From an uncultured Clostridia bacterium (GTDB lineage Bacteria > Bacillota > Clostridia > Christensenellales > UBA1242), in contig CATKXS010000002.1 of NCBI GenBank assembly GCA_949841045.1, forward strand, positions 30,246 through 94,245: a stretch of DNA of 64,000 nt, read 5' to 3'. Under the pieces are notes generated by a model. It was given only the letters and a program-made list of their open reading frames with translations. It ran no database searches and was not told the DNA's origin. The position numbers were made by a program, and so were the translations under genes. Of this stretch, positions 1 to 64,000 are shown piece by piece; the stretch's first letter is position 1; each line of letters opens with the position of its first letter.

Positions 1-525
1 ATCGGTAAAAAATGTCACTCCTTTTTCTCTACAAATCTTTCCTATCTCTTCAATTGGCTGAATTATACCGATTTCGTTATTTGCAAACATAATAGCAACA
101 AGACATGTATCATCACTTATTGCCCTTTTCAAATCCTCTAGTTTTACAATGCCGTTTTCATCAACATTAAGATAAGTAACTTTAAATCCTTCTTGTTCAA
201 AATTTTTAATTGTATTAAGAACTGAATGATGCTCTATTTTTGAAGTTATAATATGTTTCTTGTTTCTAATTTTCCCCATTTTTACTGCAGAGAAAATGGC
301 TTGATTATTACTCTCGCTACCACCTGAAGTAAAATATATTTCTTCTCTTTTTGCACCTAGCAGTTCTGCTATTTTTTCCCTCGCCTCTTCAAGTTCATCT
401 TTGGCTTGTTGACCAAAGTAATGTAAACTTGAGGGATTTGCATATTGATTATCAAAATATGGTAACATTTTATCAACAACCTCTTTTCTAACTTTGGTTG
501 TTGCCGCATTATCTAAATAAATCAT
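1..525 (-). CDS. nifS: cysteine desulfurase (NifS/IscS family), N-terminal 175 codons; the gene continues past the window start
   Basis: Not in the ORF track because it is open at the window edge. Translating the minus strand from ATG 523-525 gives MIYLDNAATTKVRKEVVDKMLPYFDNQYANPSSLHYFGQQAKDELEEAREKIAELLGAKREEIYFTSGGSESNNQAI...KIEHHSVLN, a class V aminotransferase / cysteine desulfurase N-terminus. An AAGGAGAG RBS lies just upstream. Confidence 0.8.
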   Translation of the reverse strand, partial: MIYLDNAATTKVRKEVVDKMLPYFDNQYANPSSLHYFGQQAKDELEEAREKIAELLGAKREEIYFTSGGSESNNQAIFSAVKMGKIRNKKHIITSKIEHHSVLNTIKNFEQEGFKVTYLNVDENGIVKLEDLKRAISDDTCLVAIMFANNEIGIIQPIEEIGKICREKGVTFFTD

Positions 526-641
526 ATCTCTCCTTAAATTCATACTATTTTAGTAGGAATTATAAAAATAATAATACTTTTCTTTGATTTTGTCAATAAA
601 TAACAAAGAATTCTTAAATATTTTTATTCTTCTGCATAAAT

Positions 642-679
642 AAAAAAAATTGCTCAAGGGCTATAAACTTTGAGACTAG
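642..679 (+). repeat. left inverted-repeat arm of cassette A (A8-TTGCTCAAGGGCTATAAACTTTGAGACTAG)
   Basis: The inner 21 nt, GGCTATAAACTTTGAGACTAG (659-679), match 33348-33368 at 20 of 21 positions. An inverted, more diverged partner lies at 1482-1520. Confidence 0.6.
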
Positions 680-685
680 AAAAAA

Positions 686-712
686 AGGATTGTCTTTTAA
701 CAATCCTTTTTA
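686..712. terminator. bidirectional intrinsic terminator hairpin
   Basis: Stem GGATTGT (687-693) pairs with ACAATCC (700-706). An A-run precedes it and a T-run follows. On the minus strand it reads hairpin plus T8, directly downstream of ORF 804-1325. Confidence 0.7.
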
Positions 713-803
713 TTTTTAATAACTTTGCTATTAACCAAATCAAATGTTTTAGTTTTAATGCATATTATAAATATTTTTTAATTACGGATAAATAATATAG
801 ATT

Positions 804-1325
804 TTAAAAACCTAATTCATGACTGTCCATCGTTTCTACAAACTCTTTAACAGCAATAGAGTTTTTATTAAATATCTCATAATTGTTTTTTAACAACTGT
901 TGATGACTATCGTCAGGGAATATTTCATTTTTATTTTTGCTATAAGACATATAATAACACTTATGGGATTTTCCATAAGATTCCAAATCGAATGCATCAA
1001 TCCTTAAATATCCATCCAAAGATTTAAAAACAACATATCGTTTTTTAGAGATCCCTTTCTCTCCAACTAAATAAGGCAGAGGCTGTAATGCTATAACTCC
1101 TACAACAGGAAACATTTGCATTAATAATTCGGGATTTGAAGAAATAAAATTTTCCTGTGCACTCCAACAAGACAACAATCCTGTTGCATTTTTATCAACA
1201 AAAGCAGTAAGAAGATTACATAGTTTATTTCTAACAAATTTAGAATTTGAATTTATTAATCTTTTTATATTCTCGTCTATAAATATATCGCTTTTTTGAT
1301 ATTTCTCTAGATTTATTTTATACAT
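804..1325 (-). CDS. hypothetical protein (173 aa), passenger of cassette A
   Basis: ORF track. It has its own TTGACA-17-TATATT promoter-like sequence and a GAGGT RBS upstream, and a terminator downstream. I recognise no motif. Confidence 0.6.
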   Translation of the reverse strand: MYKINLEKYQKSDIFIDENIKRLINSNSKFVRNKLCNLLTAFVDKNATGLLSCWSAQENFISSNPELLMQMFPVVGVIALQPLPYLVGEKGISKKRYVVFKSLDGYLRIDAFDLESYGKSHKCYYMSYSKNKNEIFPDDSHQQLLKNNYEIFNKNSIAVKEFVETMDSHELGF

Positions 1326-1481
1326 TTCTACCTCATTTCTAATATATCACACATATACTTATCTGTCAATATAGAAAAATAGGATTATTTCTCAATTTGT
1401 TATAGTCCTGTCATTTTTTAATTATTTAACAAAACGATATTATCATAAAAATATGCTTGTGTGTCTTTTGTGTTTTCTTTG

Positions 1482-1520
1482 CTAGTTTCAATAGTAAATG
1501 ACCAAAAAAAGCAATTTTTT
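1482..1520 (-). repeat. right inverted-repeat arm of cassette A
   Basis: The reverse complement reads AAAAAATTGCTTTTTTTGGTCATTTACTATTGAAACTAG. It shares the outer A-run-TTGCT block and the inner TTGA(A/G)ACTAG block with 642-679. The middle is diverged, with indels. Confidence 0.5.
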
Positions 1521-1908
1521 ATTTTATTAAGTCGCTAAGTTTTATATTGTTTAAGTAATCATTTATAAGATTGGTCAACCTTACCCAAGTCCCAACAGCA
1601 TCACAATTTTGAACTCTGTCGCATTTATCATAAGTGCAAGTTGCAATTTTGACACCATCACCAGTAACTTCTAAAATTTCACGTACACTAATTTCACTCG
1701 CTTTTTTTGAAAGTTTGTAACCACCTTTTGTACCACGCATACTCTCAAGTAATCCGCCTTTGCTCAATAAAGCAATAATCTGCTCACAATATTTAATAGT
1801 GATATTTTGCCTTTGCGAAACCTCACTTATTGAAATATAATCATCACAGTTGCGAGCTAGGTCTGCCATTATTCTGACAGCATAACGTCCTTTTGTAGAG
1901 ATTTTCAT
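1519..1908 (-). CDS. Rrf2 family transcriptional regulator (IscR/CymR-like)
   Basis: MKISTKGRYAVRIMADLARN... is a typical Rrf2 winged-helix N-terminus. Size is 129 aa and it lies next to a cysteine desulfurase gene. Confidence 0.85.
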   Translation of the reverse strand: MKISTKGRYAVRIMADLARNCDDYISISEVSQRQNITIKYCEQIIALLSKGGLLESMRGTKGGYKLSKKASEISVREILEVTGDGVKIATCTYDKCDRVQNCDAVGTWVRLTNLINDYLNNIKLSDLIK

Positions 1909-1961
1909 ATTTTACCTCTTAATTAAAAAAGATTTTTGTCTAAAATTTTTAATTTTACTTT

Positions 1962-4454
1962 CTATTTACAATCATAAAGACTTTCACCTTCGCCCACAGA
2001 AATTATTAATGGCACTTTAATCTCAACCACATTTTCCATATTTGATTTAAGAATCTGCATCACTTTATCTTCTTCACCAGGATATGTGTCAATAATGAGT
2101 TCGTCATGAATTTGCAGGATGAGTTGACTTTTAAGATTTTCTTCTTGTAATGCACTACTTACTTTAAGCATTGCCAGTTTTATAATATCAGATGCAGTAC
2201 CTTGAAGAGGCATGTTCATTGCAACGCGCTCCCCAAAAGTTCTTGTTTGATATTTTGAAGATGAAAGCTCGGGAATTTGACGTTTCCTACCAAACTTAGT
2301 AATTGCGTATCCATGTTCTTTGGCAACAGTAACATTATCGTCCATAAAAATCTTAACTTTTGGATATTTGGCAAAGTACGAGCCTATAAAATCTTTTGCC
2401 ATAGCGCGAGTGCTTTTAATGTTTTGCGATAAACCATAATCACTTATACCATAAATAATTCCAAAATTGACCGCTTTTGCATCTCTTCGCTCAGCCCTCG
2501 TAACCTCATCAAGTGGTTTATTAAAAATATGTGAAGCTGTAAGCGTATGAATGTCATCACCCCTATTGTAAGCCTCAATAAGCCCCTCTTCTCCCGACAT
2601 GTCAGCAAGAAGACGAAGTTCAATTTGGTTATAATCAGCTGATATAATTTTGCCGCCAACAAACTTAGATACAAAAATTTTTCTTAAAATTTTCCCGTCA
2701 TCATCTCTTGTTGGAATGTTTTGGAGATTTGGTTCACTGCTTGAAAGCCTGCCAGTGCTAGTCAAAGTTTGATTAAATGTCGTATGAATAATTGGAGTTG
2801 ACTGACAAAGTTTTTTATAAACATCAATATAGGTATTTTTAAGTTTTGAGTATTTTCTAAAAAGTAAAATATTGTTTACAATTGGAATATACCTAAGTTC
2901 TTCAAGAACCGTCGCACTTGTTGACTGCTTTTTATTGTTGTAAGCCTTAATTCCAAGTTTATCAAATAAAATATAAGCAACCTGCTTTGGTGAGTTGATA
3001 TTAAACTCTTCGCCCGCCTCTAAATAGATTTCCTTTGTAAGTTTTTCAAGCCTGTCATTAAACTCTACTGAAATTTCATCAAGCTTATCTTCATTTATTT
3101 TGAAGCCTCGCTCTTCCATTTCAAACAAAAGTTTTATAAGAGGAAATTCGATTTCGTAATAAATATACTCTAGTCCATTCTCCTTAATCTGTCTTTCAAG
3201 TTTTCCTTTAAGGTCTTTAAATTCGCTAACATTCACCTTTTCAATTCCACTTTTAAGTCCAGCAGAAACAAGATAATCGGCCAGCGTAATATCAAAGAAG
3301 TTATTTAAAGAAATATTAAGTTTGTTTAAATAATGCAAATCGTCCTTTGCTGAATTTGTTATTTTTAAGATATTTTTATCTTCAAACACCCCTTTAAACG
3401 CCTGGCAAACATCTTCAAGCGACATAGGATTATCAAACAAAGTAAAGTTTTGTTCTAAATAATAAATTTTGCCTTTTATAAAAAATTCCAAAGAGTTTAA
3501 ATCATAACAAAATGTTTTTATATTCTCATTTTTTAATGAATTTAAAACAGTCTCATCAATTTTAATTTTTTCCAGCTTAACTTTTTCTTCTGGCAAAACA
3601 TCTCCAAACAAGGCCTTATTTTTGATTATTGATGAGAAATCCCAGTTTTCAAAGAATTTAAAGGCTTTATCGTCAAAAGGAAGTTTTACAAGACATTTTT
3701 CTTTACTAAATTCAATTTCGCAGTCTCTTTTAATAGTTGCAAGTTGTCTTGACATAAGAGCGTCATTTTTTCCGTCAATAAGTTTTTCTTTTATTTTGCC
3801 AGTTATTTCTTCAATATTGTCATAAATATTGTCGATATTTTTAAATTTTTCAAGCAAAGATTGAGCTGTTTTTTCGCCAACACCCTTTACACCTGGAATA
3901 TTATCAGAACTGTCCCCCATTAGGCCTTTAAGTTCAATAATTTGATATGGCTCTAAATTATAGAGCTGTTTAAGTCTATTTGTATCAACTTTGTCAACTT
4001 CTGTTACACCTTTTTTAGTTAGCCAAACTGTTGTTTTATCATCAATAAGTTGAAGTAAATCTCTATCTCCCGACAATATAAACTTTTCACCTTGATAGAG
4101 CTTTGATATTGTTCCGATTATATCATCAGCTTCAATTCCTTCCCTCTCAAGATATTGAATGTTCATAGCGTCAAGCATTTCTTTTATTACTGGAAACTGA
4201 GAGATAAGTTCTGAAGGAGTAGGTTTTCGTTGCATCTTATATTCGCTATAAATTTCATTACGAAAGGTCTTTCGTGCGTGGTCAAAAGCCACAACTACTC
4301 TTGTGGGCTTTTCCTCTAAAATTAACTTAATTAAAATATTAGCAAAACCAAAGACTGCACCCGAAGGATTTCCTTCATGATTAGAAAGAAAAGGTAGAGC
4401 GTAAAAAGCACGATTTGCAATACTATTTCCGTCTACCAATAAAAGTTTTTCCAT
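1962..4454 (-). CDS. polA: DNA polymerase I
   Basis: 5' nuclease N-terminus (LLLVDGNSIANRAFYAL). Polymerase motifs ADYNQIELRLLA, RRDAKAVNFGIIYG and QIHDELI. 830 aa. Confidence 0.95.
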   Translation of the reverse strand: MEKLLLVDGNSIANRAFYALPFLSNHEGNPSGAVFGFANILIKLILEEKPTRVVVAFDHARKTFRNEIYSEYKMQRKPTPSELISQFPVIKEMLDAMNIQYLEREGIEADDIIGTISKLYQGEKFILSGDRDLLQLIDDKTTVWLTKKGVTEVDKVDTNRLKQLYNLEPYQIIELKGLMGDSSDNIPGVKGVGEKTAQSLLEKFKNIDNIYDNIEEITGKIKEKLIDGKNDALMSRQLATIKRDCEIEFSKEKCLVKLPFDDKAFKFFENWDFSSIIKNKALFGDVLPEEKVKLEKIKIDETVLNSLKNENIKTFCYDLNSLEFFIKGKIYYLEQNFTLFDNPMSLEDVCQAFKGVFEDKNILKITNSAKDDLHYLNKLNISLNNFFDITLADYLVSAGLKSGIEKVNVSEFKDLKGKLERQIKENGLEYIYYEIEFPLIKLLFEMEERGFKINEDKLDEISVEFNDRLEKLTKEIYLEAGEEFNINSPKQVAYILFDKLGIKAYNNKKQSTSATVLEELRYIPIVNNILLFRKYSKLKNTYIDVYKKLCQSTPIIHTTFNQTLTSTGRLSSSEPNLQNIPTRDDDGKILRKIFVSKFVGGKIISADYNQIELRLLADMSGEEGLIEAYNRGDDIHTLTASHIFNKPLDEVTRAERRDAKAVNFGIIYGISDYGLSQNIKSTRAMAKDFIGSYFAKYPKVKIFMDDNVTVAKEHGYAITKFGRKRQIPELSSSKYQTRTFGERVAMNMPLQGTASDIIKLAMLKVSSALQEENLKSQLILQIHDELIIDTYPGEEDKVMQILKSNMENVVEIKVPLIISVGEGESLYDCK

Positions 4455-4462
4455 ATTTTCTC

Positions 4463-4786
4463 CTATTTTAGCATGCCTAAAAGTGGGTCTATAAATGCTT
4501 TAGCATCTCCGCCAACTTTGAAAAGTTTTCTAAATACATCCGGCATTGCTATTGTTAGTATAAGCAAAATAACCATAACTACTAAAAGTAAAAAGAAAAC
4601 AATTTTAAGCGGATTTCCAAAGAAGTTTACAGCAGCATAAAGAAGCGCAATTGCAAGGCCTCCATAAATAGAAAGATAATAAAGGGTTTTTGAAATATTC
4701 TCAATGCCATAAATATTCACATAACATAAAAATCCTACATAAGCTATTGTCAGCACTGCTAACAAAAAGTAAACTATTGATTTCAT
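4463..4786 (-). CDS. small integral membrane protein (107 aa), function unknown
   Basis: ORF track. Three or four hydrophobic segments. Tightly packed between polA and the upstream gene. Confidence 0.6.
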   Translation of the reverse strand: MKSIVYFLLAVLTIAYVGFLCYVNIYGIENISKTLYYLSIYGGLAIALLYAAVNFFGNPLKIVFFLLLVVMVILLILTIAMPDVFRKLFKVGGDAKAFIDPLLGMLK

Positions 4787-4795
4787 ACACTCTCC

Positions 4796-5788
4796 TTAAA
4801 CTAACTCTTTTTGTTTTTTAAGTCTTTTGTCTAGCTTCATTTTATTTTTCAAAGGTTTGATTTTCTTAGGTTTATCTTTAACCTTTTTTGTCTTGCCCTT
4901 TTTCATCTTCTTCTTATTTTTCTTTAAAAGGCGTTTTGGGATTGAACCATCATCTGGCATGCTTTCTAGTAGTGAATCTGGATTTGCAAGAAGGTCTTTG
5001 CAAAGTTTGAGAGTTTTGCTCATATAAAGACCATCAGCGATACGCTCATCAAGACTCATTCCCATTGTAAGAGTTTTTTGCAATTTAATCTCTTTATTAT
5101 TTTCAACAACAGGCTCCATTCTTTCTTTGCCTACAGAAACAAACATAGAAGTTGTTCCAAAGTTGTAAAGATGATGATAAATATAGCTGAGTTTAATAGA
5201 TTTAAGATAAGTTACAAAACAGCTTGTATGGAATGGGCTTGCTTTAATAAGACTCTTAGGAAGCATTCCATGCCTGTCCAGCCATCTTGCAAGAGCCATA
5301 AACCACCTAAATAAGAAATCAGGCAATTTTACAAGTTTTCCAGCAGCTTTAGTTGTAGGGTCCACTTCCCCGCCTTCAAGATTCTTTGAAATCTCTTCAT
5401 CAACAATTTTTTTAATCTCTGAAATGCTTTCTCTGCCTGTGAAATAAAACTTCGCAGTTATGTTGTCACCTTCATCTTCAAGCTTCTTTTTAATATCCAT
5501 TGAAAGGCTTATGTAATTTCTTTGGTAAGTAGACCCTCGCATAATAAATCTATTCATTTTCTTACGCGTGTAAAGTACTCTAACAAGGGTTGCAAACATA
5601 ATGTGCATATATGTATAATTATTGCCATTTTTTCTTTCTCTAGCGATAAAATCATCAATTGGCTGGCAAGGCACTTTTACCTTTATGTAATTTACTGCAT
5701 CAATTCTTTGTGGCATAAAGAAAGGACCTGCTTTGTCAATTATATTCATATCCTTTACTTTTTTGCCATCGCTTCTATGTCCAAACAT
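4796..5788 (-). CDS. 2-oxoacid dehydrogenase E2 / CAT-like acyltransferase domain protein with a Lys-rich C-terminal tail
   Basis: The segment LTMGMSLDERIADGLYMSKTLKLCKDLLANPDSLL resembles the E2 catalytic-domain signature (..S.DHR.IDG......F...L...LE.P..LL), but with Glu where the catalytic His sits. The ATG overlaps the rarA stop (TAATG). Confidence 0.55.
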   Translation of the reverse strand: MFGHRSDGKKVKDMNIIDKAGPFFMPQRIDAVNYIKVKVPCQPIDDFIARERKNGNNYTYMHIMFATLVRVLYTRKKMNRFIMRGSTYQRNYISLSMDIKKKLEDEGDNITAKFYFTGRESISEIKKIVDEEISKNLEGGEVDPTTKAAGKLVKLPDFLFRWFMALARWLDRHGMLPKSLIKASPFHTSCFVTYLKSIKLSYIYHHLYNFGTTSMFVSVGKERMEPVVENNKEIKLQKTLTMGMSLDERIADGLYMSKTLKLCKDLLANPDSLLESMPDDGSIPKRLLKKNKKKMKKGKTKKVKDKPKKIKPLKNKMKLDKRLKKQKELV

Positions 5789-7059
5789 TAGTTTTCTCCT
5801 CTAAATTTTTTTCTTATCAAATTTTTCTCTCTGCCATTTTTGCTAGGAGTATAATAAACCCTATCTTTCAAAGCATCTGGCAAATATTGTTGTTTTACGT
5901 AACCACCATAGTCATGTGGGTATTTATATTTTCCATGCCCGTCACCATTAGTGCTTGGATGATTTTTTAAATGGTTTGGCACTTTATTATCTGTAAAATT
6001 CACCGCGTCATCACTTGCTTTATGCATAGCTTCAATAACAGAATTGGACTTTTCTGCTTCGCATACATAAATTATTGCATGCGTTAGCGGAATAAGCCCT
6101 TCAGGCTGTCCCATTTTTTCAAGAGCATACATTGCGCTTGTTGAAAGAAGTAGTGCATTTGAATCTGCCATGCCAACATCTTCTGATGAATGTGCAACAA
6201 GGCGCCTAGCTATAATCATCGGGTCACAACCCGCTTTAATAAGCCTTTGACTATAATACAGCGCGCCCTCAACATCACTTCCTCTTAAACTTTTACAAAA
6301 AGCAGAAAGAAAATCATAATACATGCTCTCGTCAAGAGAAAGCGCTTTTCTGTCAGTTGATTGTTCGGCCACCTCTCTGTTTACAACAATTTTTCTTTCC
6401 TTATTGAGTGGCGTGGTCATAACTGCAAGTTCAAGAGAATTGAGTGAACTTCTTAAATCTCCACCACATGCAAACGCAATATAGTCAAGAGCATCATCAT
6501 CTATTTCAACAGGTAAAGAGCCAAGTCCACTTTCCTTGTCTACAATAGCACGTTTGAGTGCTTTTTTAATATCCTTTGATGTAAGTGATTTAAATTCAAA
6601 AACCCTGCACCTTGATACAATAGCTCTTGTCATTGAAGTATATGGATTTTCGGTTGTCGTTCCTATAAAGAAAATCGAGCCGTCTTCAATCGCCTCTAAA
6701 ACACAATCTGATTGAGCTTTGTTCCAGCGATGACATTCGTCAAGAATAAGAAAGGTGTCTGTATTAAACATAGCCTTATCTGTTCTTGCTCTCTCTATAA
6801 TCGCCTTTGCGTCACCCACACCACTTGTCACGGCATTGAGTTTTACATAGTTTGCTTTGAGTGTTTTTGCAATAATATTTCCAAGCGTTGTCTTGCCAGT
6901 GCCAGGAGGGCCATAAAATATACAGCTACCCAGTGAACCAAACTTGATAGCCCTATAAAGCAAAGTATTTGTACCAACGATGTGTTCCTGCCCAACAAAG
7001 TCATCAAAGGACTTTGGGCGCATTCTTTCAGCAAGAGGAACGCGAGTATTATTTTCCAC
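5788..7059 (-). CDS. rarA: replication-associated recombination protein A (AAA+ ATPase RarA/MgsA)
   Basis: LAERMRP..FDDFVGQEHI, Walker A GPPGTGKTT, Walker B ILDECHRWNK, and the MgsA C-terminal domain (YYD..SAF.KS.RGSD..AALYY). 423 aa. Confidence 0.92.
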   Translation of the reverse strand: MENNTRVPLAERMRPKSFDDFVGQEHIVGTNTLLYRAIKFGSLGSCIFYGPPGTGKTTLGNIIAKTLKANYVKLNAVTSGVGDAKAIIERARTDKAMFNTDTFLILDECHRWNKAQSDCVLEAIEDGSIFFIGTTTENPYTSMTRAIVSRCRVFEFKSLTSKDIKKALKRAIVDKESGLGSLPVEIDDDALDYIAFACGGDLRSSLNSLELAVMTTPLNKERKIVVNREVAEQSTDRKALSLDESMYYDFLSAFCKSLRGSDVEGALYYSQRLIKAGCDPMIIARRLVAHSSEDVGMADSNALLLSTSAMYALEKMGQPEGLIPLTHAIIYVCEAEKSNSVIEAMHKASDDAVNFTDNKVPNHLKNHPSTNGDGHGKYKYPHDYGGYVKQQYLPDALKDRVYYTPSKNGREKNLIRKKFRGEN

Positions 7060-7077
7060 CTATTTAAGTTTACTATA

Positions 7078-8301
7078 CTAATCGGCAAAAGACAAGTAAA
7101 TTTCATTATTTTTATCAAAAATTTCTTTTGTAAGATAAGTGAAGTTAAAATACTTAACACGGTCTGCAAAAAGATAGGTCGAATTATTATGAAGGATAAA
7201 AACCCTTTTCCACCCGTAATTTCGGTAAAAACGGACTTCTTTGAGCCCCTTAAAAGTCCTTGAAATTTGAAGAGCATTTTCCTCTTTTTTTACTATTTCA
7301 TTCCTCATTTTTAGATAGTTATTTTCACTTTCCTCATCAACATCAAAATTTTGCCACTTTTCCCAGATTTTACGGGGCAAAGAGAGGTTAAAAAGTTCGT
7401 CAAATTTTCCATCACGAGTTGTGACCTTCATATCAAAAAGTTCGTTCATTTTTCTTTGTGATATTTCAAAGAATAAATTCATCTCAAGTGGTGATAAAAG
7501 GCAATATTTATTTTCTCCATAATTGAAATAAAGTTTTTGCGAAGCCCTTGGAAGAAGTTCAATTTTACATGACACATTTATACACGCAAAAGTGCTACTT
7601 TCAAGACCACTAATCGTTGAAAATGAAAAATTTGCATTTTTAAAATTATAATTGAAATAAGCCTTTGCCTTACTTGTCAAGTTCTCGATTTCGATAAATC
7701 TTGCTGACTTTGTAAACAAATAGTACCCTCTTGGCAATGGAAGATTGAATTCAAAGGATAAAGTTTGTTTATTATTCGTAGTGTTATTCAAAGATAAAAT
7801 ATAGTTTTTACCATTTAAAATAAAGCATTTAATATCCGTTATCACACCATTTCCAGCCACTTTTTTTGATAAATAATAAGGGATATAATTAAGCGCAATC
7901 TCCTTTCCATTAATCTTAAAATACTCTTTACTAAGTTTATTTTCAAAGTCAGAATGAGATAAATAATTGATATTAAGTTGTTCAAGTGTTCGACTTAAAT
8001 TAGAGCCAGTCTCCTCTTTGTATAATAGATAAGTACGCTTTAAACTCTGAAGCTTTTTGTTTGAGATAAGAGGCTTTTCTGTCAAAATAAGATTAAATTC
8101 GGCATTTTTCTTAGCCTCTAAAAACGCTTTATAATATATTTTATCGAGCCCCTTGTTAAAGATAAAGATAGGATAACTTCCGTCTATCCCTATTGCATCA
8201 AGAAGTGAATAATCAACCTCTTCTTTGACTTTTGGAGAATGAAATTTTACTTTATTATAAATTAAATTTTCTAGTTTTGAAATATATTCTTTTTTATCCA
8301 T
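7078..8301 (-). CDS. hypothetical protein (407 aa)
   Basis: Long uninterrupted ORF, Asn/Lys/Phe/Tyr-rich and apparently soluble. I recognise no motif. Confidence 0.6.
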   Translation of the reverse strand: MDKKEYISKLENLIYNKVKFHSPKVKEEVDYSLLDAIGIDGSYPIFIFNKGLDKIYYKAFLEAKKNAEFNLILTEKPLISNKKLQSLKRTYLLYKEETGSNLSRTLEQLNINYLSHSDFENKLSKEYFKINGKEIALNYIPYYLSKKVAGNGVITDIKCFILNGKNYILSLNNTTNNKQTLSFEFNLPLPRGYYLFTKSARFIEIENLTSKAKAYFNYNFKNANFSFSTISGLESSTFACINVSCKIELLPRASQKLYFNYGENKYCLLSPLEMNLFFEISQRKMNELFDMKVTTRDGKFDELFNLSLPRKIWEKWQNFDVDEESENNYLKMRNEIVKKEENALQISRTFKGLKEVRFYRNYGWKRVFILHNNSTYLFADRVKYFNFTYLTKEIFDKNNEIYLSFAD

Positions 8302-8421
8302 AATAATTTTTATTGACCAAAAATCAAATCTTAAACATCATATAAAAGAAAAGTAAGATTTTGTACTTTATATCTCAAAATTCGTTGGTTAAAAAATACC
8401 ATGTACGCGGTATAAAACACA

Positions 8422-8447
8422 TAAAAAAAGCCGACTTCAAGAGCCGG
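8422..8447 (-). terminator. intrinsic terminator of rnpB
   Basis: The minus strand reads CCGGC-UCUUGAA-GUCGG followed by CUUUUUUUAU. Confidence 0.7.
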
Positions 8448-8772
8448 TTAGTTATGCTGTAAGCCGAGTTCTGTATTAGACAATCATCTATCTAGCCCTA
8501 TCGTTGCCGACAGGTTCAAGCGGTGCTAAAGGGCGTGAGAGAACAAGCACATATTGCCCTTATAACCTTGCATCAGGTGGGGTTTACAGAGCCTTGATTA
8601 TCTCCAATCAAGCGGTGGTCTCTTACACCACCTTTCCATCCTTACCATAAAATGGCGGTTTATTTCTGTTGCACTATCCCTAGAGTCGCCTCCGCTGGCC
8701 GTTAGCCAGCACCCAGTTCTCTTGATGCTCGGACTTTCCTCATCATAAAGACGCGATTGTCTGCATAACTAC
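8448..8772 (-). ncRNA. rnpB: RNase P RNA (ribozyme component)
   Basis: The minus strand contains GAGGAAAGUCCGAGC (CR-I) near the 5' end and ACAGAACUCGGCUUACAGC near the 3' end. P1 pairs GTTATGC (rc of 8763-8769) with GCATAAC (rc of 8451-8457). GC is elevated relative to the flanks. A consensus promoter is positioned to start transcription near 8772. Ends are good to about +/-5 nt. Confidence 0.9.
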
Positions 8773-8778
8773 AAAATT

Positions 8779-8807
8779 ATTATACCAAAAGTACATTAAA
8801 ATGTCAA
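8779..8807 (-). promoter_or_regulatory. sigma-A type promoter of rnpB (TTGACA-17-TATAAT)
   Basis: On the minus strand, TTGACA (rc of 8802-8807), a 17-nt spacer, then TATAAT (rc of 8779-8784), about 7 nt upstream of the P1 5' strand. Confidence 0.75.
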
Positions 8808-8811
8808 GTGT

Positions 8812-10179
8812 TTAGCCAACAGTAAATAGTGAATTCACCCTATTCTGTTTTTTGTCTGTATAGAAAGCTTTTATAATTCCATCTTGAGAAATTTTAATCG
8901 CCGTTCCATATTTTGATAAAGTTGTTGCAGCAGCAAGTCTTCCACCGCCTTCACTGCCCGCTTCAATCTTGAGAATAGCGCCTACAGCGATTATAGTACC
9001 TTCACTGTCAACAACAACAGCTCCGTCCATACTTACAAGTTCTAGTCTAAGTTTTCTTGAAAGTTCATGAAATGGTCTGCCGTTGATAATTTTTCTCAGG
9101 CATTGAGCTTTTACACATTTTTGTTCACGAAGAAAAGTTATATAAGGAACATTGTAGACAGCTTCAACAGATGAAAGCGATTGAATGTTATAAAGTCTAC
9201 CCGCCACTTCAAGCACTTGCGCCTTTTTAATTTCAAAGTATTTTTCATTGATTATGTCATGAGCATTGATATGTGTAAGCGCATTCTCAGTATCGTCTTT
9301 ATTCAGATAGACGATACAACCACCATTATAGGAATATGAGGTGTCAAGAGCAGTATAATAAATGGAACGTCTTATATCTTTAAGTGAATAATTGCCACGA
9401 TATGAAAGCATTTGAATAACTTCTTCGTGAGAATAAATATTCCACCTGCCAAGCCTGTTGGCAAATAAAAGATTTCTATTTTTAAATATTAAAATATCTC
9501 CTGTTTTAGTGAGAACAATTCCAATTCTACGTTCATTGCAATATCTTGCGATATTTTCATATTCAAACGGACAAATAGTAGGAACTTTTTTAACTTTATC
9601 CACTTGAACATAACCAATCAAGTTGCCCTTTTTGTCAAACTCTAAATTTGAATTTACACCATCAGTTAAAAGAGCAAAAAAGTCCTTGTTCATGATTTCA
9701 TTAAAACTAAGCACATCATCTTGCCCGCTTATATCTATTGAGAGATTAAGAATGATACCTATATCAACCTTTCGTCCTTCGTAAGTTCTTGCCGCCCACT
9801 TTTCAATTCCGTTAATGATTGCAAACATACAATTTGCTGTTTCTTGCTCACAAATTGATTGACAAATAGACTTTTCAATTGCATTTTCTTGTAATACTGA
9901 CAAATAACTGTCATCTTCAAGTTGAATAACAGCAATTTTATTAATTTCTGCAATAATAGATTTTAAAAGGTCAACTTCAAAAACTTGAAAAGGTTGTCCC
10001 CTTTTTAGTATGATACGATATTCATCTGATTTAGTTGGTTTTAAAAGAAGAGAGTTCTTCTTTCCGTATGCAACTTCATTATCTCGCAAAGAAGAAGGCT
10101 CCTCTCCATCAATAAAAGAACCTGTAAATAAAGGTAATATAAGTTTGTTTACAAATTTATAAAACTGTTGCTTCTCCAT
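8812..10179 (-). CDS. diadenylate cyclase (DisA_N/DAC)-like domain protein with an uncharacterised N-terminal region
   Basis: The C-terminal ~170 aa follow the DAC pattern. GGCIVYL corresponds to GALIVI, MDGAVVVDSEGTIIAVGAIL to HDGAVII.g.I.AAgc.L, GGGRLAAATTLS to GTRHRAA.G.S, and AIKISQDGIIK to VSEETG.IS. The RHR motif is replaced by GRL. Confidence 0.55.
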   Translation of the reverse strand: MEKQQFYKFVNKLILPLFTGSFIDGEEPSSLRDNEVAYGKKNSLLLKPTKSDEYRIILKRGQPFQVFEVDLLKSIIAEINKIAVIQLEDDSYLSVLQENAIEKSICQSICEQETANCMFAIINGIEKWAARTYEGRKVDIGIILNLSIDISGQDDVLSFNEIMNKDFFALLTDGVNSNLEFDKKGNLIGYVQVDKVKKVPTICPFEYENIARYCNERRIGIVLTKTGDILIFKNRNLLFANRLGRWNIYSHEEVIQMLSYRGNYSLKDIRRSIYYTALDTSYSYNGGCIVYLNKDDTENALTHINAHDIINEKYFEIKKAQVLEVAGRLYNIQSLSSVEAVYNVPYITFLREQKCVKAQCLRKIINGRPFHELSRKLRLELVSMDGAVVVDSEGTIIAVGAILKIEAGSEGGGRLAAATTLSKYGTAIKISQDGIIKAFYTDKKQNRVNSLFTVG

Positions 10180-10265
10180 TTCACTCCAACCTAGCGATAC
10201 TCAAAATTATTATATATCATTTTTTTTGTTTATTCAAGACATTTAATACATTTTTCAAAATTTTT

Positions 10266-10994
10266 TTAAAGTTCATTTTCAGTCTTTTTCTTATCTATAT
10301 TTTCATCTTTTGATATATTTTTTTGTAGAATTTTAATAATTTTGTTTTCAATTCTTGAAATATATGACCTGGAAATGCCAAAAATTTCGGCAACTTCTTT
10401 TTGCGTTTTTAGTGGATAAGAACAAAGGCCATATCGATATTTTAATATTTCTTTTTCCATGTTTGACAAATTATTATCCATTACATTCATTACATCCATC
10501 ATAAGACAACCCACTTCTACCTGCTCAAAAACATCTTCTTCGCTTTCAGAAGGTATTAAATTTGCAAGTTCAAGGTCCTCACTGTCATTCTTTGGTGCAA
10601 GCATGGTGTTTAGAGAAATAGTATCTTTGTGTTTCTTATTAGACCTTATAAGCATTAAAATCTCATTTTCAATGCAACGAGAGGCATAGGTTGATAAAAG
10701 CACACCTTTTGAACTATCAAAGCTGTCCACCGCCTTGATAAGCCCTATTGTGCCAACTGAAATTAGGTCATCAGCTTCAAGAGAGTTATTATACTTCTTG
10801 ACAATATGTGCAACAAGCCTCAAATTATGATTTATAAGGACATCTCTTGCTTCCTTGTCCCCATTTTCATATTTTTCAATCCACTTCACCTCTTCTTCTT
10901 TGGTAAGTGGCTTTGGAAAACCTTGAATAGAACTGACAAATGACGTAAAACAACATATTTGCCCCATAAACTTCGCAAAACTCTCATAAATCAT
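10266..10994 (-). CDS. sigK: sporulation sigma factor, SigK-like, with a pro-sequence
   Basis: FPKPLTKEEE...GDKEARDVLINHNLRLVAHIVKKY...DDLISVGTIGLIKAVDSF...TYASRCIENEILM...ISRSYISRIE. The RLVAHIVKK and TYA.RCIENEILM blocks match B. subtilis SigK better than SigE. About 25 aa of hydrophobic leader precede the mature region. The gene is uninterrupted. Confidence 0.75.
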   Translation of the reverse strand: MIYESFAKFMGQICCFTSFVSSIQGFPKPLTKEEEVKWIEKYENGDKEARDVLINHNLRLVAHIVKKYNNSLEADDLISVGTIGLIKAVDSFDSSKGVLLSTYASRCIENEILMLIRSNKKHKDTISLNTMLAPKNDSEDLELANLIPSESEEDVFEQVEVGCLMMDVMNVMDNNLSNMEKEILKYRYGLCSYPLKTQKEVAEIFGISRSYISRIENKIIKILQKNISKDENIDKKKTENEL

Positions 10995-11208
10995 TATTCA
11001 CCGCCCTCGAAAAAACTCGATAGCAATATATATGTTGAAATTTGTCGAAATTTGCTTGTCTACACAAAAAAAAGGCAGATTATCCGCCTCTTTTTTGAGC
11101 ATTTAGCCCTTTTAACTATTCAAATTTTAATGATTTTGCAACTAAGTCTACCCGCCAAAAGCAAGCTGATGACAGTTTATCGCAATATATCACCATAATA
11201 GGTAACTA

Positions 11209-11667
11209 CTAAGTCAATTCGTTTTCATCTTTTGTTGACAAAATATATTCATCTAAAAATTGCATAAATACATCATATGGAACATTTAAAGCAGAATCGA
11301 CTACTTTTACCTCTTTAATATATTTTGAAACAATCAAATTATAGTCTTCGCGAGTTATCTCAAAGCCATTCTTTTCGTAGAATTTTCTTACTACCCATTC
11401 TTCTTCACCTTCTGGATAATATTTACCTTCTACATAACGCTTAAAATTTTTTAAGCATTCTTTTTCAAAAAGTTTTAAAAGACGTGTTCCCACTTTCATA
11501 TCTTTTTTATGGCGAAATTCTTTCATAACGCTTATATTATAAAGCCAAGCATTGCTTTTATTAAAAGAAAATCTAACATAACCAATAAGTTTATTTTTAT
11601 AAACCGCACCTAAATAACTCATTTTGTTATCTTCAAGGTTGCTTTTTATAAATTTCACATTTTCCAT
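11209..11667 (-). CDS. GNAT family N-acetyltransferase (tentative)
   Basis: 152 aa. ISVMKEFRHKKDMKVGTRLLKLFEKE resembles the acetyl-CoA binding motif A, and YEKNGFE is a typical GNAT C-terminal motif. Confidence 0.5.
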   Translation of the reverse strand: MENVKFIKSNLEDNKMSYLGAVYKNKLIGYVRFSFNKSNAWLYNISVMKEFRHKKDMKVGTRLLKLFEKECLKNFKRYVEGKYYPEGEEEWVVRKFYEKNGFEITREDYNLIVSKYIKEVKVVDSALNVPYDVFMQFLDEYILSTKDENELT

Positions 11668-11676
11668 AACAATCTC

Positions 11677-12573
11677 CTAAAATAAATTGTCAATAAATTC
11701 ATTATAGTCAAACTTTTCAAGGTCATCAACGCCTTCACCAACGCCCACAAAAGCAACTGGCAAATGGTATTCTTTTTCAATCGCGATTACAACTCCACCC
11801 TTTGCTGTTCCATCAAGTTTGGTAAGAATAATGCCGTCAATTTTGACAAATTCGTTAAATGCATTAATTTGATTTAATGCGTTTTGTCCAGTAGTTGCAT
11901 CAAGAACTATTAAGTTATATTTATTTGAATCTGGATATTCGCGATTTATTACACGGTCGATTTTCTTGAGCTCTTCCATGAGATTTGTCTTTGTATGAAG
12001 TCTTCCAGCAGTATCAATTAAAAGAACATCTGTGCCTTTTGCTTTTGCACTCGAAATTCCGTCATAAACAACAGCCGCAGCATCAGCACCTTCATCATGT
12101 TTAATAATTCTTGTTTTAGTGCGTTCTGCCCACTCAGTAAGCTGACTTGAAGCTGCTGCTCTAAATGTATCGCCAGCAACCAAAGTCACCTCTTTTTTAT
12201 TAATTTTGAAATATTTTGAAAGTTTGCCAATTGTTGTTGTTTTTCCTACTCCATTTACGCCTACAATAGTGATAATTGCAGGATAAGAAATATCAAGCTC
12301 GCCAACTCCTTCAAATTCTTCCTTAATAATTTCTTTTAGTTCATGTTTAACTTCGTCAGCAGTTCTGATTTTATTTTTTCTCGCTCTAAGTCTCAAGCTT
12401 TCAACGATTTCCATACTGGTTCTTACACCTATGTCACAAGATATAAGAACATCAGTAAGTTCATCATAAAAATCGTCATCAAGCTCGCCATGACTAAGAA
12501 GAGAATCAATTCTTCTAGCGATTGCTTCGCGGGTCTTCCTTAGTGCATTTCCAATCTTTTTAAATAAACCCAT
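11677..12573 (-). CDS. ftsY: signal recognition particle receptor FtsY
   Basis: MGLFKKIGNALRKTRE..., NG domain with GVNGVGKTTTIGKL, DTAGRL and TKLDGTAKGG. I chose the start at the MGLF Met (12573) rather than the track start at 12603, which would overlap smc. Confidence 0.92.
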   Translation of the reverse strand: MGLFKKIGNALRKTREAIARRIDSLLSHGELDDDFYDELTDVLISCDIGVRTSMEIVESLRLRARKNKIRTADEVKHELKEIIKEEFEGVGELDISYPAIITIVGVNGVGKTTTIGKLSKYFKINKKEVTLVAGDTFRAAASSQLTEWAERTKTRIIKHDEGADAAAVVYDGISSAKAKGTDVLLIDTAGRLHTKTNLMEELKKIDRVINREYPDSNKYNLIVLDATTGQNALNQINAFNEFVKIDGIILTKLDGTAKGGVVIAIEKEYHLPVAFVGVGEGVDDLEKFDYNEFIDNLF

Positions 12574-12574
12574 A

Positions 12575-15500
12575 TTAAGCCTCCTGAGCATGTTTGATTG
12601 CATCTGATAAGAGAACAGATACTATTTTTGATACACCTTTTTCTTCCATTGTAACTCCAAATAGTGCGTTAGCATATTCCATTGTTGGCTTCTTGTGTGT
12701 AATAAGAATAAATTGAGTGTCAGTTGAAAGCTTTTTAAGGTATTTATCAACGATTTCAACGTTTGAATCGTCAAGCGCCGCTTCAACTTCGTCAAATAGG
12801 CAGAATGGAAGAGGCTTAATTCTCAAAATCGCAAAAATAACCGCCATAGCCGTAAGTGACTTTTCACCACCCGAAAGAAGAGTCATATTTTGAATTTTCT
12901 TTCCTGGAGGTTGAGCAAAAATTTCAACACCAGATTCAAGTGGGTCGTTTTCATCTGAAAGTGCAAGTTTTGCAGTTCCACCACCAAAAAGTTCTCTGAA
13001 TGTAAGTTTAAAACTTTCATTGATTCTAGCAAGTTCATTACTAAACTTCTCAACCATAATACCAGACAAGTCTTTAATAATCTTGTTAAGGTCATCACCC
13101 GCTTTTTCAAGGTCTTCAGCCTGTCCATTGAGGTCGTCATAACGTTCAAGCAGAGCCTTGCAATCTTCAATAGCATTGACATTGACATAACCAAGAGAAT
13201 TTATATTTTTCTTAAGTCTTGCAATCTCCGGCATTGCTTCATCAATATTGAAGTCAGGTCTTCTAAACTCGAGGCATGTTGTATAAGAAAGAGAATACTC
13301 CTCATAAATACGCTCTTGCATTTGCTCAAGTTCAGTATCAACTTTTGAAAGATTCATCTCTTCGCGATATTTCTTGTCGCGAATTGAAGAAAGTTCTTCC
13401 ATAAGAGAAGCTTTGTTATTATCAAGTTCCTTAATCTTCTCTGACAACTTCAATTTATCTTGTTCTGCAATTTGACGCTTTTCAATATAATTTTGAAGTT
13501 CGAGTTTCTGTCCAGAAGAAGGTGCCGCAGCAAGTTTTTCTTTAATCATTTGTTCGCACGAAACAATAAATTCTTTGTTTTGTTTAAGTTGGTCATCAAT
13601 TGACTTTTCAAGAACTCTTTGTCTACCAAGTTCATTTTCTATACGTGCAAGGTCATCTTCAATTGACTTGATTTTTGTCTTAGCCTCCGCAATTTCAACT
13701 TTTACAGCCAAAATATTGTTGTTAATTTCATCTCTTCGACTGCGTAATGCCTCAAACTGCTCTTTTTTCTCTTTGATAAGCTCGTCCGCGTCTTCCTTGT
13801 TACCAGAAAGAGCTGATTCAATCTTTTCAGAACGAGAGAGTTCATCTTTGATGAGGTTAATCTTATTTTTAACTGTTTCAGCTTCCATTTTTGAAACATT
13901 TAAATTATCTTCAGTCTCTTCCAAAGTAGATGAGAATTTGTTTTGTTTCTCTTTTAGTGAAGCAAGTTCAATTTCAAGAGCGTTTTTCTTCTCAGTAAGA
14001 AGATTGAACTTGTTTTTACTATTTGAAAGGGTTTCATTCAAACTCTTTTCTTCTTTTTCAATCTCTCCGAGTCTTGTTTCGAGTTTTGCAATATCAATTC
14101 CAAGATTTTCAATCTCTCTTTCACGACCCATAAGGTTCGATGACTCGGCCTTTTTACTACCACCAGTAAGAGAACCTTGTGGATTGACTACATCACCGTC
14201 AAGGGTTACAATTCGGAAGCTATATCTGGTTGCTTTTGCAAGATTTACCGCTCTTTCAAGGTTTTCTGCGATAACAGTTCCGCCTAAAAGGTTGCTTACA
14301 ACATTGTCAATAGCTCTGTCATAATCTACAAGGTCGCTTGCAAGACCATAACAACCTTCCTTTCCTTCAATGAGTTTTTTATCAAAATCTCTTCTCTTCA
14401 TAGAAGTAATAGGAAGGAATGTCGCCCTACCAAAAGAGTTGTCTTTTAAAAATTTGATAAGAGCCTTTGCATCATCTTCATTATGAGTAACGATATTTTG
14501 GAGTGCTCCACCAAGAGCCACTTCAATCGCCGTTTCAAACTTCTCTGGTGCTTTAATAAGAGATGCAACAACGCCCACAATTTTACTCTTAATATTAGGA
14601 TTGCGGTCGCCTTCTTTTAAAAGTTTCTTAACTGCATATGTGTAGCCTTCATATTCATTTTGAAGGTCTGTCAAAAGTTTCTTTCTATTTTCATAGACCT
14701 TAATTTGAGTGATTGTGTTAGCTTTTTCTGTTTCGAGTTCTTTGACTTTACGCTCTTGCAAATAGTTTTGACTTGCAAGTTCATCATTTTCCTTCTTTAC
14801 GCGGTTAAGTTCATTTTCTTTAACCTCAAGTTCAGATTTAACTTCGTTAAAACTTGCCTCACTCTCCTTCTTTTTAATGCTATATGAGTTAATATCTTCT
14901 TCAAGATTTTTAAGGTTTGATGACAAAAGTTCCTTTTCTGCCATAAGTCTTGAAACAGAGCTCTTAATATCACTAAGAGAGCCAAGAGTTTCAATGACTT
15001 TTTGTTGGCCTTGTCCTGCCTCATCTTCGCTTAAAGTAAGGTCATTTGCAATCTTTAAATAACTTTCACTAAGCTCATCAAAAGATTTTTCAAGAGCTTC
15101 AAGGTCGCTATTTAATTCTTTTAATAATTCGCCTTTCTTAGTCTTTTCTTCTTCGCCAATTTCAAGAGCTTTCAAACAGTTTGTTTTGTCAAGATTTAAT
15201 CTATCGTTTTCTTTTAATGTAAAGTTGACTCTTTCGCGAGCAAGCTTTGTCTCGCTTTCTTGTTTTTCAAGGTTGACAGTAAGCTCTAAAATCTTTTCGT
15301 TCAAGCTCGATAAGATTTTATCAAAGTTTGTAAGTTCATACATGCTCTTATCATAACTTTCATTTGCTATATTAAGGTCTCCCTCTCTTTGAGCAATTTG
15401 TCTATTTAAAGCATCAAGTTTTAAGTTAATAGAAGCTTTTACATTATTGGCATTTTCATATTGGTAGATATATGCATTGACTTCAAGGTCTTTTAATGTC

Positions 15501-16159
15501 CCTTTATATTCAAGATATTTCTTTGCATTTTCAGCCTGTTTCTTGAGTGGTCCCATTTGTCTTTCAATTTCAGACAAAATATCCTTAACTCTTGTTAAGT
15601 TATCGTTTGTTCTCTCAAGTTTACGTTCAGCTTCCTTCTTGTCATTCTTATATTTAGAAATTCCTGCAGCGTCCTCAAACATTGCTCTTCTATTTTCAGG
15701 TTTTGAGTCGACAAGTTCGGTAACCTTACCCTGACTGACAACAGAATAACCGTTCTTACCAAGACCGCTGTTATATAAAAGGTTTGTAATATCCTTTAAG
15801 TGACAAGTGTTTCTATTTATAAGATATTCGCTTTCCCCAGAACGATAAAGTTTTCTTGTAATAGCAAGTTCATCATAGTCAAAATTGAAAAATCTAGTTG
15901 TATTGTCAAAAGTAAGAGTTACTTCGCAATAAGAAAGACTTTTTCTCTTTTCTGTTCCGTTGAAAATAACGTCTTGCATGCTATCACCACGCAATGTTTT
16001 TGCACTTTGTTCACCAAGTACCCAACGAATCGCATCAGAAACATTACTTTTACCACAGCCGTTTGGTCCAACTATAGCTGTAAAATTGTCTCCAAATTCA
16101 ATTACTGTTCTTTCGGCAAAGGACTTAAATCCTACCATTTCAATCTTTTTAAAAATCAT
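12575..16159 (-). CDS. smc: chromosome segregation protein SMC
   Basis: 1194 aa. N-terminal Walker A GPNGCGKSN, long coiled coils, a hinge (GVVASLI...), and C-terminal LSGGEK and LFDEVEAALD. Confidence 0.97.
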   Translation of the reverse strand: MIFKKIEMVGFKSFAERTVIEFGDNFTAIVGPNGCGKSNVSDAIRWVLGEQSAKTLRGDSMQDVIFNGTEKRKSLSYCEVTLTFDNTTRFFNFDYDELAITRKLYRSGESEYLINRNTCHLKDITNLLYNSGLGKNGYSVVSQGKVTELVDSKPENRRAMFEDAAGISKYKNDKKEAERKLERTNDNLTRVKDILSEIERQMGPLKKQAENAKKYLEYKGTLKDLEVNAYIYQYENANNVKASINLKLDALNRQIAQREGDLNIANESYDKSMYELTNFDKILSSLNEKILELTVNLEKQESETKLARERVNFTLKENDRLNLDKTNCLKALEIGEEEKTKKGELLKELNSDLEALEKSFDELSESYLKIANDLTLSEDEAGQGQQKVIETLGSLSDIKSSVSRLMAEKELLSSNLKNLEEDINSYSIKKKESEASFNEVKSELEVKENELNRVKKENDELASQNYLQERKVKELETEKANTITQIKVYENRKKLLTDLQNEYEGYTYAVKKLLKEGDRNPNIKSKIVGVVASLIKAPEKFETAIEVALGGALQNIVTHNEDDAKALIKFLKDNSFGRATFLPITSMKRRDFDKKLIEGKEGCYGLASDLVDYDRAIDNVVSNLLGGTVIAENLERAVNLAKATRYSFRIVTLDGDVVNPQGSLTGGSKKAESSNLMGREREIENLGIDIAKLETRLGEIEKEEKSLNETLSNSKNKFNLLTEKKNALEIELASLKEKQNKFSSTLEETEDNLNVSKMEAETVKNKINLIKDELSRSEKIESALSGNKEDADELIKEKKEQFEALRSRRDEINNNILAVKVEIAEAKTKIKSIEDDLARIENELGRQRVLEKSIDDQLKQNKEFIVSCEQMIKEKLAAAPSSGQKLELQNYIEKRQIAEQDKLKLSEKIKELDNNKASLMEELSSIRDKKYREEMNLSKVDTELEQMQERIYEEYSLSYTTCLEFRRPDFNIDEAMPEIARLKKNINSLGYVNVNAIEDCKALLERYDDLNGQAEDLEKAGDDLNKIIKDLSGIMVEKFSNELARINESFKLTFRELFGGGTAKLALSDENDPLESGVEIFAQPPGKKIQNMTLLSGGEKSLTAMAVIFAILRIKPLPFCLFDEVEAALDDSNVEIVDKYLKKLSTDTQFILITHKKPTMEYANALFGVTMEEKGVSKIVSVLLSDAIKHAQEA

Positions 16160-16178
16160 TTTTTCCTCTCGTTATATT

Positions 16179-16799
16179 TTAGCTTATCAAAAATAATTTA
16201 TCAATAGCCTTCTTTGCTGCCATTTGCTCAGCTTCTTGCTTAGACTGACCTTGTCCAATCGCAATTTCATCTTCGTCCATAAAGAAAGTTGAAATAAACC
16301 CCTCTTGTCCGTCTGATACCGTTTCATAATGCATTTTGCATTTAAAACTACTTTGAATAAGTTCTTGCAATTTTGATTTATAATTATCGTCATTTATGTT
16401 CTTATATCCGTCAAGGTCAAAATTATCATAAATAAACTTCTTTGCGTATTCAAGCCCACCATCAATGTAAATTGCTGCAATCAAAGCCTCAATAATATCT
16501 GCCTTAATCGCCTTTGTAATTTCCCCTTGACAGCTTTTGCCAAGTTCTACATGTTTTTGTAGGTCCAATCTGTCAAATAGTTTTGAAAGATAATTTTCAG
16601 ACACATAGTGACTTCTAAGCACACTAAGTTTTCCTTCGCCTTCAGCGCATTTTAAATAAAAGTATTCGCCCACAATAAAATCTAAGATACTATCTCCAAG
16701 AAATTCAAGGCGTTCATAATTATTTTCAGACTTAGAACTATGCGTGAAAGCCCGATATAAAAGCTTGTCATCTTTAAATTTATAAAATATGTTTTTCAT
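16179..16799 (-). CDS. rnc: ribonuclease III
   Basis: FTHSS...NYERLEFLGDSILDF signature plus a C-terminal dsRBD (KSKLQELIQ...AEQMAAKKAIDKL). Sits in the rnc-smc-ftsY synteny. Confidence 0.92.
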   Translation of the reverse strand: MKNIFYKFKDDKLLYRAFTHSSKSENNYERLEFLGDSILDFIVGEYFYLKCAEGEGKLSVLRSHYVSENYLSKLFDRLDLQKHVELGKSCQGEITKAIKADIIEALIAAIYIDGGLEYAKKFIYDNFDLDGYKNINDDNYKSKLQELIQSSFKCKMHYETVSDGQEGFISTFFMDEDEIAIGQGQSKQEAEQMAAKKAIDKLFLIS

Positions 16800-16810
16800 T
16801 TTTTACCTAT

Positions 16811-17833
16811 TTAGTCTTGATTTGTCTCTTCGCCCTCAATATTTAGTTTTCCAAGCGCTTCTTCAATCTTCGATATTAAGTGATTTTCATTTAACACCAT
16901 TGTTTGCTCAATTGAAGAGCAAATATTGTTTCTCTTGCATGAACCATGATTTTTAACGACCAGTTTTTTGCAACCAAGAAGTGGCGAACCGCCATGCTTG
17001 TTTAAGATGTCAATTCTTCCTCTTAAATCTTTAAAGGTTTTCTTCATAAAAAGATAACCAATTTTGCTAAGGAAATGAGCTTTTATGCTGTGCTTCAAAA
17101 GTGACATTACAGCCATAACCGCACCTTCTGTTCCTTTAAGGAGTGCATTTCCAGCAAAACCATCAGCAACCATAACGTCAACTTCTCCACTCATAAAATC
17201 TCCGCCCTCTTTGTTGCCAATGAAATTTATAGGAGCCTTTTTTAAAAGTTCATAACTTTCTTTTGTAAGTTCGCAACCCTTTCCTTCCTCAGCGCCATTG
17301 TTTAAAAGAGCCACTCTTGGCTTTTCTTTATTGTAAACAATTGAATAATATGCCGAGCCCATAAGAGCAAAATGAAGAAGATTTATTGGTTTGCAATCCA
17401 CATTCGCCCCACTGTCAATTATGATGACGTCACTATCTTTTTTGGTTGGCAAAATAGGAGCGAGTGCTGGACGTGAAATACCTCGTATGCGACCAATCTT
17501 CATAATTGCACCCGCAAGAACAGCGCCAGTGCTTCCAGCTGATACAAGTCCAACGACATCTTCTCTTTCTTTCAAAATATCATAAGCTCTTACGAGTGAA
17601 GAATTTTTCTTTTGTCTTATTGCAAGAGTTGGATGGTCCTCATTTCTTATAATCTCATCAGCGTCTACAATCTCTATACGCTTTTCATACCCTTCAATCA
17701 TTTTTCGAAGAACATCTTCTTTTCCACACAATATAATTTCGAGGTCTTTGTTTTTGTTTAACGCAAGTTTTACACCTTCAACGATTTCTAGTGGTGCATT
17801 ATCTCCACCAAAAGCATCAACTACAATTTTCAT
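16811..17833 (-). CDS. plsX: phosphate acyltransferase PlsX
   Basis: MKIVVDAFGGDNAP... Start chosen at 17833, preceded by AAAGGTGAAAAA. The 28 upstream codons in the track ORF look like read-through of AT-rich leader. Confidence 0.92.
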   Translation of the reverse strand: MKIVVDAFGGDNAPLEIVEGVKLALNKNKDLEIILCGKEDVLRKMIEGYEKRIEIVDADEIIRNEDHPTLAIRQKKNSSLVRAYDILKEREDVVGLVSAGSTGAVLAGAIMKIGRIRGISRPALAPILPTKKDSDVIIIDSGANVDCKPINLLHFALMGSAYYSIVYNKEKPRVALLNNGAEEGKGCELTKESYELLKKAPINFIGNKEGGDFMSGEVDVMVADGFAGNALLKGTEGAVMAVMSLLKHSIKAHFLSKIGYLFMKKTFKDLRGRIDILNKHGGSPLLGCKKLVVKNHGSCKRNNICSSIEQTMVLNENHLISKIEEALGKLNIEGEETNQD

Positions 17834-17950
17834 TTTTTCACCTTTATTAATATAATACATATAAATAATAACAAATATTTTTTCATTTTGCAATAAAAAT
17901 TTTATAAATAAATTCAATAAAATTTATACTATATGTCGTATTATGTATGA

Positions 17951-17982
17951 TATACAAAATACAAAATGTTGTATTTTGTATA
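17951..17982. repeat. perfect 14-bp inverted repeat with a 4-nt spacer (TATACAAAATACAA-AATG-TTGTATTTTGTATA)
   Basis: Read directly from the sequence. It lies about 120 nt upstream of the plsX start, between the rpmF terminator and the plsX promoter-like TTGCAA-17-TATTAT. Confidence 0.8.
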
Positions 17983-18065
17983 ATTTTTGATTGCATCACA
18001 CGCAAAATCAACCAATTTATTGCATAAGAAAACACTTACTAAAGCTAATTATTACTCTTGCGAGC

Positions 18066-18095
18066 TTAAAAAAAGTTCTTGGAAAGCCAAGAACT
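18066..18095 (-). terminator. intrinsic terminator of rpmF
   Basis: 9-bp stem AGTTCTTGG / CCAAGAACT with a 4-nt loop, followed on the minus strand by a T-run. Confidence 0.8.
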
Positions 18096-18103
18096 TAGTT
18101 TAA

Positions 18104-18295
18104 TTATTTATTTTCTTCTTTTTTCTCAATTATGGTTTCACCCTTATAAGTACCACACTTCTTGCAAACTGTATGAGGTTTTTTCATCTCATGACATTTT
18201 GGACATTCTACAAGTGTTGGAGCAACAGCCATTGAATTAGCTGAGTGTCTTGAATTTCTTCTAGTTTTTGAAACCTTATGTTTTGGAACTGCCAT
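18104..18295 (-). CDS. rpmF: 50S ribosomal protein L32
   Basis: MAVPKHKVSKTRRNSRHSAN... with CPKC...CKKC zinc-ribbon cysteines. 63 aa. Confidence 0.95.
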   Translation of the reverse strand: MAVPKHKVSKTRRNSRHSANSMAVAPTLVECPKCHEMKKPHTVCKKCGTYKGETIIEKKEENK

Positions 18296-18328
18296 CTTTT
18301 CCTCCTTAAATATTCATCATGCTTTTGC

Positions 18329-18357
18329 ATTATATCAAATAAATCAATTTTTGTCAA
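18329..18357 (-). promoter_or_regulatory. sigma-A type promoter of rpmF (TTGACA-17-TATAAT)
   Basis: On the minus strand, TTGACA (rc of 18352-18357), a 17-nt spacer, then TATAAT (rc of 18329-18334). Confidence 0.7.
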
Positions 18358-18453
18358 GCCATTTTATAACATTTGTTAAGTAATTTTTCTTCCCCTATTT
18401 AACAATTTTAACTCAAAGAGATACTGTTAACTAAGGCTTACCAAATTTATATT

Positions 18454-19650
18454 TTACTTTACAAGCGCCATTGTATCTCTGGCAATAAGCTTTTCTTCAT
18501 CGGTTGGAATTCTGAATACTCTAATCTTTGAATTCTTCGTGCTTATTTCTTCAGTTGTTCCGCGAGGAAGATTGTTGTTCTTCTCTTTATCTATCTCTAT
18601 ACCACAGTATTCCATTCCTTCAAGAGCTTCCTCTCTTAAGTCTTCTTGATTTTCTCCTATACCGCCAGTAAATACGATTGCATCAGCTCCGCCAAGAACA
18701 GCGAGATAAGAACCAATATATTTTTTAACCTTGTAAATTAGCATATCAAGCGCAAGTCTTGCTCTAGCATTACCCTCTTTAATTGCACTATTTATTTCAC
18801 GCATATCACTTGAAACACCACTTACACCAAGAATTCCGCATTCTTTGTTGAGATAATTTACAACTTGAGTTGCACTCATGCCCTTCTTTTCAGCTAGATA
18901 ACTTACCACGCTTGGGTCAAGGTCACCACTTCTAGTCCCCATTACAAGACCTTCAAGCGGAGTTAAGCCCATTGTAGTATCAACACTTTTGCCATGTTCA
19001 ACAGCTGTGATTGAAGAGCCATTTCCGATATGAACAGTTATAACCTTAATATCTTCAGGCTTCTTACCTAATAGTGACGCTACCTCACCTGTTACATATC
19101 TATGACTTGTTCCGTGAAATCCATATCTTCTAACATGATATTTTTCATAATCTTCATACTTAATACCATACATATAAGCTTTTGCAGGCATTGAAGCATG
19201 GAATGAAGTGTCAAAAACAGCAACTTGTGGAGTATTTTTCATAACATTTAAACATCCTTTAACTCCTGCCATATTTGCTTTTGCATGAAGTGGTGAAAGG
19301 TCTGTAAGTTTTTCTAAATCACTAAGCGCCTTTTCATCAATTAAGCAACTCTTATCAAAGAGCCAACCGCCTTGAACAAATCTATGACCTACAGCAGAAA
19401 TCTCATCTACCGATTTGATAACGCCCTCATTTTTATCTGTTAAAACTTCAAAAACTTTGGCTATCGCAACTGTATGGTTTGGAAGACTAACTTTAACTTC
19501 CTTTTTGTCACCAGTTGTTTTATAACCTATAAAAGAACCGTCAAGTCCTATCTTTTCACAATTTCCTTTAGCGATAACGCTTTCATTGGTCATATCAAAA
19601 AGTTGAAATTTTAATGACGAGCTACCTGCATTTATAACTAAAATTTTCAT
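18454..19650 (-). CDS. ackA: acetate kinase
   Basis: MKILVINAGSSSLKFQLF..., FHGTSH and VHIGNGSS motifs. 398 aa, immediately downstream of pta. Confidence 0.95.
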   Translation of the reverse strand: MKILVINAGSSSLKFQLFDMTNESVIAKGNCEKIGLDGSFIGYKTTGDKKEVKVSLPNHTVAIAKVFEVLTDKNEGVIKSVDEISAVGHRFVQGGWLFDKSCLIDEKALSDLEKLTDLSPLHAKANMAGVKGCLNVMKNTPQVAVFDTSFHASMPAKAYMYGIKYEDYEKYHVRRYGFHGTSHRYVTGEVASLLGKKPEDIKVITVHIGNGSSITAVEHGKSVDTTMGLTPLEGLVMGTRSGDLDPSVVSYLAEKKGMSATQVVNYLNKECGILGVSGVSSDMREINSAIKEGNARARLALDMLIYKVKKYIGSYLAVLGGADAIVFTGGIGENQEDLREEALEGMEYCGIEIDKEKNNNLPRGTTEEISTKNSKIRVFRIPTDEEKLIARDTMALVK

Positions 19651-20634
19651 TTATTTTTCCTCCTTCTTTGCTTGCAATGCTGTGATTGCAGTAAGCATAA
19701 CAATATCTTCTACTGAGCAACCTCTTGAAAGGTCATTTACAGGCTTTTTAAGACCTTGTAAGATAGGACCAATAGCGTTTACACCGCCAAGAGATTGCAT
19801 TGCTTTATCACATATATTTCCACTGTTCAAATCAGGGAAAATCAGTATGTTTGCGTCTCCTTTAAGCGGACTATCAGGACACTTTTGCTTTGCAACTTTT
19901 TCTACCATTGCAGAATCAAACTGAAGTTCGCCGTCACATGGAATGCCTGTCTTTTTAAACTTTTCATAAGCTTTTCTGATAGGCAACAAGCTTTCGTCTT
20001 CTGCCGAGCCTTTGCTTGAGAAAGATAAAAATGCAACTTTTGGGTCATCAAGCCCGAGACATCTATAAGTCTCAACACTTTGGCAAGCAATCTCATAAAG
20101 TTCGTTCTCATCTGGGTGTTTTATCACACCGCAATCAGATAAGATAAGGCATTTATCACCCAAGAATTTATTGTCGCCAAACATAACAAAACATGATGAT
20201 ACCATACCGCCCTTTTTCTTCGCTTTAATAACTTGAAGTGCTGGACGTACAGTGTTCGCAGTTGAAGCCTCTGCACCTGCAATCATTCCGTCCGCATAAC
20301 CAAGCTCAACCAAAAGTGTTGCGAAGTAATATGGGTCTTTTGCCAGCTTGTTAGCTTCTTCTTCAGTCATGCCTTTTTCTTTACGTTTATTATAAAGGCA
20401 TTTCGCTAGTTCATCTATACCTTGAAAGGTATTAGGATTTATAATTTGAAATTTTGATAAATTTTTATCTCTTAAAACAAGCGCACTTTCGTCTCCAATT
20501 AAGACAGGTTTTGCGATACCTTTTTTCTGAATATATTTGACAGCCTCTATAGTTCTATCACTAAATCCTGCTTCAGGAAAGACGATAGTTTTTTGAAGCT
20601 GTTTTGCTCTCTTATAAATATCTTTAATTTTCAT
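19651..20634 (-). CDS. pta: phosphate acetyltransferase
   Basis: Short-form Pta (~327 aa) with TIVFPEA...R...A, DGELQFD and DLSRGCS, adjacent to ackA. Start chosen at the second ATG (20634), 6 nt after GAAGG. Confidence 0.88.
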   Translation of the reverse strand: MKIKDIYKRAKQLQKTIVFPEAGFSDRTIEAVKYIQKKGIAKPVLIGDESALVLRDKNLSKFQIINPNTFQGIDELAKCLYNKRKEKGMTEEEANKLAKDPYYFATLLVELGYADGMIAGAEASTANTVRPALQVIKAKKKGGMVSSCFVMFGDNKFLGDKCLILSDCGVIKHPDENELYEIACQSVETYRCLGLDDPKVAFLSFSSKGSAEDESLLPIRKAYEKFKKTGIPCDGELQFDSAMVEKVAKQKCPDSPLKGDANILIFPDLNSGNICDKAMQSLGGVNAIGPILQGLKKPVNDLSRGCSVEDIVMLTAITALQAKKEEK

Positions 20635-20767
20635 AAACATCCTTCTAAACTTTGCAATATTTGAATATTTTTAGTAGTACAAGCCTACATAGCAAAAAAT
20701 ATGGAACTAAAATTCCATATTTAGTATATCAGTCATTTTTTTATTTGTCAAACTTTTGGAGAATAAA

Positions 20768-21688
20768 ATGAAAAAAACAAACATAATTTTATCCATTTTC
20801 GTCTTTTATATCATTTTAAATATGATAATTTTCCCATCATTATATATAAGCGTAACACTGAATGGCATTTCAGCTTGGGCTTTTAATGTCTTGCCAAGCG
20901 TTCTACCTTTTATGTTCTTTGTCAAAATTCTCACAAGCCTTGGAAGTCTTAATAAAATTTCTCGCGTTTTTGAAAAACCTTGCAAACTCTTTTTCAAAAC
21001 TCCCGCATCCTCTTCTCTCGTCTTTTTTACCAGTATCGTATCCGGCTATCCGGTCGGCGCAAAGATGACAGCAGATTTATATGAAAGCGGAAAAATTTCT
21101 AGAAGTGAAGCTTATAAAATGTGCAGTTTTTGCTCAACTTCTGGCCCTATGTTTATAATTGGTGCTGTCGGCGCATCAATGCTAGGCAATAGTTTATATG
21201 GCTATTTAATTTTCATAGCTCATATTCTAGGTGCTTTATTAAATGGCGCGCTATGGAGAAATCTCAAAATTAAAAATGACGACAAAATTGAGGAAACAGA
21301 AAAAAGCGCCAAATCAAACGATTTATCTAGCATTGTGCTTGACTCAGCCCTCAGCATAATCTCTGTTGGAGCGATTATAGCAATTTTCTTTGTTGTCATC
21401 ACCTCGCTTTCTCCTTTTTTCAATCTATTCCCACCTCAAATTGCTGGCGTTCTTGAAGGCCTTGTTGAAATAACCAAAGGTTGCGCCAGCATCTCAACCT
21501 CACTTGTTGGGAAATGGGCAATTTGCGCCTCAGCTTTTATAATAAGTTTTGGCGGACTTTCAACAATACTTCAATCTTTAACAATGCTTTCAAGACTAAA
21601 AATGCCCGTTTGGTTATTCTGCTTACAAAAGTTCACACATGCCTGCCTTGCTCTTCTTATCTCTCTTATATTAATTTTGCTCATTTAA
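20768..21688 (+). CDS. ylbJ: sporulation integral membrane protein YlbJ-like (nucleoside-recognition Gate domain)
   Basis: NGISAWAFNVLPSVLPFMFF...SGYPVGAKMTADLYESGKISRSEAYKMCSFCSTSGPMFIIGAVG matches the YlbJ family pattern closely. Start at ATG 20768 after GGAG; the track start at 20756 is a TTG. Confidence 0.7.
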   Translation: MKKTNIILSIFVFYIILNMIIFPSLYISVTLNGISAWAFNVLPSVLPFMFFVKILTSLGSLNKISRVFEKPCKLFFKTPASSSLVFFTSIVSGYPVGAKMTADLYESGKISRSEAYKMCSFCSTSGPMFIIGAVGASMLGNSLYGYLIFIAHILGALLNGALWRNLKIKNDDKIEETEKSAKSNDLSSIVLDSALSIISVGAIIAIFFVVITSLSPFFNLFPPQIAGVLEGLVEITKGCASISTSLVGKWAICASAFIISFGGLSTILQSLTMLSRLKMPVWLFCLQKFTHACLALLISLILILLI

Positions 21689-21711
21689 AACAAAAAACCT
21701 CAATATGAGGT

Positions 21712-22434
21712 TTAATTGAAAATATCATAAATTTCTTTAATTAAGAATTTTACTTGTTTTGCCTTGCAAGACTTTAAGGCAAATGTCAATGAAATCATAA
21801 CATCGTCATCATGCATATTAGTTGTTTTGACAATTGCTCTGCAAATTTGTGAAGCTCTGTCATTTGACATATCTTCTCTTCCATACTCAAGTTGAGTTAA
21901 AATTTGAACTGCAATCTTTTGAGCTCTTTCAAATCTGTCGCCATCTTCTTCCATTTCTTCTATTTCTTCATCTTCTTCTTGTTCATAGCTCTCTGAAGTG
22001 TTATGTAATTCATGTTTACTCTCCTCTTTTTCGCCAAAAGCATCAACAATAAGATTTTTAAAAGGCAAAATCATTGATGAAACAAAGTTTTGGTAAGGAT
22101 TTTCACTATTACTAAAAAATCTCTTAACAAAGTCAGTAAAATCAATTTTTTTGCTGTCAATGTCCACCAAAGTACAGAATACAAGAGCCAAAATCTTATA
22201 CTCTTCATCTGGCAAAATAAACATGAAATCACCATTTCCATCTTGAACAAATGATTTCGAGAACTCTCTATCTCTATTAAACTGCTCAAGACATTCTCCT
22301 ATCAAAGAGCAAATATCCTGTGCATTAGCAAGTTCTTGAAGCATTTTTTGTAATTTATACTCAGCAACAAGAAATTTGCAGTTTATAAGTTCATCACATG
22401 ATTTTAAAAATTTTTCAACTTCTTTATTTTCCAT
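21712..22434 (-). CDS. hypothetical acidic protein (240 aa)
   Basis: ORF track. Central poly-acidic stretch (EQEEDEEIEEMEEDGD). No recognised motif. Confidence 0.55.
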   Translation of the reverse strand: MENKEVEKFLKSCDELINCKFLVAEYKLQKMLQELANAQDICSLIGECLEQFNRDREFSKSFVQDGNGDFMFILPDEEYKILALVFCTLVDIDSKKIDFTDFVKRFFSNSENPYQNFVSSMILPFKNLIVDAFGEKEESKHELHNTSESYEQEEDEEIEEMEEDGDRFERAQKIAVQILTQLEYGREDMSNDRASQICRAIVKTTNMHDDDVMISLTFALKSCKAKQVKFLIKEIYDIFN

Positions 22435-22524
22435 AAGAACCTCGCCTAACTATTATAGCACATATTTAGAAAAAAGCAAACAAAAGTCTTTCATTATTTT
22501 AAGAAATGTGCTATAATATGTGTT

Positions 22525-23082
22525 ATGAACAAAATTCCAAATGAAAAAGATAGAATAATTCAAGACAAACTTACAATGATTTTTGTTGTATACACTATGG
22601 GAATACCTCTTACAGAAGACTCAATACTTGACATTTGTTCTATAAAAAATGAATGGATTAAAAGTTATATGGACTGCAAAACTATCATACATGACCTTGT
22701 TGATAGTAAGCTTTTGTATAAAATAAGCGATGAAAAGGACAGCAAAGAGCTTTTTGCAGTCACCTATGAAGGTCGAGAATGCCTATCTCATCTTTATAAA
22801 AGATTATCCTTTGAAAAACGCGAAGAAATCTCTGCATACCTTGAAGCAAACAAACTCAATGTTAAATCAGCTCAGGAATATAGCTCAACATACAGAAAAA
22901 ATCCTGATGGTTCTTATAATGTTGAATTAAAAATCTATGAACCTCAGTCAACCTCTCCTATGTTTATATTGACTATTAAAGCTCCGACAAGACAAAGCGC
23001 AACAGAAGCGGTGCAAAAATGGAAAACAAGTGCACCTAGCATTTACGAACTTATTTACGAAAAGCTTATCAATGTTGATTAA
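22525..23082 (+). CDS. hypothetical protein (185 aa)
   Basis: ORF track. Its size and N-terminal helix pattern are reminiscent of small winged-helix proteins of Clostridia (DUF4364-like), but I cannot verify that. Confidence 0.5.
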   Translation: MNKIPNEKDRIIQDKLTMIFVVYTMGIPLTEDSILDICSIKNEWIKSYMDCKTIIHDLVDSKLLYKISDEKDSKELFAVTYEGRECLSHLYKRLSFEKREEISAYLEANKLNVKSAQEYSSTYRKNPDGSYNVELKIYEPQSTSPMFILTIKAPTRQSATEAVQKWKTSAPSIYELIYEKLINVD

Positions 23083-23214
23083 TTTTGATTAATTACACTC
23101 TTTCACAAAAGTTTATTCTTTTTAATTAACAACTTTGAAATTAAATAAAAACTACTCACTAAAGTTTAAGCGTTGTTTTTCTACTAAAATTAATTAAAAA
23201 AAGACTGATATTAT

Positions 23215-23655
23215 TCAGCCTTTTTTCATTTTGTCTATCTCTCCTCTTGCAAGTGCGTCACAGCGGTTATTATAAGCATTGTCAGCATGACCTTTAACTT
23301 TATGCCATACCACCTCATGGTTATCTAGTAAACTCAAAAGTTTTTGCCATAAATCTAAATTCATCACCATGCCTTTTGTAGTTCTAAAGCCGTTTAACTT
23401 CCATTTTGAAACCCAGTCTTGCAAAAAAGCGTTGACAACATAAGCCGAATCGCTATAAATGTCAACCTTACAAGGCTCTTTTATAGCCTCAAGTCCTCTT
23501 ATGACGGCCATAAGCTCCATACGATTGTTCGTTGTCTCCACTTCACCGCCTGAGAATTCTTTTTCATGATTTTTATAAATGAGTACCGCTCCCCAGCCTC
23601 CTGGTCCAGGATTACCCGAGCACGCCCCGTCTGTATATAATATAATCTCTTTCAC
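23215..23655 (-). CDS. rnhA: ribonuclease HI
   Basis: ILYTDGACSGNPGPGGWGAVL...TNNRMELMAVIRGLEA...IYSDSAYV...W.KVKGHA..AYNNRCDALA. 146 aa. Confidence 0.93.
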   Translation of the reverse strand: MKEIILYTDGACSGNPGPGGWGAVLIYKNHEKEFSGGEVETTNNRMELMAVIRGLEAIKEPCKVDIYSDSAYVVNAFLQDWVSKWKLNGFRTTKGMVMNLDLWQKLLSLLDNHEVVWHKVKGHADNAYNNRCDALARGEIDKMKKG

Positions 23656-23662
23656 GTTTCAC

Positions 23663-24067
23663 CTAATTCATTTTAAATTCTTTTAAGAGTTCTTCCATAG
23701 TCTTTTCACATTTGTTTAGTTTTGGAAAGACCTTCACTTTGTCACTTTCCGCTCTAGGCAAAATATGGAAATGAAGATGAAAAACACTTTGCTCCGCAGA
23801 CTCACCACTTGCATTTAAAATATTCACTCCGCTAAAGCCACACTTTTCAACCAAATGATTACTTACCCTTTTGATGGTCGCCATAACATGCGATAATGTC
23901 TCTTCATCACAGTCTAAAACATTTACAACATGCTTTTTTGGAATTACCAGAATGTGACCATTGCCATCATTTGAAATATCCAAAAATGAATAAGTATAAT
24001 CATCTTCATAAATTTTATATGAAGGGATTTCGCCTTTAATAATTTTACAAAAGATACAATCTTGCAT
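23663..24067 (-). CDS. HIT family protein (histidine triad nucleotide hydrolase)
   Basis: CIFCKIIKGEIPS... and the HLHFHILPR histidine triad. Start chosen at 24067 after GGAGGAG; the track start at 24121 adds 18 implausible codons. Confidence 0.88.
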   Translation of the reverse strand: MQDCIFCKIIKGEIPSYKIYEDDYTYSFLDISNDGNGHILVIPKKHVVNVLDCDEETLSHVMATIKRVSNHLVEKCGFSGVNILNASGESAEQSVFHLHFHILPRAESDKVKVFPKLNKCEKTMEELLKEFKMN

Positions 24068-24185
24068 TTCTCCTCCACTGCATTGTAAGTTTATTGTACT
24101 ACAAAAAGAAAAATAAAACAAATATTTTTATAAAGTTTGTATAATAACTTATTCTTTGCACACAATAATAATGGAGGTTATACAA

Positions 24186-24353
24186 ATGAGTAAACAATAC
24201 AAACCTGGTGAGCAAGCACCTAAAAATTGCAATTGTTCTTGCTATGATAAAAACGGCAAGTGTGGTGGAAACATAAAACTTAAAAAAGGTCAAAGATTTC
24301 CTGCTACACAACATAGCGGTAGCTATTACGAAATAAATGACGAAAGAGAATAA
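24186..24353 (+). CDS. YjzC-like small protein
   Basis: MSKQYKPGEQAPKN...KLKKGQRFPATQHSGSYYEI resembles the YjzC family pattern (..KPG.KAP..G.Y.......G..FP.T). The RBS GGAGG lies 7 nt upstream of ATG 24186. Confidence 0.55.
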   Translation: MSKQYKPGEQAPKNCNCSCYDKNGKCGGNIKLKKGQRFPATQHSGSYYEINDERE

Positions 24354-24364
24354 TTAATTGAATT

Positions 24365-24391
24365 AGAGCGCATAAGTTAGCGCTCTTTTTC
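24365..24391 (+). terminator. intrinsic terminator
   Basis: Stem AGAGCGC (24365-24371) pairs with GCGCTCT (24380-24386), followed by a T-run. Confidence 0.8.
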
Positions 24392-24420
24392 TTGACAAAT
24401 ATTTGAAATTATGTTATAAA
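24392..24420 (+). promoter_or_regulatory. sigma-A type promoter upstream of tRNA-Ser (TTGACA-17-TATAAA)
   Basis: TTGACA at 24392-24397, a 17-nt spacer, TATAAA at 24415-24420. The tRNA begins about 60 nt downstream. Confidence 0.55.
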
Positions 24421-24482
24421 ACTTATGAAGAAAAAATAAAATTTCTTTCAATAAAATTACATAGAATTGCTATAAAAAATAT

Positions 24483-24571
24483 GCAGAGGTGGTCGAGCGG
24501 TTTAAGGCGCACGCTTGGAAAGCGTGTGAGGTTAATAGCCTCCGCAGGTTCAAATCCTGTCCTCTGCGCCA
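24483..24571 (+). tRNA. tRNA-Ser (anticodon GGA), CCA encoded
   Basis: Acceptor GCAGAGG / CCTCTGC, anticodon arm CACGC-TTGGAAA-GCGTG (anticodon GGA), long variable arm (GAGGTTAATAGCCTC), T arm GCAGG-TTCAAAT-CCTGT, discriminator G plus CCA. Confidence 0.92.
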
Positions 24572-24641
24572 ACTATATTGTAACAAAACTATTATTTTGA
24601 CAAAACTGTGGGATACCATATGTTTTATAAAGGATGAATAA

Positions 24642-25313
24642 ATGGAAAAAATATTTAAAAGTTCAAAAAGTGAAAAAAGAGCATTAAAATTATTAAACAA
24701 AGAGATAACAAACATTTTATCTATTGGAATAAGCACTGGAGGCTCTGCTGAAATAAATATTGCTCGCAAATGTCCAAAAGCCCAAATTATCGCAACGACT
24801 ATTGATGAAAAAGGTCTAAACTTTTCAAATGACAAATTAAAACAATATGAAGAGGCTAAAAGAATTACCACAAAAATTGAAGATGTTTCAAAGAAAATGC
24901 CGTATGACAATGATTCTTTTGATTTTATCTATGCTAGATTAGTGCTTCACTATCTAAATAAACAACAACTTGAAAATGCTCTAAGTGAAATATATAGGGT
25001 TTTAAAACCAAATGGCAGGTTTTTTATTGTGGCAAGAAACAAAAAAGAATGGGAGCTCACTAAGCCAGAATTTATTATTTCTTATGATGAAAAAACAAAT
25101 ATGACAACTTATTATGAGCAATGGAAAAAAGAGGTTATAAGGACACGACAATTTTTATCCAAAAAACAGTTGGAAGATATTTTAATTGAGAATGGTTTTA
25201 AAATTGAAAGAGTCAAAGAGTATAGAGAATATCTTTATACTGACTATGAACGCACAAACAAATACAAGTCAAGCAAGCCAAATTTCTTAACAGAAATAGT
25301 AGCTTCAAAATAA
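24642..25313 (+). CDS. class I SAM-dependent methyltransferase
   Basis: ILSIGISTGGSAEI (motif I-like), DFIYARLVLHYL and VLKPNGRFFIV (post-II/III motifs). 223 aa. Confidence 0.7.
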   Translation: MEKIFKSSKSEKRALKLLNKEITNILSIGISTGGSAEINIARKCPKAQIIATTIDEKGLNFSNDKLKQYEEAKRITTKIEDVSKKMPYDNDSFDFIYARLVLHYLNKQQLENALSEIYRVLKPNGRFFIVARNKKEWELTKPEFIISYDEKTNMTTYYEQWKKEVIRTRQFLSKKQLEDILIENGFKIERVKEYREYLYTDYERTNKYKSSKPNFLTEIVASK

Positions 25314-25472
25314 CTTTTGATTTCCGTTAAAGCAAAAATTTAACACGAAAGCAAAGCTTGATTTTATCTATTATTTTTAATTTTTTATTTTTATGTAAAA
25401 CACTACTATAAATTTATAAATTGAAACTGCACCAAATTGACACACAACTAATTTTTATATAAAGGAGACAAA

Positions 25473-26009
25473 ATGAAAAATTATTTTATAATCCATGGCA
25501 CTTATGGTCATAACAGAGAAAACTGGTTTTACTGGCTTGAGAATAAATTAAAGGATTAAGGAATGGTTTATAACTTTAACTACCCTACACCCGAAGGTCA
25601 ATCATTTGAAAGTTGGGGGGGGGTACTTAACCAAGTAAGAGACCAAATCACCGAAGAAAGTTGTTTTATTTGCCACTCTATTGGTTGCGTATTCTTAGCA
25701 AAATTTTGCATTGAAAACAATATAAAAATAGGAAAGTGTATTTTTGTAAGCGGTTGCAACAACTATTACTTTTTAGAGGACTTTGATAAAATCAATAAGT
25801 TCATGTACACAGACAAATTGAATGAATTCAAAAAATTATGCAAAGAAAGAATTTGCATCTATAGTAAAGATGACCCATATGTAAAATTGGACGCGCTTGA
25901 GTCATTTGCAAAGGAAATTGATGCTAAAACATTTGTCTACGAAAAGGCTGGACACTTTAACGAAAAGGCTGGTTATACAAAATTTGAGGACTTATTAAAT
26001 TTGATTTAA
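25473..26009 (+). pseudogene. YdeN/RBBP9-like serine hydrolase interrupted by an in-frame TAA (25557-25559)
   Basis: ATG 25473, preceded by AAGGAG, gives MKNYFIIHGTYGHNRENWFYWLENKLKD. A TAA follows, then the same frame continues G-MVYNFNYPTPEGQSFESWGGVL...CHSIGC...(track ORF 25563-26009). Together the two parts form one alpha/beta hydrolase of the IIHG...W..WL...L...P..P family. A G9 homopolymer lies at 25615-25623. Confidence 0.65.
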
Positions 26010-26127
26010 ATATTTTATTTTATACAATATCTTGTAATACGTATTATAAACATCCTACACCATATTGTATTAAATCCTTTTACAACAAAAAAAAAGAAAG
26101 AATTTATCTTTCTTTTTTTTATATTAC

Positions 26128-26355
26128 TTATCTAGCCCTAGCAAGAGCTGTTGTAAGGATAATTCCGCCGTCAATGCAAGCTGAAATTATAAGCCAAATT
26201 ACAGATAAAAGAACAAGCACATAGATTATTCTTTCAATAACCCTATTACCCATACAGATAAATGAAACAAGGTTAAACCAGAATAATCCCATAAGTCCCC
26301 AGTTTAATCCGCCAAATAAAAGTATTATAAGGGCAATATAATTTGCTATTATCAT
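26128..26355 (-). CDS. DUF378 family small membrane protein
   Basis: MIIANYIALIILLFGGLNWGLMGLFWFNLV matches the DUF378 pattern (GG.NWGL.G.F..NLV). Start at 26355 after GAGGAGG; the track ORF is over-extended. Confidence 0.7.
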   Translation of the reverse strand: MIIANYIALIILLFGGLNWGLMGLFWFNLVSFICMGNRVIERIIYVLVLLSVIWLIISACIDGGIILTTALARAR

Positions 26356-26462
26356 AATTACCTCCTCATTATTATTATCTTTATTTTTGAGGTAATTATA
26401 CATAAATTTAAACTTCAACGCGTTAGCGTTGAAGTTTAAACATTCCACTTATTTTAATAACT

Positions 26463-27539
26463 TTACTTATTAAAACTTTCGTCAATTGTTCCCCCTCCTA
26501 AACAAATGCCCTCTTCATCATAAAGCACAACAAATTGTCCTGGAGTAATTGCTCGTTGTCTTTCTTTAAAATCAACTTTAATCTTCTTATCGTCAAGCAC
26601 AGTTACATGAACTGCTTGGTCTGGTTGACGATACCTAAATTTTGCAAGACAGTCAAACTCTGTTTTCTCTGGCTTTTCTGGAATCCAATTAAAATCGCTA
26701 GCATAAAGACCATCGCTAAATAAAATATCTTCTTCGCCTTGCATCACATAAAGAATGTTATTTTCAAGGTCTTTTTTTACAACGAACCAACGCTCGCCAT
26801 TGCCACCCTTTTGGCCGCCTATCCCAAGTCCACGCCTTTGACCTAGCGTATAATACATAAGTCCATCATGTCTGCCAAGTTCATTTCCGTTAAGGTCTAA
26901 AATCTTACCACTCTTTGCTGGCAGATATTCTTTTAAAAACTTTTTGAAGTTACGTTCACCTATAAAGCAAATACCCGTGCTATCTTTTTTCTTCGCATTT
27001 GAAAGTTCAAGTTTGCTTGCAATTTGTCTTACCGTAGGTTTATCAATATTTTCAAGAGGAAAGGTCACCCAAGAAAGTTGTTCTTGACTTAACTGATTTA
27101 AAAAGTAAGACTGGTCTTTATTCAAATCGTCCGCTTTGGCAAGATAAAATTTCCCCTCTTTTTCAATTTTCTTTGCGTAATGCCCTGTCGCAATCATATC
27201 TGCGCCAAGTTTTTTTGCCTGCTCTAAGAATGGTCCAAACTTAACTTCTCGATTACATAAAACGTCAGGGTTTGGAGTACGACCACGTTTTAATTCCTCT
27301 AAGAAATATTCAAACACGCGGTCATAATATTCCTTTGAATAGTTGACAGAAAAGTAAGGTAAATTTAAAGAAGAGCAAACTCTCTTTACGTCTTCAAAAT
27401 CCTCTTCAGCCGTACAAGAGCCATCTTTTTCTTCCCAGTTAACCATAAATAGTCCAATCACGTCATGCCCCTGTTCTTTTAATAGATAAGCAGCAACTGA
27501 CGAGTCAACTCCACCACTAATTCCAACAACTACTCTCAT
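26463..27539 (-). CDS. mnmA: tRNA 2-thiouridine(34) synthase MnmA
   Basis: [22 protein letters not shown]-loop, [15 protein letters not shown] and DQSYFL motifs. 358 aa. Confidence 0.95.
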
Positions 27540-28027
27540 TTTTCCTCCACATTATCAATGTCGATTGCAACTGGAACTTTAAATTTTTTCATGCAAACAA
27601 GTACCAAATCCCAAATCCAAACAAACATTATTAGACCGCTTATCGTGGCAAGTGCTGCAATCAGTCTGCCTTCATCTATTGCAACAAGCGGTGCATTAAA
27701 AATCGAATAACAAATAAGAGCAATTGAGTTTAAAAGAAGTAGTCCTCCTCTCCAATATCTCCCAACATAAAAGCAGTGTCCACCAAATAGTCCTAGAAAA
27801 ATAGTCATAAGTAAAAGTTTAACAAACTTTATATCAGATGGAAGAGTAGACGTGTAGATTATATAATCTTTATCATGTCTCAAAATTTTCTTTTTTGCAT
27901 CTTTATTTGTAGCAATTTCCATACGTGAAAAAACAAGCCCGCAATCAGGGCAACTTTCTACCCCTATCAGGCTTCTTAATCCACATCTAGGACACTCAAT
28001 TGTGCTTTTTGCTCTTTTTAGCCTCAT
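27536..28027 (-). CDS. TM2 domain-containing membrane protein with an N-terminal zinc ribbon
   Basis: CPRCG...CPDCG, then [18 protein letters not shown] (TM2 motif). 4-nt overlap with mnmA. Confidence 0.7.
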
Positions 28028-28071
28028 ACAAGAATATTAACACTGACAGAAATTGAAGTCAAGCAAAATAT

Positions 28072-29478
28072 TTAATGAGACAATTTTTCTTTAGATTTAT
28101 TAAAGTAAACATAACATCCTTTATCTTTTGGGCAGATTTTCAGCGCTTCTGAAAACTCTTTTGTCGCGTCTTCATATCTGCCTTCATCATACAAAGTCAC
28201 ACCATGCTCAAAGTAATATTTTGATTTGATAAGTTGAGACGAAATCTCTTTTGGATTAAATTCAAAATCCTCAAAGATTATAATATCCCCGCCTTCTTTA
28301 CCAGAAATCTTCCCAATATGTCTATATAAAAATTTATAATTAAGTGGGAGACTGTCTAGAAGGGATTTCGTAAACACAATCTTTGCTGACATGAATTTAC
28401 AAACCTCGTCAAGACGAGTTAATGAAGAAGAAACATTTGAAATAATTGAAGGAATTTTTCTTTCCTCTTCTCCTACTATTCCAAATATAACCTCACCTGT
28501 CATAATCGAAATTCTCTGACCAACATTAGGCAAATTTTTGTTTTGTCTGTTCTTGATTGAAATCGCCCTTGAGATTGCATGCGCGCAATCTATTGCGTAT
28601 TCTGCCTTAGCAAATACTGCCGTAAGTCCTTCGCTGTTATATCTATCTATAAACCCACCAAATTTGCGAATGAGCGGAGAAATTATATGCATATAGGAAT
28701 TAATAAAATTAAAGTTTTCTTCAAGTGACATTCTTTCGTTTTCTTCAAGGCCTAAAAGTTTTACAAGCATAACGGTGGCATTCTTTTTAACTTGATTTCC
28801 CAGCTCAAGTTCTGCAATACTATTTTTGCCAAGAAATTTAAAAAATTGTCTTGGAATAAATTTTTGAGCCTCTAAATTCACAGTCTTTAAAGACTTATCT
28901 TTGCTTTGATAATTGTAGTTAATTTTATTAAGGCTGTGTTCTATTGAATTAAACTGCTTTCCTCCACCAATTTTAAGCCTCTCATCTTTCACCTTTCCAT
29001 CACCAAGTCTTGACACAATTTTTTCTACGCGTGCAATAGGTTTACAAAGCACAAAGCAGTTGAAAAATAATAGTAGTATAAAAATCAAGGTTATAAGAAT
29101 TGCCCACAAAATTGTATTATAAAGATTGTCAGGCGAAATATTTAAAATTGTCTTAACTGAGTTTGCTGTGGCATTATTAAAGTTTGTAAGACCAGCAAGC
29201 AAGAACATTGAAAGCCCATATAGAACAATAAGAGGCAGTGACGAGAAAAATATAGCCTTATCGACAGGTTGCGACATGATAAATTTGATATAAAGTATAA
29301 TTAGTAAAACAATGGTTATAACGCCAAGCACAATTCCGATTATGCCTTGAGTGTCAAACTTTAACAAGAACCCCTTATCTGAAGGGACAATTCCTTTAAT
29401 CACAGATTTCCCAAGCACTAACGTTGGGACTAAAAACAAAATAAATAAAGCTAAAATAATTTTTGTCGACCTTTTCAT
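28072..29478 (-). CDS. membrane protein with a degenerate class III adenylate/guanylate cyclase-like domain and a C-terminal TPR-like segment
   Basis: About 6 TM segments. Then NATVMLVKLLGLE...FINSYMHIISPLIRKFGGFIDRYNSEGLTAVF...RISIMTGEVIFGIVGEE...SSSLTRLDE follows the cyclase homology domain pattern, but the metal-binding Asp positions and the GD and VN.A.R motifs are substituted. Start chosen at MKRSTK (29478). Confidence 0.5.
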   Translation of the reverse strand: MKRSTKIILALFILFLVPTLVLGKSVIKGIVPSDKGFLLKFDTQGIIGIVLGVITIVLLIILYIKFIMSQPVDKAIFFSSLPLIVLYGLSMFLLAGLTNFNNATANSVKTILNISPDNLYNTILWAILITLIFILLLFFNCFVLCKPIARVEKIVSRLGDGKVKDERLKIGGGKQFNSIEHSLNKINYNYQSKDKSLKTVNLEAQKFIPRQFFKFLGKNSIAELELGNQVKKNATVMLVKLLGLEENERMSLEENFNFINSYMHIISPLIRKFGGFIDRYNSEGLTAVFAKAEYAIDCAHAISRAISIKNRQNKNLPNVGQRISIMTGEVIFGIVGEEERKIPSIISNVSSSLTRLDEVCKFMSAKIVFTKSLLDSLPLNYKFLYRHIGKISGKEGGDIIIFEDFEFNPKEISSQLIKSKYYFEHGVTLYDEGRYEDATKEFSEALKICPKDKGCYVYFNKSKEKLSH

Positions 29479-29564
29479 GGATTTATTTTTTGCAAAAGGT
29501 AAAAATGTATACATTTTGAATAAATAACACTTTTTAGTGCAAGATATTTCTAATGGAGGAAAAA

Positions 29565-30017
29565 ATGGAAAATACAAAAAATAAAGAGATAATCACTGAA
29601 TATATGAACGCTGTTTATCAAAATATTAGGACAGCAATTCAGTCAATTGAAGACATCATGTCAAAAGTAAAAGATGATGAATTCAAAAAAGAACTTGCAT
29701 CAGAAGAAGACAAATATCTTGTTCTTGAAAAAGAATGTGAACTTCTAGCCAGAGCTGAAAAAATTGATGGCATAAAGGATAATAACTGGTTTGAAAAGGC
29801 AAGACTGTGGAGTTCAATAAACATTTCAACTATGACAGATAAGACTACAAGACATATCGCCGAACTCATGCTTATCGGTACTTTTATGGGCGTATTAACC
29901 TGCTACAAAGACAGAGCTGACCACAAAAACATCTCTACTGAACTTGATGAAATTCTTGACAGACTTCTTACCCTTGAAAGAACAAACATTGACGCTCTTC
30001 TTCCTTTCTTAAACTAA
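29565..30017 (+). CDS. hypothetical helical protein (150 aa)
   Basis: ORF track. Start placed at ATG 29565, which follows GGAGG. No recognised motif. Confidence 0.55.
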   Translation: MENTKNKEIITEYMNAVYQNIRTAIQSIEDIMSKVKDDEFKKELASEEDKYLVLEKECELLARAEKIDGIKDNNWFEKARLWSSINISTMTDKTTRHIAELMLIGTFMGVLTCYKDRADHKNISTELDEILDRLLTLERTNIDALLPFLN

Positions 30018-30868
30018 CCAATAATATCTTTAAATTTGGTGTCTAGCGAAAACTTGATTGAAAGGAGTTTGATTTTGTTTTCATCAAACATTCTAACCTT
30101 TCCGTCCTCACTCTCGAGTACGAATATAGTAAATCTATTAAGTTCAATTCGCTTAAGCACTTGTGCGAGCGTAACATCATCTTTTATCATGTAGAAAAAA
30201 GGCTTAGAAAAATTCTTGGTCTTTTTTTTATAGATTGCTATAGGCTTATATTTACTTTCAGACTTACCATCTATTATTCCCAAAATCAAGAACACCGCAC
30301 AAAAACAAAAAGAAGGATTGAAATTATAAAACAAGCTTATCGTAAACATTGTAAGAAGCAAAGCTGAGATTAAGACATTTATAACAATAGAAATCTTAAC
30401 AGCTCGCTTTCTTGATGAAAACTTTGATACTGTTCCTACAAAAATACGTCCTCCGTCAAGCGGATAACATGGCAATAAATTAAAGAGTCCAAGCATAGCC
30501 GACTGAAAAACAAATTCTTGTGTGTAATTATAGCTTACTGGAAAAACCCACCACACCGCAACAGCAACAACGCAAAGAAGAATGTTTACAAAAGGTCCCG
30601 CAAGAGCAATAAGCACTTCATCTCTCTCTTCAAAAGCGCTTTCTTTATAGTTTAAGCAAACTCCATATGGCGCTAGGAAAAAGCTATCGAGTTTATACCC
30701 CAGCCTTTTTGCCATATAATAATGTCCAAATTCATGAGTCAAAACAACAGAACAAAAAAGAAAAAAGGAATGGATATTTCGTGTAAAAACAAACCATAAA
30801 AAAAGAAGGATAAAAGAAGGATGAATAGGCAAACGTTTTAATTTATCTTTTAATATCCGAGCGCCCAT
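30014..30868 (-). CDS. site-2 protease family (M50) zinc metallopeptidase, SpoIVFB-like
   Basis: HEFGHYYMAKRLG (HExxH inside a TM segment) and NLLPCYPLDGGRIF (NxxPxxxLDG), with a C-terminal soluble domain. Its size is close to SpoIVFB. Start chosen at MGARIL (30868) after AGGTG. Confidence 0.7.
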   Translation of the reverse strand: MGARILKDKLKRLPIHPSFILLFLWFVFTRNIHSFFLFCSVVLTHEFGHYYMAKRLGYKLDSFFLAPYGVCLNYKESAFEERDEVLIALAGPFVNILLCVVAVAVWWVFPVSYNYTQEFVFQSAMLGLFNLLPCYPLDGGRIFVGTVSKFSSRKRAVKISIVINVLISALLLTMFTISLFYNFNPSFCFCAVFLILGIIDGKSESKYKPIAIYKKKTKNFSKPFFYMIKDDVTLAQVLKRIELNRFTIFVLESEDGKVRMFDENKIKLLSIKFSLDTKFKDIIG

Positions 30869-31049
30869 AAAACACCTAAAATAATTTCGCTGATACATAA
30901 AAAGCCAAATATAGTATACATAAGTCCGCGTTTACTTAACTTAACTTTTACTTTTATTTGACTATATCTTTCTCCATAACTTTTTTGCCTATTTTCCATA
31001 TAAAAAAATATGCTGAAAATTCAGCATAAATTCCTATTTATATTGCTTT

Positions 31050-31730
31050 TTAAACTGCGTCATCAGTCGAATCAGCTTCAATCTTGGTAAATTCGCCATC
31101 TTTCAAAAAGTCTGGCAGTTCTTCATTAAACTCAAGGTCTTCAACATTTCTAAACAATGTGTCTTGACGCTCCTTGTCTTCCTCTTCTCTAATTGTCTTA
31201 ATACGTTCGAGCAGTTCTTCATAATCAGGTAAATCACTAAGATTTTTTACATCAAATCGTTTAAGGAAATTTTCAGTTGTTCCAAACATCAAAGGTTTGC
31301 CAACGGCATCTTTACGCCCCACAACCTCAATCATATTTTGGTCAATAAGAATTTGAACAGCATAATCAGAATTTACCCTTCTTATGTCCTCAATTTCAAG
31401 CTTTGTGATTGGTTGCTTATAAGCAATAATAGCAAGTGTTTCAAGTGCAGCTCTAGTAAGGGATTTTTCGCGAATAGGATTTAATACATCAGAAATATAA
31501 CTTGCATAATTTGGATTTGTTGCAAGTTGAACTTTGTTCTTATATTCTATGATATGTATTCCATTATCGCTACAATAAATGGATTTAAGTTCTTCCAAAG
31601 CTTTATTTAATTCTTTATTTGAAATTTCAAGTTTTTCTGCAATAAACTCTTTTTCGATTCCATCACCAGAAACAAAAAGAATTGAAAGTAGTACTTCTTT
31701 TAAATTAGTTACAGTGTCAATTTTACCCAT
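31050..31730 (-). CDS. scpB: segregation and condensation protein B
   Basis: LLSILFVSGDGI......ALETLAIIAYKQPITKLEIEDIRRVNSDYAVQILIDQNMIEVVGRKD..GKP..FGTT..FL, with an acidic C-terminus. Downstream of scpA. Confidence 0.9.
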   Translation of the reverse strand: MGKIDTVTNLKEVLLSILFVSGDGIEKEFIAEKLEISNKELNKALEELKSIYCSDNGIHIIEYKNKVQLATNPNYASYISDVLNPIREKSLTRAALETLAIIAYKQPITKLEIEDIRRVNSDYAVQILIDQNMIEVVGRKDAVGKPLMFGTTENFLKRFDVKNLSDLPDYEELLERIKTIREEEDKERQDTLFRNVEDLEFNEELPDFLKDGEFTKIEADSTDDAV

Positions 31731-31742
31731 AATTACCTCGTT

Positions 31743-32549
31743 TTACACAGCCTCTTCGTTTGATATAACATTAATCTGAGAAAAGATTCCTATTTGCTCT
31801 ACCCTAACATTTTGGAGTTTAAGTAGTTCTAAAAGTGCTAAGAAAACATTAATCATTTCACTCTTGGTCATATCGTTTGTAAATAATTCTTCAAAAGGAA
31901 ATCTCTTATGTTCTCTCGCATAGCCTCTGATTGAAACAATCTTATCAGCAACTGTAAATCTATCCTTTACAATCTTCTTTGGCTCTTCTTTTTGCTTTCC
32001 TCTCGCCTCTTGTCTTGCCAGAAGTCCAGCAAAGGCATCAAGAAGCTTGTCCAGAACCATGTCTTTAATAATAACTTTTACTTTTTCAGTTTCCTTACCA
32101 GGTCTGCGATAAAGTTTATTTATATTTTCTATTTCACGAAGTCTAACACCTGTCTCTTTAAATAGTTCATATTCTTTAAGACGTTGAAGTAAAAGAGCCT
32201 CACTATCCTCAACTTCAAGTTCATCTTCAGTCTCGACTGGCAACAAATGCTTTGATTTAATTTCTATAAGCGTTGCAGCAACAATTATAAACTCACTTGC
32301 TCTTTCCATATCAATACTGTCGAGGTCTTGCATATACTCAAGATATTGCTCTGTTATTTCAGCAAGTTTGACTGTCATAATATCCAGCTTTGAATCTTTA
32401 ATAAGATGCAAAAGAAGGTCAAGAGGGCCTTCAAAGTTGTCAAGCTTAAATCTCACACTTTCATCAACAAAAGAAAGTTGTTCTGTCCCAACAACTTGAC
32501 TTTCTTCATCTTGCATGATTTGGTCTGTATTTATATTTTCGTCTAACAT
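31743..32549 (-). CDS. scpA: segregation and condensation protein A
   Basis: FKLDNFEGPLDLLLHLIKDSKLDIMTVKLAEITEQYLEYM is the ScpA signature. The start is uncertain (32549 or 32516; the track gives 32588) and none has a clear RBS. Confidence 0.85.
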   Translation of the reverse strand: MLDENINTDQIMQDEESQVVGTEQLSFVDESVRFKLDNFEGPLDLLLHLIKDSKLDIMTVKLAEITEQYLEYMQDLDSIDMERASEFIIVAATLIEIKSKHLLPVETEDELEVEDSEALLLQRLKEYELFKETGVRLREIENINKLYRRPGKETEKVKVIIKDMVLDKLLDAFAGLLARQEARGKQKEEPKKIVKDRFTVADKIVSIRGYAREHKRFPFEELFTNDMTKSEMINVFLALLELLKLQNVRVEQIGIFSQINVISNEEAV

Positions 32550-32680
32550 ATACTCAAAAAGTATACAATATTTCAAAGCAAAAATCAATAAAAATATTAA
32601 ATTATATTTTTATATAAATAAAATTAATCAAATTATTCAAAAATTCGCCAAAATACTTTGAGATTGCGACATAATCTGAT

Positions 32681-33319
32681 ATGATAAATCTTGAAATGAC
32701 AAAAAAATCTTCTTCAATCCTTGTCAGCCTTGGACTTCTTGCAATAAGTCTTATTTTATTGCTTATATTCTTTATCTATCGAAATAGTACAAGCAGTTTT
32801 GACAGCACCATATTTTCTCTTCAAGCAAACAATATTGATATGCAAGTCGGTGATAAAAAGACAAATTATTTTTACCTTACTCATAAAGAAGCCTCTCTCG
32901 ATATAACCACGGAAGACAAAGAAATAATTTATGTCGATGAAGAAAAGATTATTGGTCTTAAGCCAGGTATTGCAAATGTTTCAATAAAAGCTTCACTTGA
33001 AAATGTTACCCTGTCGACAACAATAGTCGTAAAAGTTTTCAATGATGATTACTTAATTAAATTTGATATTTTAGAAGGCGGATATTTTAGCGATAATATA
33101 CTTTGCCTTGAAAATGAAACCTGCCAATTCAAACTTAAGCTTTATGATAAATTAAATAGACAAGTAAGCGATGCTAACTTTAACATTTTACTATCAGGAA
33201 ACAGCGTTATTGACTATCAATTTGGAAATTACATAATCTGCTGTAAAGAAGATTGCTATATGCAAATTTCTGCAAACGAAAATATTAATTTCGCCTTCAA
33301 AATAAAACATGTTAAGTGA
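32681..33319 (+). CDS. membrane-anchored hypothetical protein, possibly with a bacterial Ig-like (Big_2-type) domain
   Basis: N-terminal TM helix. IIGLKPGIANVSIKAS resembles the Big_2 motif. 212 aa. Confidence 0.5.
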   Translation: MINLEMTKKSSSILVSLGLLAISLILLLIFFIYRNSTSSFDSTIFSLQANNIDMQVGDKKTNYFYLTHKEASLDITTEDKEIIYVDEEKIIGLKPGIANVSIKASLENVTLSTTIVVKVFNDDYLIKFDILEGGYFSDNILCLENETCQFKLKLYDKLNRQVSDANFNILLSGNSVIDYQFGNYIICCKEDCYMQISANENINFAFKIKHVK

Positions 33320-33331
33320 TAATATTGAATT

Positions 33332-33368
33332 AAAAAATCATCCGAATGGCTATAAACTTTGAAACTAG
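33332..33368 (+). repeat. left inverted-repeat arm of cassette B (AAAAAATCATCCGAATGGCTATAAACTTTGAAACTAG)
   Basis: Read directly. The partner is at 34497-34534. The inner 21 nt are nearly identical to 659-679. Confidence 0.75.
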
Positions 33369-33402
33369 CAAAAAATGAACTAAATTTATAGTTCATTTTT
33401 TG
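33369..33402. terminator. bidirectional intrinsic terminator hairpin
   Basis: An A-run, stem ATGAACTA (33375-33382) pairing with TAGTTCAT (33389-33396), then a T-run. It serves the convergent genes on both sides. Confidence 0.75.
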
Positions 33403-33452
33403 TTGAAATGCTAACAATAAAATATATCAAATTTTTCATGCTAAATTGAAAT

Positions 33453-34043
33453 TTAATTTTTATCAAAATTTTTATAAACAAATTTTACTATGACTTTATT
33501 GAGAAAATAAAACTCATAAGCGATAGCGATACTGCCTAATGCGCCGCCGATTACAATGGCTGCCATTATGCCTGCACCCATTTGAATGGGGTCAAGAAAT
33601 GAATGTATAAAATCTTGGGTAATAACGCCGTGAATTTGAGAAAATAAATAATAAATGGCAATAGGAATAATGGTAATCGGAACAAGTCGCAATTTACACT
33701 CTTGCATTGTTAAAAATAGTGTATATAACATAGAAAATAAAGGATTTAATAAATGTAGAAAGAGCATATTTCCGATGAACCCTTGTTGAAAAACTATCGA
33801 GCCAAGCATTACTATAATTAAAAGAGTTGACGGCATAAGAAACAATAAATGTGGTATCTTAATTTTTAGTAATACCAAAACTCCACTAACGAAATAAAAT
33901 ATTCCACTAAAAAAATTGCTAATGAAAGTAAGTTCTATTCCAAAACCTTGCCACTCAATACAGGGTAAGACAATAAACCAACACCCTAAAATAATAGCAC
34001 CTATACCAGAAATTAAATTAAAGATTTTATTTACTTCTTTCAT
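33453..34043 (-). CDS. polytopic membrane protein (196 aa), passenger of cassette B
   Basis: ORF track. About 6 hydrophobic segments. It has its own TTGATA-17-TATTAT promoter-like sequence and a GGAG RBS upstream. Confidence 0.65.
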   Translation of the reverse strand: MKEVNKIFNLISGIGAIILGCWFIVLPCIEWQGFGIELTFISNFFSGIFYFVSGVLVLLKIKIPHLLFLMPSTLLIIVMLGSIVFQQGFIGNMLFLHLLNPLFSMLYTLFLTMQECKLRLVPITIIPIAIYYLFSQIHGVITQDFIHSFLDPIQMGAGIMAAIVIGGALGSIAIAYEFYFLNKVIVKFVYKNFDKN

Positions 34044-34496
34044 ACATTACTCCAAAGTTAAATTATTATATATCTAATAAAAATTATAATATAATCTTCT
34101 TAAATTTGTATCAAAAATTACAAAAAAAATTATAAAAAATTAATACTTTGACATTTAGGCGTGTGCTTGTTTATACAAGTGCTGTCGCTTCGCTCCAGCA
34201 GACAAGCACACACCACCAAATCGATTTTGTTGCAAAAAAGCGAAAGTGTTGGCAGAGCATACACACTTCCGCTTTTTGCTTTTTGTTTTTTGTTTTCTTC
34301 TCTCAATTTTCTAGTGTAAGCGAATATTCTTTGTTGTCAAGGTCAATGCGAGTGTCTTATGAATTTTAGAATTGTTATGTACACGACAACCTGTGACAAC
34401 GGCAGAAATATTCGCTTTTTTGGCAGTTAAGAGAGAGTAAGGTAAAAAAGAAAGCATAGGTGTTTATTTTTCGCCTATGTTTCTAAAATAATTACG

Positions 34497-34534
34497 CTAG
34501 TTTCAAAATGGATAGACTAATGGATGATTTTTTT
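34497..34534 (-). repeat. right inverted-repeat arm of cassette B
   Basis: The reverse complement reads AAAAAAATCATCCATTAGTCTATCCATTTTGAAACTAG. Confidence 0.75.
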
Positions 34535-34578
34535 ATATTGAAGACTTTTGTTTGTAAACCGAAATCATTTAATCATTT

Positions 34579-35733
34579 TTACCATGTGGTAACTACTTTA
34601 TCAAAGCAGTCTTTAAGTGATACTTTGTCAAGTTTTGTCTTTGTAATTAAGTTAATTTCTTTAATAACATTTCCATCTTTTGAGATATAAATCTTTCCTA
34701 CCTTCTCACCTTTTGCAGTAGGCGCATTTACCTTTTTAGGATTATCGTAAGTTATTTCAAAACTTGATTTATCGCCTTTCTTAACAACAACTGAATATTC
34801 TTCCTCACCGCAAAGCTCAACTTCTTCCTGTTTACCTTTGTTTACCGGCAATGTGAGAAGCGTTTTATCAAGACTAACAAGCTCTCTGTTTTCAAAGTTT
34901 GCAAAGCCATAATTGAATAATTTTGAGCATTCATTAAATCTAGTTTGACTGTTTGGAGCACCAATAATTACAGAGATAAGCCTCATATTATTTCTTTTAG
35001 CTGACGCCGAAAGACAGCACCCAGCTTCATTTGTTGACCCTGTCTTTCCACTATCACAACCATCATAATATTTTACAAGACGGTTTGTATTAACAATTCC
35101 AGTCTTTCTTCCAGATGGGTGTACAATATCGTCCATCCAAATGGTGCTATATTTATGATAAATATCATGTTCTGCAACTGCTTTTAATACAACAGCGCAG
35201 TCTTTTGCACAAGAATATTGTTCAGGAGCAGGAAGTCCTGTGCAGTTAGAATAATTGGTATTTTTCATTCCAAGCTCTTTAGCTCTTTCATTCATCCTAG
35301 AAACAAAGACTTTTTCACTTCCGCTAATATGTTCAGCAAGAGCAACAGAAGCATCATTGGCCGATGCAATAATAACACTCTTTAAGAGGTCGCCCGCTTT
35401 ATATTCTACAAATGGGTCGATAAATACTTGGCTTCCGCCCATTCCTGAAGCATTTTCAGAAGTGGTGATAAGAGTCTCTTCTGTGAGATTTCCTCCCTCA
35501 ATTTCTTCAAGAGTGATAAGTATCGTCATCATCTTAACCATACTTGCAATTGGCAAATGTTCTTCGCTATTTTTTTCATACAGTATGTTTCCAGAAACAT
35601 AATCAACAAGGCATGCACTTTTACTTGCAAGGTCAATATCTTCATCAGCAAAAGCAATTGTTTGCATATTAGCACAAAATGTAGTAGCAAGTATGCATAG
35701 CATAATACTAAATATCAATATCTTTTTTAACAT
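34579..35733 (-). CDS. D-alanyl-D-alanine carboxypeptidase (low-molecular-weight PBP, S11 family)
   Basis: Signal/anchor sequence, SMVKMMT (SxxK), SANDAS (SxN) and KTGST (KTG). Start chosen at MLKKIL (35733), 9 nt after AAGGAG. Confidence 0.9.
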   Translation of the reverse strand: MLKKILIFSIMLCILATTFCANMQTIAFADEDIDLASKSACLVDYVSGNILYEKNSEEHLPIASMVKMMTILITLEEIEGGNLTEETLITTSENASGMGGSQVFIDPFVEYKAGDLLKSVIIASANDASVALAEHISGSEKVFVSRMNERAKELGMKNTNYSNCTGLPAPEQYSCAKDCAVVLKAVAEHDIYHKYSTIWMDDIVHPSGRKTGIVNTNRLVKYYDGCDSGKTGSTNEAGCCLSASAKRNNMRLISVIIGAPNSQTRFNECSKLFNYGFANFENRELVSLDKTLLTLPVNKGKQEEVELCGEEEYSVVVKKGDKSSFEITYDNPKKVNAPTAKGEKVGKIYISKDGNVIKEINLITKTKLDKVSLKDCFDKVVTTW

Positions 35734-35789
35734 AATAAAAATCTCCTTTCCTCTAGTTTTTGCGAAAGAAGATTTTTTATTCAAAAATT

Positions 35790-36404
35790 TTATATTACCA
35801 AAATAACCTTAGCACTAAAGAGAGCAACTAAAATTGTCTCAAGCACGCAAAGCAAAAGCAACATCACTAAAGTGCAGAGAATTAACTTAGATTTTTGTTT
35901 TGGCACTCTACACCCTCCAAAGCATTTATACTCTTTAAAGGTCTTTGACATAAGGCAATAAAATAGTCCAATAATTGCAAGAACCAAAAGTTGACAAGGA
36001 AGCGCTACAACGATTGCAACAATAACACCCGACAAACCATAAAAAACAATCATAAGACAAATATTAAGACCAAGAAGATAGGCTCGATAAACTAAAATTG
36101 CAATTGCCAGCGGACAAAGATAAATGGCATAAGAACAGCCAAATACAATTAAAGTTACAAAAAACATTGATAACAGTCTTGAAAAGAATGTAGTTGTAAG
36201 TGTTCCCGTCCTCACATCTACAATTCCATAGTTTTCAATACCTACAAAACTGGAGTGTGTACGAGCAGCAACTATCACGCCTGTAAGCAAAGCTATGATT
36301 AAAGCAACAGCAATACAAATGATTTTCAGTTTACACTCTTTCATCATATCAAGCGAGAAACCAGCCATTTCTCTAAATTGTCGATTTTTCATTTTATTTG
36401 TCAT
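35790..36404 (-). CDS. integral membrane protein, possibly stage II sporulation protein M-like
   Basis: 204 aa with 5-6 TM segments. A short cytosolic N-terminus then a TM helix, similar in architecture to SpoIIM/DUF95. Sequence similarity was only judged by eye. Confidence 0.35.
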   Translation of the reverse strand: MTNKMKNRQFREMAGFSLDMMKECKLKIICIAVALIIALLTGVIVAARTHSSFVGIENYGIVDVRTGTLTTTFFSRLLSMFFVTLIVFGCSYAIYLCPLAIAILVYRAYLLGLNICLMIVFYGLSGVIVAIVVALPCQLLVLAIIGLFYCLMSKTFKEYKCFGGCRVPKQKSKLILCTLVMLLLLCVLETILVALFSAKVILVI

Positions 36405-36622
36405 ACTTTAATCTATGAGAGATTTATAAAAAAAGAACTTTTTTCTAAACATATAATTAATTAAATAAAATTTTATTTAGCACTTAAACGTTTTTTTTGC
36501 AAATGAAAAAAGAAAACGTTCGATAAATCTCTCGTTGTTCTTGTATTTCTAAAGAAAACACTAACACTTTATTCATGATGTTCTTTTTCTAAAAAAAGCA
36601 ATTTAAAATTGCTTTTTACATA

Positions 36623-37843
36623 TTAAAATTCTTCAGCTTCTAAAAGTCTTTCAGCGAATGCTTTTATGTGTTCATAGGTAAGCCCCCCCTGGAAATAAGC
36701 GACATAAGGTGCTCGAATTGGGCTATCACATGAAAGTTCAATTGACGCTCCGCTTACAAATGTTCCTGCCGCCATTATAACTTTATCTTGATAGCCTGGC
36801 ATTTCCCATGGCATTGGAACAGCAAATCCATCAACTGGCGAAACAGTTTGCACAATCTGGACAAACTTAATAAGTTTTTCAGGAGTATCAAATACAATAG
36901 ACTTAATAATATCTTGAGGTTTTTCATCATTTGCAGGAATAACATTATACCCCTTATCAGCCATGATTTGACCTACAAGCAAACTGCCCTTTAATGCCTG
37001 CGCAACAACATGTGGAGAAAGGAATAATCCTTGATAAAAGAGGCGATAGCCCAGCTCATAAGAGCCAATCTCGCATTTTAAAGATGGATTTGTATAACGA
37101 GTTGAAATAAGGTCAATCGCCTTTTCACTGCCAACAATATAACCTCCTGTTGGCGCAACTCCACCCCCTGGATTTTTAATTAAAGAGCCCACTATTACGT
37201 CAGCGCCTACATCTGTAGGTTCAATAGTATCAACAAATTCACCATAACAATTATCAACCACAATAAAAGTATTTTTAGAAAGCTTTTTCACCTCTTCAAA
37301 TAAAGGCTTCATATCATAAGGCGAAATTGCCTTTCTGTTTGAGTATCCTCTTGAACGTTGAAGATAAAGCATTTTAGGTTTATCTTTTTTTACCACTCTT
37401 AAAATCTTATCGTAGTCTAGCTCTCCTTCACCTATAAGCTCAATTTGTTTATAAGTTACGCCATAATCTTCAAGCGAACTATTACCCTTACCAAAAAGAC
37501 TGTCATGCAAGGTGTCATAAGGAAGTCCAGTAACAGTAAGCATTTCATCACCCCTGCGAAGAAGCCCATAGAGAACAGTAGTAATGGCATGGGTCCCACA
37601 AGTCAAAACTGGTGAAATAATCGCGCTTTCACCACCAAAAACTTTAGCATAAAGTTTTGCAAGAGTATCTCTACCCAAATCTCCATGTCCATATCCAGTT
37701 GAGCCTGCAAAACACTGGCTTGACACTTTTAAATCTATAAAAGCATTTAAAACTTTCTTTTGATTAAAAAATGCAATTTCATCAATCTTTGCAAACTGCT
37801 CTTTTAGTTTTTCTTCCTCGTTTTTTAAAGTTAATTTAGCCAC
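36623..37843 (-). CDS. ynbB: YnbB-like PLP-dependent enzyme (cystathionine beta-lyase family, 'aluminium resistance protein')
   Basis: 406 aa in the typical position downstream of mutS-mutL-miaA in Firmicutes. GSTGYGHGDLGRDTL and SLIKNPGGG motifs. Confidence 0.75.
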   Translation of the reverse strand: MAKLTLKNEEEKLKEQFAKIDEIAFFNQKKVLNAFIDLKVSSQCFAGSTGYGHGDLGRDTLAKLYAKVFGGESAIISPVLTCGTHAITTVLYGLLRRGDEMLTVTGLPYDTLHDSLFGKGNSSLEDYGVTYKQIELIGEGELDYDKILRVVKKDKPKMLYLQRSRGYSNRKAISPYDMKPLFEEVKKLSKNTFIVVDNCYGEFVDTIEPTDVGADVIVGSLIKNPGGGVAPTGGYIVGSEKAIDLISTRYTNPSLKCEIGSYELGYRLFYQGLFLSPHVVAQALKGSLLVGQIMADKGYNVIPANDEKPQDIIKSIVFDTPEKLIKFVQIVQTVSPVDGFAVPMPWEMPGYQDKVIMAAGTFVSGASIELSCDSPIRAPYVAYFQGGLTYEHIKAFAERLLEAEEF

Positions 37844-38727
37844 TTACTTATATCCTCCTCAAGTTTTTCTTTTGTTCCCTCTTTGGTAATATCATAATAG
37901 TTTATGTTTTCAATACCTTTCATAAAAGTAATTTGCCTTTTTGCATAATTCCTTGTATGCTGGCTTATAAGCTCTTCCATTTTATCAAGGTCAAATTCGC
38001 CATTCAAATATGAAACGACCTCTTTATAGCCAATAGCTCGCATAGGCTGACAATCTCCATATTTTGCATGGAGATTTTTCACCTCTTCCATAAGACCATT
38101 TTTAAGCATGACTTTTGTTCGCTCATTTATCCTTTCATAAAGCTCTTCTCTTGGCATAGTTAAAGCAATCACTTTGTATTCATATTGTTTATCTTCAATC
38201 TTGGACCTCTCCCCACCAAAGGTAGCAATTTCAAGTGCACGAATAAGCCTAACTTTATTATGTCTATCAATTTTTTCAGCCGTCTCAGGCGAAAGACAAA
38301 CTAGCTTTTTATAAAGCGCTTCTAAACCTTCATTCTCTGCCAAATTTTCCATTTCTAATCTAAAATCATCATGCCTTTCTGTCCCACCAAGATTATAGCC
38401 TTCAATCAGCGACTTTATATAAAGTCCTGTTCCGCCAACAATAAAAGGCGTTTTCCCTTTTGCTAAAATCTCAGCAATTTTTTCTTTAGTAAACGTTATA
38501 AAATCACTTACTGAAAAATCATCTTTTGGTGAAATTATATCAATTCCATGATGTACGACGCCTTCTCGTTCACTTGGCATTATCTTTGCCGAGCCAATAT
38601 CAAACTCTTTATAGATTTGAACTGAATCTGCTGAAATAACTTCCATGTCAAATTTTTTAGCAATTGCCAAAGACAAAGAGGTTTTGCCAACACCAGTTGG
38701 ACCTAAGAGGATTAAAATTTTTTCCAT
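37831..38727 (-). CDS. miaA: tRNA dimethylallyltransferase
   Basis: ILILLGPTGVGKTSLSLAIA P-loop, ISADSVQIY, VGGTGLY, RQ.TFMK. Confidence 0.95.
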   Translation of the reverse strand: MEKILILLGPTGVGKTSLSLAIAKKFDMEVISADSVQIYKEFDIGSAKIMPSEREGVVHHGIDIISPKDDFSVSDFITFTKEKIAEILAKGKTPFIVGGTGLYIKSLIEGYNLGGTERHDDFRLEMENLAENEGLEALYKKLVCLSPETAEKIDRHNKVRLIRALEIATFGGERSKIEDKQYEYKVIALTMPREELYERINERTKVMLKNGLMEEVKNLHAKYGDCQPMRAIGYKEVVSYLNGEFDLDKMEELISQHTRNYAKRQITFMKGIENINYYDITKEGTKEKLEEDISKWLN

Positions 38728-40676
38728 TATAAAACCCTCTTAAACATTTTTTCAAACTCATGTTTAGTAATCACAAGAGTGATTGGTCTTCCATGAGGAC
38801 AAAGCATAACGCCTTTACGAACCTGTTCAATTATATAAGCACACTCATCTTTAGTAATTTCATCGCCCGCCTTAATTGCATGTTTGCAAGCAGACTGGCA
38901 AAGTTTTGAATGAACAAAATCACTCGCCTTACTTTCAAGATTTGGACTATCAGAAAGAATTTCGTCCACAAACTTAGATAAATCTATATATGACAATAAG
39001 AAAGGAACACTTGTAATTGTATATAAATTATTTCTCTTCTCTATGTCAAAGCCAATTTTCTTAAGATTTTCAAGAAGCCCGTCAACATACTGCATTTCTC
39101 TTGCACCAGCTGTAAAAGTATATGGAGCAAGTAGCGACTGTTTTACTAAATTATTTTCATCAATGTTTTTTACAAGCTTGTCAAACAAAAGCCTTTCGTG
39201 AGCAGCATGTTGGTCTATAAAGTATATAGCCTCGTTATATTCTATAGCTATATAAGTTTTAAACACAGTGCCAAGAATTTTCATCTCATCTTTTACACTG
39301 GCCTCTATAAAGCCTTTACCTTCATTTTCAAGCTCTGTCGTAAATTTTTCACCAGATTGGTCAAAGAAAAATGTCGAATTATTTTTAGAAGAAAGAATGG
39401 TCTTATTCTTTAATGACATATTCTCAAGCTCTTTAAGGTCTTGGTCTAAACTTTCAGCTTGATTTGAATTGTCATCTTTATCTAAAGTATTAGGCGACAC
39501 TGTGACATCAACTTCAAATTCTTTAGGGTCAAAAATCTTTTGATTTCTATCAAACAAATCAATACTAAAACTTCGTCCACCTATTGCCTTATTTTCGTTC
39601 GCTTTAACCATTTCTGGCTTTTGAGATAGACAAGAATTAGAAAGCTCTTCATCCTCATTTTTGTTTCCATTAATCATAAAATTTTGAATTTGGTCTGTTG
39701 ATAAAAGAGCACTCTCCACCGCTCTAGTGAGGAGTCCATAAATTCTATTATGATTTTCAAATCTTACTTCTCTCTTAGAAGGATGTACATTAACATCTAC
39801 ATTTTCAGGAGGGATTTCAAGCATAATTACATAGACAGGAAAACGACCTTTCATTAAGAATGACGAATAAATATTGGTTATGCATGCTGATACAAGTGAA
39901 TTTTCAACATAACGATTATTGACAAAAAGTGTTTGATAAGTGCGATTACTCTTTGAACATTTAGGCTTAGTTATATAACCTTTGACCTTTATATCGCCTT
40001 CTTCATAATTCAATTCTACAAGATTATTATATACCTCATTTCCATATATTGTATATATTATGTCAGACATACTACAAGAAGAAGTATTATATACCTGTTT
40101 TCCGTCTACATAATACTGAAAAGCAATATTACTAAACGAAAGCATAAATTTCTCAACTAGATGGGTAACTTCTGATTCTTCTAACTTCGGTTTTCTTAAA
40201 AACTTTGCTCTTACTGGAGTATTAAAAAATAAATTTGAACAACTTATAGTAGTGCCATTTGAACGAGCGATTTCACTCACCGCTCCAAAATTTCCTCCAT
40301 CGACTTTTAATGAATAACCGATTGGGCTATCTTTTGTTTTTGAACTAAGCTTTACTTGGCAGACTGAGGCAATACTCGCAAGCGCCTCACCCCTAAATCC
40401 TAAGCTTAAGATACTGTCAAGGTCTTCAGCATTTTTAATTTTGCTTGTAGCATGCGGAAGAAAAGCAACCGTGAGGTCCTCTTTTTCAATTCCGCATCCA
40501 TCATCAGAAATGGTAATATTTTTTATTCCGCCTTCTTCAATTTCAATTCGAATATTTTTCGCACCAGCGTCTATGCTGTTTTCAACAAGTTCCTTTACAA
40601 TTGAAGCTGGTTTTTCAACAACCTCACCTGCTGATATTCTGTTATAAACGCTTGGGTCTAAAACGTTAATTTTCAT
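38727..40676 (-). CDS. mutL: DNA mismatch repair protein MutL
   Basis: ISAGEVVEKPASIVKELVENSIDAG, DDGCGI, GFRGEALASI, and the C-terminal CPHGRP motif. 649 aa. Confidence 0.96.
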   Translation of the reverse strand: MKINVLDPSVYNRISAGEVVEKPASIVKELVENSIDAGAKNIRIEIEEGGIKNITISDDGCGIEKEDLTVAFLPHATSKIKNAEDLDSILSLGFRGEALASIASVCQVKLSSKTKDSPIGYSLKVDGGNFGAVSEIARSNGTTISCSNLFFNTPVRAKFLRKPKLEESEVTHLVEKFMLSFSNIAFQYYVDGKQVYNTSSCSMSDIIYTIYGNEVYNNLVELNYEEGDIKVKGYITKPKCSKSNRTYQTLFVNNRYVENSLVSACITNIYSSFLMKGRFPVYVIMLEIPPENVDVNVHPSKREVRFENHNRIYGLLTRAVESALLSTDQIQNFMINGNKNEDEELSNSCLSQKPEMVKANENKAIGGRSFSIDLFDRNQKIFDPKEFEVDVTVSPNTLDKDDNSNQAESLDQDLKELENMSLKNKTILSSKNNSTFFFDQSGEKFTTELENEGKGFIEASVKDEMKILGTVFKTYIAIEYNEAIYFIDQHAAHERLLFDKLVKNIDENNLVKQSLLAPYTFTAGAREMQYVDGLLENLKKIGFDIEKRNNLYTITSVPFLLSYIDLSKFVDEILSDSPNLESKASDFVHSKLCQSACKHAIKAGDEITKDECAYIIEQVRKGVMLCPHGRPITLVITKHEFEKMFKRVL

Positions 40677-43288
40677 TATTCCTCCCTAGCTTTACTTACT
40701 AAATCGTTTAATAAGTCAAACGCATGCATTGGCGAAACACGTTCAATTTCTATATCTTTAAGTATTGCTAAAATTGAAAGTGCAAGTTTACTATTACCTT
40801 CAGCACTCTCTCTCTTCTCTTTAAATACTCCCATATCTAATTTTTCATTTGCAATTTCAAGATTGTCAGAGATTTCTCTCGCCCTATCAAGCACTTCATT
40901 TGGAAGCCCTGCAAGTTTTGCAACTTCCACACCGAAGCTCTTATTTGCGCCCCCTCTTACAATCTTTCTTAAGAATACAACATTGTCATCAAGTTCTTTG
41001 ACTGCAACTTTGAAGTTTTTAACGCCTTCAATCACACCCTCAAGTTCGGTTAGTTCATGATAGTGAGTTGCAAACAATGTCTTTGCTCTAAAATATTTTG
41101 AAATGTACTCGACAACAGACCACGCTATACTAAGACCGTCAAACGTTGATGTTCCTCTTCCAATTTCATCAAGGACAACAAGGCTATTGTCTGTTGCATT
41201 TGCCAGAATGTGCGCAACCTCGCTCATTTCCACCATGAAGGTACTTTGTCCGAAAGCCAGGTCATCGCTTGCCCCAACTCTTGTGAATATCCTGTCAGTC
41301 ATTGGAATTACAGCTTCTTTTGCAGGCACGAAGCTTCCAATATGAGCAAGAAGCGTAATGATTGCAACTTGTCTCATATATGTACTTTTACCAGCCATAT
41401 TAGGACCAGTAATAATCATTATTCTGCTTTCACGCTCATCCAAAAATGTATCGTTTTCAACAAACTGCCCTTGATTAATAAACTGCTCAACAACAGGATG
41501 ACGACCGCCTATAATCTTAAGTTCATTAACCTGATTATTAATTGTTGGCTTGCAGTAATTGTTTTTAACAGCAACCACAGCAAGAGATAATAGTGCATCA
41601 AGAGTTGCAATTGCAGACGCAATCTGTTGGAATGTACTAACATATTTTAAAAGGATTTTTTTAATCTGATTAAATATATCACTTTCAAGCTGAAGTGCTT
41701 TTTCTTCAGACCCTAAAATCTTTTCTTCAATAACTTTTAAATCTTGAGTGATATATCTCTCGTTGTTTGCGACTGTTTGTTTTCTAGTATATCTAAGTGG
41801 GACTTTATCAGCCTGACTTCTATTGACTTCAATAAAGTATCCAAAAACTTTATTAAAATTAATTTTTAAATTTCTTATTCCAGTGGCTTCAATTTCCTTT
41901 AGCTCAAGCCCCTTAATCCATTCTTCACCCTTTTCTTTAGCATCGCGATATTCATCAAGCTCTTCATTAAAACCCTTTTTTATATAACCGCCTGTTTTCA
42001 TAATCGCGCCAGCATTATCATCAATGGCTCTTTCAAGAAGAGAAGTCACGTCGCCAACGTCAACAAGTTTTTCATCTATGCCAGTTAAAATTGAACTTTT
42101 TACACCTGAAAGCTCCTTCTTAATCTCTGGGACATATTTTAAAGACCAACCAAGCGTCAACAAATCTTTTGGTGAAGCATTTCCAAACACAATTTTACTT
42201 GTAAGTCTTTCAATATCATAAACGTTTGCGATTATTTCAGAAAGTCTATCGCGCATTATCAGTTTTTTAACAAGTTCATCAACGCCCTCAAGCCTTTCAT
42301 TTATAAGCTTACTATTTTGAAGTGGTTCATCAAGCATTCTTCTAATTTCTCTCGCGCCCATACTAGATTTTGTCTTATCAATAACCCAAAGAATTGAGCC
42401 ATATTTTTTATGTGCCTTATTGTTTTCAGAGATTTCAAGATTTCTTCTGGTGTTAAGGTCGATTGTCATGTATTGTGAATTTTTAACTATTCTAATTTTG
42501 TTTATATTTGATAAAAGTCTTTTTTGAGTTTCTTTCAAGTAAACAAGCATTCCGCCCGCACTGCAAGTGATGCCCTCATCACCCTTTACATCAAAAACAG
42601 AATCGTAGTTTTCGCCAAATTGCTCTTTTAAATATTCAACTGCTGTCTTTTTTTGATAAGCCCATTCAAAATATTTATTTAGTTTTCGTAGCGTTCCAAG
42701 TTGCATAATTGGAAGACTATTGTAAAAAGGCTGACTTTCTTCATTGCCAATAATCTCTGAAGGTGAAATACGTGCAATAAGGTCGCTTATTTCATTCTCA
42801 CGGTTTTTACCAAGTTTCATAGAATAAAATTGACCTGTTGAAATATCAACATAACTTACTCCACACTTGTCGCCGTTTTTATAAACAGAAAGAAGATAAT
42901 TGTTTTTCTGCCCTTCAAGCATTTCTTCTTCTACAATTGTACCAGGAGTAATAACTCTAACCACATCTCTCTCAAGCATCACATTTTTACCAGGTGTAGG
43001 CTGAGTAAGTTGTTCGCATATTGCAACTTTATGGCCATTTGAAACAAGTTTTGAAATATATGTCTGCACAGCATGATAAGGAACACCGCACATTGGTGCT
43101 TTTTGTTCATTCCCGCACTTCTTACTTGTAAGAATAAGGTCAAGTTCTTTTGACGCTGTCAGAGCATCTTCATAAAACATTTCGTAGAAGTCGCCCATTC
43201 TATTCAGCACAATGCAATCTTCATATTTTCGCTTAACATTCAAATATTGCTTCATACCTGGCGATAATTTCTTTTCATCAATAATCAC
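40676..43288 (-). CDS. mutS: DNA mismatch repair protein MutS
   Basis: GDFYEMFYEDA mismatch-binding motif, Walker A GPNMAGKST, DEIGRGTSTFDG, THYHEL. 870 aa. Confidence 0.97.
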   Translation of the reverse strand: MIIDEKKLSPGMKQYLNVKRKYEDCIVLNRMGDFYEMFYEDALTASKELDLILTSKKCGNEQKAPMCGVPYHAVQTYISKLVSNGHKVAICEQLTQPTPGKNVMLERDVVRVITPGTIVEEEMLEGQKNNYLLSVYKNGDKCGVSYVDISTGQFYSMKLGKNRENEISDLIARISPSEIIGNEESQPFYNSLPIMQLGTLRKLNKYFEWAYQKKTAVEYLKEQFGENYDSVFDVKGDEGITCSAGGMLVYLKETQKRLLSNINKIRIVKNSQYMTIDLNTRRNLEISENNKAHKKYGSILWVIDKTKSSMGAREIRRMLDEPLQNSKLINERLEGVDELVKKLIMRDRLSEIIANVYDIERLTSKIVFGNASPKDLLTLGWSLKYVPEIKKELSGVKSSILTGIDEKLVDVGDVTSLLERAIDDNAGAIMKTGGYIKKGFNEELDEYRDAKEKGEEWIKGLELKEIEATGIRNLKINFNKVFGYFIEVNRSQADKVPLRYTRKQTVANNERYITQDLKVIEEKILGSEEKALQLESDIFNQIKKILLKYVSTFQQIASAIATLDALLSLAVVAVKNNYCKPTINNQVNELKIIGGRHPVVEQFINQGQFVENDTFLDERESRIMIITGPNMAGKSTYMRQVAIITLLAHIGSFVPAKEAVIPMTDRIFTRVGASDDLAFGQSTFMVEMSEVAHILANATDNSLVVLDEIGRGTSTFDGLSIAWSVVEYISKYFRAKTLFATHYHELTELEGVIEGVKNFKVAVKELDDNVVFLRKIVRGGANKSFGVEVAKLAGLPNEVLDRAREISDNLEIANEKLDMGVFKEKRESAEGNSKLALSILAILKDIEIERVSPMHAFDLLNDLVSKAREE

Positions 43289-44407
43289 TTAAGCTTCCTC
43301 CTTTTGTAATTTCTTCTCTAAATTTAAAAGCCTGTTAACTCTGTCACGCTTAATAGCCTCATCAATTTGACCATCCATTTGAGAGGCAACAGTACCCTCT
43401 CTTGGCGAATAAATAAAGGCAAAAATGCTGTCATATTTTACTTCTTCAACAAGACTATAAGTATCTAAAAATTCCTCTTCTGTTTCAGTTGGAAAACCTA
43501 CAATAAAATCAGAGGTTATTCTGCAGTTTGGGATAGCCGCCCTTATTTTATTAATAATATCAAGATATTTTTCACGAGTATAGTTTCTATTCATCATCTT
43601 AAGAATTCTATTGTTTCCACTTTGCGCTGGCAAATGAATAGACTTTTCAAGTTTTTCTTCTCTTGCAATAGTTTCGATGAGTTCATCTGTTAAATCTTTT
43701 GGATGGGAGGTCATAAAAGAAACAGTGAAATCGCCATCTAGTTTACATATTTCACTTAAAAGCTCTGCAAAAGAAAGGCCACCTTCAATATCTTTTCCAT
43801 AAGAATTGACATTTTGACCTAACAAAGTGATTTTTTTATATTTGCCCTCTTTTAAAACTTCTTTTATTTCTTTCAAAATATTTTCAGCTTTTCGCGATTT
43901 TTCGCGACCGCGAACATAAGGAACAATACAATAAGTGCAAAAATTGTTGCAACCCTGCATTATGTTTATCCATGCGTTCTCACCGCTTGTCCTTTTATAA
44001 GGAAGGCTTTCATCAATATCGCCCTCTTCTAAAACTTCAAGTTGTCGACCTTTTTTGACTGCCTCAATGTAATAGCCAAGTTTTGTAAGGTTGAATGTTC
44101 CTATTACAATATCAACAAAAGGGAAAGTATTAAGAAGTTTTTGAGCTGTCTGACTTTTTTGAGTCATACAACCACATACTGCAATAATAAGGTTCTTATT
44201 TTTCTTCTTAAGTTTCTTTAGGTTTCCAACATTGCCAAAAACTCTATCTTCCGCGCCCTCGCGTATGGCGCAAGTATTGAATACGATTATATCCGCTTCT
44301 TCTCTTGTCTCTCCGCATTCATAGCCTAAATTTTCAAGTATGCCAGCAATCTTTTCAGATTCATGCACATTCATTTGGCAACCATATGTTACAATAAAAT
44401 ATTTCAT
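43289..44407 (-). CDS. miaB: MiaB-type radical SAM methylthiotransferase lacking the C-terminal TRAM domain
   Basis: UPF0004 N-domain (YGCQMN..ES.....L...GY) and the radical SAM cluster CNNFCTYCIVPYVRG. It ends at 372 aa directly against the mutS start codon, with no TRAM-like segment. Confidence 0.8.
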   Translation of the reverse strand: MKYFIVTYGCQMNVHESEKIAGILENLGYECGETREEADIIVFNTCAIREGAEDRVFGNVGNLKKLKKKNKNLIIAVCGCMTQKSQTAQKLLNTFPFVDIVIGTFNLTKLGYYIEAVKKGRQLEVLEEGDIDESLPYKRTSGENAWINIMQGCNNFCTYCIVPYVRGREKSRKAENILKEIKEVLKEGKYKKITLLGQNVNSYGKDIEGGLSFAELLSEICKLDGDFTVSFMTSHPKDLTDELIETIAREEKLEKSIHLPAQSGNNRILKMMNRNYTREKYLDIINKIRAAIPNCRITSDFIVGFPTETEEEFLDTYSLVEEVKYDSIFAFIYSPREGTVASQMDGQIDEAIKRDRVNRLLNLEKKLQKEEA

Positions 44408-44514
44408 TCTCTTAACTTATCCTTTACTAAATGATTATACAATAAAAATACCAAATTTTCAAATAAAAACTTAAATTTAAGAAATAATTTGTTAAAAGTT
44501 ATACATAATAACAA

Positions 44515-46737
44515 ATGATGAAAAAGTTTATTAAATGGTTTATGATTATTTCCTTTATAATTTTAGCATTGGCGCTCGGGGGGCTGGGTCTTTACATCTC
44601 TTCTATTTATGCCAGCGCAAAAGCTATGGAAATAAATGAAGATGAACTGTCCTCTTCTGCCCTCTCTATTCGCGTCTTTGATAGCCAAAATAAGCCTATT
44701 AAAGAGGATAACGAAATTAATCACGCCTATGCCAGTATTGACACTCTTAATGACTACACAAAAGAGGCTTTTATTTCAGTAGAAGATAAAACATTCTACA
44801 CTCATAACGGAATAAACCCAAAAAGAATTATAAAAGCAGGCATTAACAACTTCAAATCACATTCTCTTAAAGAAGGTGCTTCTACTATCACACAACAACT
44901 TATTAAAAACACTCAGCTGACCAGCGAAAAAACCTATAAACGTAAGATAAAAGAGATTGCACTCGCTCAAAAGATTGAAAAAATGTATGATAAAGATGAG
45001 CTTCTCGAATTCTATCTCAATGTTATATATTTTGGCAACAATTGTTATGGAATTGAAAGCGCTTCAAACTATTATTTCTCTAAAAGTGCAAACGAACTCT
45101 CGCTCGAAGAATCTTGCACGCTTGCGGGCATGATTAAATCACCCGCCAAGTATTCCCCTATAAAGAATAGCGAAAATTGTCTAAATCGAAGAAATTTGGT
45201 TTTAAAAGAAATGCAAAAAGACGGCAAAATCAGCGAAGAAGAATACACAATCGCAAAAGAAAAGGCCCTATCATTAAACTTAAACAAAACTAAAATCAAC
45301 AAACTTAACTCGTATAGCCAAGCATCAATAGATGAAGCTGAAAAAATTCTTGGCATTCCAGCCCGACAAATTGCAATTGGTGGCTATAAAATCTATACTT
45401 ATCAAAATGAAGAAAAACAAAAGGCGCTCGAAAACGCACTTGGCAGACAAGATATTGACGCCGATTATGCAGGTATAGTTATTGATAATGAAAAGTGTGC
45501 TGTTAGCGCATATATTGGTGATAGTACCTATAAAATACTTGATGCTAAGCGTCAGCCAGGCTCATGTATTAAACCTATCCTAGTTTATTCTCCGGCCTTA
45601 AATGAAGACATTATTTATCCTTGCACTCAAATACTTGATGAAAAAGTTACTATTTCGGACTATTCTCCAAAGAACGTTGGAAATGTTTATAGAGGCTATA
45701 TAAGCGCAAGAGAGGCACTCTCTAAATCTATCAACGTTCCAGCAGTAAAAGTACTTTCTTATGTGGGCATTGAAAAAGCTAAAAAGTATGCCGAAAGCAT
45801 GGGGCTTAATTTTGATGAAAAAGATGACAGTTACACCCTTGCATTAGGCGGAATGACATATGGCGTCAATCTAACCCAGCTTGCTGGAGCCTATACAACT
45901 TTTGCAAATAATGGAATATACAAAGCACCAAGATTTGTATCATTTATAACTGACAAAAACAATAAACTAGTTTATATAAACAAAACGCAAGGCGAAAAAG
46001 TTTTAAGAGAGGATAGCGCCTATCTTATGACGGACATGCTAAAAACCTGCGCTCAAAGTGGAACAGCAAAAAAGCTTGCTTCTCTTGACTGCGAAATTGC
46101 ATCTAAGACTGGAACAGTTGGCAAAAGCGGAAGCAAAGAAAATTTGGACGCTTGGAACATTTCTTATACAAAAGACCAAACCGTAGGCGTTTGGATAGGA
46201 AATCTTGACAACTCACCTATTAGGTATGCTGGCGGAAATCAACCAACCGAAGTCGTAAAAAATTATTTTACAGAATATAAAGATGACTCACAATTTGATA
46301 GACCTGACAGCGTAGTTGAGAAAAAGATTGACGGCATTGATTTGAATGAAAACCACAGAATCCTCCTTGCAAACCATTTTACACCTGACAGATATACTCA
46401 AAACGAACTATTTTCAATCTTTAATCTTCCAAGCGACATTTCAAACATGTTTGCAGAAGTAGAAAAAATAAAAATAAACAGCCGTGTTGAAAACAATGTT
46501 GCACTGCTCGAATTTGAAGCTAAAGATTTTGAGACTTATGATTTTATCGTTGACGGCAAAGTTGTAAATTCTATAAGTGGAAAAAGCGGAAGTCAAAAAA
46601 TCTCCATTCCTCTCACCTCTTCAAAGGAAGATATTATAGTTGAGAACTACTACACACTTACGCCAGACAATAAAGTAACGCAAGAGTTAAGCTTTGTAAA
46701 AAAAGAAGCCAAAGCAAAAGAAAAATGGTATATTTAA
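44515..46737 (+). CDS. class A penicillin-binding protein (transglycosylase/transpeptidase)
   Basis: GT51 motifs EDKTFYTHNGI, GASTITQQL and RKIKE. Transpeptidase motifs SCIKP (SxxK), SKN-like SKSINVPAV and KTGT. 740 aa with an N-terminal TM anchor. Confidence 0.92.
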   Translation: MMKKFIKWFMIISFIILALALGGLGLYISSIYASAKAMEINEDELSSSALSIRVFDSQNKPIKEDNEINHAYASIDTLNDYTKEAFISVEDKTFYTHNGINPKRIIKAGINNFKSHSLKEGASTITQQLIKNTQLTSEKTYKRKIKEIALAQKIEKMYDKDELLEFYLNVIYFGNNCYGIESASNYYFSKSANELSLEESCTLAGMIKSPAKYSPIKNSENCLNRRNLVLKEMQKDGKISEEEYTIAKEKALSLNLNKTKINKLNSYSQASIDEAEKILGIPARQIAIGGYKIYTYQNEEKQKALENALGRQDIDADYAGIVIDNEKCAVSAYIGDSTYKILDAKRQPGSCIKPILVYSPALNEDIIYPCTQILDEKVTISDYSPKNVGNVYRGYISAREALSKSINVPAVKVLSYVGIEKAKKYAESMGLNFDEKDDSYTLALGGMTYGVNLTQLAGAYTTFANNGIYKAPRFVSFITDKNNKLVYINKTQGEKVLREDSAYLMTDMLKTCAQSGTAKKLASLDCEIASKTGTVGKSGSKENLDAWNISYTKDQTVGVWIGNLDNSPIRYAGGNQPTEVVKNYFTEYKDDSQFDRPDSVVEKKIDGIDLNENHRILLANHFTPDRYTQNELFSIFNLPSDISNMFAEVEKIKINSRVENNVALLEFEAKDFETYDFIVDGKVVNSISGKSGSQKISIPLTSSKEDIIVENYYTLTPDNKVTQELSFVKKEAKAKEKWYI

Positions 46738-46841
46738 ATTCATTTAACTTGATTATATTATCATTTAATAAGTAAAAACACATTTATAGCCACGCTAAGC
46801 GTGTAAAAAATCCACAGAATTAAATCTGTGGATTTTATTTA

Positions 46842-47903
46842 TTACTCGTCAATTTCTCCGTCATCTTCTTCAATTATCTCTTCTTCTGAAGCACCATTAA
46901 GAAGAATTGCTCTAACCTTATTTAAAATTTCGTTCATAACCTCTGGAGTCTTTTCAAGATAAGCACGAACATTTTCTTTTCCTTGCCCAATCTTCTCATC
47001 GTTATATGAGAACCAAGAACCAGATTTCTTGATAATATCATTTTCAAGAGCAAGGTCAAGAATGCAACCAGATTTGCTTACACCTTGTCCATAAATAATA
47101 TCAAATTCAGCAGTTCTAAATGGAGGTGCAAGTTTGTTTTTAACAACCTTAACAACAGTTCTATTACCTACTATAACGCTGTTTTCTTTAATTGTATCTT
47201 TACGTCTAACATCAAGTCTAATACTTGAATAGAATTTAAGCGCTTTACCGCCAGTAGTTGTTTCAGGTGAACCAAACATAACACCAACTTTCTCACGTAA
47301 TTGATTGATGAAAATCACGCTTGTCTTACTCTTATTAATTATACCAGTAAGTTTACGAAGCGCTTGACTCATCATTCTTGCTTGAAGACCAACATGGTTA
47401 TCACCCATTTCGCCGTCAATTTCTGCCTTTGGTGTAAGAGCAGCAACTGAGTCAATTACAACAAGGTCAACAGACCCAGATTTAACAAGCATTTCACAAA
47501 TATTAAGTGCTTGTTCACCATTATCTGGTTGTGAAATCAAAAGGTCTTTAAGTTCAACGCCCAACTTTTCTGCATAAGATGGGTCAAGAGCATGTTCAGC
47601 ATCAATGAAAGCACATGTTCCATTCAATTTTTGTGCTTCTGCAATAATGTGAAGAGATACTGTTGTTTTACCAGAAGATTCTGGGCCATAAATTTCAATT
47701 ACTCTACCTCTTGGAATTCCACCAATACCGAGAGCAATATCAAGTGTAAGGCAACCTGTTGGGATTACGTCAATTGGCTCATTAACTTTATCGCCAAGCT
47801 TCATAATTGCACCTTTGCCGTATTGCTTTTCAATTTGAAGGAGTGCTTGGTCGAGCGCCTCTCTTTTTGTATCTTTCATAGTTTTAGATGTTTCTTTAGC
47901 CAT
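46842..47903 (-). CDS. recA: recombinase RecA
   Basis: [19 protein letters not shown], Walker [27 protein letters not shown]. Acidic C-terminal tail. Confidence 0.98.
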
Positions 47904-47914
47904 ATTTTCCTCTT

Positions 47915-48649
47915 TTAATTACTTTGTTTATTTACTTTTTTTGTTTTCTTTGGTTTTTCGCCCTCTTTAGGCTCTTCTATACTTTCGGTAACAATCTCAT
48001 TATTAATTTGCTCAGTAGTCTCACTTGCCACTTCAGCTTTCACTTCATAGAAAACCTTTCTATTTCTTATAATATAACCTGCACCACTATAAATAGTGAG
48101 GAAAGTCGCGCCAATAAGAAGTAACATAAGAACAAATCTTATTATTGCAATAGGAGTCGTATTTAACATATTAGCAACAAGGTCTGTTTCAACAAATGCA
48201 AAAACCATATATAGGAATACAACAATGTATTGAACTGTTGCCTTAACTTTTCCACCCATGTCTGCCGCAAGGATAACTCCTTTTGAAGCTGCAAGTTGTC
48301 TGAGTGCAGAAATAGCAAACTCTCTAGCAAGAATAATAATAATGCAAATCACACCAAGCCAAGATGGGTAAACAACTGGAGTGCTTCCTGTAACTGGTAC
48401 TGCAATAATCAATATTAGAGCAGTCATAATCAGCATTTTATCTGCTATTGTATCAAAAAATTTCCCAAGCGTTGTAACTTTATTTTGCTTTCTTGCAAGG
48501 TATCCATCTAGGAAATCTGTAAGACAAGCAATAATGAAAAGTAACGCCGCAACAAGTCTAGCATAAGGGATAAAATCTGCTAGATAAAAGAACACTACAA
48601 GCGGAATCATCAAAATTCTTATGAGTGTAATTGTATTAGGTGTGTTCAT
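47915..48649 (-). CDS. pgsA: CDP-diacylglycerol--glycerol-3-phosphate 3-phosphatidyltransferase with a charged C-terminal extension
   Basis: [12 protein letters not shown] and the [10 protein letters not shown]...[13 protein letters not shown]-alcohol phosphatidyltransferase motif. About 50 extra Glu/Lys-rich residues at the C-terminus. Confidence 0.9.
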
Positions 48650-49971
48650 ACTTCCTCTCCTTTATAATCACTACCGTCAAAATCGTAAATTTTAACTTTT
48701 ACAAAATCGCCGAGCTTTTTTACATTACCATTATCCACAAATCGCACCCCAAAGTCAACCATTGGAGAAAGTTTTTCGCTGTGAGCACAATATTCACCAC
48801 TCGTCTCGTCAAAATAATCGACAAGAACTTCTATTTCCTCGCCTATCATGGCTTTGGCTTTTTTGGTCATAACTCTTTCTTGAACACGTAAAATCCTTTT
48901 GAGTCTTGACTTTTTCTTGAAATTTGGCACTTGATTTTTCATATAGAAGCTTGCAGTATTTGGTTCTCTTGAATAACTGAAAAATCCAGCATAATCAAAA
49001 TAGCCTTTTCCAATAAACTGGCATAGTTTTAAAAATTTTGCCCCCGTTTCACCAGGATAACCAACAATAAAAGTTGACCTAACTGCAATTTCTGGATAAT
49101 TTTCTGTAATCTTTTGCATAAGCGCGCGACTATTTTCTTCGTCAACTCTTCTTCTCATAGATTTAAGAAGACCATCATCAATATGCTGAAGAGGAATATC
49201 AATATAGTTGCACATCTTTTTATTTTTAGTTATGTAAGAAAGGAGCTGGTCACTCACCTTCTCAGGATAAGCATAGTGAAGTCTTATCCATTTTATACCC
49301 TCAATCTTTGAAAGCTTATCGCAAAGTTTTATCAAACAGTTTTCGCCATATAAATCTTCACCATAGCGAGTTGTATCTTGAGCGACCAATATAAGCTCTT
49401 TGACGCCTCTCTCTGCTAAATTCTTAGCTTCGTTTACAAGGTCGCCTATAGGATAACTTACATATCGCCCGCGAATGCGAGGTATTGTACAATAAGAACA
49501 TGCGTTATTGCAACCATCCGCAATCTTTAAATAAGCATAACTTGGACTATTAGTCAAAATTCTTTCATAGTTTTTGATTGGCTTCGCATGTGCTACGCCA
49601 TATAAAGCCTCAATTGTTTCGCAAATTTTTTCATTTTCTCTAATTCTTAAAAAAGCATCGACAGCTGGAAAGTTTTCTTTTAAGTCTTTATAATTTCGCT
49701 CTGGAAAACAACCTGTTACAACAATTTTTTCAATTAAGCCTAAGCTTTTTAATCGTTCAACTTCAATTATATTTGCTATTGCCTCTTTTTGCGCAGATTC
49801 AATAAATGCACAAGTGTTTACAATAACTATATCCGAAGTCTCAACTTCTTCTGAAATACCAAAGCCATAGGCTTTTAGTCGTCCCAGCATATTTTCAAGG
49901 TCGACTTTATTTTTGTCGCAACCCAAACTTATAGCTGAAACGACCTTTTTTGTAAGTTCTTCTTTAGTCAT
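48646..49971 (-). CDS. rimO: ribosomal protein S12 methylthiotransferase RimO
   Basis: UPF0004 domain, the radical SAM cluster CNNACSYCTIPRIRG, and a C-terminal TRAM domain (IGEEIEVLVD...VKVKIYDF). Sits in the ftsK-rimO-pgsA-recA synteny. Start chosen at 49971 after GGAG. Confidence 0.88.
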   Translation of the reverse strand: MTKEELTKKVVSAISLGCDKNKVDLENMLGRLKAYGFGISEEVETSDIVIVNTCAFIESAQKEAIANIIEVERLKSLGLIEKIVVTGCFPERNYKDLKENFPAVDAFLRIRENEKICETIEALYGVAHAKPIKNYERILTNSPSYAYLKIADGCNNACSYCTIPRIRGRYVSYPIGDLVNEAKNLAERGVKELILVAQDTTRYGEDLYGENCLIKLCDKLSKIEGIKWIRLHYAYPEKVSDQLLSYITKNKKMCNYIDIPLQHIDDGLLKSMRRRVDEENSRALMQKITENYPEIAVRSTFIVGYPGETGAKFLKLCQFIGKGYFDYAGFFSYSREPNTASFYMKNQVPNFKKKSRLKRILRVQERVMTKKAKAMIGEEIEVLVDYFDETSGEYCAHSEKLSPMVDFGVRFVDNGNVKKLGDFVKVKIYDFDGSDYKGEEV

Positions 49972-52900
49972 AAATATCTCCAAATATTGAGTAGAATTCT
50001 TCTATAGAAATGTAAACAGACCTTTGTTTTGAACCCTCAGCGCTTGAAATATAACCGCGTTCTTCCATTTGGTCAACAATACGTGCAGCACGAGGATAAC
50101 CTATTGATAGTTTACGTTGAACCATTGTGGTTGAAGCAACGCCGTTATCAATGCATATTTTAAGTGCTTGAGGAAGAAGTGGGTCGGTGCTATTGTTGTC
50201 ATTCCCATTGTTTCCACCCGTTGCTTTACCTGGATTATTGATAGCATTAAATGCTTCTTCATCAAAGATTTCTTCATTGTTTTCAATGATATAGCCAACA
50301 ACGTCTTTTGTTTCTTTTGTTTCAATAAGACAGCCTTGCAGACGCTGTGGGTCAGAGTCAAGAGGTTTATAAAGCATATCACCATAGCCGAGCAATTTCT
50401 CTGCACCAGGCGAGCCCATAATAACTTCACTATCAACTCTACCAGCAACACGGAATGCAATACGAGCTGGCAAGTTACTTTTTAAAGTACCTGTTACAAC
50501 GTCAGTAGAAGGTCTTTGAGTAGCAAGAATAAGGTGAATACCTGCAGCTCTTGCTTTTGCAGTAATTCTACGAACTTTATCATCAATCTCATTTTTTGCA
50601 ACCATCATGAAATCTGCAAACTCGTCAAAGATGATGACAATATAAGGCATTTTCTTAACTTTATTTGTAAGAACTTTTTCAGTTTGGTTGTATTCGTCTA
50701 TATTACGTACGCGTTCTTCAGAAATAAGCCTAAATCTTCTTTCCATTTCATCAACTGCCCATTGAAGAGCATTAACTGCCTTTTCAGGTTCAGTAATAAC
50801 CTTTGGCACAACAAGATGAGGCAAACCTTCATACATGGCAAGTTCAACTTGTTTTGGGTCAATCATAATGAATTTAACATCATCTGGTGATGACTTATAT
50901 AAAAGTGAAATAATAATTGTGTTAATACATACACTCTTACCAGAACCAGTAGTTCCCGCAATAAGAAGGTGTGGCATTTTCTGCAAGTTGCAGACTTTTA
51001 CATTACCAGTAATATCTTTACCAAGTGCAAATGTAAGTGGCGATGGGCTTAACTTAAATTCTTTTGATTCAAGTATATCTTTTACACTAACCTTTGCTAC
51101 TTTAGTGTTTGGCACTTCTATACCGACCATACTACGTCCTGGAATAGGCGCTTCAATACGAATTTGACCTTTAGCAGAAAGAGTATAAGCAATATCAGCG
51201 TCAAGTGAAAGGATTTTCTTGACTGAAATACCTTCTGGCATTTCAACTTCGTAACGAGTAACAGTAGGTCCTACAATAACATTTTGAACTTTTGCAGGTA
51301 CGCCAAATTTCTCAAGAACATTTTCAAGCGCTACCCTCTTAAGTGGCATATCTTGGTTGAAAGTTGCGGGGTCATCAGAAACAGTTGTAAGAAGGTCAAG
51401 AGAAGGACGTTTATATTTATAAGGTTTGATTTTCTCCTCTTTCTTAGGCTCGTCATCAAGACTTACAAAACGTTTGCGCTTCTCCATTTCATCCATAGGC
51501 TTTTCTCTGGTAAATGCAGAAGGTCTATTAAGTTCTTCTCTATTCGAACTTCTGTCAAAATCTCTGTCTCTTCCAAGCCTGTCACGCGAGAAGTTTGTCT
51601 CTTCTCTCCTAACAATTTCTTCTTTCTTTTCTTCCGCTTCATCATCGAAGTCTTCAGCAAAGAAATCGCTTCTTTGAAGTGGGCGAGAAATTTCATCTTG
51701 AGTATTCTCTATATTTTCTTCTTCGATAAAACTATTTCTTCGGTCTTCTCTCAATAAACTGTCGCGACTCATTTCACGTGAAAAGCTGTCTCTTGAAATC
51801 TCTGGCGTGCGCTCCTCTTCCTCATTCGCATCAGCCTCTTCAAAATTAATAAATTCTTTAACTTCTTCTGGTTCTTCTATAAAGCTTTCTTGAACTTCTT
51901 GTTCTCTTTCTATTTTTTCTTGCATTACAACAGAGCGGATAATATCTTCTGCTTCGTTTGTAATTTCTTCTGGTTTAACATCAGGAAGATTGCTTTGTTT
52001 AACAGGCTCTACAACTGGAGCTGGTTCACTAATTTGAGGTCTTATCACCTCTTCAGCTTTAACCTCTTCGATATTTCTTGAAACTTCATTGTTCACAGAA
52101 AAGCTATTTTGAGGCTCTTCCACAGGCTTTCGAGAAAACTCATTTGAATTTCTTTGCACATAAAGATTATTCATTCTAGATTGCTGTTCTTTAAATTTAT
52201 CCATATCAACTCTAGGTGGTGATAAAAGATATTCTCTCATTGACATACCGCTAGGAAGCTTATCTTCAGCTGGCTTATCTTCTGGAAGTTTAACCTCTTG
52301 TGGACGATAAGGTTGTCCAACCTTTTGTTTATATCCGCCAACAAGGCCAAGTTTTTCGCGAGCTGTAAGTTCGCGTTTTTCTTCCTCTTCAACGTTTGCG
52401 TTATACATAACATTGACTTCCTCTCTTGTTCTTGCAATCTTTGGATTAGAGTCAACAGCATTTTCTCTTGGATTGATAGGCTTTTCTTTAACTTCTTCTT
52501 TGATTTGAAGTTTGATTGGTTTTTCAGCCTTTGTTGTCTTTTTTAGAGAAACAACAGCTTCTACAAAGAATGCAAGGCAAACAGCAAAAGCAATTGATAA
52601 AAGAATATATGTTGCAGGAAGTCCCATAAGAGCAGCCATGCTTGCTGGAATAAATCCAATAATCATACCACCTGCAGTGATTTGTTTTGTATAGTTAAGC
52701 GCAAGGTATTTTCCATAAGAAAGACTACCAGGCCCGCCAATGATAATAAGCTGAATTATGCACAAAAAGAAATATAAACTAAGAGCTAAAAATATTGCAT
52801 AACGTTTAGGCATAACATAACGTTTTTCATTCAAAATGGCAAGTGCTACCAAAAAGCCTACAATAGTAAGTGGATAAACAAAGATACCAAATGTACCTAA

Positions 52901-53047
52901 AAAGAAATATTGTAAGAAAGGTATAAGCCTTGTTGCTGAAAATAGGAAAATAAAGGTGCAAAGTGCAATTATCACCCACCCCAATATCAATTTTATATTT
53001 TTAGAAGTTTTCTTTTTTTTCTTCTTTGAAACTTGAAATGTAGCCAT
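49964..53047 (-). CDS. ftsK: DNA translocase FtsK/SpoIIIE
   Basis: N-terminal TM segments, a long acidic low-complexity linker, the motor domain with GTTGSGKSV and IVIIFDEFADF, and the C-terminal gamma winged helix (LSIGYPRAARIVDQMEERG). 1027 aa. Confidence 0.96.
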   Translation of the reverse strand: MATFQVSKKKKKKTSKNIKLILGWVIIALCTFIFLFSATRLIPFLQYFFLGTFGIFVYPLTIVGFLVALAILNEKRYVMPKRYAIFLALSLYFFLCIIQLIIIGGPGSLSYGKYLALNYTKQITAGGMIIGFIPASMAALMGLPATYILLSIAFAVCLAFFVEAVVSLKKTTKAEKPIKLQIKEEVKEKPINPRENAVDSNPKIARTREEVNVMYNANVEEEEKRELTAREKLGLVGGYKQKVGQPYRPQEVKLPEDKPAEDKLPSGMSMREYLLSPPRVDMDKFKEQQSRMNNLYVQRNSNEFSRKPVEEPQNSFSVNNEVSRNIEEVKAEEVIRPQISEPAPVVEPVKQSNLPDVKPEEITNEAEDIIRSVVMQEKIEREQEVQESFIEEPEEVKEFINFEEADANEEEERTPEISRDSFSREMSRDSLLREDRRNSFIEEENIENTQDEISRPLQRSDFFAEDFDDEAEEKKEEIVRREETNFSRDRLGRDRDFDRSSNREELNRPSAFTREKPMDEMEKRKRFVSLDDEPKKEEKIKPYKYKRPSLDLLTTVSDDPATFNQDMPLKRVALENVLEKFGVPAKVQNVIVGPTVTRYEVEMPEGISVKKILSLDADIAYTLSAKGQIRIEAPIPGRSMVGIEVPNTKVAKVSVKDILESKEFKLSPSPLTFALGKDITGNVKVCNLQKMPHLLIAGTTGSGKSVCINTIIISLLYKSSPDDVKFIMIDPKQVELAMYEGLPHLVVPKVITEPEKAVNALQWAVDEMERRFRLISEERVRNIDEYNQTEKVLTNKVKKMPYIVIIFDEFADFMMVAKNEIDDKVRRITAKARAAGIHLILATQRPSTDVVTGTLKSNLPARIAFRVAGRVDSEVIMGSPGAEKLLGYGDMLYKPLDSDPQRLQGCLIETKETKDVVGYIIENNEEIFDEEAFNAINNPGKATGGNNGNDNNSTDPLLPQALKICIDNGVASTTMVQRKLSIGYPRAARIVDQMEERGYISSAEGSKQRSVYISIEEFYSIFGDIYD

Positions 53048-53220
53048 ACAATCCTCTTTTAATTAGTCTCTTTTCTATTGTAGCATAAATAAAAAATATT
53101 CTCAAGTAACTTATGAAAATTTTGAGAATATTTTTGTCTAAAATTATACCTACCAAAAATCGCTGTTATTAGCGAAAAATCACATATTTTATTACCGTTT
53201 ACTTTTGATTTAAGACATAA

Positions 53221-53952
53221 TTAACTTATAACGCCAGCAATTGTATCATTTACTGTTGTCACAACAAGCCCCTTTTCTTTTAATGTAGCAAGAATATTAG
53301 GAAGTGCTTTAACAGTACACTCTGTTGGGTGCATTAAAACAAGGTCTCCACCGCTTGCGTTTTTAACTGCTCTCTTATAAATAAGGTCTGCATCTTTATC
53401 ACGCCAATCAATTGTATCCCTCGTCCACATAATTGTCTTATATCCAAGCGAGGTCGCGCCTTGAACTGTGGATTTATTATAAGCACCACTAGGCGGAGCA
53501 AATAAATTCATGTCTATTCCTAACAATTCCTTTACAATTTTATGCGTATTTTTAATTTGATTTAAATTTTCTTGTTCGCTTATCTTATCATGGTCTTTGT
53601 GATGATAACCATGATTTGCAAGTTCGTGTCCTTCATCGTTTATCTTTTTGAGGTAGTTTTCATTCATAACAGCCCATGTGCCACCAACAAAGAATGTTGT
53701 TTTAACCTCATTTTCCTTTAAAATCGCTAAAATATCCTCTAAATACTCAGTACCCCAGTAAACATTAATCATAAGGGATATTTTATTGCTACTTTTATCA
53801 CCATTATAATAAACACCTGATGTAGTAGAAGTTGAAACCGCATTCACGCCTGCAAAAACAGCAAAAGAAGCGACCACCGCCAGCATCAATGCAATGCACA
53901 AATTTACTGCAACTTTATTAAATTTTATAACCTTAAAATGTATTTTTTTCAT
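53221..53952 (-). CDS. polysaccharide deacetylase (NodB homology domain), PdaB-like
   Basis: Signal/anchor sequence, KTTFFVGGTW, GHELANHGYHH and DTIDWR motifs. 243 aa. Confidence 0.75.
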   Translation of the reverse strand: MKKIHFKVIKFNKVAVNLCIALMLAVVASFAVFAGVNAVSTSTTSGVYYNGDKSSNKISLMINVYWGTEYLEDILAILKENEVKTTFFVGGTWAVMNENYLKKINDEGHELANHGYHHKDHDKISEQENLNQIKNTHKIVKELLGIDMNLFAPPSGAYNKSTVQGATSLGYKTIMWTRDTIDWRDKDADLIYKRAVKNASGGDLVLMHPTECTVKALPNILATLKEKGLVVTTVNDTIAGVIS

Positions 53953-54127
53953 AGTACAAGTTATGATTTATATAAAATTTTTAGAACAATAATTTAAAAA
54001 ACAACATAATATCTTTATGATTAAATTTCTCATAATGATAAAAATGCCCTGATGTGGAACGAACCATATTTAGGATTGAATCTCGCCTTACGACTATCGG
54101 TCAAGCATTTAGTTGCGCAAAAGGATA

Positions 54128-54228
54128 AAAATACATATATACGAAGTGAACAAAACGCGGATAACCCATGGAACAGATGGGGTAAAATCTTTAAAATACA
54201 TCAAACGAAGTGAACAAAACGCGGATAA
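54128..54228. repeat. two tandem copies of a ~37-nt repeat (AAAATACAT..ACGAAGTGAACAAAACGCGGATAA), period about 65 nt
   Basis: Copy 1 is 54128-54164 and copy 2 is 54193-54228. The 24-nt core ACGAAGTGAACAAAACGCGGATAA is identical at 54141-54164 and 54205-54228. Confidence 0.85.
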
Positions 54229-54233
54229 TCCGC

Positions 54234-54268
54234 AAAAAAAGACTAGGAATAAATCCTAGTCTTTTTTT
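54234..54268. terminator. bidirectional intrinsic terminator downstream of the 16S rRNA gene
   Basis: A7, stem GACTAGGA (54241-54248) pairing with TCCTAGTC (54254-54261), then T7. Confidence 0.8.
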
Positions 54269-54450
54269 ATCAATTAAATAGTAAATATTTTTTTAAAGTT
54301 TTGAGCGGTGGCAAACTTAGTTTGCATCACTATCGTAAGCTTTCTTTCGTTCACTTACCTCGCTCTGTTCCTAAATTCGCACTTGTACTTGTTAGGTCTT
54401 TCTCCTAACCTTACTTCAGTTCTCACTGTCGACTTAAGTCTTTCTCTTTA

Positions 54451-55977
<1,527 letters not shown>

Positions 55978-56284
55978 TACTGGGGAGGCAACAAACTCGT
56001 TTACGCTGACACGCTCTTTCAGAGCTAACAGCTACTCGTTCGTTTCCCCGTCCCAATCTCCCTTCACTTAAGGACCCCTATGGGGTGATTAAATGAAAGC
56101 TATATTTAAACCAAATAATTTGGTTCGTGGGTTTGATATTTTCCACGCTAATTACACTTTAGCGCTTCGGCTCAATAACTTTAAGTAAATTGACTTTATA
56201 TAGATTTGTGTTCTATTTCAATTCTTGTACATACTTACTATTTAATTATCATTGTTCGGTTAACCCGTCCGAGTTAACTTTTAT

Positions 56285-56314
56285 ATATTACCATATTCAC
56301 TATCTCATTGTCAA
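56285..56314 (-). promoter_or_regulatory. candidate rRNA promoter (TTGACA-18-TAATAT)
   Basis: On the minus strand, TTGACA (rc of 56309-56314) and TAATAT (rc of 56285-56290), about 310 nt upstream of the mature 16S 5' end. Confidence 0.5.
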
Positions 56315-56502
56315 CACTTTTTTAAAACTTTTTTGCTTTTTTTGAAGTTTTTTCTTCTTTCTCACGACACTCCCTCACCCGTTGCAATAACAAATTCTTC
56401 AAATTTAAAAAAGCATATCATCAGATATGCTCAATATACAAAAAATTTTGCTATCGTTGGATTCCAACATTATACAATTTCATCACCTACAAAAAGATTG
56501 AA

Positions 56503-56925
56503 TTAGTTGATATATCCACTTTTAGAAATTAATTTTATTGCCTTTTCTACAAAATTTTTACCATAAAGATTGACTGTTTCAATATCTTCTAGTTTTAATA
56601 AGCGTGGTTCATAATAGTTTTCTTGACTATTGCGTTCAAGTTCCTCACCGCCTAGTTTTGGTGTTCCACTCAAAATTTCACAATAAAAATAGTTTGCTTC
56701 GCCCATTTTGTCTGCTTCATTGCCTAAAAATGAAACAACTTTTATATCAATAGACATTTCCTCTTTAAGCTCTCTCGTTACCGCTTCTTCAAGGGTTTCT
56801 CCGTCATCCTGACCACCACCTGGAATAACATAATATTCTGCCAATTCACCATTATTGAGTTTTCGGCGAAACATTGTTAAAAGTTTGCCTTCTTGAAATA
56901 TAATCGCCCTTGCACTAACTCTCAT
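56503..56925 (-). CDS. NUDIX hydrolase
   Basis: Nudix box GGGQDDGETLEEAVTRELKEEMSI (GX5EX7REUXEEXGU). 140 aa. Confidence 0.85.
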   Translation of the reverse strand: MRVSARAIIFQEGKLLTMFRRKLNNGELAEYYVIPGGGQDDGETLEEAVTRELKEEMSIDIKVVSFLGNEADKMGEANYFYCEILSGTPKLGGEELERNSQENYYEPRLLKLEDIETVNLYGKNFVEKAIKLISKSGYIN

Positions 56926-56936
56926 AAATTTCCCTT

Positions 56937-58004
56937 TTAAAGTTCATTTTCGTCTTTATCTTTAAAGTTAATATAATTATTAAATGTAGACAATCTTGAC
57001 GAAGCCTCATGCATTGTAATTGTAGTAGAGAATAAATCAATAGACTTTAAAATATCAGATTCAGGCGAAATTTCTTTTAATGTTTTTGAAATAAAAACAT
57101 AGAAATTGATAATATCTTTTATTGAAAGCTTTTTCTCTCTAGACGAAATATCTGAAATATAACTTAAAGCTTCTTCATTAAATATTCTAACAGCAATATC
57201 AGTTGAATAAATATCATTTTTGTAAGTCTGAACATGAGATATTTTATCCAAATTTTCATTAGCTTTTGTATATGTTCTAAGAACAAAAAGAGTTTTCATA
57301 ATCATGCACAATGCTTTATTAAGCGAATAAGCTTTAAGCATTGCCGAATCAAAATCAACCATTTCACGTTTTGCCAACTTATCATCTGCCTTATAAGCCA
57401 AAGGGTCTTCCTGTAAAGTAGCTTGATAAAGCTTAACAAACAAATTACTATATGGAGAATATTTATCAAATTTACTCAAAGTATTCACTGTACGCAATGC
57501 GCTATTAACTTTTTGCTCAACAAACTCTCTTTCGTAATAACCTTCATTTAATTTATTAGCATATACTAAATTGTCAAACAAAATGTATTTTTTCACTTCT
57601 TCTAGGTTTGCACCTCTCTGAGATAACGAATTAAGTTCATTATTTAAAAGCCTAGAATATTCTGCTTTATTTTCCTCAAAAGCTTTTGAAGTTGAAACAA
57701 AACGAAGTTCATTTGCAAGATTGTAAATTTCAATAGGATTATAAAGAATATATTCTTCTCTTGGAAATTCATTTGATTTTATTTTAGATATTTTTTTCTC
57801 TACTTTTTCAGCAAGATTTCCACCTACAATGAAGTTGCCTTCTCCTAAAATTGCTTGTTTATAATTGTTTATGATAAATTTATCACTTGCTCCATCAGAA
57901 ATAAGAGTATTCAAATTAAAGGACTCTTTCGTTTTTGAATTTTCTAAATTATGCATTATAATATCTATTGCAAATGTTTCTGGATAACAACTCATTCCTT
58001 TCAT
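56937..58004 (-). CDS. hypothetical protein (355 aa)
   Basis: ORF track. Predicted largely helical. Lies 29 nt downstream of cmk on the same strand. No recognised motif. Confidence 0.55.
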   Translation of the reverse strand: MKGMSCYPETFAIDIIMHNLENSKTKESFNLNTLISDGASDKFIINNYKQAILGEGNFIVGGNLAEKVEKKISKIKSNEFPREEYILYNPIEIYNLANELRFVSTSKAFEENKAEYSRLLNNELNSLSQRGANLEEVKKYILFDNLVYANKLNEGYYEREFVEQKVNSALRTVNTLSKFDKYSPYSNLFVKLYQATLQEDPLAYKADDKLAKREMVDFDSAMLKAYSLNKALCMIMKTLFVLRTYTKANENLDKISHVQTYKNDIYSTDIAVRIFNEEALSYISDISSREKKLSIKDIINFYVFISKTLKEISPESDILKSIDLFSTTITMHEASSRLSTFNNYINFKDKDENEL

Positions 58005-58033
58005 AAAACACCTCTTAAGTTAATTATAGTATA

Positions 58034-58702
58034 TTATCTATTATTTTTCAAGCCTAAATTTATATAATTGTAACATTTTTCAACAGTTTCTTCAATTGTA
58101 AGTTCGCTATTATCAATAATTATAGCATCTTTTGCTGGTTTTAATGGAGCCACTTTTCGATGTTCGTCAGAATAATCTCTCTTGATTAAATCTTCAAGCA
58201 CCATTTGAAAATCAATATCAGCCATTTGTGCATGCCTTCTTTTTGCGCGAACTTTCACATCGGCGGTTATAAAAAATTTATAATTTGCATTTGGCAAAAC
58301 CTCGCTGCCGATGTCTCGCCCTTCCATAACACAATCATTTAAATTTGCAAACTGTCTTTGAATAGAATTGACCTTTTCACGAAGTTGAGGAAATGGTGAT
58401 ATTTGAGATGCTAAAAGAGAAATCTCTTCCTCTCTTAAAAATTTTGTATAAACCTTATCGTTTACATATACAATTTGATTGTCATCTTCAAATTCAACTT
58501 TAACCTTTAAATTTTCAATCAATTTATTTATATTTTTTTCGTTTACTTCAAAATCAAACATTTCACGATAATGACAAGCAATAGCCCTATAAATTTCTCC
58601 TGTATTAAAAAGCTTTAGATTTAACTTTTTTGCAAGAAGTTTTGCCAAAATACTCTTTCCACTACTCGCGTGCCCATCAATTGCAATATTTAACATATTC
58701 AC
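58034..58702 (-). CDS. cmk: (d)CMP kinase
   Basis: IAIDGHASSGKSILAKLLAKKLNL..FNTGEIYR and MEGRDIGSEV motifs. 222 aa. Confidence 0.9.
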   Translation of the reverse strand: MNMLNIAIDGHASSGKSILAKLLAKKLNLKLFNTGEIYRAIACHYREMFDFEVNEKNINKLIENLKVKVEFEDDNQIVYVNDKVYTKFLREEEISLLASQISPFPQLREKVNSIQRQFANLNDCVMEGRDIGSEVLPNANYKFFITADVKVRAKRRHAQMADIDFQMVLEDLIKRDYSDEHRKVAPLKPAKDAIIIDNSELTIEETVEKCYNYINLGLKNNR

Positions 58703-58789
58703 CTCACTATCATTATAGTCTAATTATAAAAATTTAACAAATGTAATTTAATAGTTTACAAAATTATAAATATTATATATAATTCGAGT

Positions 58790-59269
58790 ATGAGTAATGA
58801 AATTTTTAAAAGTTTTGAACCTGTCATATTTGAAAATAGCGAAATATTAATTCTTGGAACATTTCCTTCTATAAAATCAAGAGAAAACAATTTTTATTAT
58901 GGTCACCCAAGAAATCAATTTTGGTGGGCGTTAGCTCAAATTTTTGGCGAAAACAAACCTTTAACCATTAATGACAAGATTGAATTATGTCGAAAACACC
59001 AAATTGCATTGTGGGACGTTTACTGCCAAAGCGATTTAAAAGGTTCGAGCGACCTTGCGCTCGAAAAATCAAATTTTGTCTTAAGTGACATTTATGGATT
59101 ACTAGATAGATATAAAAATATTAAAAAAGTGCTTTGTAATGGATTACTCGCATACAAAACACTAAATAAATTTTTCGATTTAAGCCTTCCTGTGATTAAA
59201 CTTCCTTCTACAAGTCCAGCAAATACAAAGTTCGATTTTGAAGAATGGAAAGAAAATATATTAAATTAG
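58790..59269 (+). CDS. DNA-deoxyinosine (hypoxanthine) glycosylase, UDG superfamily
   Basis: ILILGTFPSIKSRENNFYYGHPRNQFWWALAQIF and LPSTSPAN match the small HDG-type UDG family pattern. 159 aa. Confidence 0.65.
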   Translation: MSNEIFKSFEPVIFENSEILILGTFPSIKSRENNFYYGHPRNQFWWALAQIFGENKPLTINDKIELCRKHQIALWDVYCQSDLKGSSDLALEKSNFVLSDIYGLLDRYKNIKKVLCNGLLAYKTLNKFFDLSLPVIKLPSTSPANTKFDFEEWKENILN

Positions 59270-59652
59270 TTTTCAAACAAAGAAACAAAAATTTCTTTAG
59301 TTGTATTTATCGCTTTATATAAATTGTTGAGCGATATTTTTTTAATATTTTCGTCTTCAAGTGAAGCTATAAAAGAGCCAACACAGACTGAAATTTCATT
59401 GAGTGACTTAATCAGCTCAAAATTATTTGGATAATCATAATCATTTGTTTCACTCTTGTTTTCGCCCAGTTCATCCACCTCTTTAAAGGTGTCTTTTATA
59501 AGAGCACGAATTAAAACCTGCCCTTCTTTGCTAAATTTTTGGCAATCTTCAACTTCCCCATCATTTAAAGCCATCTCGCTTTTAATAAATGCTTTGCAAG
59601 CGTTTGAAGAAGCCTCTAAAAGTTCTGCAATAATATCAAGTTCATTTTCCAT
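59266..59652 (-). CDS. hypothetical acidic helical protein (128 aa)
   Basis: ORF track. Immediately downstream of the MscS-like gene. No motif recognised. Confidence 0.5.
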   Translation of the reverse strand: MENELDIIAELLEASSNACKAFIKSEMALNDGEVEDCQKFSKEGQVLIRALIKDTFKEVDELGENKSETNDYDYPNNFELIKSLNEISVCVGSFIASLEDENIKKISLNNLYKAINTTKEIFVSLFEN

Positions 59653-60738
59653 TTAATTTTCTTCCTTTTTATTATTCTTTTCTTGTGCTTGGGTCTCAGT
59701 TTGTGCAACATTCTCATTTATTTTAAGCTCTGTTGCTCTACCTTCATTTTCTGATACCTTTTCAGCTTTTTTAACTTTTTTAGACTTATTTTTGCTTGGA
59801 TTTTTATTTCTCTTGGTGGTAAAAATTTTTGCAAGGTCAACCTCTTCAAGGTCAATATGTTTATTTTCTTCTCTTTTCTTCTCAACTCGTTCTGGCAAAC
59901 CTTGTCCAAGTACTGGACTTTCAGGGTTGTCCGTTCTTTGACGTACTTCAAGTTGATTGTATGGGATAGAAATATTATTGCGTTTAAATTCGTTAAAAAC
60001 CATCTCCATTATATCATAATAAACCGTCCAATAGTCTTCCCTATCACACCAGCATCTTGCAGTAAATTCAAGACTTGAATCTTTCATTGCGCATAACCTG
60101 CAAAATGGTTCGGGATTCAATAGCACAAGCCCATTACTTTTCATACAATCAATTACAATCTTTTTAACCTGTTCTACATCACAACTATAAGCTACATTAA
60201 ATGTAAAATTAACCCTTCTAGTCAGATTGCTGTCATAGTCGATAACAGCATTGTTAACAATTTTTGAGTTTGGAATAGTAATTCGCTTGTTGTCTGGAGT
60301 TACAATTGTTGTATAAAGAAAGTTTATTTGAGTAATTGAACCTTCAACGCCGTCAACATTAATATAATCGCCTTTTTTAAACATTTTGCTTGAAACAATA
60401 ATTATTCCATTTGCAACATTAGCGATATTATCTTGAAGTGCCAAGCCAACAGATAAGAATAATGCACTTAAAGCGGTAATAATACCAGTTATTTCAATTC
60501 CTATAATACTAAGAAGTGCTAAACATAGACATAAATATAATAAAAGCCTTATTACACCAACAATAAAACCAACAGCAATTTTTTCCATTTTGGTTTTGTT
60601 TAGTATGCGCTTGATAATATTTATAATAAGTTTTACAAGTATAATTCCTAAAAATAAAACAGCAAAAAAGAGAACTATGTTCCACACATTAGTCTTAAAA
60701 TAATTTTTAATATCATTCCAAATAGCTGCCCAATTCAT
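59653..60738 (-). CDS. mechanosensitive ion channel (MscS family) with a Lys-rich C-terminal extension
   Basis: Three TM helices followed by the GDYINVDGVEGSITQINFLYTTIVTPDNKRITIPNSKIVNN beta-domain motif. The last ~90 aa are highly charged. Confidence 0.85.
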   Translation of the reverse strand: MNWAAIWNDIKNYFKTNVWNIVLFFAVLFLGIILVKLIINIIKRILNKTKMEKIAVGFIVGVIRLLLYLCLCLALLSIIGIEITGIITALSALFLSVGLALQDNIANVANGIIIVSSKMFKKGDYINVDGVEGSITQINFLYTTIVTPDNKRITIPNSKIVNNAVIDYDSNLTRRVNFTFNVAYSCDVEQVKKIVIDCMKSNGLVLLNPEPFCRLCAMKDSSLEFTARCWCDREDYWTVYYDIMEMVFNEFKRNNISIPYNQLEVRQRTDNPESPVLGQGLPERVEKKREENKHIDLEEVDLAKIFTTKRNKNPSKNKSKKVKKAEKVSENEGRATELKINENVAQTETQAQEKNNKKEEN

Positions 60739-60858
60739 ATAGGAATAATAACACTAAAAAAAGAATAAATCAAATAAAATAGACGATTTTTAAAATTTCT
60801 CAGCATTTTTCATCAGTAATTATAGGCTCATTTAATAATAAAAAAGGCCTTTTAAGCC

Positions 60859-61497
60859 TTATTTTAAAATATTCTTTAAAAATTCACCTATTTTGGCATC
60901 TTTGCAATCTTTGAAATACACATTTTTAAAGAATGGATAATCAATTGTCTCAATCAAGAACGCCTTATCAATCTCTTTTAAAATAGTTAGCATATCTTTA
61001 TGCGTAACAGTTTTTACTTTATCAAGAACTTTTTTGTTTTGACGTTCTGGCACCGCCCTCTCTTTTGGATAACCATTTCCACCATTTGTAGAGAGGAGTT
61101 TTGTAAACATATTTTCAAGGTCTAGTTCACTTCCCCAGCCAAAACCTTTTGCAAACGCAAAACTTGCTGCATTGCCATCATTTATTTCACGAAACATAAA
61201 AGCGTCACTAGCATCTGTAATATGACCGCAAAGTACATTTGGAAAACTATTTAAAGCAAGCATTGCTCCCTGTCCAGTACCACAGCCAGTAATTACAAAA
61301 TCAACAGCCTTTGAATTTAATAGTATTGCTGAAAGCAGTCCTGCTTTAACATATGTTAAACTGTGCGGGTCATCAGCACGATACATTCCATAATTGACAA
61401 CTTCACAATCAAAATTTTTTGCAACTTTATTTAGGACCGAATATATTAGCTCATTTTTACTAGCTTGGCTATTTTCATTTATTAAAGCGATTTTCAT
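60859..61497 (-). CDS. RpiB/LacA/LacB family sugar-phosphate isomerase (long form)
   Basis: ITGCGTGQGAMLALNSFPNV resembles the RpiB active-site loop (CGTG.G). Start at ATG 61497, 6 nt after AGAGG; the track start is a GTG. Confidence 0.55.
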   Translation of the reverse strand: MKIALINENSQASKNELIYSVLNKVAKNFDCEVVNYGMYRADDPHSLTYVKAGLLSAILLNSKAVDFVITGCGTGQGAMLALNSFPNVLCGHITDASDAFMFREINDGNAASFAFAKGFGWGSELDLENMFTKLLSTNGGNGYPKERAVPERQNKKVLDKVKTVTHKDMLTILKEIDKAFLIETIDYPFFKNVYFKDCKDAKIGEFLKNILK

Positions 61498-61699
61498 AAA
61501 CACCTCTTAACAATATTTTATCATTTTTATACGAATTTGGCAAATAAAATAACCTTGAAAATTTAAACAAATTAAATTTTAGTTTTTGTCCGAAAACTCT
61601 TTGCCCTGTAGCAAAGCAAGGACATTTGGTATGAGCGGAAATTCCGTCAAGTATCTAGGTATACTTGGCTGTTTGACGATATTTCATACTTCATAAAAA

Positions 61700-61727
61700 C
61701 AAAAAATAAATCGAAAAAATTCGATTT
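61700..61727 (-). terminator. intrinsic terminator overlapping the stop codon of the upstream gene
   Basis: The minus strand reads TAAATCGA-ATTTTT-TCGATTT followed by ATTTTTTGTTTTT. Confidence 0.7.
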
Positions 61728-62502
61728 ACTTAAATTTTCTGTTAAATTCACAAGCACATGCAAGTCCTATTGGAATAATTCTTGAAGCAGAAGAAAGGTC
61801 ATCGTTGTCAATTAAGCTCCGCGCATCATACTCTTCGCCTCCAAGATTGTCAGCTCCATAGAGTATTTGAGCAAACTTAAATCCTCTAAACTTAGCCACA
61901 GCTGTGAGTGCTGAGCATTCCATTTCAACGGTGATTGCACCACGACTTTTTCTATCCTCAACCTTTCCTTTGGTTTCACGATAAAATGCGTCAGTTGTCC
62001 AAGTCTTTCCTTTTGCTGGCTTAATTTTGAAAGATTTTATAACTTCTTCGAGCGCGTCAACACACTCCTTGTCGAGTTCAATTTCATCTTCAGCCGGAAG
62101 ATAATGATAACTTGTACCTTCATCTCTTATTGCAGAAGTTGGCAATATGATTGAATAATTTTCCATTGCCTCTATAAGACAACCACAACTTCCAATAAAG
62201 ATAAAGTTTTTCGCGCCTAGAGCACCAAGCTCTTCCATAATCATTACACTTGCAGGAGCTCCTACAGGTGCTTGCATTACTGCAATGTCCTCACCTTTAA
62301 CATTTATTCTATATATAGGAAAAACCTTAACAGCATTTGCAAGCTTTTCTATCTCTTGAGGATGATAAACCTCTACAATTTCTTCAATAATTTTTTTAGA
62401 AAAATATGCGACACAAGTCTTTGGGAAATCTTGAGAGCGCTTTACAAGTGCTTCAGGATTTATTACAGCATTTATATCTTTGTCAAATTCACTTAATAGC
62501 AT
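61726..62502 (-). CDS. nucleoside phosphorylase (PNP/UDP family 1, uridine phosphorylase-like)
   Basis: GAPASVMIMEEL, SCG and VEMECSAL motifs. 258 aa. Confidence 0.75.
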   Translation of the reverse strand: MLLSEFDKDINAVINPEALVKRSQDFPKTCVAYFSKKIIEEIVEVYHPQEIEKLANAVKVFPIYRINVKGEDIAVMQAPVGAPASVMIMEELGALGAKNFIFIGSCGCLIEAMENYSIILPTSAIRDEGTSYHYLPAEDEIELDKECVDALEEVIKSFKIKPAKGKTWTTDAFYRETKGKVEDRKSRGAITVEMECSALTAVAKFRGFKFAQILYGADNLGGEEYDARSLIDNDDLSSASRIIPIGLACACEFNRKFK

Positions 62503-62513
62503 ATTTTCTCCTA

Positions 62514-63026
62514 TTATTCTATCTCATCTTCAAGTTCATCTTCTTCAAACTCAAATGTTTCCTTAACATCAGTATTAAAGTCAACACGATTTTTCACATT
62601 CTCTAAATCAACTCTTAATAATAACCTTGTTGCTTCTTCTTCGTATTCTTCAAAACCTAGCGATTTATAAAATTTTTGTGACGGAATATTTGACTTACTA
62701 ACATAAACACATAAGTTTTTAAAGCCTTTTGAATGTCGTTTTATATATTTATATAGATTAACAGCTACGCCTTTTTGCTTATAGTCATTTGCAATAGCTA
62801 TTTGTCTAACATATAAAGTATCAACGAATCTGCTTGAACATACAAATCCGATACATTTATCATTTTCTTTTGCAATAACGATAATATCGCTTGCTTTAAA
62901 AGTTTTTAACACATAGCGATTTCTCAATCGTCCACCATTAAAAATTAAATTTTCTAAAATGATTTTATCAAGTTCTTCATATTCTTTTTTTGAAAAGCTG
63001 TCTGAACTTTTAATTTCATACCTCAT
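62514..63026 (-). CDS. GNAT family N-acetyltransferase
   Basis: VRQIAIANDYKQKGVAVNLYKYI (motif A, Q/RxxGxA) and YKSLGFEE. Start at MRYEIK (63026), 5 nt after AAGGAGA. Confidence 0.7.
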   Translation of the reverse strand: MRYEIKSSDSFSKKEYEELDKIILENLIFNGGRLRNRYVLKTFKASDIIVIAKENDKCIGFVCSSRFVDTLYVRQIAIANDYKQKGVAVNLYKYIKRHSKGFKNLCVYVSKSNIPSQKFYKSLGFEEYEEEATRLLLRVDLENVKNRVDFNTDVKETFEFEEDELEDEIE

Positions 63027-63240
63027 TTGTTTCTCCTTTTCTGATAAGTATATTACAAAAAGCACGAACTTGCTTGCAAGAGTGAGTACACTGAATCCTA
63101 AAAATAGTAAAGTGTAATGAAATTTATTTCATGATAATTGCGAGATTATCAGTTGCCAACGGCAATTTCACATAACTATTATAACATACAAAATTAAATT
63201 TGCATATATTTTAAACAATTTATTTTGATTTTTTTTGAAA

Positions 63241-63714
63241 TTATCTTAACTTAATGCCAGCACTTACAAATTCGTATACGTTTTTTAACATCTCCTCTTC
63301 AGAAATTTCACATTTTCCTACAACGCTGGACGAAGAAAATTCGCCTTCAAGCCCAAACTTATCATTATCCGAATAACCCACAAACTCAGTCAACATTATT
63401 TCAGATTCATAATTCACACTAAATTCTTTGCCATCATAAATCCAATTGGTGCTATAACAAATCATCCCCAAACTTTTAACAACATTAACTAGCATATTAA
63501 GTTCTTCAGCAATTTCTCTCTTAATAGCAATTTCGTTGTTTTCGCCCTCTTCCACTCCTCCGCCAGCGAGTTGATACTTCCATTTTCTTCCCTCTGCTTC
63601 TTTCAAAACAACAAACTTATCATCTTTTTTAACAACTGCATAAACCTTTTTGCAAGGCAGACCTTTCAAAAATAGTTCATACATTTTTTTTGCTTTTGCC
63701 TCTGAATATCCCAT
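63241..63714 (-). CDS. NUDIX hydrolase
   Basis: Nudix box GGGVEEGENNEIAIKREIAEELNM. 157 aa. Confidence 0.8.
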   Translation of the reverse strand: MGYSEAKAKKMYELFLKGLPCKKVYAVVKKDDKFVVLKEAEGRKWKYQLAGGGVEEGENNEIAIKREIAEELNMLVNVVKSLGMICYSTNWIYDGKEFSVNYESEIMLTEFVGYSDNDKFGLEGEFSSSSVVGKCEISEEEMLKNVYEFVSAGIKLR

Positions 63715-63724
63715 AATTATTCCT

Positions 63725-63952
63725 TTATTTTCCTCCCATCCTTTTCATATCACTTAAAGAAATAAAACTCTTAAGCTCTTCCATATCAAAATCTTTGGAA
63801 TCAATTAAATTTAAAATTCTCTCATATGCTCTTTCTTCTAAATCTTCTGATATGGATTTTTTAAAATATATCCCTGTGATATAAATTTCAAAAGCATCTA
63901 ATAATTCCCATAAATATTCTGAAACGCTACCAGAAAATAAACAACTTTGCAT
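63725..63952 (-). CDS. hypothetical small protein (75 aa)
   Basis: ORF track only. Lies 10 nt upstream of the Nudix gene. No motif recognised. Confidence 0.4.
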   Translation of the reverse strand: MQSCLFSGSVSEYLWELLDAFEIYITGIYFKKSISEDLEERAYERILNLIDSKDFDMEELKSFISLSDMKRMGGK

Positions 63953-64000
63953 TACTCTATATTTATTACTATTTTTGTAAGCATGCTCAATTCTATAATC

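Follow-up and report, generated by a model that had tools for sequence, protein, structure and literature searches.

Cassettes that interrupt intrinsic terminator hairpins in uncultured Clostridia and their putative mobilization by a large serine recombinase

Large serine recombinases usually require a defined attB site of about 40 bp. Multi-targeting members are nevertheless described, among them TnpX of Tn4451/Tn4453 and TndX of Tn5397, and these provide a close comparison for the elements reported here. In both cases the recombinase gene is terminal in the element, the two junctions share a 2-bp crossover dinucleotide, the joined ends are imperfectly palindromic, and many insertion sites per genome are used in clostridial hosts. 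However, the targets of Tn4451/Tn4453 and Tn5397 resemble the joint of the element and contain GA, whereas the cassettes described here occupy a structural class of sites (terminator loops with TT or AT), have ends of unrelated sequence, and comprise a large population of recombinase-less, self-expressing single-gene units with common ends. The SCCmec and pseudo-SCC elements (CcrAB) are likewise cassettes bounded by recombinase sites, some of which lack a recombinase and depend on one in trans, but SCC elements insert in tandem at one location, the 3' end of rlmH, and the cassettes described here are dispersed over many terminators.

Other mobile units share a subset of these features. Mobile insertion cassettes (MICs), such as those derived from IS231 in Bacillus cereus, and MITEs are non-autonomous, bounded by inverted repeats, able to carry a passenger, and moved in trans; unlike the present cassettes, which show a 2-nt duplication, dissimilar tips, and a serine recombinase as their apparent partner, they derive from DDE elements and are flanked by direct duplications of fixed length. 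Integron cassettes similarly form a pool of small, mostly single-gene units with diverse accessory cargo, site-specific recombination, and hairpin-forming DNA, but the cassettes examined here lack a 3' attC, an IntI tyrosine recombinase, and the attI platform at which integron cassettes, as promoterless units, form an array; instead, each carries a promoter and terminators of its own and has 23-nt ends, and the copies lie scattered over the chromosome. IS110/IS1111 elements, which are characterized by a DEDD recombinase and a 5' non-coding guide (bridge) RNA, resemble them in that the inverted repeats are subterminal, the core is 2 nt, and the targets are hairpins; no IS110-type enzyme was detected by Pfam among 60 selected ORFs or by regular expression among 743 ORFs, the latter being a weak screen that also missed the serine recombinase described below. 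Finally, group IIC introns also home to intrinsic terminator stem-loops, thereby minimizing harm to the host (PMC1702495), but these are ribozymes, with D5 and D6 domains, that retrohome just downstream of the hairpin, whereas the insertions described here lie inside the loop. The segment had no group II intron match in Rfam, even at E <= 10. The literature searched, with 12-mers included among the queries, contained no description of such elements; coverage was incomplete and a prior description is possible. The family, which comes from uncultured gut and rumen Clostridia, is apparently undescribed.

A cassette family in uncultured Clostridia

The window, i.e., the whole 64-kb stretch of DNA that was analyzed, contains a 1,172-bp segment (33347-34518) that is likely to be a non-autonomous integrative cassette, bounded by att sites, for which a serine recombinase with terminator loops as its targets provides mobility in trans (Table 1). 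Its insertion point is a TT in the 4-nt loop of a bidirectional intrinsic terminator, located between convergent genes for a 212-aa protein and dacB (D-Ala-D-Ala carboxypeptidase). The minus-strand ORF for a 196-aa protein, the TTGATA-17-TATTAT promoter, and the hairpins listed in a preliminary description of the locus are all present. The hairpin adjacent to the B end is predicted to end transcription of the cargo gene as well as of the 212-aa host gene upstream. The cargo protein had no Pfam match and resembled the Pr6Pr family of membrane proteins only weakly, with a score under the threshold, and exact look-up of the 196-aa and 212-aa proteins returned no record.

Table 1. Positions of the predicted cassette parts and of the adjoining target DNA in the window.
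Feature	Position	Strand	Remarks
Chance 8-mer	33322-33329 and 34535-34542	+ (33322-33329)	ATATTGAA; outside the element
Left half of split host bidirectional terminator stem	33332-33343	+	AAAAAATCATCC; target DNA, outside the element; pairs with 34522-34534
Target dinucleotide, copy 1	33345-33346		AA on +, TT on cargo strand
B end	33347-33369	-	Cargo strand GCTAGTTTCAAAGTTTATAGCCA; family consensus GCTAGTTTCAAARTTTATAGCCC
B-proximal bidirectional terminator hairpin, predicted	33369-33402		-18.0 kcal/mol (+), -15.6 kcal/mol (-)
Cargo ORF	33453-34043	-	196-aa polytopic membrane protein
Cargo ribosome-binding site	34050-34053	-	GGAG
Cargo promoter P2	34086-34114	-	TTGATA-17-TATTAT
Conserved non-coding module	34115-34495 (about)	-	Hairpin-rich
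Hairpin 3	34158-34214		Within module
Hairpin 2	34232-34279		Terminator-like; within module
Giant hairpin	34299-34436		Encloses P1; within module
Promoter-like P1	34340-34313		TTGACA-16-TACACT; inside giant hairpin
A-proximal terminator for dacB, predicted	34449-34484		Followed by T-run
A end	34496-34518	-	Cargo strand AGTCTATCCATTTTGAAACTAGC; family consensus AGTCACTnAnTTTTGAAACTAGC
Target dinucleotide, copy 2	34519-34520		
Right half of split host terminator stem	34522-34534	+	GGATGATTTTTTT

Genomes were scanned with an end pattern (GCTAGTTTCAAARKKKAKWRMC) that misses most A ends of the recombinase-bearing type described below. The pattern matched 103 stretches in 66 genome assemblies, 61 of which were species genomes of uncultured Clostridia, with no more than six blocks per genome. 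Forty-four pairs of inverted A and B ends bound complete units of 725-3,698 bp. These observations bear out the earlier view of the segment as a non-autonomous, passenger-carrying mobile element, and the anticipated further copies proved to be numerous. A previous pattern, which combined the outer and inner blocks of the arms, failed to match the first loci, the outer block being target DNA. No match was identified in PLSDB.

The cassettes are dispersed as singletons and have a constant architecture that comprises an insulating terminator, a module of ~330 nt, a promoter, variable cargo, and a second terminator. The hairpin equivalent to 33369-33402 adjoins the B end in every member, and a promoter at the position equivalent to P2, mostly of the TG-extended TATAAT form, was identified in about 30 of the 44 cassettes. 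Cargo genes encode restriction-modification systems, transporters, and enzymes.

Members of the family occur at different loci. The same 1.16-kb unit, at 92-98% identity, lies between unrelated genes: MscL and a 141-aa gene flank it at three loci (L001, L002, and L004) and a GtrA-like gene adjoins it at a fourth (L003). Homology ends inside the arms of the preliminary description, at window positions 33350 and 34508. Units of ~90 bp that resemble MITEs (L034, L083, L086, and L103) were considered as independent insertions and rejected, the left flank being shared too.

Insertion into the loops of intrinsic terminators

The inverted repeat that delimits the segment (33329-33369 and 34496-34536; 41 nt, 78% complementary) is above chance. 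A degenerate consensus of the arms matched the window twice when 0.00 matches were expected, and the best long-range inverted-repeat score was 23, as compared to 15.0 +/- 1.5 in 200 dinucleotide shuffles, only one of which reached it. Among copies, the outer 12-13 nt of the arms vary and the inner 23 nt are conserved. Judged by this pattern of conservation, the arms are composite, with the outer 12-13 nt corresponding to the halves of a host terminator stem and the inner 23 nt to the ends of the element. The similarity of the previously described 37-bp arms is real, but they are not repeats belonging to the element.

Both 23-nt ends contain TTTGAAACTAGC, and the block common to A and B, (C/T)TTTGAAACTAGC, is subterminal (positions 10-23 from the tip); the extreme tips are unlike (AGTCAC vs. 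GGGCTA). The two ends are imperfect inverted copies of each other and, when joined via the dinucleotide, yield an imperfect palindrome of ~48 bp, GCTAGTTTCAAAGTTTATAGCCA-TT-AGTCTATCCATTTTGAAACTAGC. The tips of the window copy have diverged from those of the family (AGTCTATCC vs. AGTCACTnA; ...AGCCA vs. ...AGCCC), and it follows that this copy may no longer be mobile.

The 8-mer ATATTGAA, previously taken for a target-site duplication, recurs by chance; only 2 nt (TT) are truly duplicated. Direct repeats of at least 8 nt were present in the 33-nt outer flanks of 5.2% of mismatched-flank controls and, in agreement with expectation, of two of the 44 family members. The arms exceeded shuffled sequence; the 8-mer was no better than its controls. 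No flanking duplication comparable to ATATTGAA was identified in the other 43 copies. The junction dinucleotide was TT on both sides in 41 of 44 cassettes and AT on both sides in two, which indicates that it originates in the target. In the recombinase-bearing elements it is AT (L052/L073) or AA, the complement of TT (L125 and L134).

The sequences immediately outside both ends (5-9 nt plus a T-run) are mutual reverse complements in essentially every pair, and they differ between loci. Removal of the element and one dinucleotide restores a hairpin with the order A-run, stem, loop, stem, T-run. The mean minimum free energy of these reconstructed sites was -13.1 kcal/mol, as compared to -6.3 +/- 3.0 kcal/mol for mismatched flanks, and 89% folded at <= -8 kcal/mol vs. 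27% of controls. In the target half-sites, positions 9-13 from the dinucleotide are occupied by T in 80-98% of cases, and the element ends have TTTT at positions 11-14. An attB of fixed sequence was not found among these sites: the stems vary freely, and constancy is limited to their dyad symmetry, the dinucleotide in the loop, and the A and T tracts on the flanks. Stems of variable sequence would be an unusual target for large serine recombinases and would represent the main departure from classical serine integrases.

Orthologous terminators without an insertion are present in related genomes. At one locus (L166) the MscL terminator is intact (AAACAAGGC-TGATTG-GCCTTGTTTTTT), and at another (L001) the same stems are split by a cassette of the 196-aa type (AAAAAACAAGGC-TT-cassette-TT-AGT-GCCTTGTTTTTT). 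Further intact orthologs were identified for two other insertions (L039 for L101; L072, a tuf terminator, for L051). For the window locus, an intact ortholog was likewise identified (L014), but it is only about 82-84% identical; an exact empty site was not found for this locus, the 212-aa host protein having a single homolog and hence no close empty site. The preliminary description was thus correct in anticipating uninterrupted sites, but the form that it predicted (...GTGATAATATTGAAGACTTTTG...) was wrong; the reconstructed site reads ...ATATTGAATTAAAAAATCATCCGAATGGATGATTTTTTTATATTGAAG... (empty site, AAAAAATCATCCGAATGGATGATTTTTTT) and folds at -13.3 kcal/mol.

A serine recombinase clade linked to the A end

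Three members of the family are full-length copies with a recombinase, as had been envisaged for this element: L052+L073 (8.26 kb), L125 (7.6 kb), and L134 (8.0 kb). In each, a large serine recombinase gene reads into the A end, a B end is located at the far side, the flanks form a split hairpin, and 2 nt are duplicated. The ORF in L052 matched the Pfam families Resolvase (PF00239; 4.8e-27), Recombinase (PF07508), and Zn_ribbon_recom (PF13408); its best NCBIfam matches (CcrB, XisF, and CcrA) were far under the family cut-offs (108 vs. 900 bits). An A-type end with a T-run lies 51-279 nt past the stop codon in 12 of 13 full-length relatives of this recombinase (67-77% identity) and in none of about 23 relatives at 38-50% identity. 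The A end is thus physically linked to one clade of serine recombinases. Cassettes and recombinase-bearing elements are also connected by their contents: cassette L038 retains a relic of the recombinase C-terminus, a PDDEXK_4/WYL/DnaB_C gene trio is common to cassette L041 and the recombinase-bearing L125, and hairpin 3 of the module is also found inside recombinase-bearing elements.

The tie between recombinase and ends is one of association. The end-pattern scan recovered a cassette and a recombinase-bearing element together in only one species genome (CASXBC01) because the pattern misses most A ends of the recombinase type. No recombinase was detected among 30 cargo ORFs scanned against Pfam, no relative of the serine recombinase is encoded within the window, and none was identified in IMG/VR. 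A regular-expression search for recombinase motifs returned nothing among 743 ORFs, although this screen was weak and also missed the Pfam-positive L052 recombinase. A junction of abutted ends, as expected of a circle or tandem, was absent from the 166 loci examined and from IMG/VR. The only tyrosine recombinase seen (L079:60-743) lies about 4.5 kb outside a cassette.

An identical 2-nt dinucleotide at both junctions, together with a palindromic joined end of ~48 bp, is a signature of serine recombinases. The joined ends match the layout of the attP of a large serine recombinase, and the present junctions would correspond to attL and attR. The cassette most likely owes its insertion, and would owe its excision as a circle, to a large serine recombinase that is encoded at another location and acts in trans, with the clade linked to the A end as the candidate catalyst; the predicted circle junction of the window cassette is GCTAGTTTCAAAGTTTATAGCCATTAGTCTATCCATTTTGAAACTAGC. 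Cleavage by such an enzyme would be at the 2-nt crossover, and terminator hairpins of many kinds would be acceptable to it; instead of a fixed sequence, it appears to read dyad symmetry and a T-tract 8-14 nt from the loop on either side. The disruption would be repaired by the cassette itself, which has, immediately within each of its ends, a predicted terminator for the adjoining host gene, and the 196-aa cargo would be expressed from the promoter of the cassette.

If this is true, it would represent a serine recombinase that chooses its targets by the shape and symmetry of DNA, i.e., terminator hairpins, as opposed to sequence, which is relevant to recombinase biology and might provide a tool for gene insertion at neutral sites. 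It would also represent a form of accessory-gene spread that blends the small-cassette pool of integrons with the dispersed, non-autonomous nature of MITEs, that avoids harm to the host by repair of the split terminator, and that disseminates restriction-modification and other defense genes, transporters, and enzymes. Part of the variation in gene content among abundant uncultured gut and rumen Clostridia (lineages like the Christensenellales) would then be explained. For annotators, the 23-nt signature and the target rule offer a means of finding such elements.

It is possible, if far from assured, that these elements comprise a dispersed, integron-like system of gene capture, in which one recombinase clade uses terminator loops as landing pads and self-contained cassettes are shuttled between genomes. 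Thousands of intrinsic terminator loops per genome would be usable in such a system, and the 330-nt module would be its required cis-acting part. The module could be a replication or single-strand origin on the excised circle, at which the Rep-like protein from autonomous elements would act, or, alternatively, a structured RNA expressed from the conserved promoter P1 that assists or regulates recombination.

Alternative agents and the conserved module

We consider it unlikely that another agent that recognizes hairpins or single-stranded DNA moves the cassettes, with the serine recombinase being cargo or serving its own larger element. The candidates, which are improbable even when taken jointly, are an HUH/Rep-type protein, a Xer-type recombinase of the host, or an RNA-guided enzyme dependent on the module. 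Targets that are set by structure and not by sequence would suit such an agent, as would the highly conserved, hairpin-rich module that cassettes retain and whose hairpin 3 is common to recombinase-bearing elements. L125 moreover encodes a Rep-like protein (PF23343) beside the recombinase, but this gene is absent from L052/L073 and L134. The regular-expression screen, weak as it was in missing the L052 recombinase, revealed no IS110-type (DEDD) enzyme. The spacing of the A end from the recombinase stop codon throughout the clade, along with the junction dinucleotide and palindromic joined end that typify serine recombinases, argues instead for mobilization by the serine recombinase.

A derivative of a DDE transposase, i.e., a MITE or mobile insertion cassette with 37-bp terminal inverted repeats that is moved by an IS transposase with an 8-bp duplication, is very unlikely. 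Such an origin, to which the preliminary description had likened the segment, would account for a multi-copy unit that is bounded by inverted repeats and carries a passenger gene without a transposase, and IS30-type and IS630-type enzymes generate duplications as short as the one observed (2-3 bp). However, the 8-mer is due to chance and only 2 nt are duplicated, in contrast to the direct duplication of fixed, family-typical length expected of such derivatives, the outer third of each arm is target DNA, and the tips of the ends are dissimilar with their shared block subterminal. Furthermore, no DDE transposase was identified in the 30 cargo ORFs, the 20 ORFs interior to the ends, or the recombinase-bearing elements scanned, and the sole recombination enzyme linked to the ends is the serine recombinase. 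These features fit the attL and attR of a large serine recombinase.

That the segment is not mobile, with the arms being two independent, lineage-specific 3'-UTR or terminator motifs and the interior ordinary chromosomal DNA, is extremely improbable. Each arm does lie between a host stop codon and a terminator, and a solitary third A-type motif is present downstream of metK in L001. Nevertheless, the ends and the entire interior occur together at unrelated loci with 92-98% identity, the terminators of relatives are uninterrupted, and the outer flanks, which pair with each other at any one locus, vary from locus to locus. Inversion of the segment between its arms as an expression switch, another earlier suggestion prompted by inverted repeats around a promoter-bearing unit, is scarcely credible, given that no invertase is encoded in the window, that the cargo promoter and terminator are both internal such that inversion would alter nothing obvious, that 44 members carry unrelated cargo at unrelated loci, and that both junctions carry one non-palindromic dinucleotide in one orientation, from which excision and not inversion is predicted.

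The nature of the module was evaluated for 35 modules with RNAalifold and by counting pairs. The two strands do not differ in how well they fold, and compensatory pairs are few; the cargo strand has 41 G-U and 19 A-C pairs. Given this sparse covariation and equal folding, the module supports no firm call of strand or of RNA. Rfam returned no match, either at the gathering threshold for the whole window or at E <= 10 for positions 33200-34700. In the plasmid and phage collections searched, hairpin 3 had one match, of 57 nt, in an unannotated fecal phage record.

The cassette locus and its borders

The window is a chromosome fragment of ~34% G+C that carries housekeeping genes, and its 16S rRNA gene could be used to place the organism. 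A preliminary description had proposed that a single membrane-protein gene, bounded by 37-bp inverted repeats and an 8-bp direct duplication, forms a mobile element without a transposase; every feature that it listed was found where it had been reported (Table). The inverted repeat is above chance, with two matches to its degenerate consensus in the window versus 0.00 expected, and with a best long-range inverted-repeat score of 23 between 33000 and 35000 versus 15.0 ± 1.5 in 200 dinucleotide shuffles, one of which attains it.

Table. Coordinates of features in the window and in related loci (designated L).
Feature	Sequence	Position	Strand or orientation	Remark
Arms	window	33329-33369 and 34496-34536	inverted	41 nt, 78% complementary
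8-mer ATATTGAA	window	33322-33329 and 34535-34542
A end	window	34496-34518
B end	window	33347-33369
196-aa ORF	window	33453-34043	minus
Promoter P2, TTGATA-17-TATTAT	window	34114-34086	minus	hairpin-rich stretch beyond it, reaching 34495
A-proximal hairpin and T-run	window	34449-34484	minus	-9.8 kcal/mol (computed)
B-proximal hairpin	window	33369-33402	plus	-18 kcal/mol (computed)
RNase P RNA (class A)	window	8444-8772
Long-arm tRNA	window	24483-24568
16S rRNA gene	window	54451-55977		complete
Hairpin 3	window	34158-34214
Hairpin 3	L125	7359-7427
Hairpin 3	L134	9543-9610
Hairpin 3	MT835493.1	30529-30586		unannotated faecal bacteriophage record
Lone-ORF segment	window	33442-34065
Lone-ORF segment	L005	5979-6963
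Lone-ORF segment	L011	~5980-6602
Operon-like context	L016 and L018	4278-8852
Rep-like gene	L125	8964-9830
Lone A-type end	L001	3440-3486
Abutted ends	L082	2838-2960
Abutted ends	L104	~6590-6710

Homologs of the 196-aa protein comprised just 18 clusters (70-98% identity), and copies of the gene at 90-98% identity were identified in at least four unrelated gene neighborhoods. The cassette lies between MscL and a 141-aa gene in L001, L002, and L004, and adjoins a GtrA-like gene in L003. The DNA common to these loci and the window is the entire 1.16-kb unit (92-98% identity), and homology ends at window positions 33350 and 34508. The borders of the element are therefore inside the arms that had been taken to delimit it. 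At the outside of each arm, 12 nt are locus-specific, yet these stretches are mutual inverted repeats in both the window (AAAAAATCATCC / GGATGATTTTTT) and L001 (AAAAAACAAGGC / GCCTTGTTTTTT).

The 196-aa ORF was also identified alone, with 22 nt upstream and ~13 nt downstream, in hosts of ~50% G+C (L005 and L011; 93-96% nucleotide identity) and without cassette ends. Break-points are identical in the three contexts (TAATTTAAC... / ...TAAATTTCAATTTA), and the low-G+C island of L005, flanked by the direct repeat AATATGAAA(A)CA, holds a second ORF (111 aa) that is likewise followed by TAAATTTCAATTT. These sequences suggest that the gene has also been transferred in another way. More distant homologs (75-79% identity; L016 and L018) occupy a conserved operon-like context that may be the original setting of the gene: TfoX_C, GNAT acetyltransferase, metallo-beta-lactamase fold, 196-aa gene, FAD-binding protein, and AraC regulator.

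A family of cassettes with two end types

A degenerate inner-arm pattern was screened against one genome per species (185,579 species) and matched 103 stretches in 66 assemblies. Sixty-one of these are uncultured Clostridia from gut and rumen, labeled Eubacteriales, Christensenellaceae, or Ca. Onthoplasma; the remaining five belong to other phyla and are evident chance matches. Positive 8-kb blocks numbered up to six per genome. All sites comprised two end types which, from the tip inwards, read AGTCACTnAnTTTTGAAACTAGC (A end) and GGGCTATAAAyTTTGAAACTAGC (B end), and 44 inverted A/B pairs enclose units of 725-3,698 bp. Further copies, for which the preliminary description had recommended a search, thus exist both as the 196-aa cassette at unrelated loci and as this wider family. 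The common plan from A to B is A end, terminator hairpin, ~330-nt non-coding module, promoter, cargo ORF(s), terminator, and B end. The stem of the A-side terminator differs from copy to copy, the module is near-invariant, ~30 of the 44 cassettes have a TG-extended TATAAT as cargo promoter, and the B-side terminator is an A-run/hairpin/T-run.

A Pfam scan of 30 cassette ORFs identified restriction-modification enzymes (HaeIII endonuclease and C5 methylase), a defense-like set (PDDEXK_4, WYL, and DnaB_C), membrane proteins and transporters (NMN transporter, MFS transporter, rhomboid), an FtsZ/tubulin-like protein, and various enzymes (short-chain dehydrogenases [SDR], inositol monophosphatase, isochorismatase, NUDIX, GDSL hydrolase, YdjC, 2-hydroxyacid dehydrogenase, PheRS-like protein, radical SAM with ATP-grasp, and cysteine desulfurase); none of the 30 was a recombinase. 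The PheRS-like protein (387 aa, L053) is single-chain, with tRNA-synt_2d and FDX-ACB anticodon-binding domains, and is unusual as accessory cargo. The same cargo recurs with different flanks, including a 245-aa SDR (L024, L048, L057) and a 141-aa ORF (L046, L092, L101), among others.

The module contains a promoter-like site, P1 ((T)TGACA-16-TAnAnT), that is kept in 43 of 44 cassettes and varies only at weakly constrained -10 positions, together with three large hairpins. Covariation was sparse, too little for an RNA or strand call, and no Rfam family matched the module. Hairpin 3 (GGCGTGTGCTTGT...ACAAGCACACGCC, inner stem GGCGAGGCGAAGCCGAGCC) is located inside the recombinase-bearing elements (positions in L125 and L134 in the Table), on the 5' side of the recombinase and Rep-like genes, is also present in a bacteriophage record (Table), and might act as an origin or in regulation.

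Terminator hairpins as insertion sites

Outside both ends of the 44 pairs, the flanks read alike in the outward direction, with 5-9 variable nt followed by a T-run. Since the two sides read alike, the flanks are the two halves of one hairpin. The A-side junction has the form n(0-3)-TT / AGTC..., and the B-side junction ...CCC / TT-n(0-3). The dinucleotide is TT/TT in 41 pairs and AT/AT in two, indicating that it derives from the target. Empty sites were reconstructed by in silico removal of each element together with one of its two junction dinucleotides, with mismatched flank pairs as controls. Nearly all reconstructed sites form an A-run/stem/3-7-nt loop/stem/T-run hairpin. Their minimum free energies average -13.1 kcal/mol, compared to -6.3 ± 3.0 kcal/mol for mismatched pairs, and 89% fold at ≤ -8 kcal/mol, compared to 27% of controls. 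The reconstructed site of the window, on the plus strand, is AAAAAATCATCC-GAAT-GGATGATTTTTTT (-13.3 kcal/mol), which differs from the empty site predicted earlier. Direct repeats of at least 8 nt were detected in the outer flanks of 2 of 44 real sites, versus 5.2% of mismatched controls; the 8-bp duplication is thus not a feature of the family, and the real duplication is 2 nt.

Empty sites, for which the preliminary description had also advised a search, were found in relatives. The best is the intact MscL terminator of L166 (AAACAAGGC-TGATTG-GCCTTGTTTTTT, -15.2 kcal/mol), from a relative with a 90% identical MscL; in L001 and L163 the same stems are split by the 196-aa cassette (AAAAAACAAGGC-TT/.../TT-AGT-GCCTTGTTTTTT). 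Three orthologous loci that are more divergent agree with this: in L014 the 212-aa gene and dacB are ordered as in the window and separated by a 127-bp spacer that contains a single intact terminator, the site occupied in L101 is intact in L039, and the tuf terminator intact in L072 is split in L051, with 16 outer nt identical. Two short-read contigs (L164, L165) end within the conserved module, as expected of a multi-copy repeat.

A large serine recombinase as the probable enzyme, and the proposed mechanism

Among ORFs inside unpaired ends, a Pfam scan identified one in L052 that encodes a large serine recombinase of 500 aa, composed of Resolvase, Recombinase, and zinc-ribbon domains, with its stop codon ~230 nt from an A end. 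L052 and L073 are neighboring blocks of one contig and jointly form an 8.26-kb element (A end, recombinase, type I restriction-modification genes HsdM, HsdS, and HsdR, B end). This element, too, splits a hairpin and has 2 nt duplicated at its junctions (AAAAAACACACT-AT/.../AT-TAA-AGTGTGTTTTTTT). Screening of metagenomes with this recombinase yielded 39 loci. Thirteen full-length relatives at 67-77% identity all have a downstream terminator, followed in 12 by a recognizable A-type end and T-run at 51-279 nt from the stop codon; the core is a variant one in L132, and the L128 contig is truncated at a variant motif. An A-type end is also present at fragmentary loci with 63-66% identity (L160-L162), and at none of the relatives with 38-50% identity. 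The nearest named families, CcrB, XisF, and CcrA, were all well under cut-offs, no close relatives were detected in IMG/VR, and no relative is encoded within the 64-kb window.

Complete recombinase elements in split hairpins were identified in L125 (7.6 kb; recombinase, PDDEXK_4/WYL/DnaB_C, a 210-aa ORF, and a Rep-like PF23343 protein) and L134 (8.0 kb; recombinase, Schlafen/AlbA_2 protein, Dam-type methylase, and HerA-like protein). Cassettes are linked to these elements in that L038 keeps 37 codons of the recombinase C-terminus, the cargo of L041 is the same three genes as in L125, and hairpin 3 is found within recombinase-bearing elements. In L125, the Rep-like gene (replication-associated protein ORF2/G2P) is immediately upstream of the recombinase, which hints that an excised circle may replicate.

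The element layout, with an identical 2-nt dinucleotide at both junctions and two imperfectly symmetric ~23-nt half-sites that would join as a ~48-bp palindrome, is that expected of attL and attR of large serine recombinases. Although target half-sites are variable in sequence, T reaches a frequency of 80-98% at positions 9-13, counted from the crossover, and the TTTT of the element ends is at positions 11-14, near that T-tract. Such patterns suggest, but do not prove, that the recombinase reads symmetry and A/T tracts, not stem sequence. A cassette would be excised as a circle and re-integrated at another terminator loop, with recombinase presumably provided in trans for cassettes such as that of the window, and cargo would be expressed from the predicted promoter P2. 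The cassette would make good the termination function that it destroys: transcription of dacB, on the minus strand, runs into the A-proximal hairpin and T-run, and transcription of the 212-aa gene, on the plus strand, runs into the B-proximal hairpin.

The window copy is thus a member of an apparently undescribed family linked to a serine recombinase and targeting terminator loops. No description of such elements was found in the full-text literature searched, and the ends and module were absent from plasmid and phage collections save for one 57-nt match to hairpin 3. The general idea of a non-autonomous, passenger-carrying element moved in trans was most likely right, whereas the anatomy proposed with it (arms, duplication, and empty site) and the transposase mechanism that it implied were wrong. 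The cassettes would work in the same way as clostridial serine-recombinase transposons (TnpX, TndX) and multi-targeting large serine recombinases, but differ in target class, end sequences, and their many self-expressing non-autonomous members. They resemble SCC/pseudo-SCC in their dependence on a recombinase in trans but are not tied to one site, and integrons in forming a pool of cassettes but without attC, IntI, or an array. Group IIC introns share the terminator niche but differ in mechanism. A DDE-derived MITE or mobile insertion cassette is very unlikely, as the cassettes fail the tests that define one. Four ~90-bp units (L034, L083, L086, and L103) are not independent MITE insertions, as the left flank is common to all four.

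Stray ends were also observed. A lone A-type end, GCTAGTTTCAAAATTGAGTAACTAAAG, accompanied by a portion of the A-proximal terminator but by no partner end, is located just 3' of the metK stop codon in L001 and may be what is left of a cassette that was excised or has decayed. Abutted or nested end-like sequences were identified in L082, L104, L034, L083, L086, and L103, in the order B-type end, TT, A-like end (variant core TTTTGAAACTAAT or TTTTCAAACTAAT), terminator, and another end.
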